Source: Narcine bancroftii
Taxonomy: Eukaryota
Reading direction: 5' to 3'
Assembly (NCBI RefSeq): GCF_036971445.1
Contig: NC_091478.1
Span: forward strand, 91,822,001-91,886,000
DNA: 64,000 bases
Positions 1-64,000 of this stretch are shown here, piece after piece. Position 1 is the stretch's first letter; every line of letters begins with the position of its first letter. The position numbers were made by a program, and so were the translations under genes. The notes beneath the pieces were generated by a model. That model was not told the DNA's origin. It searched no databases and saw nothing but the letters and a program-made list of their open reading frames with translations.

Positions 1-631
1 CAGGCTTTGGTGCTTGAAAGGTAAACGGTTACCACTCAAGAAAGTTCTCGTCAGTTTTCAGAGAGAGATTTGTTGTTCGCTAGACACAAACTGATTCCTT
101 CTAATCAGCAACGTCAGTGTCTTGCCAAACAAAATTGCCTCATCAGGGTTTTCAGGATGATAACCTCTTTCTTGCAGGTCACCACAGAGTTCCTTTTTGT
201 TTCTCTTATTTCAAGTGAAACATTAGGCAGCCAGTCCTCTTCTCTTGTACGTACTACAAGGGCTTTGACCAGGCTGAACTAAGAACTCACAACCCATCTT
301 CAAAATGGGGTTTTTCCATAAGTTTGCCAGCTTGTCCTGTTCCAGTCCTCGCTGCTGCTGCTGAACTGTAGAATTCACTCTCTCTCTAAACCCTGTTTGC
401 CTCTGTTTGCAAAACCTCCTAGAACAGCCCAACAGCACTCAGACAGACTGTAGCTCCAAACCTAATCCTCCAAGTTCTTTCATCTGTTGCTTTTCAAAAC
501 AACAATTCATTAGTGAAGTCTCTATTGGAACTTCCCAAAGCTTTTGCAAAGGCACTCGGACCCGGCCTGTCTGGCCTGAGCAGAGCTCCAGTATTTTAAA
601 TGAGATCTGTTTCAAAGTGTTTGTGTGTGAC

Positions 632-690
632 CTTCTTCTTCTTCTTCTCTTCTTTGGCTTGGCTTCGCGGACGAAGATTTATGGAGGGGT
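632..690 (-). mobile_element. RTE-clade LINE, extreme 3' end with (GAA)n tail
   Basis: tttggcttggcttcgcggacgaagatttatggagggg is identical to copies at about 739, 3972 and 46738; preceded by (ctt)n, the GAA microsatellite tail on the minus strand. Confidence 0.75.
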
Positions 691-732
691 AAAAAAAAAC
701 CTGCCACAATTGATCTCCTTTAAAACATATCT

Positions 733-1083
733 ATCTTCTTTGGCTTGGCTTCGCGGACGAAGATTTATGGAGGGGGTAAAAAGTCCACGTCAGCTGCAGG
801 CTCGTTTGTGGCTGACAAGTCCGATGCGGGACAGGCAGACACGGTTGCAGCGGTTGCAGGGGAAAATTGGTTGGTTGGGGTTGTGTGTTGGGTTTTTCCT
901 CCTTTGCCTTTTGTCAGTGAGGTGGGCTCTGCGGTCTTCTTCAAAGGAGGTTGCTGCCCGCCAAACTGTGAGGCGCCAAGATGCACGGTTTGAGGCGTTA
1001 TCAGCCCACTGGCGGTGGTCAATGTGGCAGGCACCAAGAGATTTCTTTAGGCAGTCCTTGTACCTTTTCTTTGGTGCACCTCT
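733..1083 (-). mobile_element. 5'-truncated young RTE-clade LINE (ORF C-terminus plus 3' UTR)
   Basis: Open frame RGAPKKRYKDCLKKSL...W...ASNRASWR...CNRCNRVCLSRIGLVSHKRACS* matches the typical RTE C-terminus with a CxxC..H..C motif. Confidence 0.85.
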
Positions 1084-1649
1084 ACAATTAAAAAACAACA
1101 TAATCTGTCACAATACCTTGCTTTATTTTCAATCTTATCTCCAACTGATTAGGATGTGGGTTCAAGCTCAACTCTTGAAAACTTCCAATGCAGTTCTAGG
1201 GGTGCATTTAAAGCAAGAGGCATCATCTTTTAGAAGAAATATTAAGCTAAGGTCTGGTCTTTATTTTCAAGTGCACATAAAAGTTTCCTTTGCACTCTTA
1301 ACATTTATAAAATTATGATGACTTTTCTCCTGTTTATAGAATCAAGCAGTTTGCAAATTGTCCGTAAAGCTTATACACCAAAGGTATATTTCAAAAGAAT
1401 GTGATTGTAAAATTCTCTGCTATAGTGTGAGATCAAGAAAAGCATCTGGCGAGTATTGCAGAAAGTTTTTACCTTTCCCTACTTTGCTCATGGCAACGGA
1501 GATATTGGTACATTTCACAAACCATGCACTACAGCTTATGAAATATTAATTTCATCAACTAATTCTATGGCAAACTATCTTTTGAAACATCTGTGAATAG
1601 ATGGTGCATCAGTAGCAGTGCAAACAAAATATGATATTTTAGAAAACAC

Positions 1650-1776
1650 CTTCCTCTCCTCTCTCACCTTTTTATTCAGGCTTCTCTGCCTGTTTTTGCT
1701 TTTACTTGACCAAGGGCCCAGGCCCAAAACTTGCATTACACTTTACTTCCTATGGATACTGTGTAACCTGCTGAGT
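1650..1776 (+). mobile_element. Penelope-like element terminal repeat remnant
   Basis: ttgaccaagggcccaggcccaaaac...acctgctgagt is the same terminal motif found next to GIY-YIG remnants at 20.7, 24.4 and 59 kb. Confidence 0.5.
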
Positions 1777-2230
1777 GGACAGGTGGCACAGTTAAAGAGG
1801 GATGGCACAGTTAACGAGTGGTGGCATGGTTAGCAGAGGGATGGCACAGTTCATGGGGGCACGGCACGGTTAACAGAGGGATGGCACAGTTAATGGGACA
1901 GCATGGTTGGAAGAGGGATGGCAGTTCATGGGGCACAGTTCATGGAGGGATGGCCTGTTAACTGGGGCAGCACAGTTAGTAGAGGGACGGCATGATTAAC
2001 AGAGGGGCAGCACGGTAAATGGGGGCAGAGCTCGCTGAGGCTAACAGAAGGGTGGCACGTTCAACGGGGGCAGCAAGGTTAGCAGAGGGCAGCACAGTGA
2101 GTGGAGGGTTCAGCCAATAGTGACTCCAGGTTCAAATCCGGAGCTGCCTGTCTGGAGTGTTTGTGGTGTCCTCCCACCCTTCGAAAGGTTGGAGGTTCTA
2201 ATAGAGCGGCAGGGGCTCGTGGGTTGAAAC
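1777..2230 (+). repeat. Degenerate tandem repeat (ggcacagttaacagagggat-like) running into a tRNA-derived V-SINE remnant
   Basis: More than 10 imperfect ggcac(a/g)gtt units at 1777-2100, then B-box ggttcaaatcc and ggagtgtttg...ctccc as in the SINE copies at 18.4 and 39.3 kb. Confidence 0.6.
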
Positions 2231-2383
2231 GTGCATCGCACGTGGGCCACAAGAGCAGCGGAGCCGTGGCCCCGAGTCGGGGATTAACCGGGGGGATTCC
2301 GCTCCGGGGAGAGAACCGAGAGGAAGCTCGTGATTGTCCCAGCGCATTCCTCACCCTGTCAGGCCGGTTTCCCACCCACCCCA

Positions 2384-2630
2384 CTTCATACTTACAGACA
2401 GAGACAAGCCCCCCCCCCACCCCTTCATGCTTACAGACACAAAACCCTCCCCCCACCCCCTTCATACTTACAGAGACAAGCCCCCCCCACCCCCTTCATA
2501 CTTACAGACAGAGACAAGCCCCCCCCTTCATACTTAGACACAGAGACAAGCCCCCACCCCCTTCATGCTTACAGACACAGAGACAAGCCCCCCCCCCACC
2601 CCCTTCATACTTACAGACACAGAGACAAGC
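2384..2630 (-). repeat. Minisatellite, 7 units of about 32-42 bp, derived from the SLC7A5 exon1/intron1 junction
   Basis: Unit on minus strand is GCTTGTCTCTG(TG)TCT|GTAAG(T/C)ATGAAGGGGGTGGGG; units start near 2384, 2423, 2460, 2494, 2526, 2561 and 2603 on +. Confidence 0.95.
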
Positions 2631-3185
2631 CACCAGTTTGGCGGCGTCTTCGGGCACGGCGCAGTTGGGGAAGGCGGGCTTGAGGATGTACGTGGCGAAG
2701 ACCAAGGCCACGATGTACTGCGAGCTGGGCCGAATGATGAGCAGCTCGATCCAGAGTTTGAGGAAAGCCGTGGCCGAGCCGTACACCTCCAGGATGTACG
2801 CGTAGTCGCCGCCCGACTTCATGATGGTGGTGCCCAGCTCGGCGTAGCACAGCGCGCCGATGGTGGAGAAGACGCCGCAGACGGTCCAGATGATGAGCGA
2901 GAAGCCCACCGAGCCGGCCTCCTGCACCACGCCGGTGGGGGTGACGAAGATGCCCGAGCCGATGATGGTCCCCACGATGATGGCCACCCCGTTCCTCAGC
3001 GTGATGGTCCGCTTCAGGGTCATGTCGGTTGCTTGGCCCGGATCTGCGGCTGGGTCCCGGCTCGGGCTCGGGCTCGTCCCCGGCTCCCCATTCGCGCTGC
3101 CCGTCAACATCCTCTCCTTCACCTGCTCATCGTCCGGCGCCACCTCCTGCGCTGAACCCGAGCCCCGCTTCTTCAAACTCGACAT
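2615..3185 (-). CDS. SLC7A5: L-type amino acid transporter 1 (LAT1), coding exon 1 (190 codons + 1 nt)
   Basis: MSSLKKR...[31 protein letters not shown]...[27 protein letters not shown]...[34 protein letters not shown]...[10 protein letters not shown] closely matches LAT1. Ends at a phase-1 T|GTAAGT donor at the same place as mammalian exon 1. Neighbour CA5 supports orthology. Confidence 0.96.
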
Positions 3186-3700
3186 GGGGGTCGCCGATTC
3201 CGTCTCCGATGCTCCGTGGGCTGGAGAGGCGTCGCCGATGCTCGGTGGTCGCTCCCTGCTCTCGCCCGTCTGCAACTGGCCACGACCTGCTTGTTCCCAC
3301 CTTCAAAAGCCAGATCGGGCCAAGTTGAGCCCCCTTGGAGTCCTCCTCCCTCTCACCGTCATTCAGAGCCCGGAACTCGCGATGATGCAACACTTGGGCC
3401 GATCAATCAGCGCGTGGCTGCGGGGTCGCTCCATTCACAATCGCGGCTCCCACCACGTGCTCTCAAAGTTGCCACAAATGTTACCTTTTGGAGATGGCAT
3501 TCACTTCTGCCAATGGGTCGTCGGGTTTGAGAATGCAGGCGGTATATTCAGCTGTAGAATACAGACCGGGGTTGGTGGAGGAGGAGGGGGGGAACATATG
3601 GGAAATAGCATGTCGTGAACAATAAACAGAAATGCACGTTATTATGTTCTGATGAAAGCCCATTGCATCATCCAACCAAAGAGCCTCCTTACTGCAAATC
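3186..3700 (-). promoter_or_regulatory. SLC7A5 CpG-rich 5' UTR/promoter with candidate C/EBP-ATF (ATF4) elements and an E-box
   Basis: CpG-dense from about 2640 to 3560; TGATGCAA 3383-3390, CACGTG 3454-3459, ATTGCATCA 3662-3670. TSS not determinable. Confidence 0.7.
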
Positions 3701-3971
3701 CACTGTCACGAAGAATTGGACAGCGAACCGTTTTTATTCAACATGTCAAAAGAACGCCTGACGTTTCTAATTTTCTCTCTCTACCTTTTTAAAATGTACT
3801 ATTTCAAGACAAGGTGAAGAACTCCGAATTACAATTACAGCATCTGCACACTTCCTTGAGGAGCTGCAGAAATGCAAGCATGTTCCTCAATTGGGTTTCA
3901 GTTCTTCGTGGCGTCACGAGGCAAAAATGCCCTCTGCTCATCCCCATTCCATGGATACCATCAGACTTGAC

Positions 3972-4108
3972 TTTGGCTTGGCTTCGCGGACGAAGATTTA
4001 TGGAGGGGGTAAAAGTCCACGTCAGCTGCAGGCTCGTTTGTGGCTGACAAGTCCGATGCGGGACAGGCAGACACGGTTGCAGCGGCTGCAGGGGAAAATT
4101 GGTTGGTT
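3972..4108 (-). mobile_element. 5'-truncated RTE LINE 3' fragment
   Basis: Near-identical to 739-876. Confidence 0.85.
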
Positions 4109-4204
4109 AGAGATCCAACATGGATACCACCAGAGATACAACTAGAAAAATGCCCTCTGCTCATCCCCATTCCATGGATACCACCAGAGATCCAACATGG
4201 ATAC

Positions 4205-4777
4205 TGTGAGGGATACTGGAATGTTAGGAGTCCAGAGATACTGGAAGCAAGTGGCAATTAAGAATAAAGTATTATGGGTTAACTTAAGGTGAAGGGATAC
4301 TGGAATGTGAGGAGTCAAGCAAGTGCTCATTAGAGAATAAAGTATTATGGGTTAAATCAGGGTGAAGGGATGCTGGAATGAGAGGAAGGGTTGTAAAACT
4401 AAGGATCTTCAAAGCAGGATAACAAGTAGATAGCTTTAGCAAGTCTTAGGGATTGATTAATGAGTGAAGAACAAAGACATGATACTTTTCTAGCTAACAA
4501 GTTTGCAGGAAGACACATAAACTGATAAGAAGTTAGAATCCACGTGGGCAGAATTACCTAATGCTAAACCAATCCAGGAGGCAGAAGAATGTTGGGGGGG
4601 AAGGTATCTCTGTACTGAAATGAAATGTATAAAAGTTGGGTCAGCCCCAGTATCTGTGTGTATTCCCAGGGTAAGGGGAAGCACCCAACTTTACATTGTT
4701 GTAATAGTATAATAAAAGTTCTTTGTTCTCAATTTTTGTCTCGAGCAAATTCTGTGAAGGTACTTCTGTTTCTCACA
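4205..4777 (+). mobile_element. Solo LTR (573 bp) of an LTR retrotransposon/ERV
   Basis: Termini TGTGAG...CTCACA (perfect 6-bp inverted repeat); 5-bp TSD GATAC (4200-4204, 4778-4782); internal direct repeats, then CCAAT (about 4569), TATAAAA (about 4628) and AATAAA (about 4711) in the expected order. Confidence 0.88.
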
Positions 4778-5279
4778 GATACCACCAGAGATGCAACTAG
4801 AAAAATGCCCTCTGCTCATCCCCATTCCATGGATACCACCAGAGATACAACTAGAAAAATGCCCTCTGCTCATCCCCATTCCATGGATACCACCAGTGAT
4901 ACAACTAGAAAAATGCCCTCTGCTCATCCCTATTCCATGGATACCACCAGAGATACAACTAGAAAAATGCCCTCTGCTCATCCCCATTCCTTGGATACCA
5001 CCAGAGATCCAACATGGTTACCACCAGAGATACAACTAGAAAAATGCCCTCTGCTCATCCCCATTCCATGGATACCACCAGAGATACAACTAGAAAATGC
5101 CCTCTGCTCATCCCCATTCTATGGATACCACCAGAGATACAACATGGATACCACCAGAGATCTAACTAGGAAGTTAGTCTTGACCCCTGCTAGATGAATC
5201 CTAACCAAGTCTCTGAAATAGGAATGAGCAGAGGGCATTTTTGCCTCGTGATGCCATGCGAAGAACTGAAACCCAAGTT

Positions 5280-5450
5280 TGCAGATGCTGTATTTGTTGC
5301 TTCATACACAAAAGAGCTGGAGGAACTCAGCAGGCCATGCAGAGTTCTTCATGGTAAAGATGTATAATCAACATTTGGGACCTGAGGCCTTAGTCAAGAT
5401 ATGAGCAAAAATCAGGCAGGCACCTGAATAAAACGGTGGTTGTCTAATGC
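5280..5450 (-). mobile_element. Penelope-like terminal repeat remnant
   Basis: tgcagatgctg...gctggaggaactcagcaggcc...aacatttgggacctgaggccttagtcaag is the reverse of the recurrent PLE terminus. Confidence 0.55.
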
Positions 5451-5499
5451 ACGAAGGTGTATCTATGCATCTGGATCGAAGGATGTCCCCAGAAAGTGA

Positions 5500-8400
5500 A
5501 GGATTATTGTGTATTATTAATGTATGGTAATTTCCTCTAATCTTCGTCAATATGTAGCTGAGAAAAATGGTGAGAGAGCTAGATGAGGAAGAAGGAAACT
5601 TACAGAAGGCCTTAGAAAGCAAAATACAAGAAGGGCTCATGAGAATTATCCAGTAGCCAGGAAAGAATTTAAGAAAGAACTTAAAGGAAACAGAAGAAGG
5701 TCTTGGCAAGTAGGATAAAGGAAAACCCTAAGGCATTTAAGGGAAGAACAAAAGGCTGATGAGCAAGGCTGCTCAAGAATAAAGGAGGAAACATGCCTGG
5801 AGGCAGAGGAGGTCCCAGATAAATATTTTGCTTCAGTGTTCACTAGAAGGATCTTGGCTAATGTGAGGTGAGTACAGCTTATGTTCTGGATTTCATTAAT
5901 TATATTGATTTAAGAAAGAGGAAGTGCTGGATCTTTTTATAATTTTTTTATTTAATACTTCACCATGAACCATGTTAATAACAATAAATACAAATATTCA
6001 TCATTAAACATTCATCATTAAACTTCCTCCCACCCTCTATAACTTAAAGCAAGAAATAAAAGAAAGAAAAATAAATAAACAGTAGAAGAACACAAAAGGA
6101 AGAAAAAAAAATTGTGTCGTCCAAAATTTCATATCTAAATATTTTCGTACTTGCATCTTATCACTTTCAGAGATGAGGTCTGAAATTTGCAGTTACTAAT
6201 ATACTCTATGTATGATTCCCAAATTTGTTCAAATAAAGTATATTTGTCTTTTAGATTGTAGGTAATTTTTTTCTAATAGACCATTGTTGTATTTTTAAGG
6301 TTGCTTCCGTTTTCCAAGTTATCATGATGCATTTTTTTGCTGCTGCGAGTGTGATCATAATAAATCTTTTTTGAGTCCTGTCTAATTTTAGGCCTCATTC
6401 TTTGTCTTTTATGCTGTTTAACAGGAAGATTTTGGGATCTTTTGATATCCTATTTTTTGTAATTCTATTTAATATTAGGTTTAAATCCTCCCAAAAAGTT
6501 TGCACTTTTGTACATGTCAAAATTACATGTAATGTCCTAATTTCTTGTTTACAATGGAAGAATTTGTCCGACATTGTTGGATTCCATTCTTTTAACTTTT
6601 GAGGTGTTACATACCTTAAACCCATTAAACAATGTCATCACACAATGAAAATGAACAAGAAATTTGTGTCTTCTACTTTTACATACTGGGTCAGTTCATT
6701 TCATCTTCTTCTCCTTCGGTCATTTTAGGCAGTGGAGGTCCGCCGTAGGACTTCTCTGTTGTGTCCCATGTACGGTTCCCAAATTTGTTCAAATACTGTG
6801 ATGTTATTTCTTCAATTATATGTTATTTTTTCCAATGGAATACATTTATTCTTTTCTATGTACCATTGCTGTACTCTCAGGCTTTCTTCTGATTTCCAGG
6901 TTGACATAATACATTTGTTTTGCTACAGCTAAGGCTATCATAATAAATCTTTTTTGTGCTCCATCCAAATCGAGTCCAAGTTCTTTACTTCTTATATTAC
7001 TTAGAAGAAAGCTCTCTGGATTTTTTGGTATGTTGCTTTTTGTGATTTTATTTAATACCTGGTTTAGATCTTCCCAAAATTTTTCCACTTTCTCACATGC
7101 CCAAATTGCATGTACTGTTGTTCCTGTTTCCTTCTTACAACAAAAACATCTGCTTGATAATGTTGGGTGAAATACATTAATCTTGATGCAGTTTACTCTC
7201 CCTATTAGTTAATGGTAAATCTTTCCATTTCTCTAAATCTTCCTGCATTTTTTTTAAATTAATGGTTGGTAGTTTAATTTATACAAATGATTTAAATTAT
7301 TATCTATTCTTGATACCAAGGTAACATATGGCCTGTGATAGCCATTTAAAAGGGGATTCCTTTTTACATTTTGTATAATTGACTTTGTTCATTGGCATCA
7401 CTTCACTTTTATCAATATTAACTTGCTACCTTGATATCGTCCCATATTCTTCCAATTTTGTATATAACCTTTTTATTGATTTATCTGGGACTGTTAAATA
7501 TACCATAATATCTTCCACAAATAAGCTCATTTTAAATTCTTCCTCTTTGACTTTTATTCCCTTTATTGCAGGTTACGGAAGTGCTGGATCTTGATATGTC
7601 TCTAGGTCGGATGAGATAGAACCCAGGTTACTATAGGAAGTGAGGGTAAAGATTCCTGGAGCTTTGGCAATGATCTTTGTGTCCTCCATGCCACAGGGGC
7701 GGTACCGGCGGATTGGAGAATAGCAAATGCGGTCACCTTGTTTAAAAAAGGTAATAAGGAGAATCCTGGGAATTATAGACCGGTGAGTCTTATGACAGTG
7801 GTGGGCAAACTATTGGAGAGGATTCTAAGGGTCAGGATTTTCAAGCATTTAGAGAAGTGTTGTCTTCTCAGGGATAGTCAGCATGGCTTTGTAAGTGGAA
7901 AAGGTTGTGCCTCATAAACCTAATTGAAGTTTTTGAGTAAGTACGAAAGAAATTGATGAAGGTAGGGCAGTAGATGTGTATATGGATTTTAGTAAGGCAT
8001 TTGACAAGGTTCCCTTTAGTGGACTCATTCATAAAGTCATGGGATCCATGGAACCTTTGCTACGTGGATTCAGAATTGGCTTTCCTGCAGGAAGCATAGG
8101 GTAGTAGTAGATGGAATGTATTCTGCCAGGAAGTTAATGACTAGTGGAATTCCACAATGCCCTGCACTTTCTGATTTTTATAAATGACCTGGATGAAGTA
8201 GTAGTGGGATGGGTTGGTAAATTTGCAGATGACATGAAGGTTGGAGGTGTTGTGGATAGTATAGAAGGTTGTCATTGGTTACAATGGAACATAGACAGGA
8301 TGCAGAGTTGGATGAAGAAGTAGCAGATGGAGTTCAATCTGTATAAGTGTTAAGTGATGCATTTTGAAAGGTCAAACTTGAAGACAGAGTTCATGATTAA

Positions 8401-8920
8401 TGGCAGGATTCTTAACAGTGTGGTAGAACAGAAGGACCAAATCCATAGATCTCTTGAGGGTGACAGGGTAGTTGAGAAGGCTTATGGTATGCTGGACTTC
8501 ATTAGTAGGGGGATTGAGAGAAGTAATGTTGCATCTCTATAAAACTCTGGTAAGACCACACTTTGAACATTGTGTTCAGTTTTGATCGGCTCAATTCAGG
8601 AAGAATGTGAAAACCATGGAGTGAGTACAGAGGAGATTTTCTAGGATGTTACCTGGATTGGAAAACATGTCTGATGAAGCAAGGTTACCAGAGTTAGGGC
8701 TTTTCTCTTTGTAGTGAAGAATGATGAGAGGTGTCTTAAAAGAGGTCTACAGGAATATGAGAGGCATAAATAGGGTGGAGAGCCAGCATCTTTTTCCAAG
8801 GGTGAGATTAGTAAACACCAGACAACATCTTACACAGAGAGTATTGGGAGCCTGGAATGCATTGCCAAGGGTGATGGTACAATAGGGATATTTAAAATAC
8901 TCTTAGAGCAGCACATGGGT
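5500..8920 (+). mobile_element. Decayed CR1 LINE ORF2, split by an L1-like insertion
   Basis: PGNYRPVSL (7765), MDFSKAFDKVP (7982), KFADD (8219) and the RPH..CVQF 3' region; many stops and frameshifts. Confidence 0.85.
5936..7576 (-). mobile_element. L1-like LINE 3' fragment with a second L1-like piece nested at about 6625-7170
   Basis: Flanked by a 16-bp TSD ggaagtgctggatctt (5920-5935, 7577-7592) with a T-rich tail at left. Translations TCTKVQTFWEDL and EKFWEDLNQVL...MIALAVAK are L1 ORF2 C-terminal motifs. Confidence 0.85.
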
Positions 8921-8934
8921 GAAAGTAAAACAAG

Positions 8935-9385
8935 GAAGTCTGCAGATGCTGTGATTGTAGCAAAAACACACAGAAATATTGGAGGAATTCAGCCAGTCTT
9001 GCAGTTTCCAGAGGATCAAAAGATGTGTTACGGATGTTTCAGGCCTGAGGAATAAGCAAGGAAAAGAAAGGTGTAAGAATAAAGACTGAATACTGGCTGG
9101 GGGAGGAGTCCAGACCAACAAAAGGTGTTAATTGGATATGATAAGAGGAGAGGTGTGAATTGATTTTGGCTCAGTGAAACGAGACACAGGAAAAAGGGAA
9201 AAGTGAGAGAGAGAAAGAGACTGACCTGGGGTGAAGTTAATGGAGGAAGAAGGGGCGGCTTTAACCTGAAACCAGAGAAGCCCAATGATACTGCCTCCAG
9301 TTGGAGAGTGTCCAGACGGAATATTGGATGTTCATTTTGTGGGTGGTCTCTCTAGCAGTGCATGAGACATGGACAGACTGAATCT
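8935..9385 (-). mobile_element. Penelope-like element 3' end/pLTR
   Basis: tgcagatgctg...ggaggaattcagcc terminus plus a HPIFRLDTLQ..GSI-like GIY-YIG tail on the minus strand. Confidence 0.65.
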
Positions 9386-9399
9386 ACATCATGAACTCT

Positions 9400-10935
9400 C
9401 ATTCTGAGCCTGATGACCCATAGCATTGAGCTTTGGACGCAGGTCTCCCCTTTGCCCCCAGCAATCTATGGGACTGAGCCCTTGACGCAAGCTCCCACCC
9501 TGTCCCTGGGGGGCCCACTGGGCCCTCCTGCTCCACCCTTTGACCGCCAACCTTCCCTCCCTTGAACTCAATTCTTGCCTGGTCTTCATCGTCACCTCCA
9601 ACCTTTCCCCTCTCAGACTCAGAATGCTCTTTCCTCAGTAGAGGTCTCACCTTCATCCCCCTTCACTCACACTTCAGCGAGTTCCTCGCATGCCATGATA
9701 CTGAACTCTTCTTCCATCATTTCCATACCTTCTACCACAAACATGATTCTCCACCCCACACTAAAAACCCTTTCTCCCGCATTAAACCTTTTTCCTCCTC
9801 CTGGACATCTTCTGTCTGCTTTGGACCTTTATATTTCCAACTGCCGCTGAATCATCAACCATATTGACTTTACTACTGCCTCAGTCATTCCAATCTCATT
9901 CCCTCGGAATGCCTGTCCCTCCACTCTCTCTGCACTAATCCTCACCTCACCATCAAACCCATAGACAAGGCTGGTGCTGTTGTGATCTGGTGCACTGACC
10001 TCCATCTGGCTGAAGCCAGACGACAACTCTCAGACACCTCCTCTTACTTACCCCTCCAACAGGACTCAACCAAAACTCATCAAAGTACTATCAGGCACCA
10101 TCTCTGAACTCATCAATTCCGGTTATCTCCCTGGCACAGCCTCCACCCTTATTGTATCCCAAACCTGCACCACCCATTTCTACCCCCTACCTAAGATGCA
10201 CTAACCCATTTGTCCTAGCAGACTCACTGAATTAGTCTTCGCTTCTTATAATTCTGTTTTGTCCCCCATGGTGCAGTCCCTCCCACCTACATCTGGAACA
10301 CTTCACACACCCTCCATCACTTCAACAACTTCCAGATCCCTGAACTCGATCGCTTCATATTTACCATGGACATCCAATCCCTATACACCTCCATACCCCA
10401 TACTGAAGGCCTCAAAGCCCTTCATTTCTTTCTGGACAATAGACCCAACCAGTTCCCCCTCTACCACCACCCTCCTCTGGCTGACAGAACTTGTTCTCAC
10501 CCTCAATAACTTCCTTTGACATCCCACTTTCTCCAGGTCAAAGGGTTTCCTTGGGAGCCCACATGGGCCTCAGTAATGCCTGTGTTTTTGTTGGCCACGT
10601 GGAGCAATCCATGCTACAAGCCTACACAGGCAAGGCCCCTCAACTCTTCCTCTGCTAGATCAATGACTCATGCAGCCACGATGAGCATAATGACTTCATC
10701 CGCTTTGCTGCCAACTTCCACCCCGACCTCAAACTCACTTGGTCCATCTCTAGCAGCACTCTCACATTCCTTGATTTGTCTTCATCTCAGGAGACACTTG
10801 ACAGACATCTTCCAGAAGCCCACCGATTCCCACAGCTACCTCGACTACACCATTTTCAACCCTGCCCACCCTGTCCATTCAAATCTCTTAATTCCTCCAA
10901 CTCAGTTGCAACTGCTTCTAGGACGAAGTCTTTCA
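9400..10935 (+). mobile_element. Penelope-like element RT remnant
   Basis: LSDSECSFLSRGLTFIP, TIKPIDKAGAVV, MDIQSLYTSIPHTEGLKAL, FLQVKG and KPTDSHSYLDY motifs. Confidence 0.85.
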
Positions 10936-12720
10936 TGCCAGATCATGCAGTACATGAGGCTTGGACAGACATATCAGTGTGGAATTAAAGTGGTTGGCCT
11001 TTGGGATGACCATGCTGTGGCAACAGACAGAGTGAAGATGTTCAGTGAAACAATTTCCCACTCTATATCCAGTCTCCCTGATGTGGAGGAGGCCATATAG
11101 AGAGCATTGGATGCAGTAAATGACCCCTGCAGATTCACAAGTGAGGTGTTGCTTCATTTGGAAGGTCTGTTCTGGGCCTTGAGTAATGGTTAGGGAGAAG
11201 GTGAGAGTTCACATCCTGTGGTCACAGGGTCAGGTGCCAAGGGGGCAAATGATGGAAAGGGAGGAACAGACAAGAGAGTCGTGGAAGGTATGATCTCTAC
11301 GGAATATGTAGAGGGGAAGGGAAGTTGTATCTGGTGTGGGAAACAGAGGCTGATGGGATGGTAAGTGAGGATGAGGGGAATTCATCTGGGGTGGAAGGAC
11401 TAGCTCAGATGTGGGAAATAGAGAAGATGCGGGTGAAGGCTGAGTCAGTGGTAGTAGAGAGGAAGCTACATTTTCCGAAGAAGGAGGAGATCTCATATTT
11501 GGAATGGAAAGATTCATCCTGGGAGCAGATGCAGAGAAGACAGAGGAATTGAGGGAAAGGAATAAACTTACCTGGGACACATTGATATGAGGTGTGTCTA
11601 AATAACTATGATGGTTAGTGGGTTTATAAAAGATGTCTCTAGATAGTTTGTCTTTCGAATTGTCGACGGAGAGATTTAGAAAAGGCTAGAGAGTTGCCAG
11701 CCCAAGTGAATTTGAGTTCAGAGTGGAAGTTGGCAACTAAGTGGATAAAGTCGACAAGCTCACCACAAGTGCAAGCAGCACCAATGTCTTTGTCAATGTA
11801 ATGGATGAAGAGCCTTGTCTGTGTAGGATTGCCATATGGATTGCTCACATATGTATTGAAATGACAGACATAGCTAAGACCCATGTGAATACCCATAGCT
11901 ATACCTTTGTCTTGGAGAAATTGGGATGAGCACATTTCTGTAAGATGGAGTAGGTTCATGGTGAAAGGGGACTGGTTAAGTGTTATAAAGGAAGAATCAG
12001 AGAGCTTTAAGGCCTTCTTTATGGGTGCTGGAAGTGTATAGGGACTGGAGGTCCATGGTGAAAATGTGACAGTCCAGCCCAGGGAACTGAAAGGTGTTAA
12101 GTTGATGGAGAGTGTGAGGTCTCCCAGACATAGGTGGGAAGGGAATGGATCAATGGGGACAAAATGGAGATGAGGTATGATGATACTAGTTCAGTGGGAC
12201 AAGATCACGCAGAGACCATAGGTCTTCCAGGGCATTTTTTTTGTGAATCTTGGGTAGGAGGTAGAACCAAGCAGTGCGGGATTTGTAATTAATGGGGTTA
12301 GATCCTGTGGAAGGGAGATGAGGTCAATAATAGTGCGGGAGATGTTTCTTGGTGGGGTTCTGTGAAAGGTGTAAGAAGTATCTGAGAATTGGTATCCTGC
12401 CTTGGCAAAGTAGATCTTAGTGTACAGACTACAACAGCAACACCCTTGTCTGGATGTTTGATAGTGAAGTTGGAATTGGTGCGGAGAGAGCGGCAGGCAG
12501 TGTGTTCCAAGGGCGTAAGATTGGAATCAGTGAATAGAGTGGTGATGTTGAAATGGTCGATGTCTCGACGACAGTTGGAAATGAAAAGATGGAGGGCAGG
12601 CAGAAAGCCAGAACGAGGTGTCCAAGATGAGGAAGAAGGCCTAAGGCGGGAGAAGACATCCTCAGTGGTGAGTGGAAATTCCTTGTTAAAGTAGGCTCCT
12701 TCTGTAGCTAACCATTTTAA
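10936..12720 (-). mobile_element. Penelope-like element (RT + GIY-YIG endonuclease) remnant, opposite orientation
   Basis: TCESAGVIYCIQC..LLHIRETG (GIY-YIG), FLQDKGIAMG..MG.SY, FIHYID and TIKHPDKGVAVVV. Confidence 0.88.
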
Positions 12721-13364
12721 TAAACTTAACGATTCCTCCAATTACATTTGCCTATATTCATCTGCAGCTTTTGTCTTTCTCAATTAGCAAAATAATGTCA
12801 CCTGCTCTATTCTAACTGATTTATCTATGTATCTCTATTTTATTTGCTGTACTTATGTTTGAATTAACTTGCTGGAGAGCATGAAGAACAAATATTTTCA
12901 TTGTACCTTAGTACATGTGACAATATACTTTGGATTTGCAGACATAAAACAGAATTATCAATATCGGTGTTGTACGTTGGTTTGATGTGGTTGAAAATGC
13001 AGAAGAACGTGCAGGATGTAGCTACTTCCAAAGAGGTGCCGTGAAGCCTGGAGCACGGGCTTGTGTTAGAATCAAATCTTCTAGACTTTGCAGACTCTCA
13101 ATGCTGCTAAATAGGGTGATAGTGTTTTTAAGAAGGTGTATGGGGTTTTGACTTTCATTAACTGTGGGATTGAGTTCAAGAGCTGTGAGATGTTACAGTT
13201 ATGCAAGACCTTAGTTGGACTCTACTTGGCATATTAAGTTTCGATCACCTCATTACAGGAAAGATGTGGATGCAAAAGAGAAAGTGCAAAGGATTGAAGA
13301 GCATGCCTTATGTGGTTAGATTGAGTGAACTTGGTCTTTTCTCCTTGGAGTGATGTTCAAATTC

Positions 13365-15170
13365 ATGTTCAAGTTTATTGTCATCTGATTGTGCAGATAC
13401 AACCTGATGAAACAGTGCATCTCCAGACTATAGAGCACACACAAAGACACACAGTATACCATACACACAAATGACATTCAGTAAAATCCCCATTATCTGG
13501 AATTCAAGCAAGTGGCAGCCAAACAACCAGCAAAAAAAAAATAAAATAATGGAAAATGAATAGGTAAAAAAATACAAAAGTTTAAAATTGGTGCCCCGAG
13601 CGGTTAGTTTGCCAATCGCGCAAGATGCAATCTCGCAACCAGCACATTTATTTATCCGGCATCTACCAATCCCCATAGGTGCCGGATACTGTGGGGTTTA
13701 CTGTATATACATTAGCAATCCAAAGTAAATATTTATAAAAACAAAATGGGATTTTGGAATTGTTCAACAGTCTCACCTCCTGCTGGAAGAAACTGTTTCC
13801 CAGTCTGGTAGTCCTGGTTTTAAAACCTCTTCCTCTGTCTCAAAGGTACTGTGGGCTGGATGTTAAGGGTCTTTGAGGATCCTCTGAACCTCTCTAAGCA
13901 TCGCTCCCTGTAGATGTTGTCAATAGAAGGAAGGGAGATCCGGTGATCTTCTCAGCATTTTAATCATCCTCCTTATTGATCTTCAATCTGATGCTTTGCA
14001 GCTACTATGATGCAGGCAGCCAGCACACATTGTGCTCCTGTAGAATGTTGTTAGCCTGCTGGTCAATGGCCTTACCTGCCTCAACCTCTAGGAAGGTGAT
14101 ACTACTGCACCTTCCTGACTATTGTGTGTCCTTTAAACTGACACCAAGGAGCTTTGTGCTCCCCACTTTCTCTATGATGGAGACATTGCTATTGGGGAGT
14201 GGTCCTCTGACTTCCTGAAGTCCTAATCATCTCCTTTGTCTTGTTTTGATGCTCAGGTTTGATGCTTTTGCATCACTGTACAAGCCTATCCATCTCCTCA
14301 TCATTGTTCCCAATGAGGCCTAACTAACATTGTGTCATCCATGAACTTGATAATTCTGATGGAGCTGATCCTGGCAGTACAGTCGTGGGATAACATGCAG
14401 CCCTGAGTTGCATGCTCAGCCTCCAAGGTCCCTCTAACATATGATTGTGTTGAACGCCAAGCTGAAGTCAATGTACAACAGCCTGGCAAATGAGACATCA
14501 TTCCCTAGGTGGGTCAGGACAGAATGGCGTGTCAGAGCTAATGCATTGTCTCCAGATCAGTTTGGTCGATACAAAAACTGGAATGGGTCCATTGTGAGCT
14601 TCGATGCGCTCCAATACCAGTTGCTCAAAGCACTTCATGATCATGGAGGTCAGTGCTACGAGATGGTAGTTATTTAGTCCAGCTACTGTTGTTTGGGATT
14701 ATGGTGGCTACCTTGAAACCTACGGGGACAATGGACTGCTGGAATGAGATATTGGAAATGTCCATTGAGACCTCATTCAGCAGGTCCACACCCGACCTGC
14801 TATGTTATCTGTCCAGCAGCTTTGTGTGGGTTCACTCTGGATAGGATCCTCTTCACCACAGTTGCTGCTACGCAGGCTGTCTGTTCCTCAGGGGGATGGG
14901 GCTTTCTTTGGTGATGTGATGTTTTATGCATTGAACTGTGGGTGGAACATGTTCAGCTTGTTAGGAAGGGAGGCATCATTATCACTGCAAGGTGTGTTGT
15001 GGTCTGTTATGTTTTTAATACTTTGCCATATGCTCATTGCATTGCCAGTGTTGCAGATGTCTGAATCTTCTGTGCCTAACCCCACTTTGCTTTCCTGATT
15101 GCCCGGAAGAGTTCGACCTTGCTGTTGTTAGTGCCATTTTACTGCCTGACCTGAAAGTATCTTCCCAACA
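13365..15170 (-). mobile_element. Decayed Rex-Babar-like LINE
   Basis: RLLYIDFSLAFNT (about 14450-14485), IIKFMDDT (about 14330-14355), and a tttattgtcat 3' tail near 13375. Confidence 0.65.
13479..13703. mobile_element. Tc1/mariner (Tigger-like) MITE
   Basis: Imperfect TIRs cagtaaaatcccc / ggggtttactg followed by TA. Confidence 0.55.
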
Positions 15171-16359
15171 GAGGATGGGAGGCAATGAGCATGTAGATAG
15201 CCAGAAACCTTTCCTCGGGGCTGAAACACCTAACAGCAGGGGCCATAATTTTAAGGTGCTTGGGAGTAAATACAGGGGGTTGCAAGAGGTAACTTCTTCA
15301 CAGAGTGGTGACTGACTGCATGGAATGTACTGCATGGAGGAGGCAGGTACAATAGAAATGGAGGGCTCTATCAGTCGGGAAATTCTAGGCAGTTGGTAGA
15401 ATAGGTTATTAAGTCAGCACAACTCTGTGGGCCAAAGGGCCTGTATAATGTTGTTCTATGTTCTTTCACAATTGTGGATTGTTTCTGAATTAGAAGTGAA
15501 TGTTCAATACCGCCATCTGGTGGGTCTGTGCTGTAAATGCAGAGACAAGTTGAAAACAGTTAAATAAATGTTCACAAATTTTGAATTTGTTCAGCTGAAA
15601 GAGTTCTAAACCATCATTGATTTCTTCTTAACCACCTGCTGCTTTTGTGAACATTTATTTAACTGTTTTCAACTTGTCTTCCTCTATCCTCTATCTTCCA
15701 CAAATCTTTTGCTTCCTTGTATGCCCTCTTTGCTTTTAGCAAAAATCAGTGTCTGTAAATGTAACTAATTCTGGAACAGACTGTGACAAGCCTTCCCTCA
15801 GTTCTTCTAATGTATCAAATTATGGCTGGGCTGTGACTTGTGTTATGCTTATGTGAAATGTTAAATATTAACTGTGGCCATTCAGTCCCTCCTGTCTATA
15901 CTATCCCTAGTGATAATCCCATTTTACTAAAACAGGAGCTCGCAATAGTATATGTGTCTTTTTACTCTTGCCGTATCTTAATTCAACCCACAATGATTCT
16001 ACATCTTCTGATCCAAAATCACCTCTTATTATTTAATGTTCCTCCTCACCAACAGAGCCACGCCACCCACTCTGCTTACCTGCCAATCCTTTCGATACAC
16101 TGTATCCTTGGACATTCAGCTCCCAATGTCATCCATCCTTTAGCCATGATTCTGTGATGGCCATAACATCATATCTGCCTATGTGTAGCTGTATTACAAA
16201 GTCATCCACTTAATTTCTTATGCTGTGTGCATTTAAATACAAAACATTTAGCATTTTATTTGTTACATTAGACTTTGTGTCCCTGTTGTATTGTAACACA
16301 TCCCCATGGCTGCAACTTTGCCCTATCTGCCTGTTCTTCTACACAAATCCCTACCAAAT

Positions 16360-16914
16360 AATAACATAACAATTACAGCACGGAAACAGGCCATTAGGCC
16401 CTTCTAGTCCGCACCGAACCAAACACCCTTTCTAGTCCCACCTCCCTGCACGATGCCCATAACCCTCCATCTTCTTCTCATCCATATACCTGTCCAACCT
16501 TTTCTTAAATAATACAATTGACTCCGCCGCCACTATTTCTCCCGGAAGATGATTCCACACAGCTACCACTCTCTGAGTAAAGAAGTTCCCCCTCATGTTA
16601 CCTCTAAACCTCTGCCCCTTAATTCTTAACTCATGTCCTCTCGTTTTAATCTTTCCTCCTCTTAACGGAAATAGTCTATCCACATCCATTCTGTCTATCC
16701 CTTTCATAATCTTAAATACTTCTATCAAATCCCCTCTCAACCTTCTACGCTCCAAAGAATAAAGACCCAATCTGTCCAATCTCTCCCCATACTCCAGATG
16801 CTTAAACCCAGGCAACATTCTGGTAAACCTTCTCTGCACTCTCTCCACTCTGTTTATATCCTTCCTATAATTAGGCGACCAGAACTGCACACAGAACTCC
16901 AAATTAGGCCGCAC
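16360..16914 (-). mobile_element. Young 5'-truncated CR1 LINE 3' end
   Basis: Uninterrupted 160-aa frame RPNLEFCVQFWSP...ERVQRRFTRMLPG...SLERRRLRGDLIEVFKI...FFTQRVV..WN.LP, followed by 3' UTR and a short-repeat tail. Confidence 0.93.
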
Positions 16915-17391
16915 CTGTTTGGCTCTTCCTCTGCCTCATCTTGAAAGACTACAATATTCTAGTTCCTAAGATAATAAAAAAGCCAGATGGGTGTTTAATT
17001 GCTGCTTTTAATTTTGTTTCCTTCCATTAAAGGAAGTACTGAAACAAAATGGAAGGAATCACATCAGCATATTAGAATTCAGCTTTCTTATTTCAGAGAT
17101 ACACCTTTGAAGTCCTGGAATGCCTTTTATGCAATCAAACATACAAGTCCAAACTGTCTGGTAAATTGAGAATTCCCAATCTATCAGTTTACTCTGCTGT
17201 TGGACTCCAGATGAAGTGTAGTGACAGATCTGGTTTGTTGAGGTTCTCCAGAAGATACTGGAATTTCCACTCTTTAAAAGTCAAAATACACGAGTTAAAT
17301 GATCCAAGGAGCTATTTAATGTCTTTAATTATTTGTTTTTGGAAATATCTATAATTTCTGATTCAAGTAGTACTAACTGACAATAATGGCC

Positions 17392-17904
17392 TACCATATA
17401 TACACTTGTAATAGTTGAATTTTGTGGACCAATTTCTAGGGTAAAATTTAGGGGGTCGACTACTACTTTAGACCACTGTAAGTATCCACATCATTCGAGA
17501 TGTCAGGAGCTCAGATGCTTGGGAGGGCGGCTGGGACTGGGTGTTAAATCCGCATTCATGTGTCTGGAGCTCGGATGGGTGGGCAGCCGGGGCCTAGGCG
17601 AGAGTCTGCATTTGGTGGATTGGGAGCTTCGATGGGCAGTCAGACAGAACAGAGTGGTAAGTTCACATTTGGGCTGTCGGGAGCTCGGAAGGTTGGGCAG
17701 CCATGGTCTAGGTGAGAGTCTGCAGTTGGGGCATTAGGAGTCGCAGTGGACGGGCAGACGAGGCCTCAGCAAGAGTCTGTGGTCGGGCCATCGGAAGCTC
17801 TGGTGGACGGGGCCAAAATAGGAAGCTGACTTTTAAACAATACCTAGGCCAAAAATAGGGGGTTGACTTTAGCATGGTATCAACTATTACACATGTCTAC
17901 AGTA
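17392..17904. mobile_element. Non-autonomous Tc1/mariner-type element
   Basis: Degenerate TIRs taccatatatacacttgtaatagttga / tcaactattacacatgtctacagta; subterminal agggggt(c/t)gact at both ends. Confidence 0.55.
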
Positions 17905-18342
17905 TACAGCCTCATCCCACATAAAAAAAAATTCTTTTCCAAATCACCATGGATGGTGATTGGCCCAGGTGAATTATATCTGATTTTTTTTTTAAATATA
18001 AAAAAATACATATTGACTGTAAAACAAATTCTAACTTGAATATCGTGTCTTAAGATTTTTTTTCTGCAGGGTTGGACTTTAAGCAAAGATTCCCTGGTCC
18101 GAAAAATGGTAATGAGCAGCATGAGGTCATTTTATCCAATAATTTAAATAGGTGAAATTTAGAAGAGCTAGTCTGCATAATTTCTGTCATTGTTCATTGT
18201 GAACATTACTCAGTGGACAGCAACCTCTGCTGGATAGCTTAGTAAATTAATCAGTAATAAACAAACTGCAAAATGACCAGAATGATAAAGCTGGTTGAAA
18301 TTAAGGCAACTGCATAAAATATTAAAAATGATCTTTATAATC

Positions 18343-18545
18343 AGGGTGGCACAGTTAGTGTAGCAGTGCCAGAGACCAGAGTTCAAATCCTGATCTGTCT
18401 GCAAGGAGTTTGCATGTTCTCCCTGTGTTTGCCTGGGTTTACTCCAGATGGTCCAGTTTCCTTCCGCCGCAGTTGTAGGTCAATTAGGTGTAATCGGGGT
18501 TCATGGGTCGAAAGGGCTGGTTACCGTGCTGCATGTCTAAATTAA
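18343..18545 (+). mobile_element. tRNA-derived V-SINE
   Basis: ggcacagttagtg (A box), gttcaaatcc (B box), and ggagtttgcatgttctccctgtgtttgcctgggtttactcc (V-domain core). Confidence 0.8.
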
Positions 18546-19489
18546 AAAATTATTCAAGAATTGGAAGGAATTTTAGTCATCTTCTTTCTCAAGACAGAAC
18601 ATTGAGTACACGTTAAAAGGAGAAAGCATACAATTTGAAATAACAAACAACTGAATTACACAACAAATTGACCACTTGAGCGACACTCCCAATCTCACTG
18701 CATCCACTCAAACACAAGTGATGCAACACTTGCAAAAAGGCTTAATTAAACTTTTTGTTGTGCTATAGTCAGGGGAAGTTGAGGGTGGAAGAGAGTAGAA
18801 ATTGGGGAATTGAATCCTATCATTTGTAGGAATGGGAGGATAATTTCAACTGGATAATTGCACAACACTTGATCTATTGTATCCGGAATTGTTGACAATA
18901 ATAAGAAAGAACAGACTTGGTCATGGTGAAACTATGAGATTGAAGGCTAAACCATCTAATTCACTTGTATACATCAGTTGAGAAAATCTAACATTTTTTA
19001 TTGGGACTGGCCCATATGATCCTCCAGACCCAAAGCAATATTGTCGACTCTTAAGTGATCTTACAATTGAATAGTTTGCAATTGTAACCAGCATCTTTAA
19101 AAATAAATCCAACCAATCACCTTGCATCAATCTAGGCATCAAACTGGGACTCTGCAGTTGCAGACTGACAATATCAATTCATGAATGATGGATAACAAAT
19201 AAACAGCTCACTGCAGGAGGCAATTCCAAGCATATTCCCATCCTCAAGTTGGGAGCAGAGTTTGGCAGTGCCAAGTATAAAGATAAACAAAAGAACTGGT
19301 GAAACTCAGTAAGCCATGCAATTTCTACAGGAAGTGTAGGAAGTAAAGGCAGTTAACATTTTAGCACTGTTTCCTCAGACACCAGAATAAAAAGGAGGGG
19401 GAAGGCTAAAGGTCAAAGATGGACAGTGGTGATGGGTAGAAGAAAAAGAGCTCAGAAATTATACAAGGGAAATTGAATGGTATACTAAC

Positions 19490-19880
19490 AATAACCTCAC
19501 ATTCAATGTCACCAAAGGAGCTGATTGTGAACTTTAGGAAGGAAAAACCAAAAGTGTACGATTCAGTGATCATTGGGATATCAATGGTAGAGAAGGCGAG
19601 CAAATTGAAATTCTGGGAGTTACTGTTTCAGAGGTCCTTTCCTGGACCCAACACATCAATGCCATTGTGAAGAAAGCACATTAGCACCTCTACTTCCTCA
19701 GGAGATCGTGGAGGTCTGGTATGACATCAGAAACCTTGAAGTTCTACAGATGTATAGAGGAAAGTGTGCTGACCAGCTGTGTTATGACCTGGGGATAGAG
19801 GCACCATAACTTCTGAGTGGAAAGCCCTGCAAAAAGGTAGTTGATTCAGGCCAGTTGATTATGGGGAAAATATCCACAGT
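19490..19880 (+). mobile_element. Rex-Babar-like LINE fragment
   Basis: KELIVNFRK, KFLG-like, KKA..HLYFLRR and ESVLTSC motifs. Confidence 0.65.
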
Positions 19881-20830
19881 CAAAAAAATGGAACGTCATC
19901 AAAGTTGAAAGAAGAGACAGAGATGAAGAGGGATTGGCAGAGGGGGGTTAACATAAATTGGAGGTAAATGTGATGTAATTTGTTTGGAAACTGCCTAATC
20001 GAAATCCAATTTTCAGTGGCATCAGTTTGGCAGTACACAAGGCCATGGTCAGACATGCCAGTATGGTAGTGGTGTGTGGAATTGAAGTGGGAGTTCCTTG
20101 TTTTGCAGCAGACAGAGAGAAGATGCTCAGCGAAATGATCTCCCAGTCTTTATCTAATCTTCCTGATATAGAGGAGGCCACAGTGGGAGCACTGGATGCA
20201 GCAAATGACCTCGACAGATTTACAATTGGACTGTTTGGGGTCCCAAATAGTGGTGAGGGAGGAGATACAAGTGCAGCACTTCCAGACGCATCTTCCCTTT
20301 CCTTCTCCGCTTTCTTTAGGGTTTGTTCCCTCCAAAACTCCCTTGCCCACTTGTCCTTCCCATCATTAGCTCCCTTGGTACCTACGCCTATGACTGCAAG
20401 GAACACCTCACATTGGAGGAAATATAAATTGGAGAACACCTTACATTCCTTCCATCTCTGCAGTCTCGCAACCAGACAGCATCCACATCAACCTCCAAAT
20501 GCCATCAACCCCCTCTTTCCCTCAGTCTCCCTCCTCCAGCTCCCTACCCCTTCTCTTCCAGATCTATTAACCTTTGCCCTTGCCCCCCAGCTTTTGTCTC
20601 TTCTACCCTCCCACCTCTTACCTGTTAGCCTGTGTTCCTCCACCTCCCCCACCCCAAATTTTTTGTAATTCAGGTGTGTGCTTGATTTTTGGCACTCCAG
20701 ATGAAGGACTCCGGCTTGAAATATCGACTGCCTTTTACTTCAAGTGGATTTTGTGTGATCTGCTGAGGTTTTCCAGCACTTTTGTGTGATTGTATTAGTC
20801 CACAGCATCTGCAGATTTTCTTGTTTACTT
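19880..20830. mobile_element. Penelope-like GIY-YIG fragment (minus) followed by a plus-strand 3' end/pLTR
   Basis: CKSVEVICCIQCSHCGLLYIRK on minus; terminus ccagatgaaggactccggcttgaaatatcgac...cagcatctgcag on plus. Confidence 0.75.
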
Positions 20831-21019
20831 CCATGGAGCATTTCCAACTATGTTTAATCTGAAATGCCAAGTGCTTCCACCCGAAATTCCCAATATCGAA
20901 GCCAGACGTACAACTAATTTGATTTAGTCAATGTGATATGAAGAAAAGGCTTAAACCACCATCTCTTTAAGCATTTAAGTAAAATGCCCATAAGCCTGTT
21001 ATTGATGTCATTTGTGTTG

Positions 21020-22190
21020 CATTCCTGAACCACTCTTTCTCCTGTCTGCTCACCTGCCTTTCCTTTATGCCATTTTTGAACACCTCTTTACTATTAATTC
21101 CTTCCTCTGTTGTAACTCCCTGACTCGCTGCTATCCTATTCTCTTTGCTCCCATTAGGATTTCCCTCCCCCTGCAAAACTAGTTTAAACCCTCCCCAACA
21201 GCTCTAGCAAACCCTTCTGCCAGGTTATTGGTCCCTTTCCAGCTTAGATGTAACCTTTTCTAGAGGTTTGACCTTTCCCAGAACCAATCTCAATGATCTA
21301 CAAATCAGAAGCCCTGCCCCTACATCAACTGTTTAGTCATGCATTCATCTGCCATAATTTCCTATCTGTACTGTCTAGCCCATGGCACAGGCAGCAATCC
21401 AGAGATTACCACCCTCGAGGTCTGTCTTTTAACTTTCTACCTAACTCCCTATATTCCCTCTTGAGGACCTCATCTTTACTTCTGTCCCCACATGGATCAC
21501 AACATCCTGCTGCTCTCCCTCCCCTTCCAGAATGCTGCTGAGATGATTTGACCCTGGCACCTGGGAGGCAACATACCATCCAGGAGTCACTATGCATCCC
21601 ACCAAACTTCCTGTTTGCCTTCCTAACCTTCTGAGCCGAGGAGTCAACATCTGTGCCAGAGACCTGACCGCTTCGACTCGTCCCTGGTAGATCATCCCTA
21701 CCAGTAGTATCCAAAACAGCATACACATTGCCAGTGGGTACTCTGCATTACTGGTCCCTTCCTTTTACCTCCCCTGACAGTCACTCAAGTATCTGCATAC
21801 TGCCTATTTGGGATGACTACCTCTCTGTAATTCCTCTCTGTTACTGCCTTGGCCTCCTGAATAACCCATAGTTCATCCAGTTCCAGCTCATTGCCAAATT
21901 TGGTCAATAAGGAGCCGGAACTGAATGCACTTTCTGCAGGTATGGTTGTCTGGGACCATCCCAAATTTCCCATATCCTGCAGCTGGAACAATCCACAGTC
22001 CTAGCTGACTCCATTAGCTTGTAGAATAATACCCTTGACTAGACTTACCTTCTCCCCTTAGTTGCAGCAGTTGCTCTTCCTTAGCCTCTTGAGCCAAAGC
22101 CTCAAAGCTCCACTCCTTCGCTGTGCCACTCACTCACTAGGCCACTCCACTACCTTACCCTCTTTTTATTGGCCCTCAACCAATTAACCC
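21020..22190 (-). mobile_element. CR1 LINE 5' region (ORF1 esterase remnant)
   Basis: MVCCLPGARV, ILEGEGEQQDVVIHVGT, EVLKREYRELGRKLK and LELDELWVIQEA are CR1 ORF1 motifs. Confidence 0.75.
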
Positions 22191-22210
22191 CGTCACTCTC
22201 TCCACAGCCA

Positions 22211-22450
22211 TCCTCCTCTGAATGCCACCGAAACTTCAACGCCGACTCCTCGCTCAAACCAACTAGGCCTGAACCCTGGCAAGTCACTGAATTTAATTTC
22301 TTGCCTTATTCCTTGCCCCTCCTCCTCTGAATGCCACCGAAACTTCAACGCCGACTCCTCGCTCAAACCAACTAGGCCCGAACCCTGGCAAGTCACTGAA
22401 TTTAATTTCTTGCCTTATTCCTTGCCCCTCCTCCTCTGAATGCTATCGAA
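22211..22450 (+). repeat. 109-bp tandem duplication (about 2.2 copies)
   Basis: tcctcctctgaatgc recurs at 22211, 22320 and 22429; the first two units are nearly identical. Confidence 0.92.
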
Positions 22451-22734
22451 ATTCTGACTCCTCCAACACCAACTCCCTATTAAGGATAACAAGGGATAAG
22501 AGGTTAGTGCTGGTAAGTGGCATGGAGAAAAAGATCAGTTATATTTTGTGTGGCAGAGCAAACACATGGGATCAAGTGGCTGATTTCTGTTGCCTGTAAA
22601 AACAGAGGACAAGTTTTAATTCAATTGCCAACCAGTGATTGCTGCTGGACCACTCTACCATGCACTACTGAGTGCATTAAAAAATTCCAGTTAAAATTTT
22701 CATTGAAAGTCACTATCATGTTAAATTATTTCCA

Positions 22735-23265
22735 ATAAAATTCAAAATTATTGTTAGAGTACATACATATCATGTCCAACATCAAGATTCTTTTTCCTGC
22801 AGGCCAGGCAGAATTTCTACTTCATGGTAGTGCAAAAAACTTTACTCAAGACACATACACCAGAGAAATAGAAACAAAAAGAAATGTAAACAAACTGACA
22901 GTTCATGCAGAAAATAAATGTTCAATAATAAATAATGTGCAAAGAAAGCATCCTTAAGTGAGTCTCTGATTGAGTTTGTTGTCTAGGAATCTGACAGTGG
23001 AGGGGTGTCAACTGTTCCTGAATCTGGTGGTTTGAGTCTTATGCCATCCATACCTCTCTTCCAATGGCAACACAGTGTGTGTTGGGTCGTGTGAATTGCT
23101 GCTATTCTCCTACGAGACTTTTGCATGATGTACCTTTTGATGATGTTTCTTCCTTTTTGCAGGGCTTTCCACTCAGAGGCATTGGTGTCCCCATACCAGG
23201 CCATGATGCAGCCAGCTAGCACACTTTCCACCACATCTGTAGAGGTTCGCTAAGATTTCTGATAC
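22735..23265 (-). mobile_element. Rex-Babar-like LINE 3' fragment
   Basis: VESVLAGCIMAWYG..NASEWKALQK, homologous to 19750-19840. Confidence 0.65.
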
Positions 23266-23334
23266 CTTTCAACATTATAGGCATAATCTATTGTGAATAA
23301 TGTTACACAGTTAAGTATGAGACCATTAAGAGAT

Positions 23335-23340
23335 TTTATT
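23335..23340 (-). terminator. Candidate CA5 polyadenylation signal (AATAAA)
   Basis: First tttatt I found about 300 nt downstream of the CA5 stop codon; usage unverified. Confidence 0.35.
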
Positions 23341-23632
23341 TAGTTCCTTGTGAAACATTGACAATTTTTCTGTCATCTTAAATGATACAAACACCGTAAC
23401 AGCAATTTCCAACTTTAAAAAGGTTAAAAAATGATAACTCTAACAAATGATAAAGTACTCAAATATATAAATATGTACTGAACTCCATCTAGATTTTGAT
23501 ATATTGTAGAAGATCTTGAAGCTTAAACAATCTCTTTTCCTGGTTCATCTGACCAGGAAACTGAAAGCAACTTAATGTCCATAAAATACAAGAAAGGCAC
23601 CAGGGCAAATTCATTTGAACATTTTTCTGCAT

Positions 23633-23791
23633 TTATCTGTGTGTATTCTTTTGAGAACCACTTTCATGGGAAGGTGGAATCGTGGTAAATACTGTTCTTT
23701 TCAGTAAAGGCTGTAAGGGTCGATAGTTGTCCACCATATATTTTTGCTTTTCTCCTGAAGATGTGTAAAACAAACTACGAAAAACAGCCAG
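23633..23791 (-). CDS. CA5A: Carbonic anhydrase 5, coding exon 7 (last)
   Basis: ttttttctttaacag|LAVFRSLFYTSSGEKQKYMVDNYRPLQPLLKRTV...THR*; NYRPLQPL motif; 159 nt. Confidence 0.93.
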   Translation of the reverse strand: MAVFRSLFYTSSGEKQKYMVDNYRPLQPLLKRTVFTTIPPSHESGSQKNTHR

Positions 23792-24109
23792 CTGTTAAAG
23801 AAAAAAATAGAAATAAAAATTAAGGAACTCAGGGATAATTTAAAAAACCTTGTCATTTCCGAGGAATTAATAAATACCAAAACATATGGTACAAATGTAA
23901 AAAAAAAACTCAATTTTCAATAATTAATATGCAGTTGTGTCTATGTGACAAAATTAAAAAATCATATCACACAGACTAAAATATACCCAAAATCACAAAT
24001 GGATCAAGAGAAAAATTATTCAAATGTTCACAACCTTTTAGATCACAGAAGTGCTCAATGAAATGATAAATGAAATGTTGAATACTTTTGCTTGGTCCAC
24101 TGTAGGACC

Positions 24110-24650
24110 TCCCAGTACCCAACCACTTAAATTCTACACACCACCACTACACCGCCAAATTGAGGTCACCCACAAACTGGAGGAACTGGATTTCTCCAAT
24201 TTCCATCAATCCCTTCCACCAGTCTTCCCTTACCCTGTCTGCTTTCTTTCAGCTCTTCACCCCCTTCCCTTCCATCAGAGAGCTATCCTTCTTGGCCCTC
24301 TGTTCTCTCCCCCATCAATTCTCAGCTTCTTTTTCTTCTACCCTCCCACCTATATCCACCTGTTACCTCTGATCTGTTAGCCTGTGTAACCTACCCCCTC
24401 TCCTCACCCTTTTATTCTGTCATTTATCTGGTTTTCTACTTTCCCAATGAAGCGTTCAGGCCCAAAACATTGACTGCCTTTTACTTCCTGTGGATGCGAC
24501 CTGCTGAGTTTCTCGAGCATTTTTGTGCATTGCAACTTTGAAGTTAATTAATGAGCTCTGAAGAGAGGTCATTGACCTGAAACATTTTAAGTTTCTTTCC
24601 CTCTGTGCAGCTATTGCCTGAAAGGCTGAGAATTTTCAGAATTTAATTCT
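24110..24650 (+). mobile_element. Two Penelope-like 3' end/pLTR remnants
   Basis: Terminal motifs ccaatgaagcgttcaggcccaaaacattgac and ctgaagagaggtcattgacctgaaacatt. Confidence 0.6.
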
Positions 24651-26235
24651 GAAAAGTTCCTTAAAACAGCTCTCTTCCATTGAGATCAGTGTAGATTGAT
24701 TCACCATCGCAGTTTGAAAATTTCTTCTCTCTCTCCCTGATCCCTACCATGACAACATTGGAGTATCGTCATAAAAAAATATTATAATCAGATTAAAGCA
24801 ATTTTGGGATTACTGGATTTGTAAAAAAAAATTCTTAAATTACTGCAGTATTTGTGTTTGCAATCCAGTGGATGGGGTGTTCTAGCTCTTAATTGAAAAA
24901 AAATCCATGTGGATGAAACTAAGGAAAATGGGAAATGACAGAATTCTCAGAATGCAATGTAGACCAAGCAGTGAGTTTGGTCAGAAAAAATGCACTGCAG
25001 TAATTGGCATTTTTAACTATGGTGGTAAAAAGCCCTGTCCTGTCTGGAGTCACTCACTCCTTGCATTGGAAACAAGACAAAAAGGGCAGTTTTTCTTTTC
25101 AATCATTTTAAGATTTCTAAATGTACTTAATGTTGAAGTCTTTAAATGTCTGCATTTCATTGACATTAGTGACAGTATTGACAGAAAATAAAGCAATCCC
25201 AGCTTTGCCCTCTGTCAAGAACATTTCAAGAAAGAGGCTCTGGACCATCGCCCACAAGTCAGTTACTGCCCAAATCATGGCATGGTCTTGAAAGTGTAGA
25301 GACAACTGAGAAAGGCCCTTTGTATCTAGCCCAGCTAAATCCAGGCATTCAATGACTGCAGTGGCAATTCTAGGTACAATCTAATAATTTGGATGTTGAG
25401 AGTGGTCAAAAGTGATTTATATTTAAAACTACGTCCATCATCTTCACAAAATTAAACATGGGTACTGAAGTCGCAGGATTCAAGTTCAATGTAAAAATAG
25501 AGTATTGCATTGACAAATGCAGGAATACGAGATAAAGGGGGAAAAAAGCACAATTAAGTGAGATGACAGAAAATCTGGCTTTAGACATAAAACATTCACA
25601 AGCTAAAAACATCCTTAAAAACAGATGATTTGTTTAGGTCAGCCATTCTTCTCTTTCTGTCTTAGCTATGCCTCCTCTAAGGCTCTGCTTAGTTTATAGG
25701 CCCCTTTCCCTGTGAGGCGGTCAAGTCTTGGCTTCTTCCGTAGTTCACTCCTACCAACTAAAAAAAAACCCAAAAATATTTCTGTTTCGTGAGGTGAAAA
25801 CAAAACTGGGCTTTTACTTAAAAGGGCTGTGGTCGCCAGGGGGCTGTATGGCCCCTGTTGAGAACGGCTGGTGAAGGCTTTCAAACATTGTAACAGGTTG
25901 GCTAATGATAAGCGTAGAACAATTAAAAATTCTGTGGAGCTGAGACATTTCTCCTTAATTCTGAGGCTGCTGTCAGCCACAATTATCATCAATTTCATCG
26001 GGCCTTCCCCCAACCTGAGTTACTCCCATCCACCCACTATCAAAACCTAAAGGCAAAGGAGCATTTCCTGCCATCAAGTAACGCGTCAGAGACCCACTTT
26101 CAACATTTAGTGTACAGCCTAGCTTGATAGAACTCTCCAACTGTGTCAGAAATTTATAGCCCCACAGTGCTCTGATTTCGGTTAGGTTTACTATTTCTCA
26201 ATTAGACATAGTTAGGAGACAGCTAAAGATATTAC

Positions 26236-26391
26236 CTGTTCAAGGCTAACTTCAACAGAATCCTTCATAATGATCCAGGTAACAGACTCAGTCAATGGTG
26301 GTGTCGTCAGAGAACCAGAATATGTCCAGTAATCGGAACAAGATGGAATCAAACATGAGGGATCAAAACTGAAGAAATCAACTGCCAAGTC
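26236..26391 (-). CDS. CA5A: Carbonic anhydrase 5, exon 6
   Basis: cag|[52 protein letters not shown]|gtaat; 156 nt; GSLTTPP motif (Thr199). Confidence 0.96.
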
Positions 26392-26479
26392 CTGTGGGTA
26401 CATGTAATTATTCATATGGGGTAAAGAAAATATAATTTCACGCCATGATTTTATGACATTTGCTTATTAAAGAAGAAAT

Positions 26480-28250
26480 GAGGTTGCTTTGGCAGACAAT
26501 GTGAAGATAAATCCTAAGGGATTCAACAAGTATATTAAGAGTAAAAGGATAGCAAGGGACAAAATTGGTCCCCTCAAAGATCAAAGTGGTGGACTATGTA
26601 TGGAGCTAAGAAATAGGGAGAATCTTAATTCCCCCCCCCCCCCCCCCACCACCACCCCAAACAGTATTCACTCAGGAAACTAGCACAAGAGTTGAGGGAA
26701 GTAAGGAAAACAAGCAGTGAGGTCATGGAATGTACACAGATTAAAGAGGAGGTGCCTGCTGTCTTAAAGCAAATAAGGGTGATAAATCCCCAGGGGGTGA
26801 AAAGATATCCCCTCAGACTTTGAAGGAGGATAAAGCAGAAATTGCAAGGGCCCTGGCAGAAATATTTAAAATGTCCTTCACCACGGGTGGATTGGAGGGT
26901 AGCTCATGTTGTTTTGTTTAAAAAAAGCTCCAAAAGTAACCCTGGAAATTATAGGCCAGCGAGCCTGATGACAATCATAGGTAAATTATTATAAGGTGTT
27001 CCAAGAGATCAGATCAGACATACAAGTATTTGGATAGCCAGGGACTCTTAGGGATAGTCAACATGGCCTTGTGCATGGTAGGTCATGCTTAACCAATCTT
27101 AGTTTTTTTTTTTAAAAGAGTGTTACCAGTAGAGTTGACTTAGGAAAGGCTGTGGATGTTGTCTACAAGGACCTTTGACAAGGTCCCACATGGTAGGTTA
27201 GTCAGGAAGATTCAGATGCTCAGAACTGGATTTGACAATCTTTAAATGGGAGAAGCAAGAGCAGTGGTGGATGATTGCTTTTCAGACTGGAGGCCAGTGA
27301 CTAGTGGTGTGCCTCAAGGATCGGTGCTGAGACCACTGCTGTTTGTCATCTATATCTGGATAATAATGTGATAAATAGGATCAGCAGGTTTGCAGATGAC
27401 ACTAAGATTGGAGGCATTGTAGACAGCAAAGGAGGTTTTCAAAGCTTGCAGAGGGATCTGGACCATTTAGAAAAATGGGCTGGAAAAAAATGGCAGATAA
27501 AATTTAATTCAGACAAGTGTAAGGTGTTGCATTTTGGAAGGACAAACCAAAAAAGGACATACACGGTAAATGGTTGGGGAACTGAGGAGTGTGGTAGAAC
27601 AGAGGGATCTGGGAATACAGATATACAATTCCCTGAAAGTGGTGTCACAGGTAGATAGGGTTGTGAAGAGACCTTTTGGCATATTGGCCTTCATAAATCA
27701 AAGTACTGAGCACAGGAATTGGGATGTTATGGTAAAGTTGTACAAGAAATTGGTGAGGCCAAATTTGGAGTATTGTGTGCAGTTTTGGTCACCTAACGAC
27801 AGGAAAGATATCAATAAGAGAGAGTACAGAGAAGATTTACTGGGATTTTGCCTGGTCTTCAGGAACCGAGTTACAGGGAAAGGTTAAACAAGTTAGGATT
27901 TTATTCCCTGGAACGTAGAAGAATGAGGGGAGGTTTGATAGAGGTATTTAAAATTATGAGGGGCATAGACAGAGTAAATGTAGATAGGCTTTTTTTCCAC
28001 TGAGGGTAGGTAAGATACAAACTAGAGGACATGGTTAAAGGTGAAAAGGGAAAGGTTTAGGGGGAACATAAGGGGAACTTCTTCAGAGAGTGGTGGGAAT
28101 GTGGAATGAGCTGAAGTGGTGAATGTGGGCTCAATTTTAAACATTGAAGAATTTGGACAGGTACATGGATAGGAGAGGTATGGAGGGGTATGGACTGGGT
28201 GCAAGTCAGTGGGACTAGGCAGAAAAATGGTTCTGCACAGACTAGAAGGG
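26480..28250 (+). mobile_element. Decayed CR1 LINE in CA5 intron 5
   Basis: [32 protein letters not shown] and RPNLEYCVQFWSP motifs, then 3' UTR. Confidence 0.92.
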
Positions 28251-29527
28251 GCATTGCCATTTTCCTGAAAAATATTGATAAAATCAGTAATTTTTGGGGA
28301 AAAAATTAAGTTTCTGCTCCCTTTATTTTAATCAACATAGAGACAAATATATTTTGATCTCTTTACTAACAGTGTGCTCTCAACAATATCCAAAATAACC
28401 CGGACTAGAGAGGGGATGCATTCTTTGAAATACAGGGAGATTTAATTTGAACACAAATTCTTAAACTGACTAAAGATATTCCTTTTTACCAGAAAATGTC
28501 CAGATCATAGATTTAGATTAATTGGGAGGCAAATAGTAAAAGGATCCAAAATTCATCCTCAAAGTGTTCTGGAGGCAAACACCTTCATTTTCCTGAAAAA
28601 GTACTTGAATGTGCCATTGATGTACTGTAACATACAGGAACATTGATCATGATTTGTAAGACAAGCTCAGATATGACCCAGGTAACAGATTCATTTAATG
28701 TGATATAGACATCTTCAGGTAACAAGGCCACAATGAGCAAATGGCCCCCTTCCATGTCATAGAATTTCAAGGATATTCTGTTAATTTGCACTGTTTTTTC
28801 TTTATGATATTAAGTACTGTTCATTGCAATATAATCACCACATTAAGTCACATTCTTCATATACTGCAGAAGAAACACCATGATAGAATTCAAGATTCCG
28901 GGATACCTTTCTTATGTAATAGCACAGAACATGAAATATTACATGAACTGCCTTCTGCCTGCCATAAGACAAAGAATCATGAATAATGCCACCCAGCATC
29001 CTTTACAGCACATGGATTTGCCTCCAGTGCTCCTGCAGCCATATTACTGTTCAAACCATCAGCAACTTGAGCTCCAGATCCAAACTTTTGACATGATCAG
29101 AAAGACTTCAGCGCTTGGCAACACTTTTTGCCCTCGGCACCTTCTTGAATCACAGCTATAATATATGATTCCCATGAGCATGACAGCCAATGCCTTTTTC
29201 CCAGGGCAGGAAAAGCAAACTCCTGAGGACATACATACAAAGTCAAAGGAGGGAAATTAAGGGGAGATATTAGGGGTACTTTTTTTTTTTTAAAAGTTGT
29301 GCGTGGCTGGAAAATGTCTTGCCAAGGACGGTGGTGGAGGCTGGAACATTAGGGGTATTTAATGGACTCTTAGCCACATAGATGAAAGAAAAATAGATAG
29401 TTAGAAATCCTGGATGGTTAAGTGCTTTTTTTTGGTTGACACAACATTGAGGGGCGAAGAGTCTGTACTGTGCTGCAGTGTTCTATGTAAATAATCACTT
29501 ATAATCACCCAAAACTAATCGGCTTAC

Positions 29528-29590
29528 CTTGTATTTAACGGATGGTAGTGCATCCACAAGTTTCTGCAGACCATCATGCCTTCTTCCAAG
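29528..29590 (-). CDS. CA5A: Carbonic anhydrase 5, exon 5
   Basis: aag|LGRRHDGLQKLVDALPSVKYK|gtaagc; 63 nt. Confidence 0.93.
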
Positions 29591-31048
29591 CTTTTAAAAG
29601 AAATAATGAATAAAATTAATGAAATCAAAAATGGACATGGTGTTCAATTATATGGAATGCTAAAACATGAAGAACAGCTTTCTTCATTATGCAGATAATT
29701 TTCAGAAGCGAGATTTTCTTCCCTCCCCGACATATTCAGTTCTCAGGTGTCAAGGAAAACATGGGAGCAGTTTCAAGAAGGAAGTCTTTTTGCTTAGCTA
29801 ACTGTCAAATCATAAGAGCAAGGTTAAACAGAGTAACTATTTTGGAGCAGCCATTTTGAGGGTGGCCGATGCAAGAACTTATGGTCAATAGGAGCCAGTG
29901 AAAGAGTGGGACATCAAGGCCTTGGCTCAATTGGCTTCGGCAACCATAAGTTGCAGGACTGCAGCAGGTAAGACTAGGGTAAGGCTCATCATTGTTTTTT
30001 TTTCTTTTCAGTGGTTAGTGCAGATGACATGACAGTTTGGGTTGTCCACTCTTCCTTCTGTAGAAGTCAAGGACCTGGAATTGCAGCTGCATAATAAGGA
30101 TGCTGAGGGGATCATAGAAAAGAACTTGAGAGAATTGATCTCACAAAGGTGTAGACAGGTGACCACCAGCCAAGCTTGAAAAGGCAGGAAGTTCAGGTTG
30201 CCATCCCCACTCAGTCACATATACTACTTTAGATACAGTTTTATGTGATGACCTACTATGGGGGCGCTACTCAGAGTTTGGCTCTGAGGCTCAGAAGGGA
30301 AGTGAGGGAAAAGGAGAGCAAATAATGAAGGGGGACTCAATAGATGAAGAGACTGCTCATGTCTGTAAAAATAGCAGCATTTTTTGGAGGCAATTTCAAC
30401 TTCTCCAACCATGACTGGGACTGCCAGAGTTTTTGGGGGATTGGATGGGTGAATTTGGCAAAGCACGTCCAGTAGAACCTTCTACAGCAGTATGTGGATA
30501 GGTCTTCTGGGGAAGGGGCAATATTGGACCTTGAACTGGGGAATGAAGCTCATCAGGTAATTGGGGAATTGGTAGGGGAACACTTCAGGACCAGTTGCCA
30601 CAATTCTATTAGCTTCAAGATTGTTATGGAAATGGATAACAATGGAGTTAGCAATGGGATGGAAATATTAGCGAGTAAAAGCATGACTGGCAAATGAGAG
30701 GCATTTAAGAGCGTGATGAGGAAGGTTTATGATGAACATGCTTCCAGTCGGGTAAACGTTAGGAATTGAAAGGTAAATGAACCCTGGTTAACAAGAGATA
30801 TAGAGGTATAGATCAGAAAGAAAAAGGGAGGTAGTCATCAAGCAGACAGGCTTGAGGGAAATCCCTTGAATATAAAGGATATAGAAGTATAGTGAAGAGG
30901 GAAAGAAATAAGATCTAAAAGAGGTTAGAGATGGCTTTGGCAAACAGTGCAAGGGAGAATAAATAATTTTTTTTAAAAAGTACATTAAGAATAAAGGGGT
31001 CTCAAGGGAAAAAATAGATCTCCTTGAAGAGCAGGATAAGTGTCTATA

Positions 31049-31655
31049 GGCCATTTCAGATAGCCCAAAAGTCGGGATGCAAAGGTGAAGACACTCTGCC
31101 ACCTACTTCTCTGAATGTGTGGAGGTGGTCTTCCCAGCCACATAATCCAAACCCTCTCCAAGAGGGATAATCTCCACAGCCCTCCACCGATTGATCTGAA
31201 TTGGCAGCTGTGCTAGGTGGCTGTTTGGGGGTGGACTGATGATGCACTCACCCCTCTCCCAACAAGTCAGGGGCGACGGGGAGCTCTCGGGGCAGGCAGG
31301 GCAGCAGGAACTGGCGGGGCAGTGGGGAGCAGCCGGTGCGGGCTGGGACAGCCACACCGGGCCGCTTTGGCCTTCAGGGCCACTCTCTGCGGCTCAAAAC
31401 GCAGCAGAGCAATGGCCGTCTTCCCTACTGATAATCCCCCACAAAGCTGGAACTATTCTGGGAACCATAGAGAGGTTTCAGCTACATGGGGGATTATGGG
31501 TTGGGAAGATGGCCATTGCTCTGCTGTGTATTGATGACAGGTGGCGCTACGGCACCAGTCGGACCACCTCCACAGCGATCCAGAGGGCACTATGAGGCGC
31601 CTCTCTTTTGAATGGGACGCTGGAGCGGCCTTTTTGGGCTGCAGTCTGAATGGTA
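31049..31655. mobile_element. Possible non-autonomous DNA transposon (Harbinger-like) with an internal hairpin
   Basis: Imperfect terminal inversion gccatttcagatagcccaaaa / ttttgggctgcagtctgaatggt; GC-rich insert interrupting the CR1. Confidence 0.35.
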
Positions 31656-31861
31656 AGTTCCAGATTTTTGATCCGCCCACAGCCAGTCTCCAGGCAGAGG
31701 CCTGAACTTAAATGATCTTGTGTGTGGAGGCAGAGGAGATTTTAAATGAATATTGTGAATGTTTACTGACCAGAAGGCGAAGTATGAGGTGAGGGAAATA
31801 ACTAAAGATAGCCTAGGTCATGTCTGCATCACTAGTGAAGAGTTGTTAGCAATCTTAGATC

Positions 31862-33140
31862 AGATACTATTTATTGTCATGTAATAAAATAAATGTAATA
31901 TTACACAAAATTGCCTTAAGTCTGCAAGAAGACAAAGATTTGCCATTAGCACTAGCATCGCCCAGCATCCCTTAAGACAGTGGTTCCCAACCTTTTACTT
32001 TCCACTCACATACCACTTTAAGTATTCCCTATGCCATAAGTGTTCTGTGATTAATAAGGGATTGCTTAAGATGGTATGTGGGTGGACAGAAAAAGTTTGA
32101 AAACCATTATTTTAATCGTACCTAATTGACTCGTTATGTGCATGGTTTCATAACTCCAAAGGAAATGGGCCAATGACAATTTTTCTCAAGCAAAATATTT
32201 CAGTAATAATTAGGTCGAGAGCAGTGATTCTCAACCTTCCCTTCCCACTTACATACCACCTTAAGCAATCACTTACTAATCACAGAACACTTATGGCATA
32301 GGGAATACTTAAAGTGGTATGTGAGTGGAAAGTAAAAGGTTGGGAACCACTGCCTTAAGAGAAAGAGAAGCAAAAGAGAATCCCTGAGTCACTGAGTGTC
32401 TGTGGATTTGCCTCCAGGATAGTGATTTTAGTCAATTATCACCTTTAATTGGGGCTTTTAACACAGGCTATCAGTGTGGTTTCTCATAGCCACTGAACAA
32501 AGATGAGAATGAAAATGTTTAAGTTCATAATTCATAGTACTGTCATAAACGCGGGGGTCCTTTAAAATGCAGGGCCCGTAGCAAATGCTACTTTCACTAC
32601 TATGTTAATCCGTCCCTGAATTTGAGCCCAGATCCAAACCTCTAATACCATGAGAAAGTCTCCAGTGCCCAGAGCCCTTGACCTCAGCATCCTCTTGAAT
32701 CCTGATTTTGATAATTGGTTCTCATGAGGCATTCTCCAGCAGCCATTATGTAGCCTGGTGTGAGTCCTTCGACTTAAAGTTGCCCGCAACCTGGGTAGAT
32801 ACCTTGCACTCATTACCAACAGTTCGCCATCTGTGTGTGTCCTTAGGGTCATCTCCTCTGCTTCCCCTTCTCAACAAGGGGTGGGAGTCCTGTGCCAGTC
32901 CGCTGCTCCCCCAGAGTTTGTAACCCCTCATAGCCTCTGCCGAACACAGGCACTGTCATCTTAGGCAGAGACCCTGCTGTCACAGATTTTAATACATGGC
33001 CAGCTCCTTTTTCAAGCCGCTTAAAGCCTATACAGAGCCCTCAGATGTCAAATTAGGTGGTAGGTAGGACCCCACAGAGGAGTACTGTGCCTCTGCTCCC
33101 TGCTATCCCTGGGTACACAACAGTGGCAGTGGTACTATTT
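31862..33140 (-). mobile_element. Unclassified interspersed repeat (ends ATGACAATAAA), same family as 48985-49470; hosts the hAT MITE
   Basis: Shares gaagcagaggaga(t/c)gaccc, ctggaggcaaatccac and ctcttttgcttct with the 49-kb copy, in reverse orientation. Confidence 0.55.
31978..32352. mobile_element. hAT-superfamily MITE (375 bp) with long inverted arms
   Basis: TIR cagtggttcccaacctttt / aaaaggttgggaaccactg; perfect 8-bp TSD ccttaaga (31970-31977, 32353-32360). Confidence 0.93.
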
Positions 33141-33960
33141 TCTTGGCATCAATCAAGGTGGTTAAGTTTCGAGGTCCAGACCATGTGCATCCCAGAACAT
33201 TGTGGGGATACAGGAATTGTATTGTTGGGACCTTAACAGACATTTTTAACTCATCGCTGAGGACAGGACACATTCCAGCAGATTGGAACATGGCAAATGT
33301 GATGCTGTTACTTAAAAAAGGCTGAAAGGATAATCCACGCAACTATAAACCTGTTAGTTTGATGTCAGTTGTAGGGAAACTGCTGGAGAAGATTCTTAAA
33401 AAAAAGTCTAAAATTTTTAGATGGTCAAGGAAAAATTATGGAGAGCCAACATGAATTTGTGGATGGAAAATAGCATCTCATGAACTTGATAAAAATATTT
33501 TTGAAGACATGACAAAAAGACAAGGGCAAAATGCTTGAGGTTATTTATATCGATTTTAATTAATTGTTTGAGAATGTCTCACACGAAAGGTTGATGTGTA
33601 AGGTTAGGGCACAGGACAGGAGGCCAACTGGATAAATTATTGGCTCTGAGGTGAAAGTCAGAGTGTGGTTGTAGAGTGCAGTTTTTCCAGACTGAGAGAA
33701 CCTTGGAGAGCCTCAGGGTTCAGTAGGACCCTTGTTCTTTGTTACATAAATGATTTGTACAAGGATGCTTGCAGCAAGGCAAGTTTGTTGAGGTTATGAA
33801 ATTATTATGCAGTGGACAGTGAATTTCAAACAAGGCAGGTGCAGTTCAACTCTGAGAAGTGTGAGGTACTACATTTGGATAAATTGAACCATTTTGTCTT
33901 TATTTCAGATATCCACCATCTACAGCCTTCAACTCTTCTACCAGTAACTGTTATATTTAC

Positions 33961-34056
33961 CTTTAAAAACACTCCTATAACTGCAAGGCCATTTTCACGT
34001 AGAATAGCTTCATCACAGTTTTTGTATTTAACTGGATTCCAGTGAACCAGATGGAG
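33961..34056 (-). CDS. CA5A: Carbonic anhydrase 5, exon 4
   Basis: taag|[32 protein letters not shown]|gtaaat; 96 nt; contains the His119 Zn ligand. Confidence 0.96.
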
Positions 34057-35459
34057 CTTAAAAAAAACCAAAAAGTGTTACCTCATGGAAGAATTCTGCA
34101 TTTTAACATATAAATAAGCAGAAAAATGTTGTGACAAAAAATCAGCAAAAACACAGCTCATTTCAAGAGCAAAAAATTACCACCAATTGGTGAACCATAA
34201 AAGGTAGTTACACCAAATTTAAATGAATGCACTGATGAATGCCCTCAATACTGAATCAAATTATGCAATAACCAAAGTATTTAGTTAGGTGTCATCATTA
34301 CAATAATATATACACACATCATAAACGCATTTTACTTGCTCTACTTAAAATATCAGTAAATGTAGCCACAATTTAAATTCAGAACTTTTACAGGCTTTCT
34401 CCTCATCAAAATTCAACTTGAAGCTACAGATCTTAGAACAGGTGACCCAAACCAAAAGATTGTCTTCCACTTCGAGGAACTTGATGCCAAAGGTTGAAAG
34501 AGAAAATTTCAATGAATGGAACCAAAGCCATCAAAATGAATCTTATCCATTATCCTCAGCAATGGTACACAATGTACCATTGAAATAGGACAGGTTTCTT
34601 TATTTCCCAAATCTCTTATCTATCCTCTCAATGCATGTGGTGCATGGGATTGCACAACCCCTTGTAGAACAGAACTTCAAGTTTCTTCACTACATTTAGT
34701 TCTGATCTTGCCATTAAATCCCAGTAGGAATACAAAATTAAAAGCAGGGTCAACAAGCATATGGAAAATATGGAAAATAGATGTACAGGATGATGACATT
34801 TGTGATGTGGACCATTTTATGGACTGGATGTGCATATGTTTATAGAGAGCAAGAAACTGAAGTCAAGTTAGGCTAGCACAACCAAGGCTAAGAAATCTTT
34901 CTACTATTAAATTAATGAATGTGGCAAGATCAGAATATTTTGCCTATCCCCAATTGCTACTTAAACTAAGTGAGTCACTTGGCCATTTGTTGAATATGTG
35001 CAAGGATGACACAACACTGAATCAGGTAGATTTTACAATCACATAGTTTTATCTTTATCCTTAATGATAATAGCATTTTACTCCAAACGTATTCAACACC
35101 TTGAGCTCAAATTCCCCAAATGCCATGGCATAATTTGAACACAAATTGAATTTAGTAGCCAGACATATGCATAGTAGCCAACTAACGACCAGAATTCTAC
35201 ATTCCATGAACTGAACATCTAATACCTTGCTGCTTTTAAATGCTAATTTATATTAAGTTGAGAAAAGACTGTTCAGGGATTGGGTTGGTCCAGATTTCTG
35301 GGTTTTTTCGAGCAGTACACCTGGCGGCACTTACACAATGCGCACACACAAAATTCGAGACTTGTCAAGGCCTGGATTCTCGTGTGATCTGGATTTCTTG
35401 CATCTGGATATTTGGACATTTACTGTAAAGATTAGCATAATATGTGTGAAGGAATGAAA

Positions 35460-36150
35460 CCTGAAAGTCTGCAGATGCTGCTTTTGTAGTAAAAATGCAG
35501 AAGTGCTCGAGGAAGCCGGCAAGTCTCACAGCTTCCAATATTACTGATGCTTTGTGCCTGAGCCCTTCCTCAAGATACGAATAAAAAGCAGGCAGGTGGC
35601 TATATTAAAAGATGGTGAAAAGCAGAGTGAGAGGGGGAGGAAAACAGACTAACAGACAAAAGGTGTTAATTGGATAATGATAAGAGGACAGGAGAGGAAA
35701 GGTCAGAAATGACTGGGGGATGGGGCATTGTTTTTGGCTCTGTGAAAGGAAACAGAAGGAAAAGGGAAAAGAGAGAGAGCTATAGGAAAGGAGACATAGG
35801 GAAAAGGGGAGGTGGGGATAACAGAAACCAGAGGTCAATGTTAAGGCCATCTGGTTGGAGGGTGCCCAGACAGAATAAGAGATGTTATTGGATAAGGTCA
35901 ACAAGCTCATCATGAGGCAACATCAAAGTAGTCGTCATTGAAGCAGAGGAAGAATTGAGGAGCCTCATCTGTGTAGCATGGATTGCTCCACGTAGCCAAC
36001 AAAAAGGCAGGCATAACTGGAATCCATAGGAGAACCCATGGCTCCCCCTTTGAATTGGAGAAAGTGAGATAAGAAGATAATGAGGGTGAGGACAGGTTCT
36101 GCTGGCTGAAGGAGGGTGGTAGTGGAGGGGAACTAGTTGTGAAGGCTATG
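35460..36150 (-). mobile_element. Penelope-like remnant (RT piece plus 3' end)
   Basis: ctgcagatgctg terminus and FLLATWSNPCY, the same string seen in the 10.5-kb copy. Confidence 0.7.
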
Positions 36151-36816
36151 TCTCCCAAAATCCTTGCCAACATTGCTCTCTCACTGAATTATTGAAAAAC
36201 AAAGTGTGGTTATTTACCCTATACTATGGGGCTGCACACAATTTGATTTCTGTGCAGTGCCATTGTGAATTCACTTCCAAAAGTTAATGGGCTGTGAAGT
36301 TCTTTCAATGTGAAACTAAATGCCAGTTCTGACAAAAGGTCTTTGCTTGAAACATCGAGTCAGTTTCTCTTTCCACAGATGCTGCCTAATCTGCTGAGTG
36401 CTTTCAGAATTTTCCATTTGTATTTAAAATAAATGCCATCCTTCCCTCCCCTCTGAAACTAAACCAAAGATCAAGATACATTACAAAATGATCTCACTTG
36501 TCTTCATTACATTATACAGAAAACTTGAAACAACAGATGAGCACAATCCAAAAATCTATTGTGCAACATTTTTAAAACTGATTATATTTGCTTCTTAATT
36601 TCAATCTCATCCTATGACACTAGTCATAGATGGCCTTTTATGTAGTAACAGTGGCAGAATCTGCACGCATGTTTGCCCTATTGTTTCGATCTTTGACAGT
36701 ACAGAGGAGGAGAAAACAAATTCAAAATGATATTTTTTGAGGCATATTCTCTTCATGCTTTCTGAAACTAGTTGCATAAAATTTGAGAGAACAAATGTGG
36801 AACTGAAATATCATAC

Positions 36817-36935
36817 CTCAGCCGGATAGACCTGACTATTAACTCTGTGCTCTGATCCACGATCATTTTCTGCACCCCAGTGGAAATGGAATTGGTTCAA
36901 TCTGTAGTGGTTTTTCAGTGGTCCATTGCTAATAA
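36817..36935 (-). CDS. CA5A: Carbonic anhydrase 5, exon 3
   Basis: gatag|(V)[39 protein letters not shown]|gtatga; 119 nt; His94 and His96 Zn ligands, Glu106. Confidence 0.96.
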
Positions 36936-37592
36936 CTATCAAAAAAATCCAAAGCACATTTTAATACCTAATTTTTTTTTCAAACCATCAATTAAGACAA
37001 ATACAAAATGAAGCAAAAGATTACTTTTCGACTGCCAACATGATGGATCATTTGGACCTGGAGCATGGATGGCCCAAAAAAAAGAAACTTGCACAATCAC
37101 CATCCCACAAACTTTTTGTGCATTGCAAGAATCAATGTGTTAATGCTTGCATGGTTTCCTCTCTTATTGAAACACCAGTAAATGAATGATGCCATTCCAT
37201 TTGTTTAAATTTTGCATAGTATTATAAACTAGTGTCAATACTTTTTCCAAATAGATTTTGCAAATCAATGCATTCAAATATAAAACATGCAGAATTAATC
37301 CTAGATAATTTAATTTTGTCACATGATGAATTTCTAAAGAACAGGTCATTAAACTAACAATCAAAAAGCTATCAACGTCTCAAAAAAAAAAGCTTGGTAT
37401 TGATTGGACAATCTAAAGGTTAAATGCAGAGAAGCTTTTCATCAGCCTTCAAACTCATAGACCCTTACTTAATAGAAATTCAGTTTTATACAGAAAAATA
37501 AGAAACAAAATTCTGTAAACATCCTGGTTAGGCATTACCTGTGGAAAGCGAAAGAACTAAAGTTTCAAGGTGAAAATCTAGCTAACATGTAG

Positions 37593-37593
<1 letters not shown>

Positions 37594-37633
<40 letters not shown>
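37594..37633. repeat. (TA)n(CA)n microsatellite
   Basis: About 15 TA units followed by CA units. Confidence 0.95.
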
Positions 37634-39257
37634 CCAAATCTGCCAAATAGCTTTCAGACTGAAATGCTCACTATTTGTCTTTCCACAGTTGTTGCCTAAC
37701 TTGCATTTTCCTGTTTTTATCTCAAATTTCCAGTCTGTGCAGTTTTTGATTGTCAAGTATTCAAATTTACATCAATGTATGAAAAGAGCGATTGTACTGA
37801 TGAGAACAAAGCACTCTGCCACAATTAGCTCCAAGCAATCTTTGACAGATTTTCACATGGATTTAGCAGACGTATTTTTTTAAAAATGTGAGTTAAATTC
37901 AACTTGGTAAACTTTTGTTATCATAGATCCTAGTCACTTGCTCAAGGACATCACGCTAAAGTTACAAACAGACCTCAACTGATAAAATCTGTTTATTAAC
38001 CAAAATACATGAAAAGTTAATTATTTATACCACTTGTTTATATTGTTTTGTTTGGACAGATGCCATTCCAAGTTAATAGTCAAAATTAGCAGGGCACAAA
38101 TGTTTTGCAAAGGGACAGATCCATAATCTCACACACACATTTTAACTGCACATTGATATTAAACTTCATTAAGGTTACTGCCAACTTCTTGAAGATCTTG
38201 AAATAGTGCAATATCCGAATGCTGGAAATGCCCAGCATGTCGGTCAGTAGAAGGAAATAATATTAAAAGCATATTTTGAAACAAACTGGATAAAACAGTA
38301 ATCTGAAATTTTCAATGTTGAGGCCCGTAGGCTACAGCATGTCCAGTCAGTAGATGAGGTATTAATCCTCAAGTACATATTAGATTTTGTTGCAAGTACA
38401 GGAGGCCAGAGACAGAGGTTAGAGAAGGAGAGGAATGGTGAATTAAAGCAACAGGCAAACTGTACAAAAACATTTTGCTTTAATTACAATAGGAAGAGCA
38501 GACAATTCAATTAGGAAATTAACTTTTAATTACTTGGAAGAATGGTGATTTGACCAATTCCTGAGATGTCTCTGAGATCTGCTATTGTCAACTGTCACTG
38601 TAAAAGGCACAACTATTTACAAATGACCATTACAAAATAATAGATTTATGATCAAGGAGAAACAATAGGTGCAATATTAAACCATGGTCAAAAGACTGCC
38701 TTAAAATGGCAAGATTCAGATTTTTAAAAAATCAATTTTGCCTCGCCTTATAATTAATTTCAATACTTGAAAAACATCTGCCATTTTGCTGTTACAGATT
38801 TATGTTTCAGATTCTGCTCTGCACACATTTTCTCTTCTATAGGATCTTTCCAAAAATTAGGTTAAAGTGCTACTAACCTAGTTTCAGTGAAGAAAATTAA
38901 GGGAATTCTATATTTTTTGTATAACCTGAAAGCTTTGTTTCAGTTTTATTGGTTTCAAGAAAGAAATGTAATAGTCTTCCAATTTTATGCATGCAGAAAC
39001 TCTGAATTTGGCTCACTGCATTTAAACAAAAATTAAAGTCAGTTTTTAGCACATTCACAACACATTTTGTGAAAGCCTCCATAAGTTATACACAAATATT
39101 CAAATGTATTTTTATTTGGTCCTTAAAACATTTTATTGCAGTAAAGTTTACTGTCCGTAATCTAAATTATAATGACACAGCTTTTAAAAAAACCAAGCTG
39201 TTAAGAACCTAAAGTACTTACAAAACAGACCAAAGATCAAATTTTAAAAAATTATGC

Positions 39258-39490
39258 TAGGTTAGCATTGTGGTTAATACAACACTATCACAGCGCTAGC
39301 AACCCAAAGTTAAATCTGGCATTGTCTGAACCAGTTTGTAAGTTCTCCTACTTCGGTGTGGGTTTCCTCCAGCTGGTCTGATTTCCTCCCATGATCCAAA
39401 GACATATAGGGTTAGTACGTTAATTGGTTACATGGATGTATTTGGGCAACATGGGCCAAAAGGGCTTGTTACCATGCTGCATCTCTAAAT
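39258..39490 (+). mobile_element. Decayed V-SINE
   Basis: ggttagcattgtggtta...agtttgtaagttctcc...gtgtgggtttcctcc...tttcctcccatgatccaaagac. Confidence 0.7.
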
Positions 39491-40249
39491 TTATAATATA
39501 TACAAAAATCAAATGAATTTTAAAGGAGTGATTAGCAAAAATTGCTGCTCAAACAGTCTAACCCTCCAAAACTAATCCTTGAAATTTCAGATATGACTAA
39601 AACAGTTTAAATGTAAATACATGTTCATTTGGAATTCAGTATAATACTTTAAAAATTATAAATTAGTTCATGGTTGACTGACTATTTGAATTATATTATA
39701 TGAATTAGTCCTCAGTCAGCTTTGAAACATTCCTTGGCATTAGGGATTACTTTGGCAGAAGCTGAACACTACCCCTTCCCTTCACAAATTCCAGGGACTA
39801 AGCAGCAGTTTACTTGCCACCATTGCAGTTAACAGCTTTACAAAACTTTACATTACAGGAAGAATCTTGAGGATACGGAAAGGGTACAGAAGAAGTTAAG
39901 CATGCACAAGTTATGGGGAGAGACTGGACAAACTTGGGTTGTTTTCTCTGGAACTTATGAAGGGGAGACATAATAGAGGTTTATAAAATCACTGATAGGG
40001 TGGACCGTCAGAATCTTGAAAAATAAAGGGGAGTTTGCTAATAAAGAGATGTGGAGCAATAACTGGCAAGTAATAGGTAGATTCAGGTGAAAAGGGATTG
40101 AAGGTCAGATGGGGAAGGGATGGGTGGAATTACCAACAGCAGCTGGGAGGTGATAAGTAGAGATAAAGGACTGCAGAATATGGGATATAAAGGGAATCAA
40201 ATAAAGGAGAGATGGTGGACAAATGGGAACAATAAGTGAGGGATTCCAG

Positions 40250-40385
40250 TACATAGGAAGTAGGAACAGGAGTAGGCCCATCGAGCCTGCTCCGCCATTC
40301 AATACGATCATGGCTGATCTAATTTATGACCTAACTCCACCTACCTGCCTTCTCCCCATATCCCCTGATTCCTCTATCATGTAAA
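40250..40385 (-). mobile_element. CR1-type 3' end
   Basis: ggaacaggagtaggcccatcgagcctgctccgccattcaat...catggctgatct...ctccccatatccc is a typical CR1 3' UTR on the minus strand. Confidence 0.65.
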
Positions 40386-41019
40386 AGTAGAAAGAATGTC
40401 TGGATGTTGGACAGATGGAGTAGGCAGGGGAGGGAATAAAACATGAGCAAGAGGAGGCTGGGAGTGGGGTTTGGTGAAAAGCTGCATGACAGGATCTGGG
40501 TATCCTCTTCAATTCCGCTCGTTTGCCTTTTATAACATCTGTGCGAGGTTTGGAGGGTTAGACTGTTTGAGAGACAAAAGGACAGAGGGCCAGTCGGTTA
40601 TCTGAATTTAGATCATTCTCTATGAATGCCAATAAGTTGCAGTCTACCCATGCAGAACATGAGGTGCTGCTCTTCTCGTCTGTGTTGGGCCTCAGTCTGG
40701 CAGTGGGGACACCAAGGAGAGATGGGTAGGTGTGGAAATAGGAAACGAATTAGCGAACAACTAGTAACTTCAGATGACCACTATGGACAGAACCCAGGAT
40801 TTCAACAATAGGGTCATCTCGTTTGCTGATTTTGTATCCAGGAAATGACATTTAGAAGTGTGGTAAAGCAGGCATCACAGTAAACGTGGAGATGGGCACA
40901 CTTTAATATTTCTATCCAGTGATCTTTTATCTGAATAGTAAATTGCATTATTTGCAACTTTGACCTTGCTTTTCAATGCAACTTAACAATTTAAAGACGA
41001 CCAATATAGTTCCACGTAC

Positions 41020-41214
41020 CAGATGTGTCTTTGGAGTCTTCAAAATCCACCTGGAAAAAATAGCCGTTGTTCCTGAGTCGAAGGCAACTACTTGGGTCGT
41101 AGGAGATCTGTAAAGGTTTCAGTTTCGGATCATACATACTCCCAGCAGAGTTTATATCAATAGGAGACTGTCGGGTTCCGCTCGTGGCAGAAGTGCACTT
41201 CTGCCATTCTTGCT
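41020..41214 (-). CDS. CA5A: Carbonic anhydrase 5, exon 2
   Basis: ttcccag|(K)QEWQKCTSATSGTRQSPIDINSAGSMYDPKLKPLQISYDPSSCLRLRNNGYFFQVDFEDSKDTS|gtacgt; 195 nt, phase 1-1; RQSPI motif; Tyr at position 64 as in CA V. Confidence 0.95.
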
Positions 41215-41509
41215 CTGGGAAGAAAGATGAATAAAAACATTTAATCAGACTCTAAAAGCCAACAGATCACAGGGTCCTGGGATAAACGCCTCTCAACACA
41301 ACGGGCAGCTCGCACAGATGTTATAAAAGGCAAACGAGCGGAACTGAAGAGGATATGAAATCCAAGCTTTGGGCGCGGAGCTCATTCAAACAATCATTTC
41401 CGAATGAGAAACCCCACAAAGAGTGAATGACTTTGAACACAGTCTCTCCTCACTCTAATTTGAGGACAAGGAAATGGAAAATGGGTGGGATGCCCAGGTG
41501 CTTCCTTAC

Positions 41510-41624
41510 TTGTCTTAGCGCTCTGGCTGCAAGAGGCAAGGTTACAATTCCGAACTGGGATCCAGGAATGCCGCATTGGAAAACGTTTTGCAGAAATGAA
41601 AACCGACTTGAAAGAAAACACCAT
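41510..41624 (-). CDS. CA5A: Carbonic anhydrase 5, coding exon 1 (mitochondrial presequence)
   Basis: MVFSFKSVFISAKRFPMRHSWIPVRNCNLASCSQSAKT+A|gtaagg. Basic, hydroxyl-rich, no acidic residues; P.R.C.L..C motif as in CA5 N-termini; phase 1 matches exon 2. Joined CDS is 903 nt = 300 aa. Symbol chosen by synteny; the gene may be pro-orthologous to both CA5A and CA5B. Confidence 0.85.
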
Positions 41625-41639
41625 TTTCCTGTCACTCTG

Positions 41640-41900
41640 GGATTCCGACTCCGTGTAAACCGGGTAGCAAGCACGTTTCAAATAGTCAGGCTGAACTGGA
41701 ATCGATACAGTCATAGATCTATCGCGAAATATGTTGCGCTTTGTTTGTTTTCACCTTCCGGGTAAACTCCTTCTCCCCGCATGAACCCACCCAATCCAGC
41801 GAGCGAGGAACTAGGGCGCATGCGCTCCAGTCAAACTCCGCGAATCGAGTCACTTCAATGGGGACGGAAAGGGCTTCCGACGTCGGGATTTATTATTACT
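41640..41900 (-). promoter_or_regulatory. CA5 proximal promoter (small CpG-rich patch) with NRF1, ETS/GABP and BANP-like motifs
   Basis: GCGCATGCGC 41816-41825; CCGGAAG on minus 41755-41761; TATCGCGAAA 41720-41729. Confidence 0.65.
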
Positions 41901-44900
41901 GACATAAGGTCACCTGAAATCAATTTAACAGCCGAGGATGACATTCATTACATGGCCAAGAGCAACTGTTGGCCATCGAGCGGCTGCATTGCAAGCATAA
42001 CTTTTTTTAAAAAACTTTATTTAAGATTTTGCAAGCATAACTTTAATCTCAAAGTCTCACCTGGATTAGGTCTTGAAGTTACAGCTATCGAAGGCGAGAG
42101 GGTCATCACTCATGAAGAGCTGTTTTCTCAGCCTTGCACTTTAGTTAAAAAAAATATTATTTGCGGAGCAGAGTTGACAACTGAACTAGTGATGAAACAC
42201 CACGAATTCTGCCTCAACCAATTCAATAAACTCTGTTTATGTACAAGTTTCTGACTCTAAACGTTCACTGGCATCTCTTTCCACAGTCAAGCTTCTTCCA
42301 ACATTTTCTCAAGTTCATGATCCTCTCTGTGCCCAGATACACATAATAAATATTTTGGAATGATTTACTGTTCAATCTCTTATTGTTGTTTCGGATTCCA
42401 GCGTCTGCAGTTTAATTTGTTTTCCTCTACTGTTGATAATTATTTGATTGTCCCTCTTCAATGATTCAACTAGATATTGTGAAATTTAGAAAAAACATTA
42501 CAGCATAGAGTACAAGACAGAATAACATATTCTGGAGTTTTCCCTCTGCATTTGGATATACAAATAGCAAAGAATATTACATATCAAATGACACTAAAAA
42601 GGTTAGTGAAGCTCAAGTTCCAAAATTCTGAGGGATAAATGTGTCATTGTCACAAATAACATGACTGACTGAACATGAAGTGATAAAAATGGTCCTCCAA
42701 GCAAAGTATATTTCACAAAAAATAACTGAAACTTCCAAGATAGGGAAATAATCAAAATCTGGCTTATCTATTGGATTTCCAAACCTCCGGCAAATAATTG
42801 ATTTTCATTCAGATTGTTTTGCAAAGTGACCCCAAATGTTAACTGTTTTAGTCGTCTAAAGAAAGTGATTTTTAAATGGTCATTGGTTATGTCAGTTGTT
42901 TGCATAAGATTTGAACAAACCACAATTAGAACATGTTACAGCAGTAACCAGTGTAAACATGGTGCTCCAAATAGAAAGGGAAAAATGGACAAGGAACCAC
43001 AAAGGATTTAATTGCCACTTCAGGAATTAATCTTTAAATTTGCAAGATTACAGTCTTGTGCTTTACTTTTTAAAGTTAGATATCTTTAATTGCTCAAACA
43101 ACCTCCACAACATTGACTTGCTGTAGTTGTCCACAGTTCACTTCATCCTCGGCCATATCCTTTTTCTTCCTCTGCAAGCATAGCACTTTGCCTTTTCCAT
43201 CCTAGTACATTCCTTTTAAACCCATTGCAAGCTGAACAATTTCAGACAGTGAGCAATTCCAGCTGTTATCTTACATTTTCGGGTTTCATAGATTACCTTA
43301 TTCTCCCCCTTATAATTCCTGCTGATAATTTAACTTTTTATTCTTTTAACTGATAGCTTAAGACCTGCTCTTGGTATTGACTAAATTCTGGATCTTTATC
43401 ACATTCTTTCAACTTCTTTCATTATCCATTATATTGTTTGATCACTCCCATCCTTCAGCTTTCATGGACCTAGAATTTCATTTGCTCCTCCCCAACTCAT
43501 TTTCTTGCATTGATAATCACAGTCCACTACAGCTCTTCACATCAAAAAATTCATTCATACAAATCCCATTTTATTCCTCCCAACATTCCAACACTAATCA
43601 ACACGCTAGACAATTAACCTACTAACCTGCACATTTTTGAGAAAACTTATGCAGTCAGAGAGAGTGTGCCAACTCCATGAAGACAGATCAAAATTGGACT
43701 GGTGTTTCCAAGAATTAACTCTACCAGCTGCCTAATTATATCTCCAACTTTTCACATATCTGGTGAAATTATTCTCCCCAAATGCTTTCCAATCCAGAGT
43801 TTCCAGCATTTTCCATTTTATTTCAGATTTTCAACATTTTCAGTAATTTACCTTTGGAACAAGAATAATTAATCTTGTGTCTGTTGGATCGTACTGTGTG
43901 AAGAAAATGATTTGTTAATATTCTCAAAAGAATTTAATTAGTTGTGAACATCTTCATATTTACAAAATTATTCTCCATCCACTTGTAAAGCTTGGGAAAG
44001 AGAGCCAGGAAACAGACTTGGTGGAGGAGTGTGAGTGGAATGAGATTACTGCAAACGTAGTTTTCAAATATATGGTCAAATATGCATCTCATTCCTCTGT
44101 CACCATTAAACCAGAAGGTCAAGTTCAAATTTATTGTCATATGTTCGAAGATGCAATGCTAGAGCTTGGTTTGCGAGCAAACCAGTAGACATCTTGTACG
44201 TAGTACAACAGGACAGTAAAAAAATGCAGCAATAGAGAGAGATCAGTTGGTTCAGAACAAAGCCATCATAGTTTAACTACAGTTAAATTAAAAAAATCTG
44301 CAGATGCTGGGGTCAAGGGCAATACACAAAAGTGCTGGAGAAACAAACAAATTGAGCAGGTCATACAGCATCCAAGCAAAAATGCAATCAATATTTCAGT
44401 AAAAACACAATGCTGGAGAGAAGGTCATACCTTGTCCAAGGGCTCAACCCAAAACGTTGGTTATGCATTATCATCTTTGCTCTATAAAGTACACTGTTTG
44501 ATCTGCTGAGTTTCTCCAGCATGCGTTTTTACTTCAATCATAGTGTCTCCAGACTTTTCTGTTTTAGTTAATTTTTCAGGCTTCAGCTCTTGGTCAAGAA
44601 CCTGGAAAAATAGGTAGACGCTGCAATAAAAAGATGGGTGGAAATGGGAGGAAGAAGAGGGAAGAGCACAAGCTAACTGATAGGAGCTAATGTGGATTCA
44701 GATGAGAAAGAAGCTGAGAAGTGATAGGGGATGAGGGTCATGGACAAGAAGGATAGCTCTCTGATGGAAGGAAATGAAGAAGGTGAGAAATAATCAGGCC
44801 AAATTACCTTCAACTGCTTCATCAATAGCCCCATTAAAAACCTGAAGCTTAAGTAATGAGAGCAAGCCAATCAGCCTTTTAAGCTTGCTTGACTCTTCAT

Positions 44901-45489
44901 TTAAGATCATGGCTAATGAAATTTTGGCCTCATCACCACTTTCCCATTCTTTCCATATATCCCTTGTAGTGCAAATGTCAATCTCGACCTCAAATACATT
45001 CAATGACTTCATGTCCTCAAGTCTTTTATACTCTCAAAGAGTCAGGCCCCTGTGAAGAACTTCCTCTTCTGCATCTTAAATGATTTTCTTTATTCTGAAA
45101 CTACATCCTCTTGTTTCAGAATCTCCAACGGCATCTTGAATGTTTCAATAGGATTACCTCTCTTCTAAACTCCACTCAATATTTCATCATAAGTCAATCC
45201 CTTCATCCCTGGAAACAATCAAGTGAACTCCTTTACAGTGACTCCAATGAAAGATTATTCTTAAATGTGCAGAACAACATTATATATAATATTCTAGTTG
45301 CCCTCTCACTCGTATTTTATAAAGTTGGATTTTAACTTTCCCCCTTTTATACACCATGCCTCTTCCAATAAAAGCCAGCAATTCTTTAACCTGACTGAGC
45401 AGTTTATTGATAACTGCACAATCAGTCCCTTTCACAATTCCTCAGATTAAAAAAAAACTTTTAACATCTTCTGTGAAGAGTAGTATCCA

Positions 45490-46300
45490 TTTAATGTATC
45501 ACGCAAAAGGTGGGGTGGTCTCCTAAAATGCCCTTGTCCCAGAAAAGATCAATACCTATCACTCTGGACAATAAGATCCTGGACACCTGGTACCAGAAGG
45601 GGATCAGATGTATCGAGGATTGTTATGAAGGAGGGCAACTTTGCACAGCTGATTAAGTATGATTTGTCAAATAAAATCACCTTTTGGTATCTTCAGTTAA
45701 GATCTTTCTTGAGGGATAATTTGGGACTATTTATGGCCCTACCTGTGTGTAGTGACATGGAAATTCTAATTCGAAGGGGAAATATACGTAAATTTATTTC
45801 TATGATGTATCTCCTATTCCAAAGTAAGGGCCCGAAGCTGGACTTATATAAGGCAAGGGAAAGGTTGGGCACAACAATCCATGAGCAGTGCTGGTCAGAT
45901 CTCTGTCAGGACAGCATGACAGCAGTTATTAATGCCAGGTACAGGATGGTGCAATATAATTTCTTGCAAATAGAAGGTAAAAATCCATACTAATAGTGGA
46001 ACGATTGAGATAAATGAAGTGGGTCATAGTGCAGACAATGTGCTCTTGTTTTGCATCTTTTTCATTTTACTTTGTTACTCTAAGTTTATATTTGGTTCCT
46101 TTAAGGGTCTGTGACTCTATAGATTTTTGGTTCTTTATATTCTTTACATAATCTTTTCCTTGTGGTATTAGGGTATAGAAGGGAAGGGAGAGGGTGGGCA
46201 GGGGGAATGGACTCTGAATGTCATGTATCATTATTGAGAAGGTTGTACTGTTGTTTTGGATTTGTGCGAGTCTTGGAAAATCAAAAAATTAAAAAGAGTG
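45490..46300 (+). mobile_element. L1-like LINE 3' fragment
   Basis: FWYLQLRSFL...ISMMY..L...W...C......INARYRMVQYNFL, with an A-rich end near 46290. Confidence 0.65.
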
Positions 46301-46579
46301 GTATCCAGAATTAAACATATATGGCCAGATTATGCCATTGCAAATACTCCCATTTGAACTTACTTAAAGCAAAGCACACATTTTACTGTTCTAAAACACA
46401 CTTAGTTTCAGCTGAGAGGATAGATAGGAAGCAAGGTCTTGAATGATATTATGAAAAAGCATTGCTATGAAAATTTCCCCCAGTTTTGAAAGCTGGCAAA
46501 GCCAATTTCTAGCTTTGTTGGCTGTCAAAAATTTCATACATGTGGTCAATTACATCAGCCACAGGATATCATTACGTTC

Positions 46580-47020
46580 TTTTTTTTAAATTTTTAAACA
46601 TTTTTCACACTGTGAACCATATCAATCAAAATACATACAAAAATTTCCCTCTTAAATATACACAGTGGCATTTTCTCCCCATTTTTCCCCCCCTACCCTC
46701 CCCTCTCCAAACCCACTAAATGCTCAACGTAATTTTTTTGGCTTGGCTTCGCGGACGAAGATTTATGGAGGGGTACGTCCACGGCTGCTGCAGGCTCGTT
46801 GGTGACTGAAGCATCTTGGTGCCTCACAGTTCGACAGGCAGCAACCTCAACATATACAAAACAATAAAACTATTAAACAATGTCATCACGCAATGAAAAT
46901 AAACAAGAAAATTGTCTCATCTACTTTTACACACTGGATCAAGTCATTTTGTCTTCTTCTCATTTTAGGGGGGGTGGAGGTCCGAGGCAAGCCCTCTCTG
47001 TTATGTTCCATGTATGGTAT
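46580..47020 (-). mobile_element. L1-like 3' end (same family as 6625-6800) containing an RTE insertion
   Basis: aaacaatgtcatcac.caatgaaaat.aacaagaaa is shared with 6627-6662. Confidence 0.7.
46733..46847 (-). mobile_element. Short RTE insertion with an inverted 5' segment
   Basis: 46733-46808 is the RTE 3' end; 46811-46847 is the reverse complement of 948-984 (33/37 match); flanked by ctcaac on both sides. Confidence 0.8.
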
Positions 47021-48984
47021 TACAAAAGTTCTTCAAGTCAGCATCCCATGTCAACCATCTTCACCTGCTTCATTAGTAATTTCCTTGCCATCATAATTAG
47101 AGTTGTATAGCACAGAATCATCAGCCCAACACATCCACAAATACACAATGCCCACCTTCGCTATTATCTACAAACGCTTATGCCTCTACTCCCTTCCTTT
47201 CCATGTACCTATCCAAATGCCTTTTAAATAGGGAATTCTATCGGCCTCTACCACCTCATTCCATATAATTCCCACCTGTGAGGTAAACCCTTCCTTGTTG
47301 ATACCCTTTAAATTTTTCCTCTCTCACCTTTAAACTTATAGCCCTCTGAATTTAGACTTCCCTATCCATGTCCCCCATAATCATAAAAATTCACAAGGTT
47401 GCACCTCAGTCTCCTCTGTTTCAGTGAGAATAAACCCAGCCTTTCCAATCTCTCCTTGCATTCCAGGCAGCATCTTGGTGAATCTCTTCTGCACTTTTTA
47501 TAATGCTACCGTACCTTTCTTGCAATGTGGCAACACACACCATACAAAATACTCCAAATGCATCTTAACCAACATTTTTTACATCTGCAACATGGCAGGG
47601 GGGGGGGGGGGTCCCCAATTCTTATGCTATGTGTGTTGATCTGGAAAGGCCAGCTTTATGACCCTATTCATCTTGTTCCACCATTTTCAGAGAATTAATG
47701 ACTTTCACCTAAACCTAAGATGTATTTCCTATTGCAGACCAATAGCTCGAAACCGGGCTTGCACAAATCGAGGGAAAGGTAGGAGACAGACAGGAGGTAA
47801 AAGTATTCAAGAACAACATTGGTCAAAATTGTGCGCTGTTAATATCATTTATTAATGTCAGATATAGATTGATAGAGTACAATTTTATGCACCAATAATA
47901 CCTTACACCACAAAAATTATATGGTTATGGTTTAAAATCTGAAATCCGAACTTGTGTTGCATAGAGGTTGGAACTTTTATACATTTAACCTGGATATGCG
48001 TGAATGTAAGATCCTTTTGGTATGACTTTGCAGAAATTTTGACAAAAATCATAGAAGTGGATTTTCCATTGGAACCAGAACTGTATTTACTGAGCAATCT
48101 TATGGTTTATTGGCACAAAACTATTAAAATATCAAATGCATTTTGTGAGGAATGCACTAGCGGTAGCCAGATGTATCATTGTTATGTGGAAGCCCAACTC
48201 CCCCAAGCTCTTCCAGTGAAGGCAGATTCAAAATACTTTACTATTATGGATGCAAAAAATTTGAAATTAAAAAACATTGTAAATAATCGGATCAGGTAAC
48301 GTCCGCTGAAATAAACTTAATATTTGAAATTATTTGAACAGATGCAAATGAAACCTTGGACTACCCTTCCTTATTTGCATACTTACAAAATATATTTGGG
48401 GTTCCTTTTAACTATCTATCTATTCTCAGCTTTAAAGTCTTCTGTAAACATTTCAATTACACATTTCAAGAAATCATTTTCACTTTTGCTCCTTATATCA
48501 CGAGGATAACCCATTTTAGAATAATCAAAATTACCCATTAAACCGAGCTTCATATTCTTGTTTCTTTGTTGTAATTTGCTCCTGTCCTTCGCATGATTTG
48601 ATGATCTTATTGGATTATACTTCTCCCAACAATTTAAATTCTAAATAAATATTTTAAAGGCCTCAACTACCTCGAACGTTTTCTACTATTAAACTCTACA
48701 ATCAATAATGCCATATTACTCTGCCTCGAGTCTACTGGCAAAGCTCAAAAAAAAATCTGATTTAAATCCCTACTTTGATTGCGTTTGGAAAATGGGGAGC
48801 TACCAGAATACACATTTGATAGGCCTTTGTAGAAAAACAGTGGTGCTGCTCGAGCTGGTGTAACGGCAGTGATGCTGCTGGTGTGGACCTGCAGAGAGCA
48901 GAGTCACAGGTGCCCAGTCTGACTGCCATCGTCTTCGCTTCGAACAGCCAACAAACAGAGCCAACATTGATTTTATTTTAAAAT

Positions 48985-49470
48985 CGTGCGTCTGTGGGTC
49001 TGGGCCCAAGATGGTGGTACCTATGATTGGCAGCAGCCACGAGGCGTTACAGACTCTGCAGGGCACCAGAAACGGGGAGACCCTTCCCCATTTCAGAAGG
49101 AGAAGCAGAGGAGACGACCCACACGACGGAGACCCCGGCGGCGGACCAGTGAGCGGATCAGCGATCGAAGAAGCACACAGGCGGCGGGCCGTCGGCGACC
49201 GCAATCGAGGGATTCACACCGGGCTGCGGACAGGCCGAAGGCGGCACAGTACCGGGTGCCGGAACTGGGATGCAAGCGGGCACTGAAGGATTCCTGATGG
49301 CGTGGGAGGTTCAGATCCGGAGCTGGAGCTTGGTCCGGACTGGGTGCAGCTGCGGCAGCGCTGGAGGCAAATCCACGGACGCGCGGTGACTCTCTTTTGC
49401 TTCTTTCTCTGGCGATTTCTGCCGACGGCGAATCTGTCCGCCTTACAGCGGTGTAGTATTGCACTGCCTC
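48985..49470 (+). mobile_element. GC-rich unclassified interspersed repeat (family of 31862-33140)
   Basis: Shared motifs with the reverse copy in CA5 intron 4. Confidence 0.55.
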
Positions 49471-49559
49471 TGATCTTGAAAAACTCATGAAAATACTAGC
49501 TCCACCGGCAGGTGATAATGTGCACCAATAGACAGATTCCCATCAGTAACACCTTTTTG

Positions 49560-50670
49560 TTCGGGCATCCGCCTACATTTTTTTTGCAGACCCGGACGAA
49601 GGGCTCAAGCCCTGCAACTTCAGTCGTGGACCTTGACTCGAGGAAGTGACTTGCGGAGTTCCTCCAGCCTTGTCCGAACCCGAGGCCAGATCTGTGGTCC
49701 TCAGCAGGCCGTGAAACTGGGCCTCTCGCAGCAGCATCCTGGTGCTTTCCTTCGCATTCCCGCCCGGGACGGGACTGAAACGCCCCAAAGCCCCTCAACT
49801 CTCGGCTCCTTCATTCCGTTCCCTCAAACCGGTCGCAACAAATACTAAAGCGGGTTCTCCGACGGAGAAGTGGACAAGGTGGATCTTCCCGAGGGCTTTA
49901 TCTTCATTTGATGGGGGGGGGGGGGGGGAAATGTCTTCCCACCGTCGGATGAGGAGTTCGCCTCCACCGCGGTGCCCGGAGGGGAGGAGGCCATGGCGGA
50001 GCTTTCACCCGGCGCGGCCGCTCGCGCTGGGCGTTGGGCGCGGGGCGGCCTCGCTCTCCCCCTACCGAGCGGAACAGGCAGGTCAGGTCAGGGAGCGAGC
50101 GAGCGCGCCGCCATCTTTCTCCCTGCCGCCCCAGCTGGCGCGGCCGTTCCTGCCGGAGCCCATTCTCTCGCGAGGAAGGACGCCATTATCGGATTTTTAA
50201 CCAGCCACCAAACGAGAACTTGAACGGTAATAACCACCGCGATAGCGCGGCTCTCGTCGCGAAACTCCGTCTGCGGCCCCCGTCTGCTTGAGCCGGGGGG
50301 GCAATGACGGGAAGGCGCCCATTCCTTCCAAGGGAGGGAGGGAGGGAGGTGGTGGGGGGGAAAAATAAATAAATGGACAAGTCTGAGACGGGATTACGAG
50401 GCGGAGAGGCCTAGGGGAGGCCCGAGGCCCTTTACATCCCATTTTAGTTGTCGGCTTCTATCCTTTCAGTAACCAAGGCGGTCATGTGACCGGGATTCCA
50501 TTCCTTTATTTTCTGGTTGATTCACTCGTCATGAAGACGTGCCATGATAATGTGTCCCTTCTTCACTCTGTTGGAACCAAGGTTTTAATAAAAATCCTCT
50601 CGCTCGCCGGCGGGGTCCAGATTTATTCCGTGTGCAAACGCGAGCGACTCTATCGGGCGGGGTGGGGGTG
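49560..50670. promoter_or_regulatory. CpG island, probable promoter/non-coding first exon of BANP (synteny inference)
   Basis: Very CpG-dense; YY1-type GCCGCCATCTT 50107-50117 and TCTCGCGAGG 50166-50175. In human, BANP lies head-to-head with CA5A. No BANP coding exon seen in this window. Confidence 0.6.
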
Positions 50671-50676
50671 GTAGAA

Positions 50677-51750
50677 GGGGAATGGGGGGGGGGTTAATGG
50701 GGAAGGGTGGAAGGAGAAGGGGGAATGGGGGAAATGGGGAAGGGGAATGGGAGAAGAGGGGAAGGGGGCGAATGGAGAAGGGTGGAAGGAGAAGGGGGGA
50801 ATGGGGAAGGGTGGAAGGAGAATGAGGGAAGGAGAAGGGGGGAATGGGGAAGGGGAGAAGGAGGGAAGGGGAAGGAGAAGGGCGGAATGGGGAAGGGTGG
50901 AAGGAGAAGGGGGGAATGGGGAAGGAGGGAAGCAGAAGGGGGGAATGGGGAAGGGTGGAAGGAGAAGGAGGGAAGGGGAAGGAGAAGGGCGGAATGGGGA
51001 AGGGTGGAAGGAGAAGGGGGGGAATGGGGAAGGGGGAAGGAGAAGGAGGGAAGGAGAAGGGGGAATGGGGAAGGGTGGAAGGAGAATGAGGGAAGGAGAA
51101 GGGGGGAATGGGGAAGGGTGGAAGGAGAAGGAGGGAAGGAGAAGGGGGGAATGGGGAAGGGTGGAAGGAGAAGGAGGGAAGGGGAAGGAGAAGGGCGGAA
51201 TGGGGAAGGGTGGAAGGAGAAGGAGGGAAGGAGAAGGGGGGAATGGGGAAGGAGGGAAGGAGAAGGGGGGAATGGGGAAGGGTGGAAGGAGAAGGAGGGA
51301 AGGGGAAGGAGAAGGGGGGAATGGGGAAGGGTGGAAGGAGAAGGAGGGAAGGGGGGAAATGGGGGAAAAGAGGGGAAGGGGCAAATGGAGAAGGGTGGAA
51401 GGAGAAGGGGGAATGGGGAAGGGTGGAAGTAGAAGGAGGGAATGGGGGAAATGAGGAAGGGGGAATGGGAGAAGAGAGGAAGGGGCGAATGGGGAAGTGT
51501 GGAAGGAGGGAATGGGGAAATGGGAGAAGAGGGGAAGGGGGAATGGGAGAAGAGGGGAAGGGGGAAATGGGAGAAGAGGGGAAGGGGGAATGGGAGAAGA
51601 GGGGAAGGGGGAATGGGAGAAGAGGGGAAGGGGGAATGGGAGAAGAGGGGAAGGGGAATGGGAGAAGAGGGGAAGGGGGAATGGGAGAAGTGGGGAAGGG
51701 GGAATGGAAGAAGAGGGGAAGGGGGAATGGGAGAAGAGGGCGGGGGGGGG
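50677..51750 (+). repeat. About 1.07-kb purine-rich low-complexity tandem array
   Basis: Units such as GGGGAATGGGGAAGGGTGGAAGGAGAAG and GGGGGAATGGGAGAAGAGGGGAA; almost no C on the + strand. Confidence 0.97.
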
Positions 51751-53099
51751 GAACCCCTATCGCAGCTCAGGCCAAAGCAGTTCGGTGGATAAATATTGTG
51801 TGTATGTGTAAATGTTGTTTCTGTCAAAGGCTCAGGCCCAAAAATGCTGCTGGACGCTGCCAGATCTCAGTTCCTCCAGCTGTTTTATATTCCATCGTTT
51901 TAAATGAACGACATTTCCTCAAAAGATTTCGAGGCAATTTAAGAGTTGTTCACTTTCATTCGAATGAACAAAAACAAGCTGAATTCTCGCAGTCCGGACG
52001 ATGCCAGCAAAAAAAAGAGAGAGCCCTGTTGGCCTGATGCCCTTGGGTTTAGATAATCACGAATCCTTTATGGGCATATGGTGCTGCTTTGCCATTGTAC
52101 GTCTTTGACAATGGTGCAAGAAGTTCAATATGAAATGAACACAATCTGGCCGAATTTGGGATGGTTTTACTTGTCCTGTTAATGGTGTCGTGCTTGGCCC
52201 TAGAAACATTTGCAATCCCACACTGTATCAGAGCAACACTTACCCTTTTGTGAATATGAAAAATAGTTTGAGTCATTGAGTTGCTGTTAGAAAGACATGG
52301 GGGAGGTAAGTTTAAAAGAAAACATCACTTGGGCAGTCCAGCAAATTGTGCTCGTGTGATAGTCAAAATATAATTTTCCATCTTGGAATTGTTCTTGTTG
52401 GAATTTATAAAGGATGGATTTGTTTTTATCTGCAAAAGATTTTACTGCTTTGAGCACTTTTAGTTTTTTTTAATGTCTTTTTCTGTGATTAAGTGTGACT
52501 GATTTTTTTTTAGTCTCATTGGTGAGAACTGTTATTAATGTATACTGAGAAACATTGTGTTTCTTCTATTGCATTGAGAAAATTAATAAATGAGTATTTG
52601 CTATAAGAAATACCACTTTCATGTAGTCTCAGTGTCCCATTTGCACTTTCAATTCTTGAGTTTAAATATTAAATTGCAACTTTGGTATTTTATCTTCATC
52701 CAATAATCTTACTTTAAAAAAGAAATACAAGAAGAAACAAAAAATTTGCATGTTTTGGGTAGCTTTGACCGAAATTAAAGACAAATTTTGTCTGCATTGT
52801 TATTGCAAAAAAATCTTGCTGGAGAATTTGAGATTGGAGGATGGTTTATAAAAAAAAAATCTTAAATACTTCCTTTCAAAATCTGAATTTTTCATTGCAG
52901 TGTTGAGGTTCCTGTCTAAAATCCATCTGCAATTAAAGAAAAATCATCTGAACTTGGTTACCTCTAGATTTAACTTTTGTCATGCTGGTCAGTTTCTGTT
53001 GTTCTTAGTTTCCATAATTATGTTGGTTCACAATTAGTGTGACTACCTAACAAAGCCACAAATTCTGGAATTGTCATTCTCACTTTATCACTGGAATTC

Positions 53100-54245
53100 T
53101 TATTTTTCTTTGAGGAGGTTTATCAGGAAGGGTTGTGGATGTTGTCTACATGGACTTTAGTAAAGCCTTTGACAAGGTCCCATATGGGAGGTTGGTTCAG
53201 AAGGTTCAGACATTGGGTATTCAAGGAGAGGTTGTAAACTGGATTTGAAATTGGCTGTGTGGAAGAAGAGAGAGGATGTCGTGGATGGTTGCTTCTCGGA
53301 TTGGAGGCCTGTGATTAGTAGTATGCCTTAGGGATATGTATTGGAACCATTGTTTGTATATATCAATGATCTGGATAATAATGTGATGAATTAGATCAGA
53401 AAGTTTGCTGATGACACAAAGATAGCGTTGTGGACAGCGAAGAAGATTTTCAAAGCTTGCAGAGGGATCTGGACCAGTTAGGAAAATGGGCCAAAAAAAT
53501 GGCAGATGGAATTAAATGCAGACAAGTATGAGGTGATGCACTTTGGAAGAGCAAACCAAGGTAGGAGATCTATAGTTAATGATAGGGCACTGAGGAGTGC
53601 AAAGTAGCAGAGAGATCTGGGAATACAAATACATTATTCCCTGAAGGTGGCATCGAATGTGGACAGGGTTGTAAAGAAAGCTTTTGCTAGCTTAGTCATT
53701 GGGAGGGTTGAGTATAGGAGTTCAGATGTTGAAGTTGTTTAAGTAGTCAGTGAGATAAAAATTGGAACATTGTGTGCAATTTTGGGTGCCTAACAATAGG
53801 AAGAATATCAATAGGATTGAAAGAGTGCAGAGAAGACTTTTACTAGGATGTTGCTGGGTCTTCAGGGAAAGATTAACTGGTTTGGACTTTATTCCTTGGA
53901 GCAAAGAAGAATGAGGGGAGATTTGATAGAGGCTTGCAAGATTTTGAGAGGTATAGACAGAGTGAATGCTAACAGGCTTTTCCCACCTAGATTGGGGGGA
54001 GATAAATATGAGAGGTCATAGTTTTAAACTGAAAGTGGGAAAATTAGGGGGAAATTCTTCACTTAGAGTGATGGGAGTGTGGAATGAGCTGCCATCTGAT
54101 GTGCTGAATGTGGGCTTGATCATATGTTTTAAGAATCAATTGGATAGTTACATGGATAGGAGAGGCCTGGAAGGTTATGGAATGGGAGCATGTCAATGAG
54201 TCTAGGGAGATCTTGGTCAGCATAGACTAGATGGGCCATGGGCTA
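53100..54245 (+). mobile_element. Decayed CR1 LINE 3' half
   Basis: YMDFSKAFDKVP, KFADDTK, EHCVQFW and RVMGVWNELP motifs. Confidence 0.9.
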
Positions 54246-54289
54246 TGGTTCTCCCTGGTTTGAACAAAGGCAGGAATGAAATCCATAGC

Positions 54290-55190
54290 TGAATTTTATC
54301 TGATGAATGAAGTAGACTGATAGGTAATTACTAGTGGAGGGGTGGGTCAGTATATTTTCAGATTGAAGGTGAAAGTGTTGTGGATTGTGTATAAGATTGT
54401 TCTAAGTCACAACAGATTAATAGACAAGATGCACAGTTGAGCGGAGAAGTGCAGATGGAGTTCAATCCAGTTCATTATGAAGGAAGGTTGAATTTGAAGA
54501 CAGTATATGTGGTTAATGGCAGAATTCTTAACAGTGTGGAGGAGCAGAGATGTATTGGGGTTCTGGACCATTTGGCGCACAAATTAATAGGGTGGTTAGG
54601 AAGGGGTCTGGTGTGTTGGCCATTAGTTGGGTTCAAGAGCTGTGAGATTATGTTGCAACTCTGAAATCTGTTAGACTACACTTAAAGTATTGTATTCAGT
54701 TCTGGTCACCTCATTACAAGAATTATTTAGAAGCTTTAGAGGGTGGAAAGGGGATTTATCAGGATGTTGCTAGAATTGGAGAACATGTTTTATACGGTAA
54801 GGTTGACAGAGGCAGGCTTTTTCTCTTCAGAGTGATGAAGGTTGAAAGGTGATTTATATTAGAGATATGTAAAATTATGAGAAACATAGATTGAGTTGAC
54901 AGCCAGCCCCTTTTTTTTCCCCTGGGGCCACAGTTGGGAATACCAGAGCAACATAATCATGTTTAGGGGAGATGTCTGCTATGTTTGCACACAGTGGTGA
55001 GTGTCTGTCATGCATTACAGGGGGTGGTGGTGAGGCTGGTACAGAATGGACTTTTAAAAGACTGATAAGACATTAATATAAGAAAAATAGAGAGTTGTGG
55101 GTCTGAGGTAGGGAAGGATCAGATTGTTATGGGGTAGGTTTATCTAGGTCAACACATTGCGGGCCAAAGGACATGTACTGTGCTGTAATG
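54290..55190 (+). mobile_element. Older CR1 LINE 3' fragment
   Basis: QMEFNP, VNGRILNSVEEQR and YCIQFWSPHY motifs. Confidence 0.75.
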
Positions 55191-55659
55191 ATTGAATGAA
55201 GACTAAGTTGGTGACTGTTAAAAAATCTTTTTAAATATGGCCTTTGAGGATTGAAGGCTAAAGCTAAGTTCATGGAAGATATTTAATCCAAGTTGGAGAA
55301 TCCTACCCATACAGCTATTCTTTTTCCCAGGATCGGGAAACTCAAACTCATCTATGTGGCTTTAAGATTAAAGGAGATTAAAAGAGATCTGAGGGAAAAG
55401 GTTTCAGATTTGTTGTCAGATTACATACATGACATCTTATGCAACCCTTAAATACTTTTTCCTGCAGTGAGGTAGAATTACCATTGCTATTGATAATGCA
55501 AAAGAAACTACACAAAAAATTACATGTAAATGCATTTCAAAATATATAAACAGTGCAATGAAGAGAGGGAAAAAATAGTGTAAGGGTCCTTAAATCATTC
55601 ATCTTCTAACCCTGCCACACTAAATAAACAAATTTGCTGTATTAATACATTCTTTTCCA

Positions 55660-58120
55660 TCAGATTATGGGATTTCAGATGTCTGGTGTTTTATCCTACT
55701 AACAATATTCTTTCTTTTCTCATGTTCATCAAATTTGAGTATTGATTACTTTTTTAAATTGATAATTAATTCCATTAACTTATTCTTGTGAATGCCACAT
55801 TATTGTAATATCTGATCATGCCCCTGCTGCATTATCATTGAATTTTCCTCAAGCTAAAAGACACTGGTGCTTTAATTCAGTATCCTTATCAGATAAGGAC
55901 TTTGTTAAATTTATGAAAGAACAGATAGTTTTCTTTGATACAAATGTCTTTTTGAAGACTTCTACTTTAGCTATATGGGATACTTTGAAGGCCTTAGGGG
56001 GCAAATTATTTTGTATATAGTTAATAAAAAAGGAAGATCTGAGTTAATTAAGCAATATGTTCAAACTAAATATTAAGAAGTGTACAAAAAAACAGATTGA
56101 ATTTAAAACTAAATTTAATCTTTTCTCACATATCCAGTCGAATGCCAACTTCTGAAGTCTAAAAATCAATTTTGCATTCATGGTGATAAATCGAGTCAGT
56201 TTTTGGCTAACAAATTGAGAGGATTTGGTGCTAAGTGGCACATTACAAAGGTTCGTAAAGATAATGGTATTATGACTTCAGATCATTCTGACATAAATGA
56301 TACATTTAAAATATTCTATTCCCAACTATATTCCTCTGCATGTACAGGTGACAATAATTTGAAGAAGCATTTTCTAGACCAATTGAATATCCCCAAGATT
56401 TCTTCAGATTGTCAAATTAGACTGGATGGATCTGTCTTGCAAGAGGAAATAATGGTTGCTATTCATTACAATCAGGAAAGGATCCTGGACCTGATGGGTT
56501 TCCTGTGGAATCTTTCAAATTATTATCTCAATTGCTCACACCTTTGAGTGTGGTATTTGCAAATTCATTTAAACAGGGTAAACTTCCAGATTTATTTATC
56601 GAGGCTTGCATATTTTTGATTGCAATGAAAGGTAAAGACACAACCGAATGTTCTTCCTACAGACCAATTTCTTTACTGAATGTTGATGCTAAACTTTTAG
56701 CCAATAGGATGGAAAACATTCTACCATCAGTTATTTTTGAAGATCAGATGAGTTTATTAAAAACTGTTATTCTTCTTTTAATATACATCACTTAATGAAT
56801 ATTTCATGTTTATCCTCTGGGAAAACTCCTGAGTGTATTCTTTCATTCGATGAAGAAAAACCTTATGCTCAAATAGAATGGGCATACCTGTTTACACCTC
56901 TTGAAAAATTTAATTTTGGTTCTGATTTTATTACATGGGTTAAATTATTGTAATCATACCCATCTGCCATAATTCTTAATAATTTACAACAATCTCAGCC
57001 GTTCAATCTGTAATGTGGCACTCGTCAAGGATGCCTGTTAATTTATTATTTGATCTGGCAATTGAACCATTAGCAATTGCATTTCGTGAGTGCAAGGACA
57101 TTTTGAGGATATGGAGGCAAGGGATCAAACATAAGGCCTCCCTTTATGCGGATGATCTCCAAATTTTCATCTCAGATTCAGTTCCCTCCCTCCCACGTAT
57201 GATGTCATTACATTCACAGTTCAATAAATTTTCAGGATATAAATTGAATTTGCATAAAAGTGAACTTCTGTTGAATTCTACTGCATCAATGTATTTAAAA
57301 AAATGTATTGTTCAAAATCAATTTACCTGTCTTGGTATTACAATCACAAAGAATCAAACAACTTTTTAAGGAGAATTTTCTTGTAGCGTTCAAGCAAGTG
57401 AAGTAATCTATTACTCAATGGTCACCTTTGTCGACAATCTTAGTTGGCTGTATCAATTCTATTAAAATTAATATCTTACCTAAATTTTTATATTTTTTTC
57501 AATCTATTCCAAATTTTGTTCCTAAATCTTTTTTTTACCTGATTCACTATATTGTCTTCCATATGGAAGGGTAAGCACCTTTAATAAAGTTTTTCTTTAG
57601 AGACCTAAGAGAGATGGTGGTTTGGCTCTGCCTAACTTTAGATTTTATTATTGGGCAGTCAATATGCAATGTCTTACGTTTTGGTCTTTTTTTCAATCAT
57701 CCTGACTGCCAATTGTGGGTATCAATGGATTTGAATTCTTCCCCCACCACCCCCAAATTTTTCCAATGTAGCACTTCTTGGCTCTTCACTTCTGCTTTCA
57801 GTTAAGTTAATAGACAATCCCATTGTTAAACATTCTTTGAGAACTTGGGCACAGTTAAGAAAACATTTTATATTTCATAGTTTCTCTTTTAAGCCCTGTT
57901 GTATCTAATCACCTTTTTCCAACATTCTTTGCATGGTTATTTTTCATAAATGGTATAGAGGGAATTCAAAGTTTTAAGGATTTGTTCATTGATGGATACT
58001 TTGCATCATTTGAGCAGCTTTCTGTTAAATTTAACCTGTCCAAACCTCAATTTTTTATATATTTGCAAATCCTGCATTTTCTTGAATCACAGTTTTCTGA
58101 TTTTCCAAGAGAGTCTGAAT
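55660..58120 (+). mobile_element. Decayed L1-like LINE ORF2 (endonuclease + RT)
   Basis: ISDHAP, W.FNS.SL.D, SSYRPISLLNVDAK, GTRQGC, LAIEPLA, LYADD, FSGYKLN and GGLALPN motifs. Confidence 0.9.
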
Positions 58121-58124
58121 ATTG

Positions 58125-59015
58125 GTAGGGAGGGAGGAATGGACAAGAGAGTAATAGAGGGAGCGGTCCCTGCGGAAGGAAGAGAGGAGAATATATGCCT
58201 AACATAACAGGAGGCAGAAATGGCGGAGCAGGATGTGTTGGATGTGGTGGTTGGTGAGAACGAGAGGAATCCAACGCATCCTCCTCTGCCATCTCTGCCT
58301 CCTACTTCATAATCCCACCACTAGACACATATTCCCCTCTCCGCCTTCTGCAGGGACCGTTCCCTTCATGACTCTTTTGTCCATTTCTCCCTCCCCATCA
58401 ATCGTTCCCTTGGGACCTTCCCCTGTGACTCTACTTGTGCCCACACCTCCTCACTCAGCACCATTCAGAGCCCCAAGCAGTCCTTCCAAGTGAAGCAATG
58501 TTTCACATGTGAATCAGCAGGGGTTATCTACTGCATCGGGTGCACCTGCTGTGGGAGATTGCTTTGTTGAGCATCTCTGCTCTGTCCGCCGCAATAATAT
58601 GGATCCCAGTCACCACCCATTTCAATTCTCCATCCTACTCCCTTGCTGACGAGTCTGTCCGTGGTCTCATGTACTGCCAGACTGAGACCACTTGTAAATT
58701 AGAGGAACGATACCTCATCTTCCGACTGATCACCCAGCAATCCGGATGGCATTAATTTTGACATCTCGAGCTTTTGTTAAAAATACCGCCCCCCCACCGC
58801 TTCCACCATCTCTCCATTGCTTGTCTCATTTCTTTCGAATATGATAAATTCCACCTAGACCCATATCACATCCAATTAACACCTTTGGTTGTTTTGGATT
58901 CTTCCTTCATTATTTGAATTCTGAGATTTTGTTATATCCTGCTTCTGCCTTTTCTGATTCTTTTTCCTTGGAGAAGGGCTCAGGTCCAAAATGTCGGTGT
59001 TTTTACATTATGCTA
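58125..59015 (+). mobile_element. Penelope-like 3' portion (GIY-YIG + pLTR) with a short inverted leader
   Basis: FTCESAGVIYCI (about 58500), CKLEERYLIFRL and terminus agaagggctcaggtccaaaatgtcgg. Confidence 0.8.
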
Positions 59016-59189
59016 TGTGGATGAAAAATCATTGGGATCAGGGTGCTGAAATTACAGAGGGCCTGGAAGTAGAGAAGGCAAGCATCCACTTTTTCATGGC
59101 AATAACTCCAATGAAAATTCACTGAATTAACAGTTTATCCTTTTTTTGGGTCTTTTTACAAACTGCATCAGGCAAAGCTTGAACAAAGA

Positions 59190-59952
59190 CGTATAACATG
59201 GTATAACCCTGTATAACACGGTTTTTGCGCAGGTTTTGATATAACACAGTTTATAATTTTAATATAACCAAAAAGTGCACTTCATGTAATACGGTGATCA
59301 AATAGAAAAGCCTGAGTGACAAGACAATTGTTTGAAGAATGATTCACAATCTATTTTTGTCCTGCAACTGAACGATACTGCAGAGATAATAACTTGGATT
59401 TTAAAATTTAATTGTTTGACAATGCACCAGCTCATTCAAGTGCTGTTTCTGAGTTGAATGAAAATGTCAATATAATTGTTTTGCTCCAAACACACCCCGT
59501 GGATTAGGGTGTCATTGCTACATTCAAGGCTTATTATTTGCGATGAACATTTTCTTAAGGCATTAAAACTACAACAGGAGAAAATCCATGACTTTAACAC
59601 AGTTTTGGAAAGGTACAACATCAAGAATGCAGTTGAAAAATTGGTGAATCGTGGTTTGAAGTGACCGCAAGCAACATGAGAGCTGTTTTACCACATAATG
59701 TAAGCGATATCACGAGTTTTAAAACAGTCTCCGAAGACATTGTGGAGATCTTTGTCATTTTTTCACTTTTATATAATCCCTCTTAAATAGTTTATGCATG
59801 TTTGCATCACAGTTCTAGGTAAAAGAATAAATAATTATAAGATTGGAATGTATTACATTAAAGTGCATTGTAATAATGGTTTGAACAGTGCAGTTTTCCA
59901 TTACACTGAACTTGCTTGGAATGTATTAACTGTTATTATAAGATATGCCTGT
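59190..59952 (+). mobile_element. Internally deleted Tigger/pogo-like transposon relic
   Basis: NLDFKI*LFDNAPAH and PVD*GVIATFKAYYLR resemble the DDE_1 motifs DNAPxH and PxDQGVIxxFKxxY; right end ...atgcctg-TA. Confidence 0.72.
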
Positions 59953-60784
59953 ATACTGGGACCAGCCAGTATAGATCACTTATATTAACATAGCATAGAA
60001 TTATCAAGACTTGACTATGTTGAGGCCACATGACCCAGTCACCTGTTGTCAGGATATTGATGAAGAGTGTAAAGGTGTGGGCATGACATATTTGTGTAAC
60101 TGTCAACATGTTTTGATCACAATATGTGACTGCCAGTACCTGTATTAGCAAAGTAGCGTCAAATTCATTGATGTGCAGGAAAGCAGATTAGAGGATCGAT
60201 TAAACCAACTAAGTCAGTATTAATTTAATATCTCATCATTTGCAAAGCGGAAGAAATGTTAAGGCCTTTATAAACAGTGGGCATCAAAGTATATTTGTCC
60301 CACTTATGCAATCAAGCTGTTGATAAATGTTGCTATCTGTCTTTCAGTGCAAAATGAATTGGAAGGGGTTCATTTGGTCATCAACAAACTAGCATAGTTT
60401 ATGTATCCACTGCCTACATGTTGAAAGAGGGGAAAAAAGTAAAATTCTATTATATTTAATGATTTTTTAAAAAAATAAAGGCCTTTAACTTAATACACTT
60501 CCAATGATATCTTTTATAAAAATTTGTTCGAATGACATTTCAAAAATCAACTAAACTGGAAAAGTAATTCACTAAGTGTTCAAATTTTGATAATTTTTGA
60601 TGGTAATTGTTCTGTTTTAAATCTTTTGAAGTTATTATTTATGTACCGGTAGTTTTATTTCATTATCTATTTCAAATTGTCCTGGAAATTATTTATGTTG
60701 GTCAAGGATGATAATATTTAAATTGCTGATTCATGATTTGTTTGTACTCTTACCACTATTGCATTTTATTGTCCCTTTATATTA

Positions 60785-61548
60785 CACTGGGCAACAAATC
60801 TTTTTCAAAAGGTTTGCCTCCTGAAAAAAAGGGCATTATGATAACAAATTTCAAGATGAACACATTAAGGTTCACATTTCAGATTTGCTGTATCACGTAG
60901 GAAGTTGGAGAAACATAAACTTTTATTGAGTTAGCATGTTTAATCACATAATGATGCTGACACAATGTATTAGTTCAACTGAAGATGTTCAGCCATCGAT
61001 TGTTGATTGAACTCAGCATCTGATACCTCTTGTGTCAGTGTCCGACAATAGTTGGCCAGCTATGATGGATTCCAGTTGCCCTGAAACCACTTTTCCATGG
61101 TTGGAATGTCCTGGTGAAACCTTTAACCATATTTGTCACTGAATGCATCAAGATCAGCAGGGAAGAAGTTCAAGTGTGAAAGCGGAAAGTGAATTTTAAA
61201 TGAAGTTGCACTTAATGGTTTTGTTTGCAGAAGCATGGCAATCAGTTGGATGTAAATTCTCAGCAACATCTTTAAATGCCTTCCATGCTGTTTTCTTTGA
61301 CCTCACGAGCAGATCTTTGAACCTGTGCTGAGTGTATGCCTAGGCATTTTTGGACTGAACAAAACAGCTTGCTTTGTGGGTAATATACTAGTAGACTTAA
61401 AATGTGAGGGAAATCACAAAAATAAATTATATCTTAAAAAAAATAGTATTGGATAGGAAGGTTTTAAGGTTAGTTTTGTGATCAGCAACCTAAAAGCCAT
61501 AAAATACACCCAAAATTCTTAAGGAAGCAAAATCTTCATTGTTCAGTG
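60785..61548 (-). mobile_element. Internally deleted DNA transposon relic, probably Chapaev3-like (CMC)
   Basis: Termini CACTG...CAGTG. Minus-strand translation TAWKAFKDVAEN...KIHFPLSHLNFFPADLDAFSDKYG*RFHQDIPTMEKWFQGNWNPS*LANYC. Family assignment is from memory of the motif. Confidence 0.65.
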
Positions 61549-62629
61549 ATTTGTTAGTTTTGTTCTGTCTTATGACTGGAGAGGAGTGTCATTATTGCTG
61601 TATTTCTCAGATTGATTTCACCTTTTCAGTCCATCAAGAGGTATCATGTAAAGCCACAATAATTTACACCTGATTGTTTGGAAATCCAGATGATTTGGCA
61701 TCTGCCTCATTCATTGTCTTGAATGTGTGCTGGGGCTTCAGAGTGCAATCAATATGTTGGTGGGACTGGGAATAGGGTTTGAAAAACAAGTCAAGAACAT
61801 TAATAGGTTTGTAGTCTGAGCTGCTCCCTTTAAACCCACTGATTTCACCAGAAAATACCACAGTATGTTGTTTTCTTTCAAAAGTAAAAAGTAAGATTGT
61901 GTTTTAGACTGACTGGTCTAGAAAATGCACATCTGCAACTCCATCAGAATCCCAAGGATGTTGAATTATCAATTTTACTGGCCATTGTTTCATTTCATAC
62001 CTGAAAATTAGGATGTTTTGCCTCAATTGAGTTTATTCATATGATTAAGAGATCAGTAAATATGGAAGTTAATACACCTGCTACTGCAAACTGATGCACA
62101 TCTATTTTTGCATCAGGCTTGATAATGTGCCAGTAAATCAGAATGCATTAAAAGTTTTTTTTCTTGCAAACAACAGTTTGAATCCTTAAATCAATGTGTA
62201 ATTAAGTTAAACATTTAATTTCATTACAGCATCATGATGTATATATTTCTAAGGGATGTGCCTCATTTAATATGCCATATTTTTGATTATGAAGTGGTGT
62301 TCCTGCCCATTTTAACCATCCTATTTTGTATGTGTACAAACCAGCAAGTTAACTTGAGATTTGTTGAGGATGTTTCCTATTTATTTTTAAGAATCCAGAG
62401 CTCATGTTTTTGTTAATGTTGCTGAACAATTTTGATATACTGGAAGGTATAAACCTGAAATTGAATGTATTCATTCCTTTTCTATGAAAAAATCATTTTT
62501 ATATGTAGTTATTAAAAGTATTCTAAATCTGCTTTACAGTGAATTATATTTGAAATCACCTCTGTCGACAACTGCTCCCATTGGCTGCTATGCAGCCACT
62601 ATACTTGCCACCGTACTATTGCGCGAGTC

Positions 62630-64000
62630 CCCATCAGGCACAGACATATTTTCTAGGTGCACAGGATAGTGCATTGGCTAAGTGCATTTCTTTTTTGCAC
62701 ATATAAACTAAAGTCAATTTGTATGACTGAAGCCTGACCATTGTTCTCTGTAATCGTGCAGGAGCTGAGTGCATTGGCTTCTTCAGAATTGTGACCAGAG
62801 GTAAGCGGTCAGTCTCTATGGTCATTGGTCTATTATAGATGTATTCATTGAATTTTGTGCATGCAAAAACTAGTGCCAACATCTCCTTTGTTTGGGCGCA
62901 CCTGTTCTCCATGGTTGGTGAGTGACCTGGATGTCTGAGTCTACTGGCCCTTGGTTTTCCGTCTTGCAGGCATGCTGCACCTGGGCTGCACTTTGATGTA
63001 TCTCAGGTTAGCATGACTGGTCTTCATACATTGTAGTATGATAGAACAGGTGGGCATGACATATGCCTTTATCATGCATTGAATTTGTTTTGTTGTCGCT
63101 CGTGTCAGGACCAAGTCAAGTCTTTGTGCATCAGTTGCCTCAGTGAGGCAGTAAGATCACTGGAATTTGGGATGAACTTGACTAGGTAGTTGACCATGCT
63201 CTGGAAATGTAGCACTGTCACGTCTGACGGTACCAGCTTTTCACCAATTGCTCTTGTCTTTGAAGAGTCTGCCTTCAGACCTTCTGTGAAAATGTGGGCT
63301 ACATAACTGATCTGGTTCAGCTGAAATCTGCACTTCTTGGGGTTGAGCTTAAGGTTTACCTTCCAGGCTCTGTTGGGTACCTTTTTTAAATTTGTGCCGT
63401 GTTCTTCCAAGTCCTTGCCACCTATGAGTATGTCATCAACAATGATGGCACTGGTGTATGCCGCAAAGATTTGCTCCATTGATCTTTGAAATACCTTGCT
63501 GGCTGAATTAATTTCAAATTGCATTCGCAGGAATCTGTCTTGGATGAAACTCGTGCTGAATGTGGTCAGCAGTGATGACTTGTAGTCGTTTGATTTGCCA
63601 GAAGGAATTCTTTGCATCCAAGGCCGGGGAAAAAATGGTTGTGCCAGTGATCTGCGCAGCAACTTCCCCAACAGAACACATTGGATGATGTAGTTGTTTT
63701 AAAGCTGTGTGGAGGTCTCTTGGGTTTATGCAGATCTGGATCTCCAGTCCGTTTTTTTTTCTTAACAGCCACCATGGAGGGAATGGTGGATTCAAAGACT
63801 GGGGTAATCATGCCCAGGTCCTACATCCTGTCCAGCTCAGCCATAACCCTGTCCTTCATTGCTACTGGTATATGGTGTGCTGGACAAACTGCAGGCTTCA
63901 CTTCTGGGTCGAGCTGCATGGAGTATGTCACCAGCAGTTTCCCCGGTTCAAAGGTAAAAAGGTCACTACTCAGAAAAGATTCTATGTTGCAAATCATCTT
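62630..64000 (-). mobile_element. Gypsy/Ty3 LTR retrotransposon pol remnant (RT + RNase H), continues beyond the window
   Basis: ICINPRDL, LDAKNSFWQI, FQRSMEQIF, IIVDDILI, LKLNPKKC and KEMLALVFACTKF..YIY...IETD..PL; frameshifted. Confidence 0.9.

What the first reader, a model, noticed from the sequence alone, without database searches (positions are those of the whole stretch)
2384..2630. Minisatellite made of the SLC7A5 exon 1 splice junction: an array of tandem 5' splice donors
Seen: the last about 16 exonic nt (codons ACLCV) plus GTAAGTATGAAG and a G-run are repeated 7 times. GTAAG donors start at 2614 (ancestral), 2572, 2505, 2471, 2434 and 2395; the unit near 2526 lost its GT. The 2572 donor is 42 nt downstream and in frame, so it would add [14 protein letters not shown] within a transmembrane region. 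Further donors would shift frame or include a stop. Established: intronic G-runs enhance nearby donors via hnRNP H/F. Inference: repeat number and G-run length could tune productive versus NMD-targeted splicing of LAT1.
Basis: partly seen in the sequence, partly recalled or inferred. Interest (0 to 1): 0.72.

Follow-up and report, generated by a model that had tools for sequence, protein, structure and literature searches.

The report
Repeated splice donor in ray LAT1
A roughly 37-base piece spanning the end of the first exon of a ray's LAT1 amino-acid transporter gene is repeated seven times, splice signal included; the same layout is known from several human and lancelet genes, and here too the first signal likely does nearly all the work.

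Summary
The array is real: seven units of 32-42 bp (2371-2631, minus strand) grown from the exon 1/intron 1 junction of SLC7A5 (LAT1), with GTAAG donors at 2614, 2572, 2505, 2471, 2434 and 2395 and one unit lacking its GT. DNA contigs match four of the seven units without a difference. The only annotated protein (100% identical, source-named Narcine bancroftii) uses 2614, the position conserved in vertebrates. Three of six copies have damaged donors. No fetched protein has the insert (0 of 280). Direct junction counts were not obtained; RNA word shares (0.69-0.72) do not exclude use of the +42 donor. This is the known kind of human F7, CBS, 6-16, LMNB2 and PDGF donor-spanning minisatellites and lancelet 'mirages', where the first donor usually dominates. 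The scan noted the same layout before on other DNA, including four other genes of this genome (unchecked notes). A regulatory dial is unsupported. Verdict: new member of a known kind, low interest.

The parts
2615..3185 (-). Coding part of SLC7A5/LAT1 exon 1 (571 nt: 190 codons plus the T of Leu191, phase 1)
   Evidence: identical to residues 1-190 of P0002
2371..2631 (-). Minisatellite of 7 units (42, 37, 32, 38, 36, 36, about 34-38 nt): exon end + donor + ATGAAG + G-run
2609..2617 (-). Authentic 5' splice site TCT|GTAAGT (G at 2614); intron 1 is 8,885 nt, acceptor and exon 2 lie outside the window (G000:C22:91815729-91815604)
   Evidence: used by P0002; same position in vertebrate read-through tails
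2567..2575 (-). Copy donor +42, TCT|GTAAGC; in frame, no stop, would add 14 residues mid-helix; weakened at +6
2519..2550 (-). Unit 3, GT deleted (about 2535): no copy donor
2500..2508 (-). Copy donor +109, TCT|GTAAGT; frameshift, stop in exon 2; its bases 2504-2502 form the TAA that ends the read-through frame
2466..2474 (-). Copy donor +143, TCT|GTAAGT; includes the stop
2429..2437 (-). Copy donor +180, TCT|GTAAGC; includes the stop; weakened at +6
2390..2398 (-). Copy donor +219, TCT|GTAAGT; includes the stop; last unit, running into unique intron

Best explanation
This is a minisatellite that copied the exon 1/intron 1 junction of the ray's LAT1 gene six more times into the intron; it is likely a lineage-specific, neutral repeat, and the first donor (2614) likely carries nearly all splicing. 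Shown: the units, their decay, the frame consequences, and that the annotated protein uses 2614. Inferred origin: slippage or unequal exchange at a short GGTGG/G-run similarity between the exon and the intron's G-run made the first duplication, later rounds added units, and G-run and TG/TC slippage changed their lengths. Inferred mechanism of silence: the most upstream of several consecutive donors wins (as shown for human F7), the nearest copy is weaker (+6 C), the next has no GT, and rare use of the far copies would give premature stops that NMD would clear.
For: P0002, the only member of its 90% cluster and named without an isoform suffix, joins ACLCV|LLLTAVNC, i.e. donor 2614. 96 of 101 exon-1 read-through tails of other species begin R/C/S-K/E, the translation of a phase-1 GT(A/G)AG donor at this same place. 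95 of 98 full-length homologues with the motif have the standard spacing across the junction and none of the 3 others resembles the insert; 22 of 120 escaped the regex. 0 of 280 fetched proteins hold the insert motif, and a search aimed at it returned none covering it. Three of six copies have a damaged donor, including the two nearest; computed U1 pairing is -4.3 kcal/mol for the +6 C copies against -7.3 for the others; +6 T>C at a donor lacking -1 pairing cripples human IKBKAP exon 20 (PMC8302731, passages). The four guessed-RNA runs lack at least 27 of 97 sampled words of 2300-3300, as expected if most of the array is spliced out. 5 of 6 copies end in the Val codon GTC of this species, while 16 of 16 other shark/ray-type proteins have Ile there, pointing to a lineage-specific array. 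GGTGG occurs both just upstream of the unit in the exon and in the G-run after the last donor. Precedent: F7, LMNB2, PDGF use only the first donor (PMC1557585); lancelet mirages do not disturb splicing (PMC3087553).
Against: No junction read or contig was seen: 0 contigs of the three guessed-RNA runs were laid. P0002 is a gene model, probably made on this or a very close assembly and helped by homology, so it shows the main form at best. RNA word shares are 0.72, 0.72, 0.72 and 0.69; exon-only predicts 0.676 and exon plus 42 nt predicts 0.719, so three runs sit on the +42 value, although the sampling rule is unknown and the binomial SD is about 0.047. Human 6-16 and CBS use up to two copy donors (introduction of PMC1557585). 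An earlier unchecked scan note reports an array where the last donor is used (e1-9353532). That the two nearest copies are both damaged has a chance probability of about 0.2, so it is no proof of selection.
Confidence: 0.73

Rival explanations
1. Leaky but unregulated: the +42 donor (and perhaps +109) is used at an appreciable level, as in human 6-16 and CBS, giving a minor LAT1 mRNA with 14 extra residues in the fourth membrane helix that is probably misfolded and has no function.
For: RNA word shares of 0.72 in three of four runs equal the value expected with the +42 extension (0.719); the +42 form has no stop and would escape NMD; precedent in the introduction of PMC1557585.
Against: +6 C with no -3..-1 pairing weakens it; no annotated isoform; 0 of 280 proteins with the insert; the word-share difference is within sampling noise.
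Confidence: 0.17
2. One reading: copy number and G-run length set the ratio of productive to NMD-bound LAT1 mRNA, and this is regulated or selected.
For: Four of five copy donors would give premature stops early in the gene; 8 GGG triplets follow 2614 against 0-1 after four other SLC7A5 donors; G4Hunter mean 1.39 over the intronic part.
Against: No isoform evidence; donors decay like the rest of the unit; 0 of 101 read-through tails of other species repeat the exon end in frame, though only 48 are long enough and the shark-like ones stop within 5 residues; G-rich elements between competing donors favour the upstream one in PLP; G4 enrichment at splice sites is absent in zebrafish and frog; no canonical four-tract G4 motif matched.
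Confidence: 0.04
3. The array is kept because it helps the first donor: extra G-runs or extra U1-binding sites strengthen a donor with a poor exonic side (TCT), or the +42 copy serves as a spare.
For: The authentic donor pairs with U1 only on its intron side; F7 copies take over when the first is mutated.
Against: Other vertebrates use the same donor without any sign of an array; the spare would disrupt a helix; G-run function in cartilaginous fish is untested.
Confidence: 0.04
4. Assembly artefact.
For: G-run-rich repeats are error-prone; units 1-3 were not covered by laid contigs; the DNA runs may be the source sample of the assembly.
Against: Four DNA runs hold 1.00 of 97 sampled words; contigs of run X1 cover 2000-2413 and 2387-2523 with no other letter and no gap; the units differ from each other in shared, structured ways.
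Confidence: 0.02

Closest known systems
Human F7 intron 7 37-bp VNTR (Borensztajn et al. 2006, PMC1557585; read: abstract, introduction, results section 6, discussion)
   Same: About 37-bp unit, first unit spans the exon/intron boundary, 5-9 copies, donor sequence repeated in the intron; only the most upstream donor used physiologically.
   Different: F7 units hold 4 exon bases and identical donors; the ray units hold up to 17 exon bases, vary in length by G-run and TG/TC slippage, and 3 of 6 copy donors are damaged. Here it is a first exon. Polymorphism and copy activation are shown for F7, untested here.
Human 6-16 (IFI6) intron 2, CBS intron 13, LMNB2 and PDGF intron 4 minisatellites (seen only as summarised in the introduction of PMC1557585)
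   Same: Donor-spanning minisatellites; 6-16 and CBS use two copy donors besides the authentic one, LMNB2 and PDGF only the authentic one.
   Different: They have 10-25 copies; this has 7. Use of copy donors is unknown here.
Amphioxus 'mirages' in Adh3 and globins BflGb6/BflGb9 (Ebner et al. 2010, PMC3087553; passages read)
   Same: Minisatellite-like duplications of exon-intron boundaries, many but not all units keeping splice signals, no reported interference with normal splicing.
   Different: Different lineage and unit sizes (10-160 bp); length instability shown there, not tested here.
G-rich enhancer between competing donors, PLP/DM20 (PMC1919487; abstract and section 14 read)
   Same: G-runs lie between two possible 5' splice sites.
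   Different: PLP/DM20 is a demonstrated, regulated alternative-donor event in mammals from non-repetitive sequence; nothing of the kind is shown here.

Membership tests
Donor-spanning minisatellite (F7 type / mirage) | Head-to-tail repeat with a unit of tens of bases | tested here: met
   7.1 copies, period 37; units 32-42 nt
Donor-spanning minisatellite (F7 type / mirage) | First unit spans a real exon/intron boundary | tested here: met
   Unit 1 covers 2629-2588 with the donor at 2614; exon 2 and its acceptor found 8,885 nt on
Donor-spanning minisatellite (F7 type / mirage) | Donor sequence reiterated in the intron | tested here: met
   5 of 6 copies keep GTAAG; 3 of 6 keep the full TCT|GTAAGT
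Donor-spanning minisatellite (F7 type / mirage) | Most upstream donor used mainly or only (typical, not universal) | tested here: inconclusive
   Annotated protein uses it; no RNA contig was laid; word shares ambiguous
Donor-spanning minisatellite (F7 type / mirage) | Copy number varies between individuals (VNTR in the strict sense) | not testable with these tools
   All four DNA runs are one sample; no gap seen in the part laid
Donor-spanning minisatellite (F7 type / mirage) | Copy donors are activated when the first is mutated | not testable with these tools
   Needs a minigene
Regulated unproductive splicing (AS-NMD switch by alternative 5' site) | Alternative donor creates a premature stop well upstream of later junctions | tested here: met
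   4 of 5 copy donors, by in-silico frame
Regulated unproductive splicing (AS-NMD switch by alternative 5' site) | The alternative form is seen in RNA | tested here: inconclusive
   No RNA contigs laid; no such protein in 280; contigs and proteins would miss NMD targets
Regulated unproductive splicing (AS-NMD switch by alternative 5' site) | The element is conserved across species | tested here: inconclusive
   0 of 101 read-through tails repeat the exon end in frame, 48 long enough, mostly bony fish and tetrapods; no relative's DNA is held; the copies carry this species' Val codon
Regulated unproductive splicing (AS-NMD switch by alternative 5' site) | Ratio changes with condition or NMD block | not testable with these tools
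   Needs experiments

The most novel reading that the evidence does not exclude
The +42 donor is really used in several tissues (the reading that the 0.72 word shares allow), and length variation of this G-rich array between rays shifts splicing among the normal, the 14-residue-insert and the NMD-bound forms, so that a repeat polymorphism sets the amount of working LAT1 in a cartilaginous fish.
Probability: 0.05. Interest if true: 0.5.

Novelty: new member of a known kind. Interest (0 to 1): 0.14.

Why it matters
As it stands it matters little: one more donor-spanning minisatellite, of a kind described in human and lancelet genes and noted repeatedly by this scan. Its small value is as a natural test of first-donor preference at a first exon in a cartilaginous fish, with strong, weak (+6 C) and dead copies side by side, and as a trap for annotation and read mapping. 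If copy donors proved to be used in proportion to array length, it would be a splice-altering VNTR in a key leucine transporter outside mammals.

Tried and rejected
Laying three guessed-RNA runs (X5, X7, X8) on 2000-2900 gave 0 contigs each; the tool warns that this can be false, so it is no evidence; 3 of the 4 RNA-type holders and 1 of the 4 DNA holders were laid. Protein searches for an RNA-derived form with the insert or a species-own fragment found none; these reach only proteins of set length ranges. A regex look for the exon 1 ends of paralogues in L002-L005 printed nothing; TRF found no junction array in the loci L001-L012 other than this one. Folding of the pre-mRNA gave similar accessibility for all six donors (0.49-0.72 unpaired), so structure does not single out one. 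A canonical G4 regex found no match. A transposon origin of the unit was rejected: the core occurs only here and the DNA search found only paralogue exon matches and one 70% G-rich hit. A micro-exon or new intron made from TAAG acceptors inside the units was considered and not tested. No MaxEntScan or SpliceAI was available; U1 duplex energy is a crude stand-in, with the U1 motif recalled. One search's translations were one base off and were redone. Print searches listed no paper on this array; only top listings were seen, subscription journals are missing, and no supplements were read. A recalled human study of splice-site-containing VNTRs was not found and is not used.

Full report
Observation. 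The window's minus strand holds exon 1 of SLC7A5/LAT1: ATG at 3185, 190 codons, then a phase-1 donor at 2614. The translation matches LAT1 chains of the PDB at E about 1e-73, well ahead of xCT, y+LAT1/2 and LAT2, and is 100% identical to P0002, a 518-residue protein that its source names LAT1 of Narcine bancroftii. TRF finds an array at 2371-2631, period 37, 7.1 copies. The units are 42, 37, 32, 38, 36, 36 and about 34 nt; each is exon end + GTAAG(T/C)ATGAAG + a G-run of 8-16 nt. GTAAG starts at 2614, 2572, 2505, 2471, 2434 and 2395; unit 3 lacks the GT. The unit core has 6 matches in the whole genome, all here, against 1 for the reversed control; 5 of 20,000 Markov simulations trained on the region reach six GTAAG.

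It is not an assembly artefact as far as can be seen. Four DNA runs hold 1.00 of 97 sampled words of 2300-3300, and contigs of run X1 cover 2000-2413 and 2387-2523 with no other letter and no gap, which includes donors 2395, 2434, 2471 and 2505. Units 1-3 were not covered by laid contigs, and these runs are one sample that may be the source of the assembly, so they check the assembly, not the population.

Gene context. Exon 2 (126 nt) lies outside the window at G000:C22:91815729-91815604 behind a normal acceptor; intron 1 is 8,885 nt. With exon 2 in hand, the consequences are: 2614 gives the known protein; 2572 (+42) adds [14 protein letters not shown] with no stop; 2505 (+109) shifts the frame and stops at nt 122 of exon 2; 2471, 2434 and 2395 include the TAA at 2504-2502. 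In an AlphaFold2 model of P0002 (mean pLDDT 64.5) the junction V190|L191 lies inside helix 179-199, the hydropathy peak is centred at 190-193, and 95 of 98 homologues with the motif keep the exact spacing (22 of 120 escaped the regex). A charged, glycine-rich insert there would probably break the fold (inference).

Which donor is used. 2614 is the ancestral site: 96 of 101 exon-1 read-through tails from other species start with R/C/S followed by K/E, the translation of a phase-1 GT(A/G)AG at the same codon. P0002 uses it, is alone in its 90% cluster and carries no isoform suffix, but it is a gene model, probably of this or a very close assembly. No protein among 280 fetched has the insert motif, and a search aimed at the insert region returned none that covers it. 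Direct RNA evidence is missing: none of the contigs of three guessed-RNA runs was laid. The one RNA figure is ambiguous. The four guessed-RNA runs hold 0.72, 0.72, 0.72 and 0.69 of the sampled words. Words wholly in the exon make up 0.676 of the stretch, and 0.719 with the +42 extension. So most of the array is absent from these runs, but three of them sit on the +42 value. The sampling rule is unknown and the binomial SD is about 0.047, so this neither shows nor excludes use of 2572; it is the main reason the leaky rival keeps 0.17.

2572 and 2434 read GTAAGC. All six sites have TCT on the exon side, with no U1 pairing there, so +6 matters: computed U1 duplex energy is -4.3 kcal/mol for these two and -7.3 for the rest (U1 motif recalled). 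Human IKBKAP shows that +6 T>C at a donor lacking -1 pairing impairs U1 recognition (PMC8302731, passages). Thus the nearest copy is weak, the next is dead, and the first full-strength competitor is 109 nt away and out of frame. Three of six copies have damaged donors, alongside indels in the TG/TC part and the G-runs: decay, not preservation. That the two nearest are both damaged has a chance of about 0.2 and proves nothing.

G-runs. Eight GGG follow 2614 against 0-1 after four other SLC7A5 donors (a small sample). In mammalian PLP a G-rich element between two competing donors enhances the upstream one (PMC1919487, abstract and section 14), so if the mammalian rule held, it would favour 2614. 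[quoted passage not shown]

Origin and age (inferred). GGTGG stands in the exon just upstream of the unit and in the G-run after the last donor, a plausible seed for slippage. Five of six copies end in GTCT, with this species' Val codon, while 16 of 16 other shark/ray-type proteins (12 named, 4 unnamed) have Ile: the array arose or was homogenised within this lineage. No relative's DNA is held. As a proxy, 0 of 101 read-through tails repeat the exon end in frame; only 48 are 14 residues or longer, the test sees one frame, and the most shark-like tails stop within 5 residues, so this speaks for bony fish and tetrapods more than for rays.

Known kind. Human F7 has a 37-bp VNTR whose first unit spans the exon 7/intron 7 boundary; only the most upstream donor is used, and the next copy takes over when it is mutated (PMC1557585: abstract, introduction, section 6, discussion). 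Its introduction lists 6-16 and CBS (two copies also used) and LMNB2 and PDGF (authentic only); I did not read those papers. Lancelet 'mirages' are the same layout and reportedly do not disturb splicing (PMC3087553, passages). PMC10078293 and PMC2812944 (passages) show more broadly that tandem repeats at or near junctions can alter splicing in humans. The three structural features of the F7 type are met here; first-donor dominance is indirect; polymorphism is untested. Unchecked notes of this scan report the same layout at ATG4A, LARS1, PRDM15 and CAMTA2 of this genome and in sharks, annelids and an urchin; they are not independent support. Ten paper searches listed nothing on this array; only top listings were seen and no supplements were read.

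Verdict. Observation confirmed; interpretation partly supported in anatomy, unsupported in function. Best explanation: a lineage-specific, probably neutral donor-spanning minisatellite with the first donor dominant (0.73). Rivals: appreciable unregulated use of +42 (0.17), regulated dial (0.04), selected helper of the first donor (0.04), artefact (0.02). New member of a known kind; interest 0.14.

Noticed in passing
window 1784-2020: A second, more decayed minisatellite (period about 20, consensus TGGCACAGTTAACAGAGGGA) lies 350 nt further into intron 1; weaker look-alikes continue to about 2100.
   Followed up: no
window 4778-5143: Young 54/77/53-bp tandem array (96% matches) upstream of the gene; similar pieces at about 3920-3960 and 4110-4200.
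   Followed up: no
window 640-860 and 3970-4110: Copies of one interspersed repeat end (…ctttggcttggcttcgcggacgaagatttatggaggggg…), twice in intron 1 and once upstream of the gene; that it is a LINE/SINE tail is recalled, not tested.
   Followed up: no
window 50674-51740: About 1.07 kb purine-rich GAAGGGG-type repeat that opens long low-complexity ORFs.
   Followed up: no
window 7615-7914, 27305-27655, 56983-57366, 62637-63698: Reverse-transcriptase and RNase H fragments of retroelements; 5 of 87 ORFs scanned had a Pfam hit, none a host gene; 87 of 197 ORFs of 75 aa or more were sent.
   Followed up: partly
window 2616-2618 (codon 190): This species has Val where 16 of 16 other shark/ray-type LAT1 proteins have Ile; the change makes the exon end more TG/TC-repetitive. 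Whether it came before the array or was copied back from it cannot be told.
   Followed up: partly
window 3148-3069 (LAT1 N-terminus): The N-terminal tail holds a short Pro/Ser repeat ([11 protein letters not shown], from CCGAGC-type hexamers near 3060-3080) not seen in the other five proteins printed.
   Followed up: no
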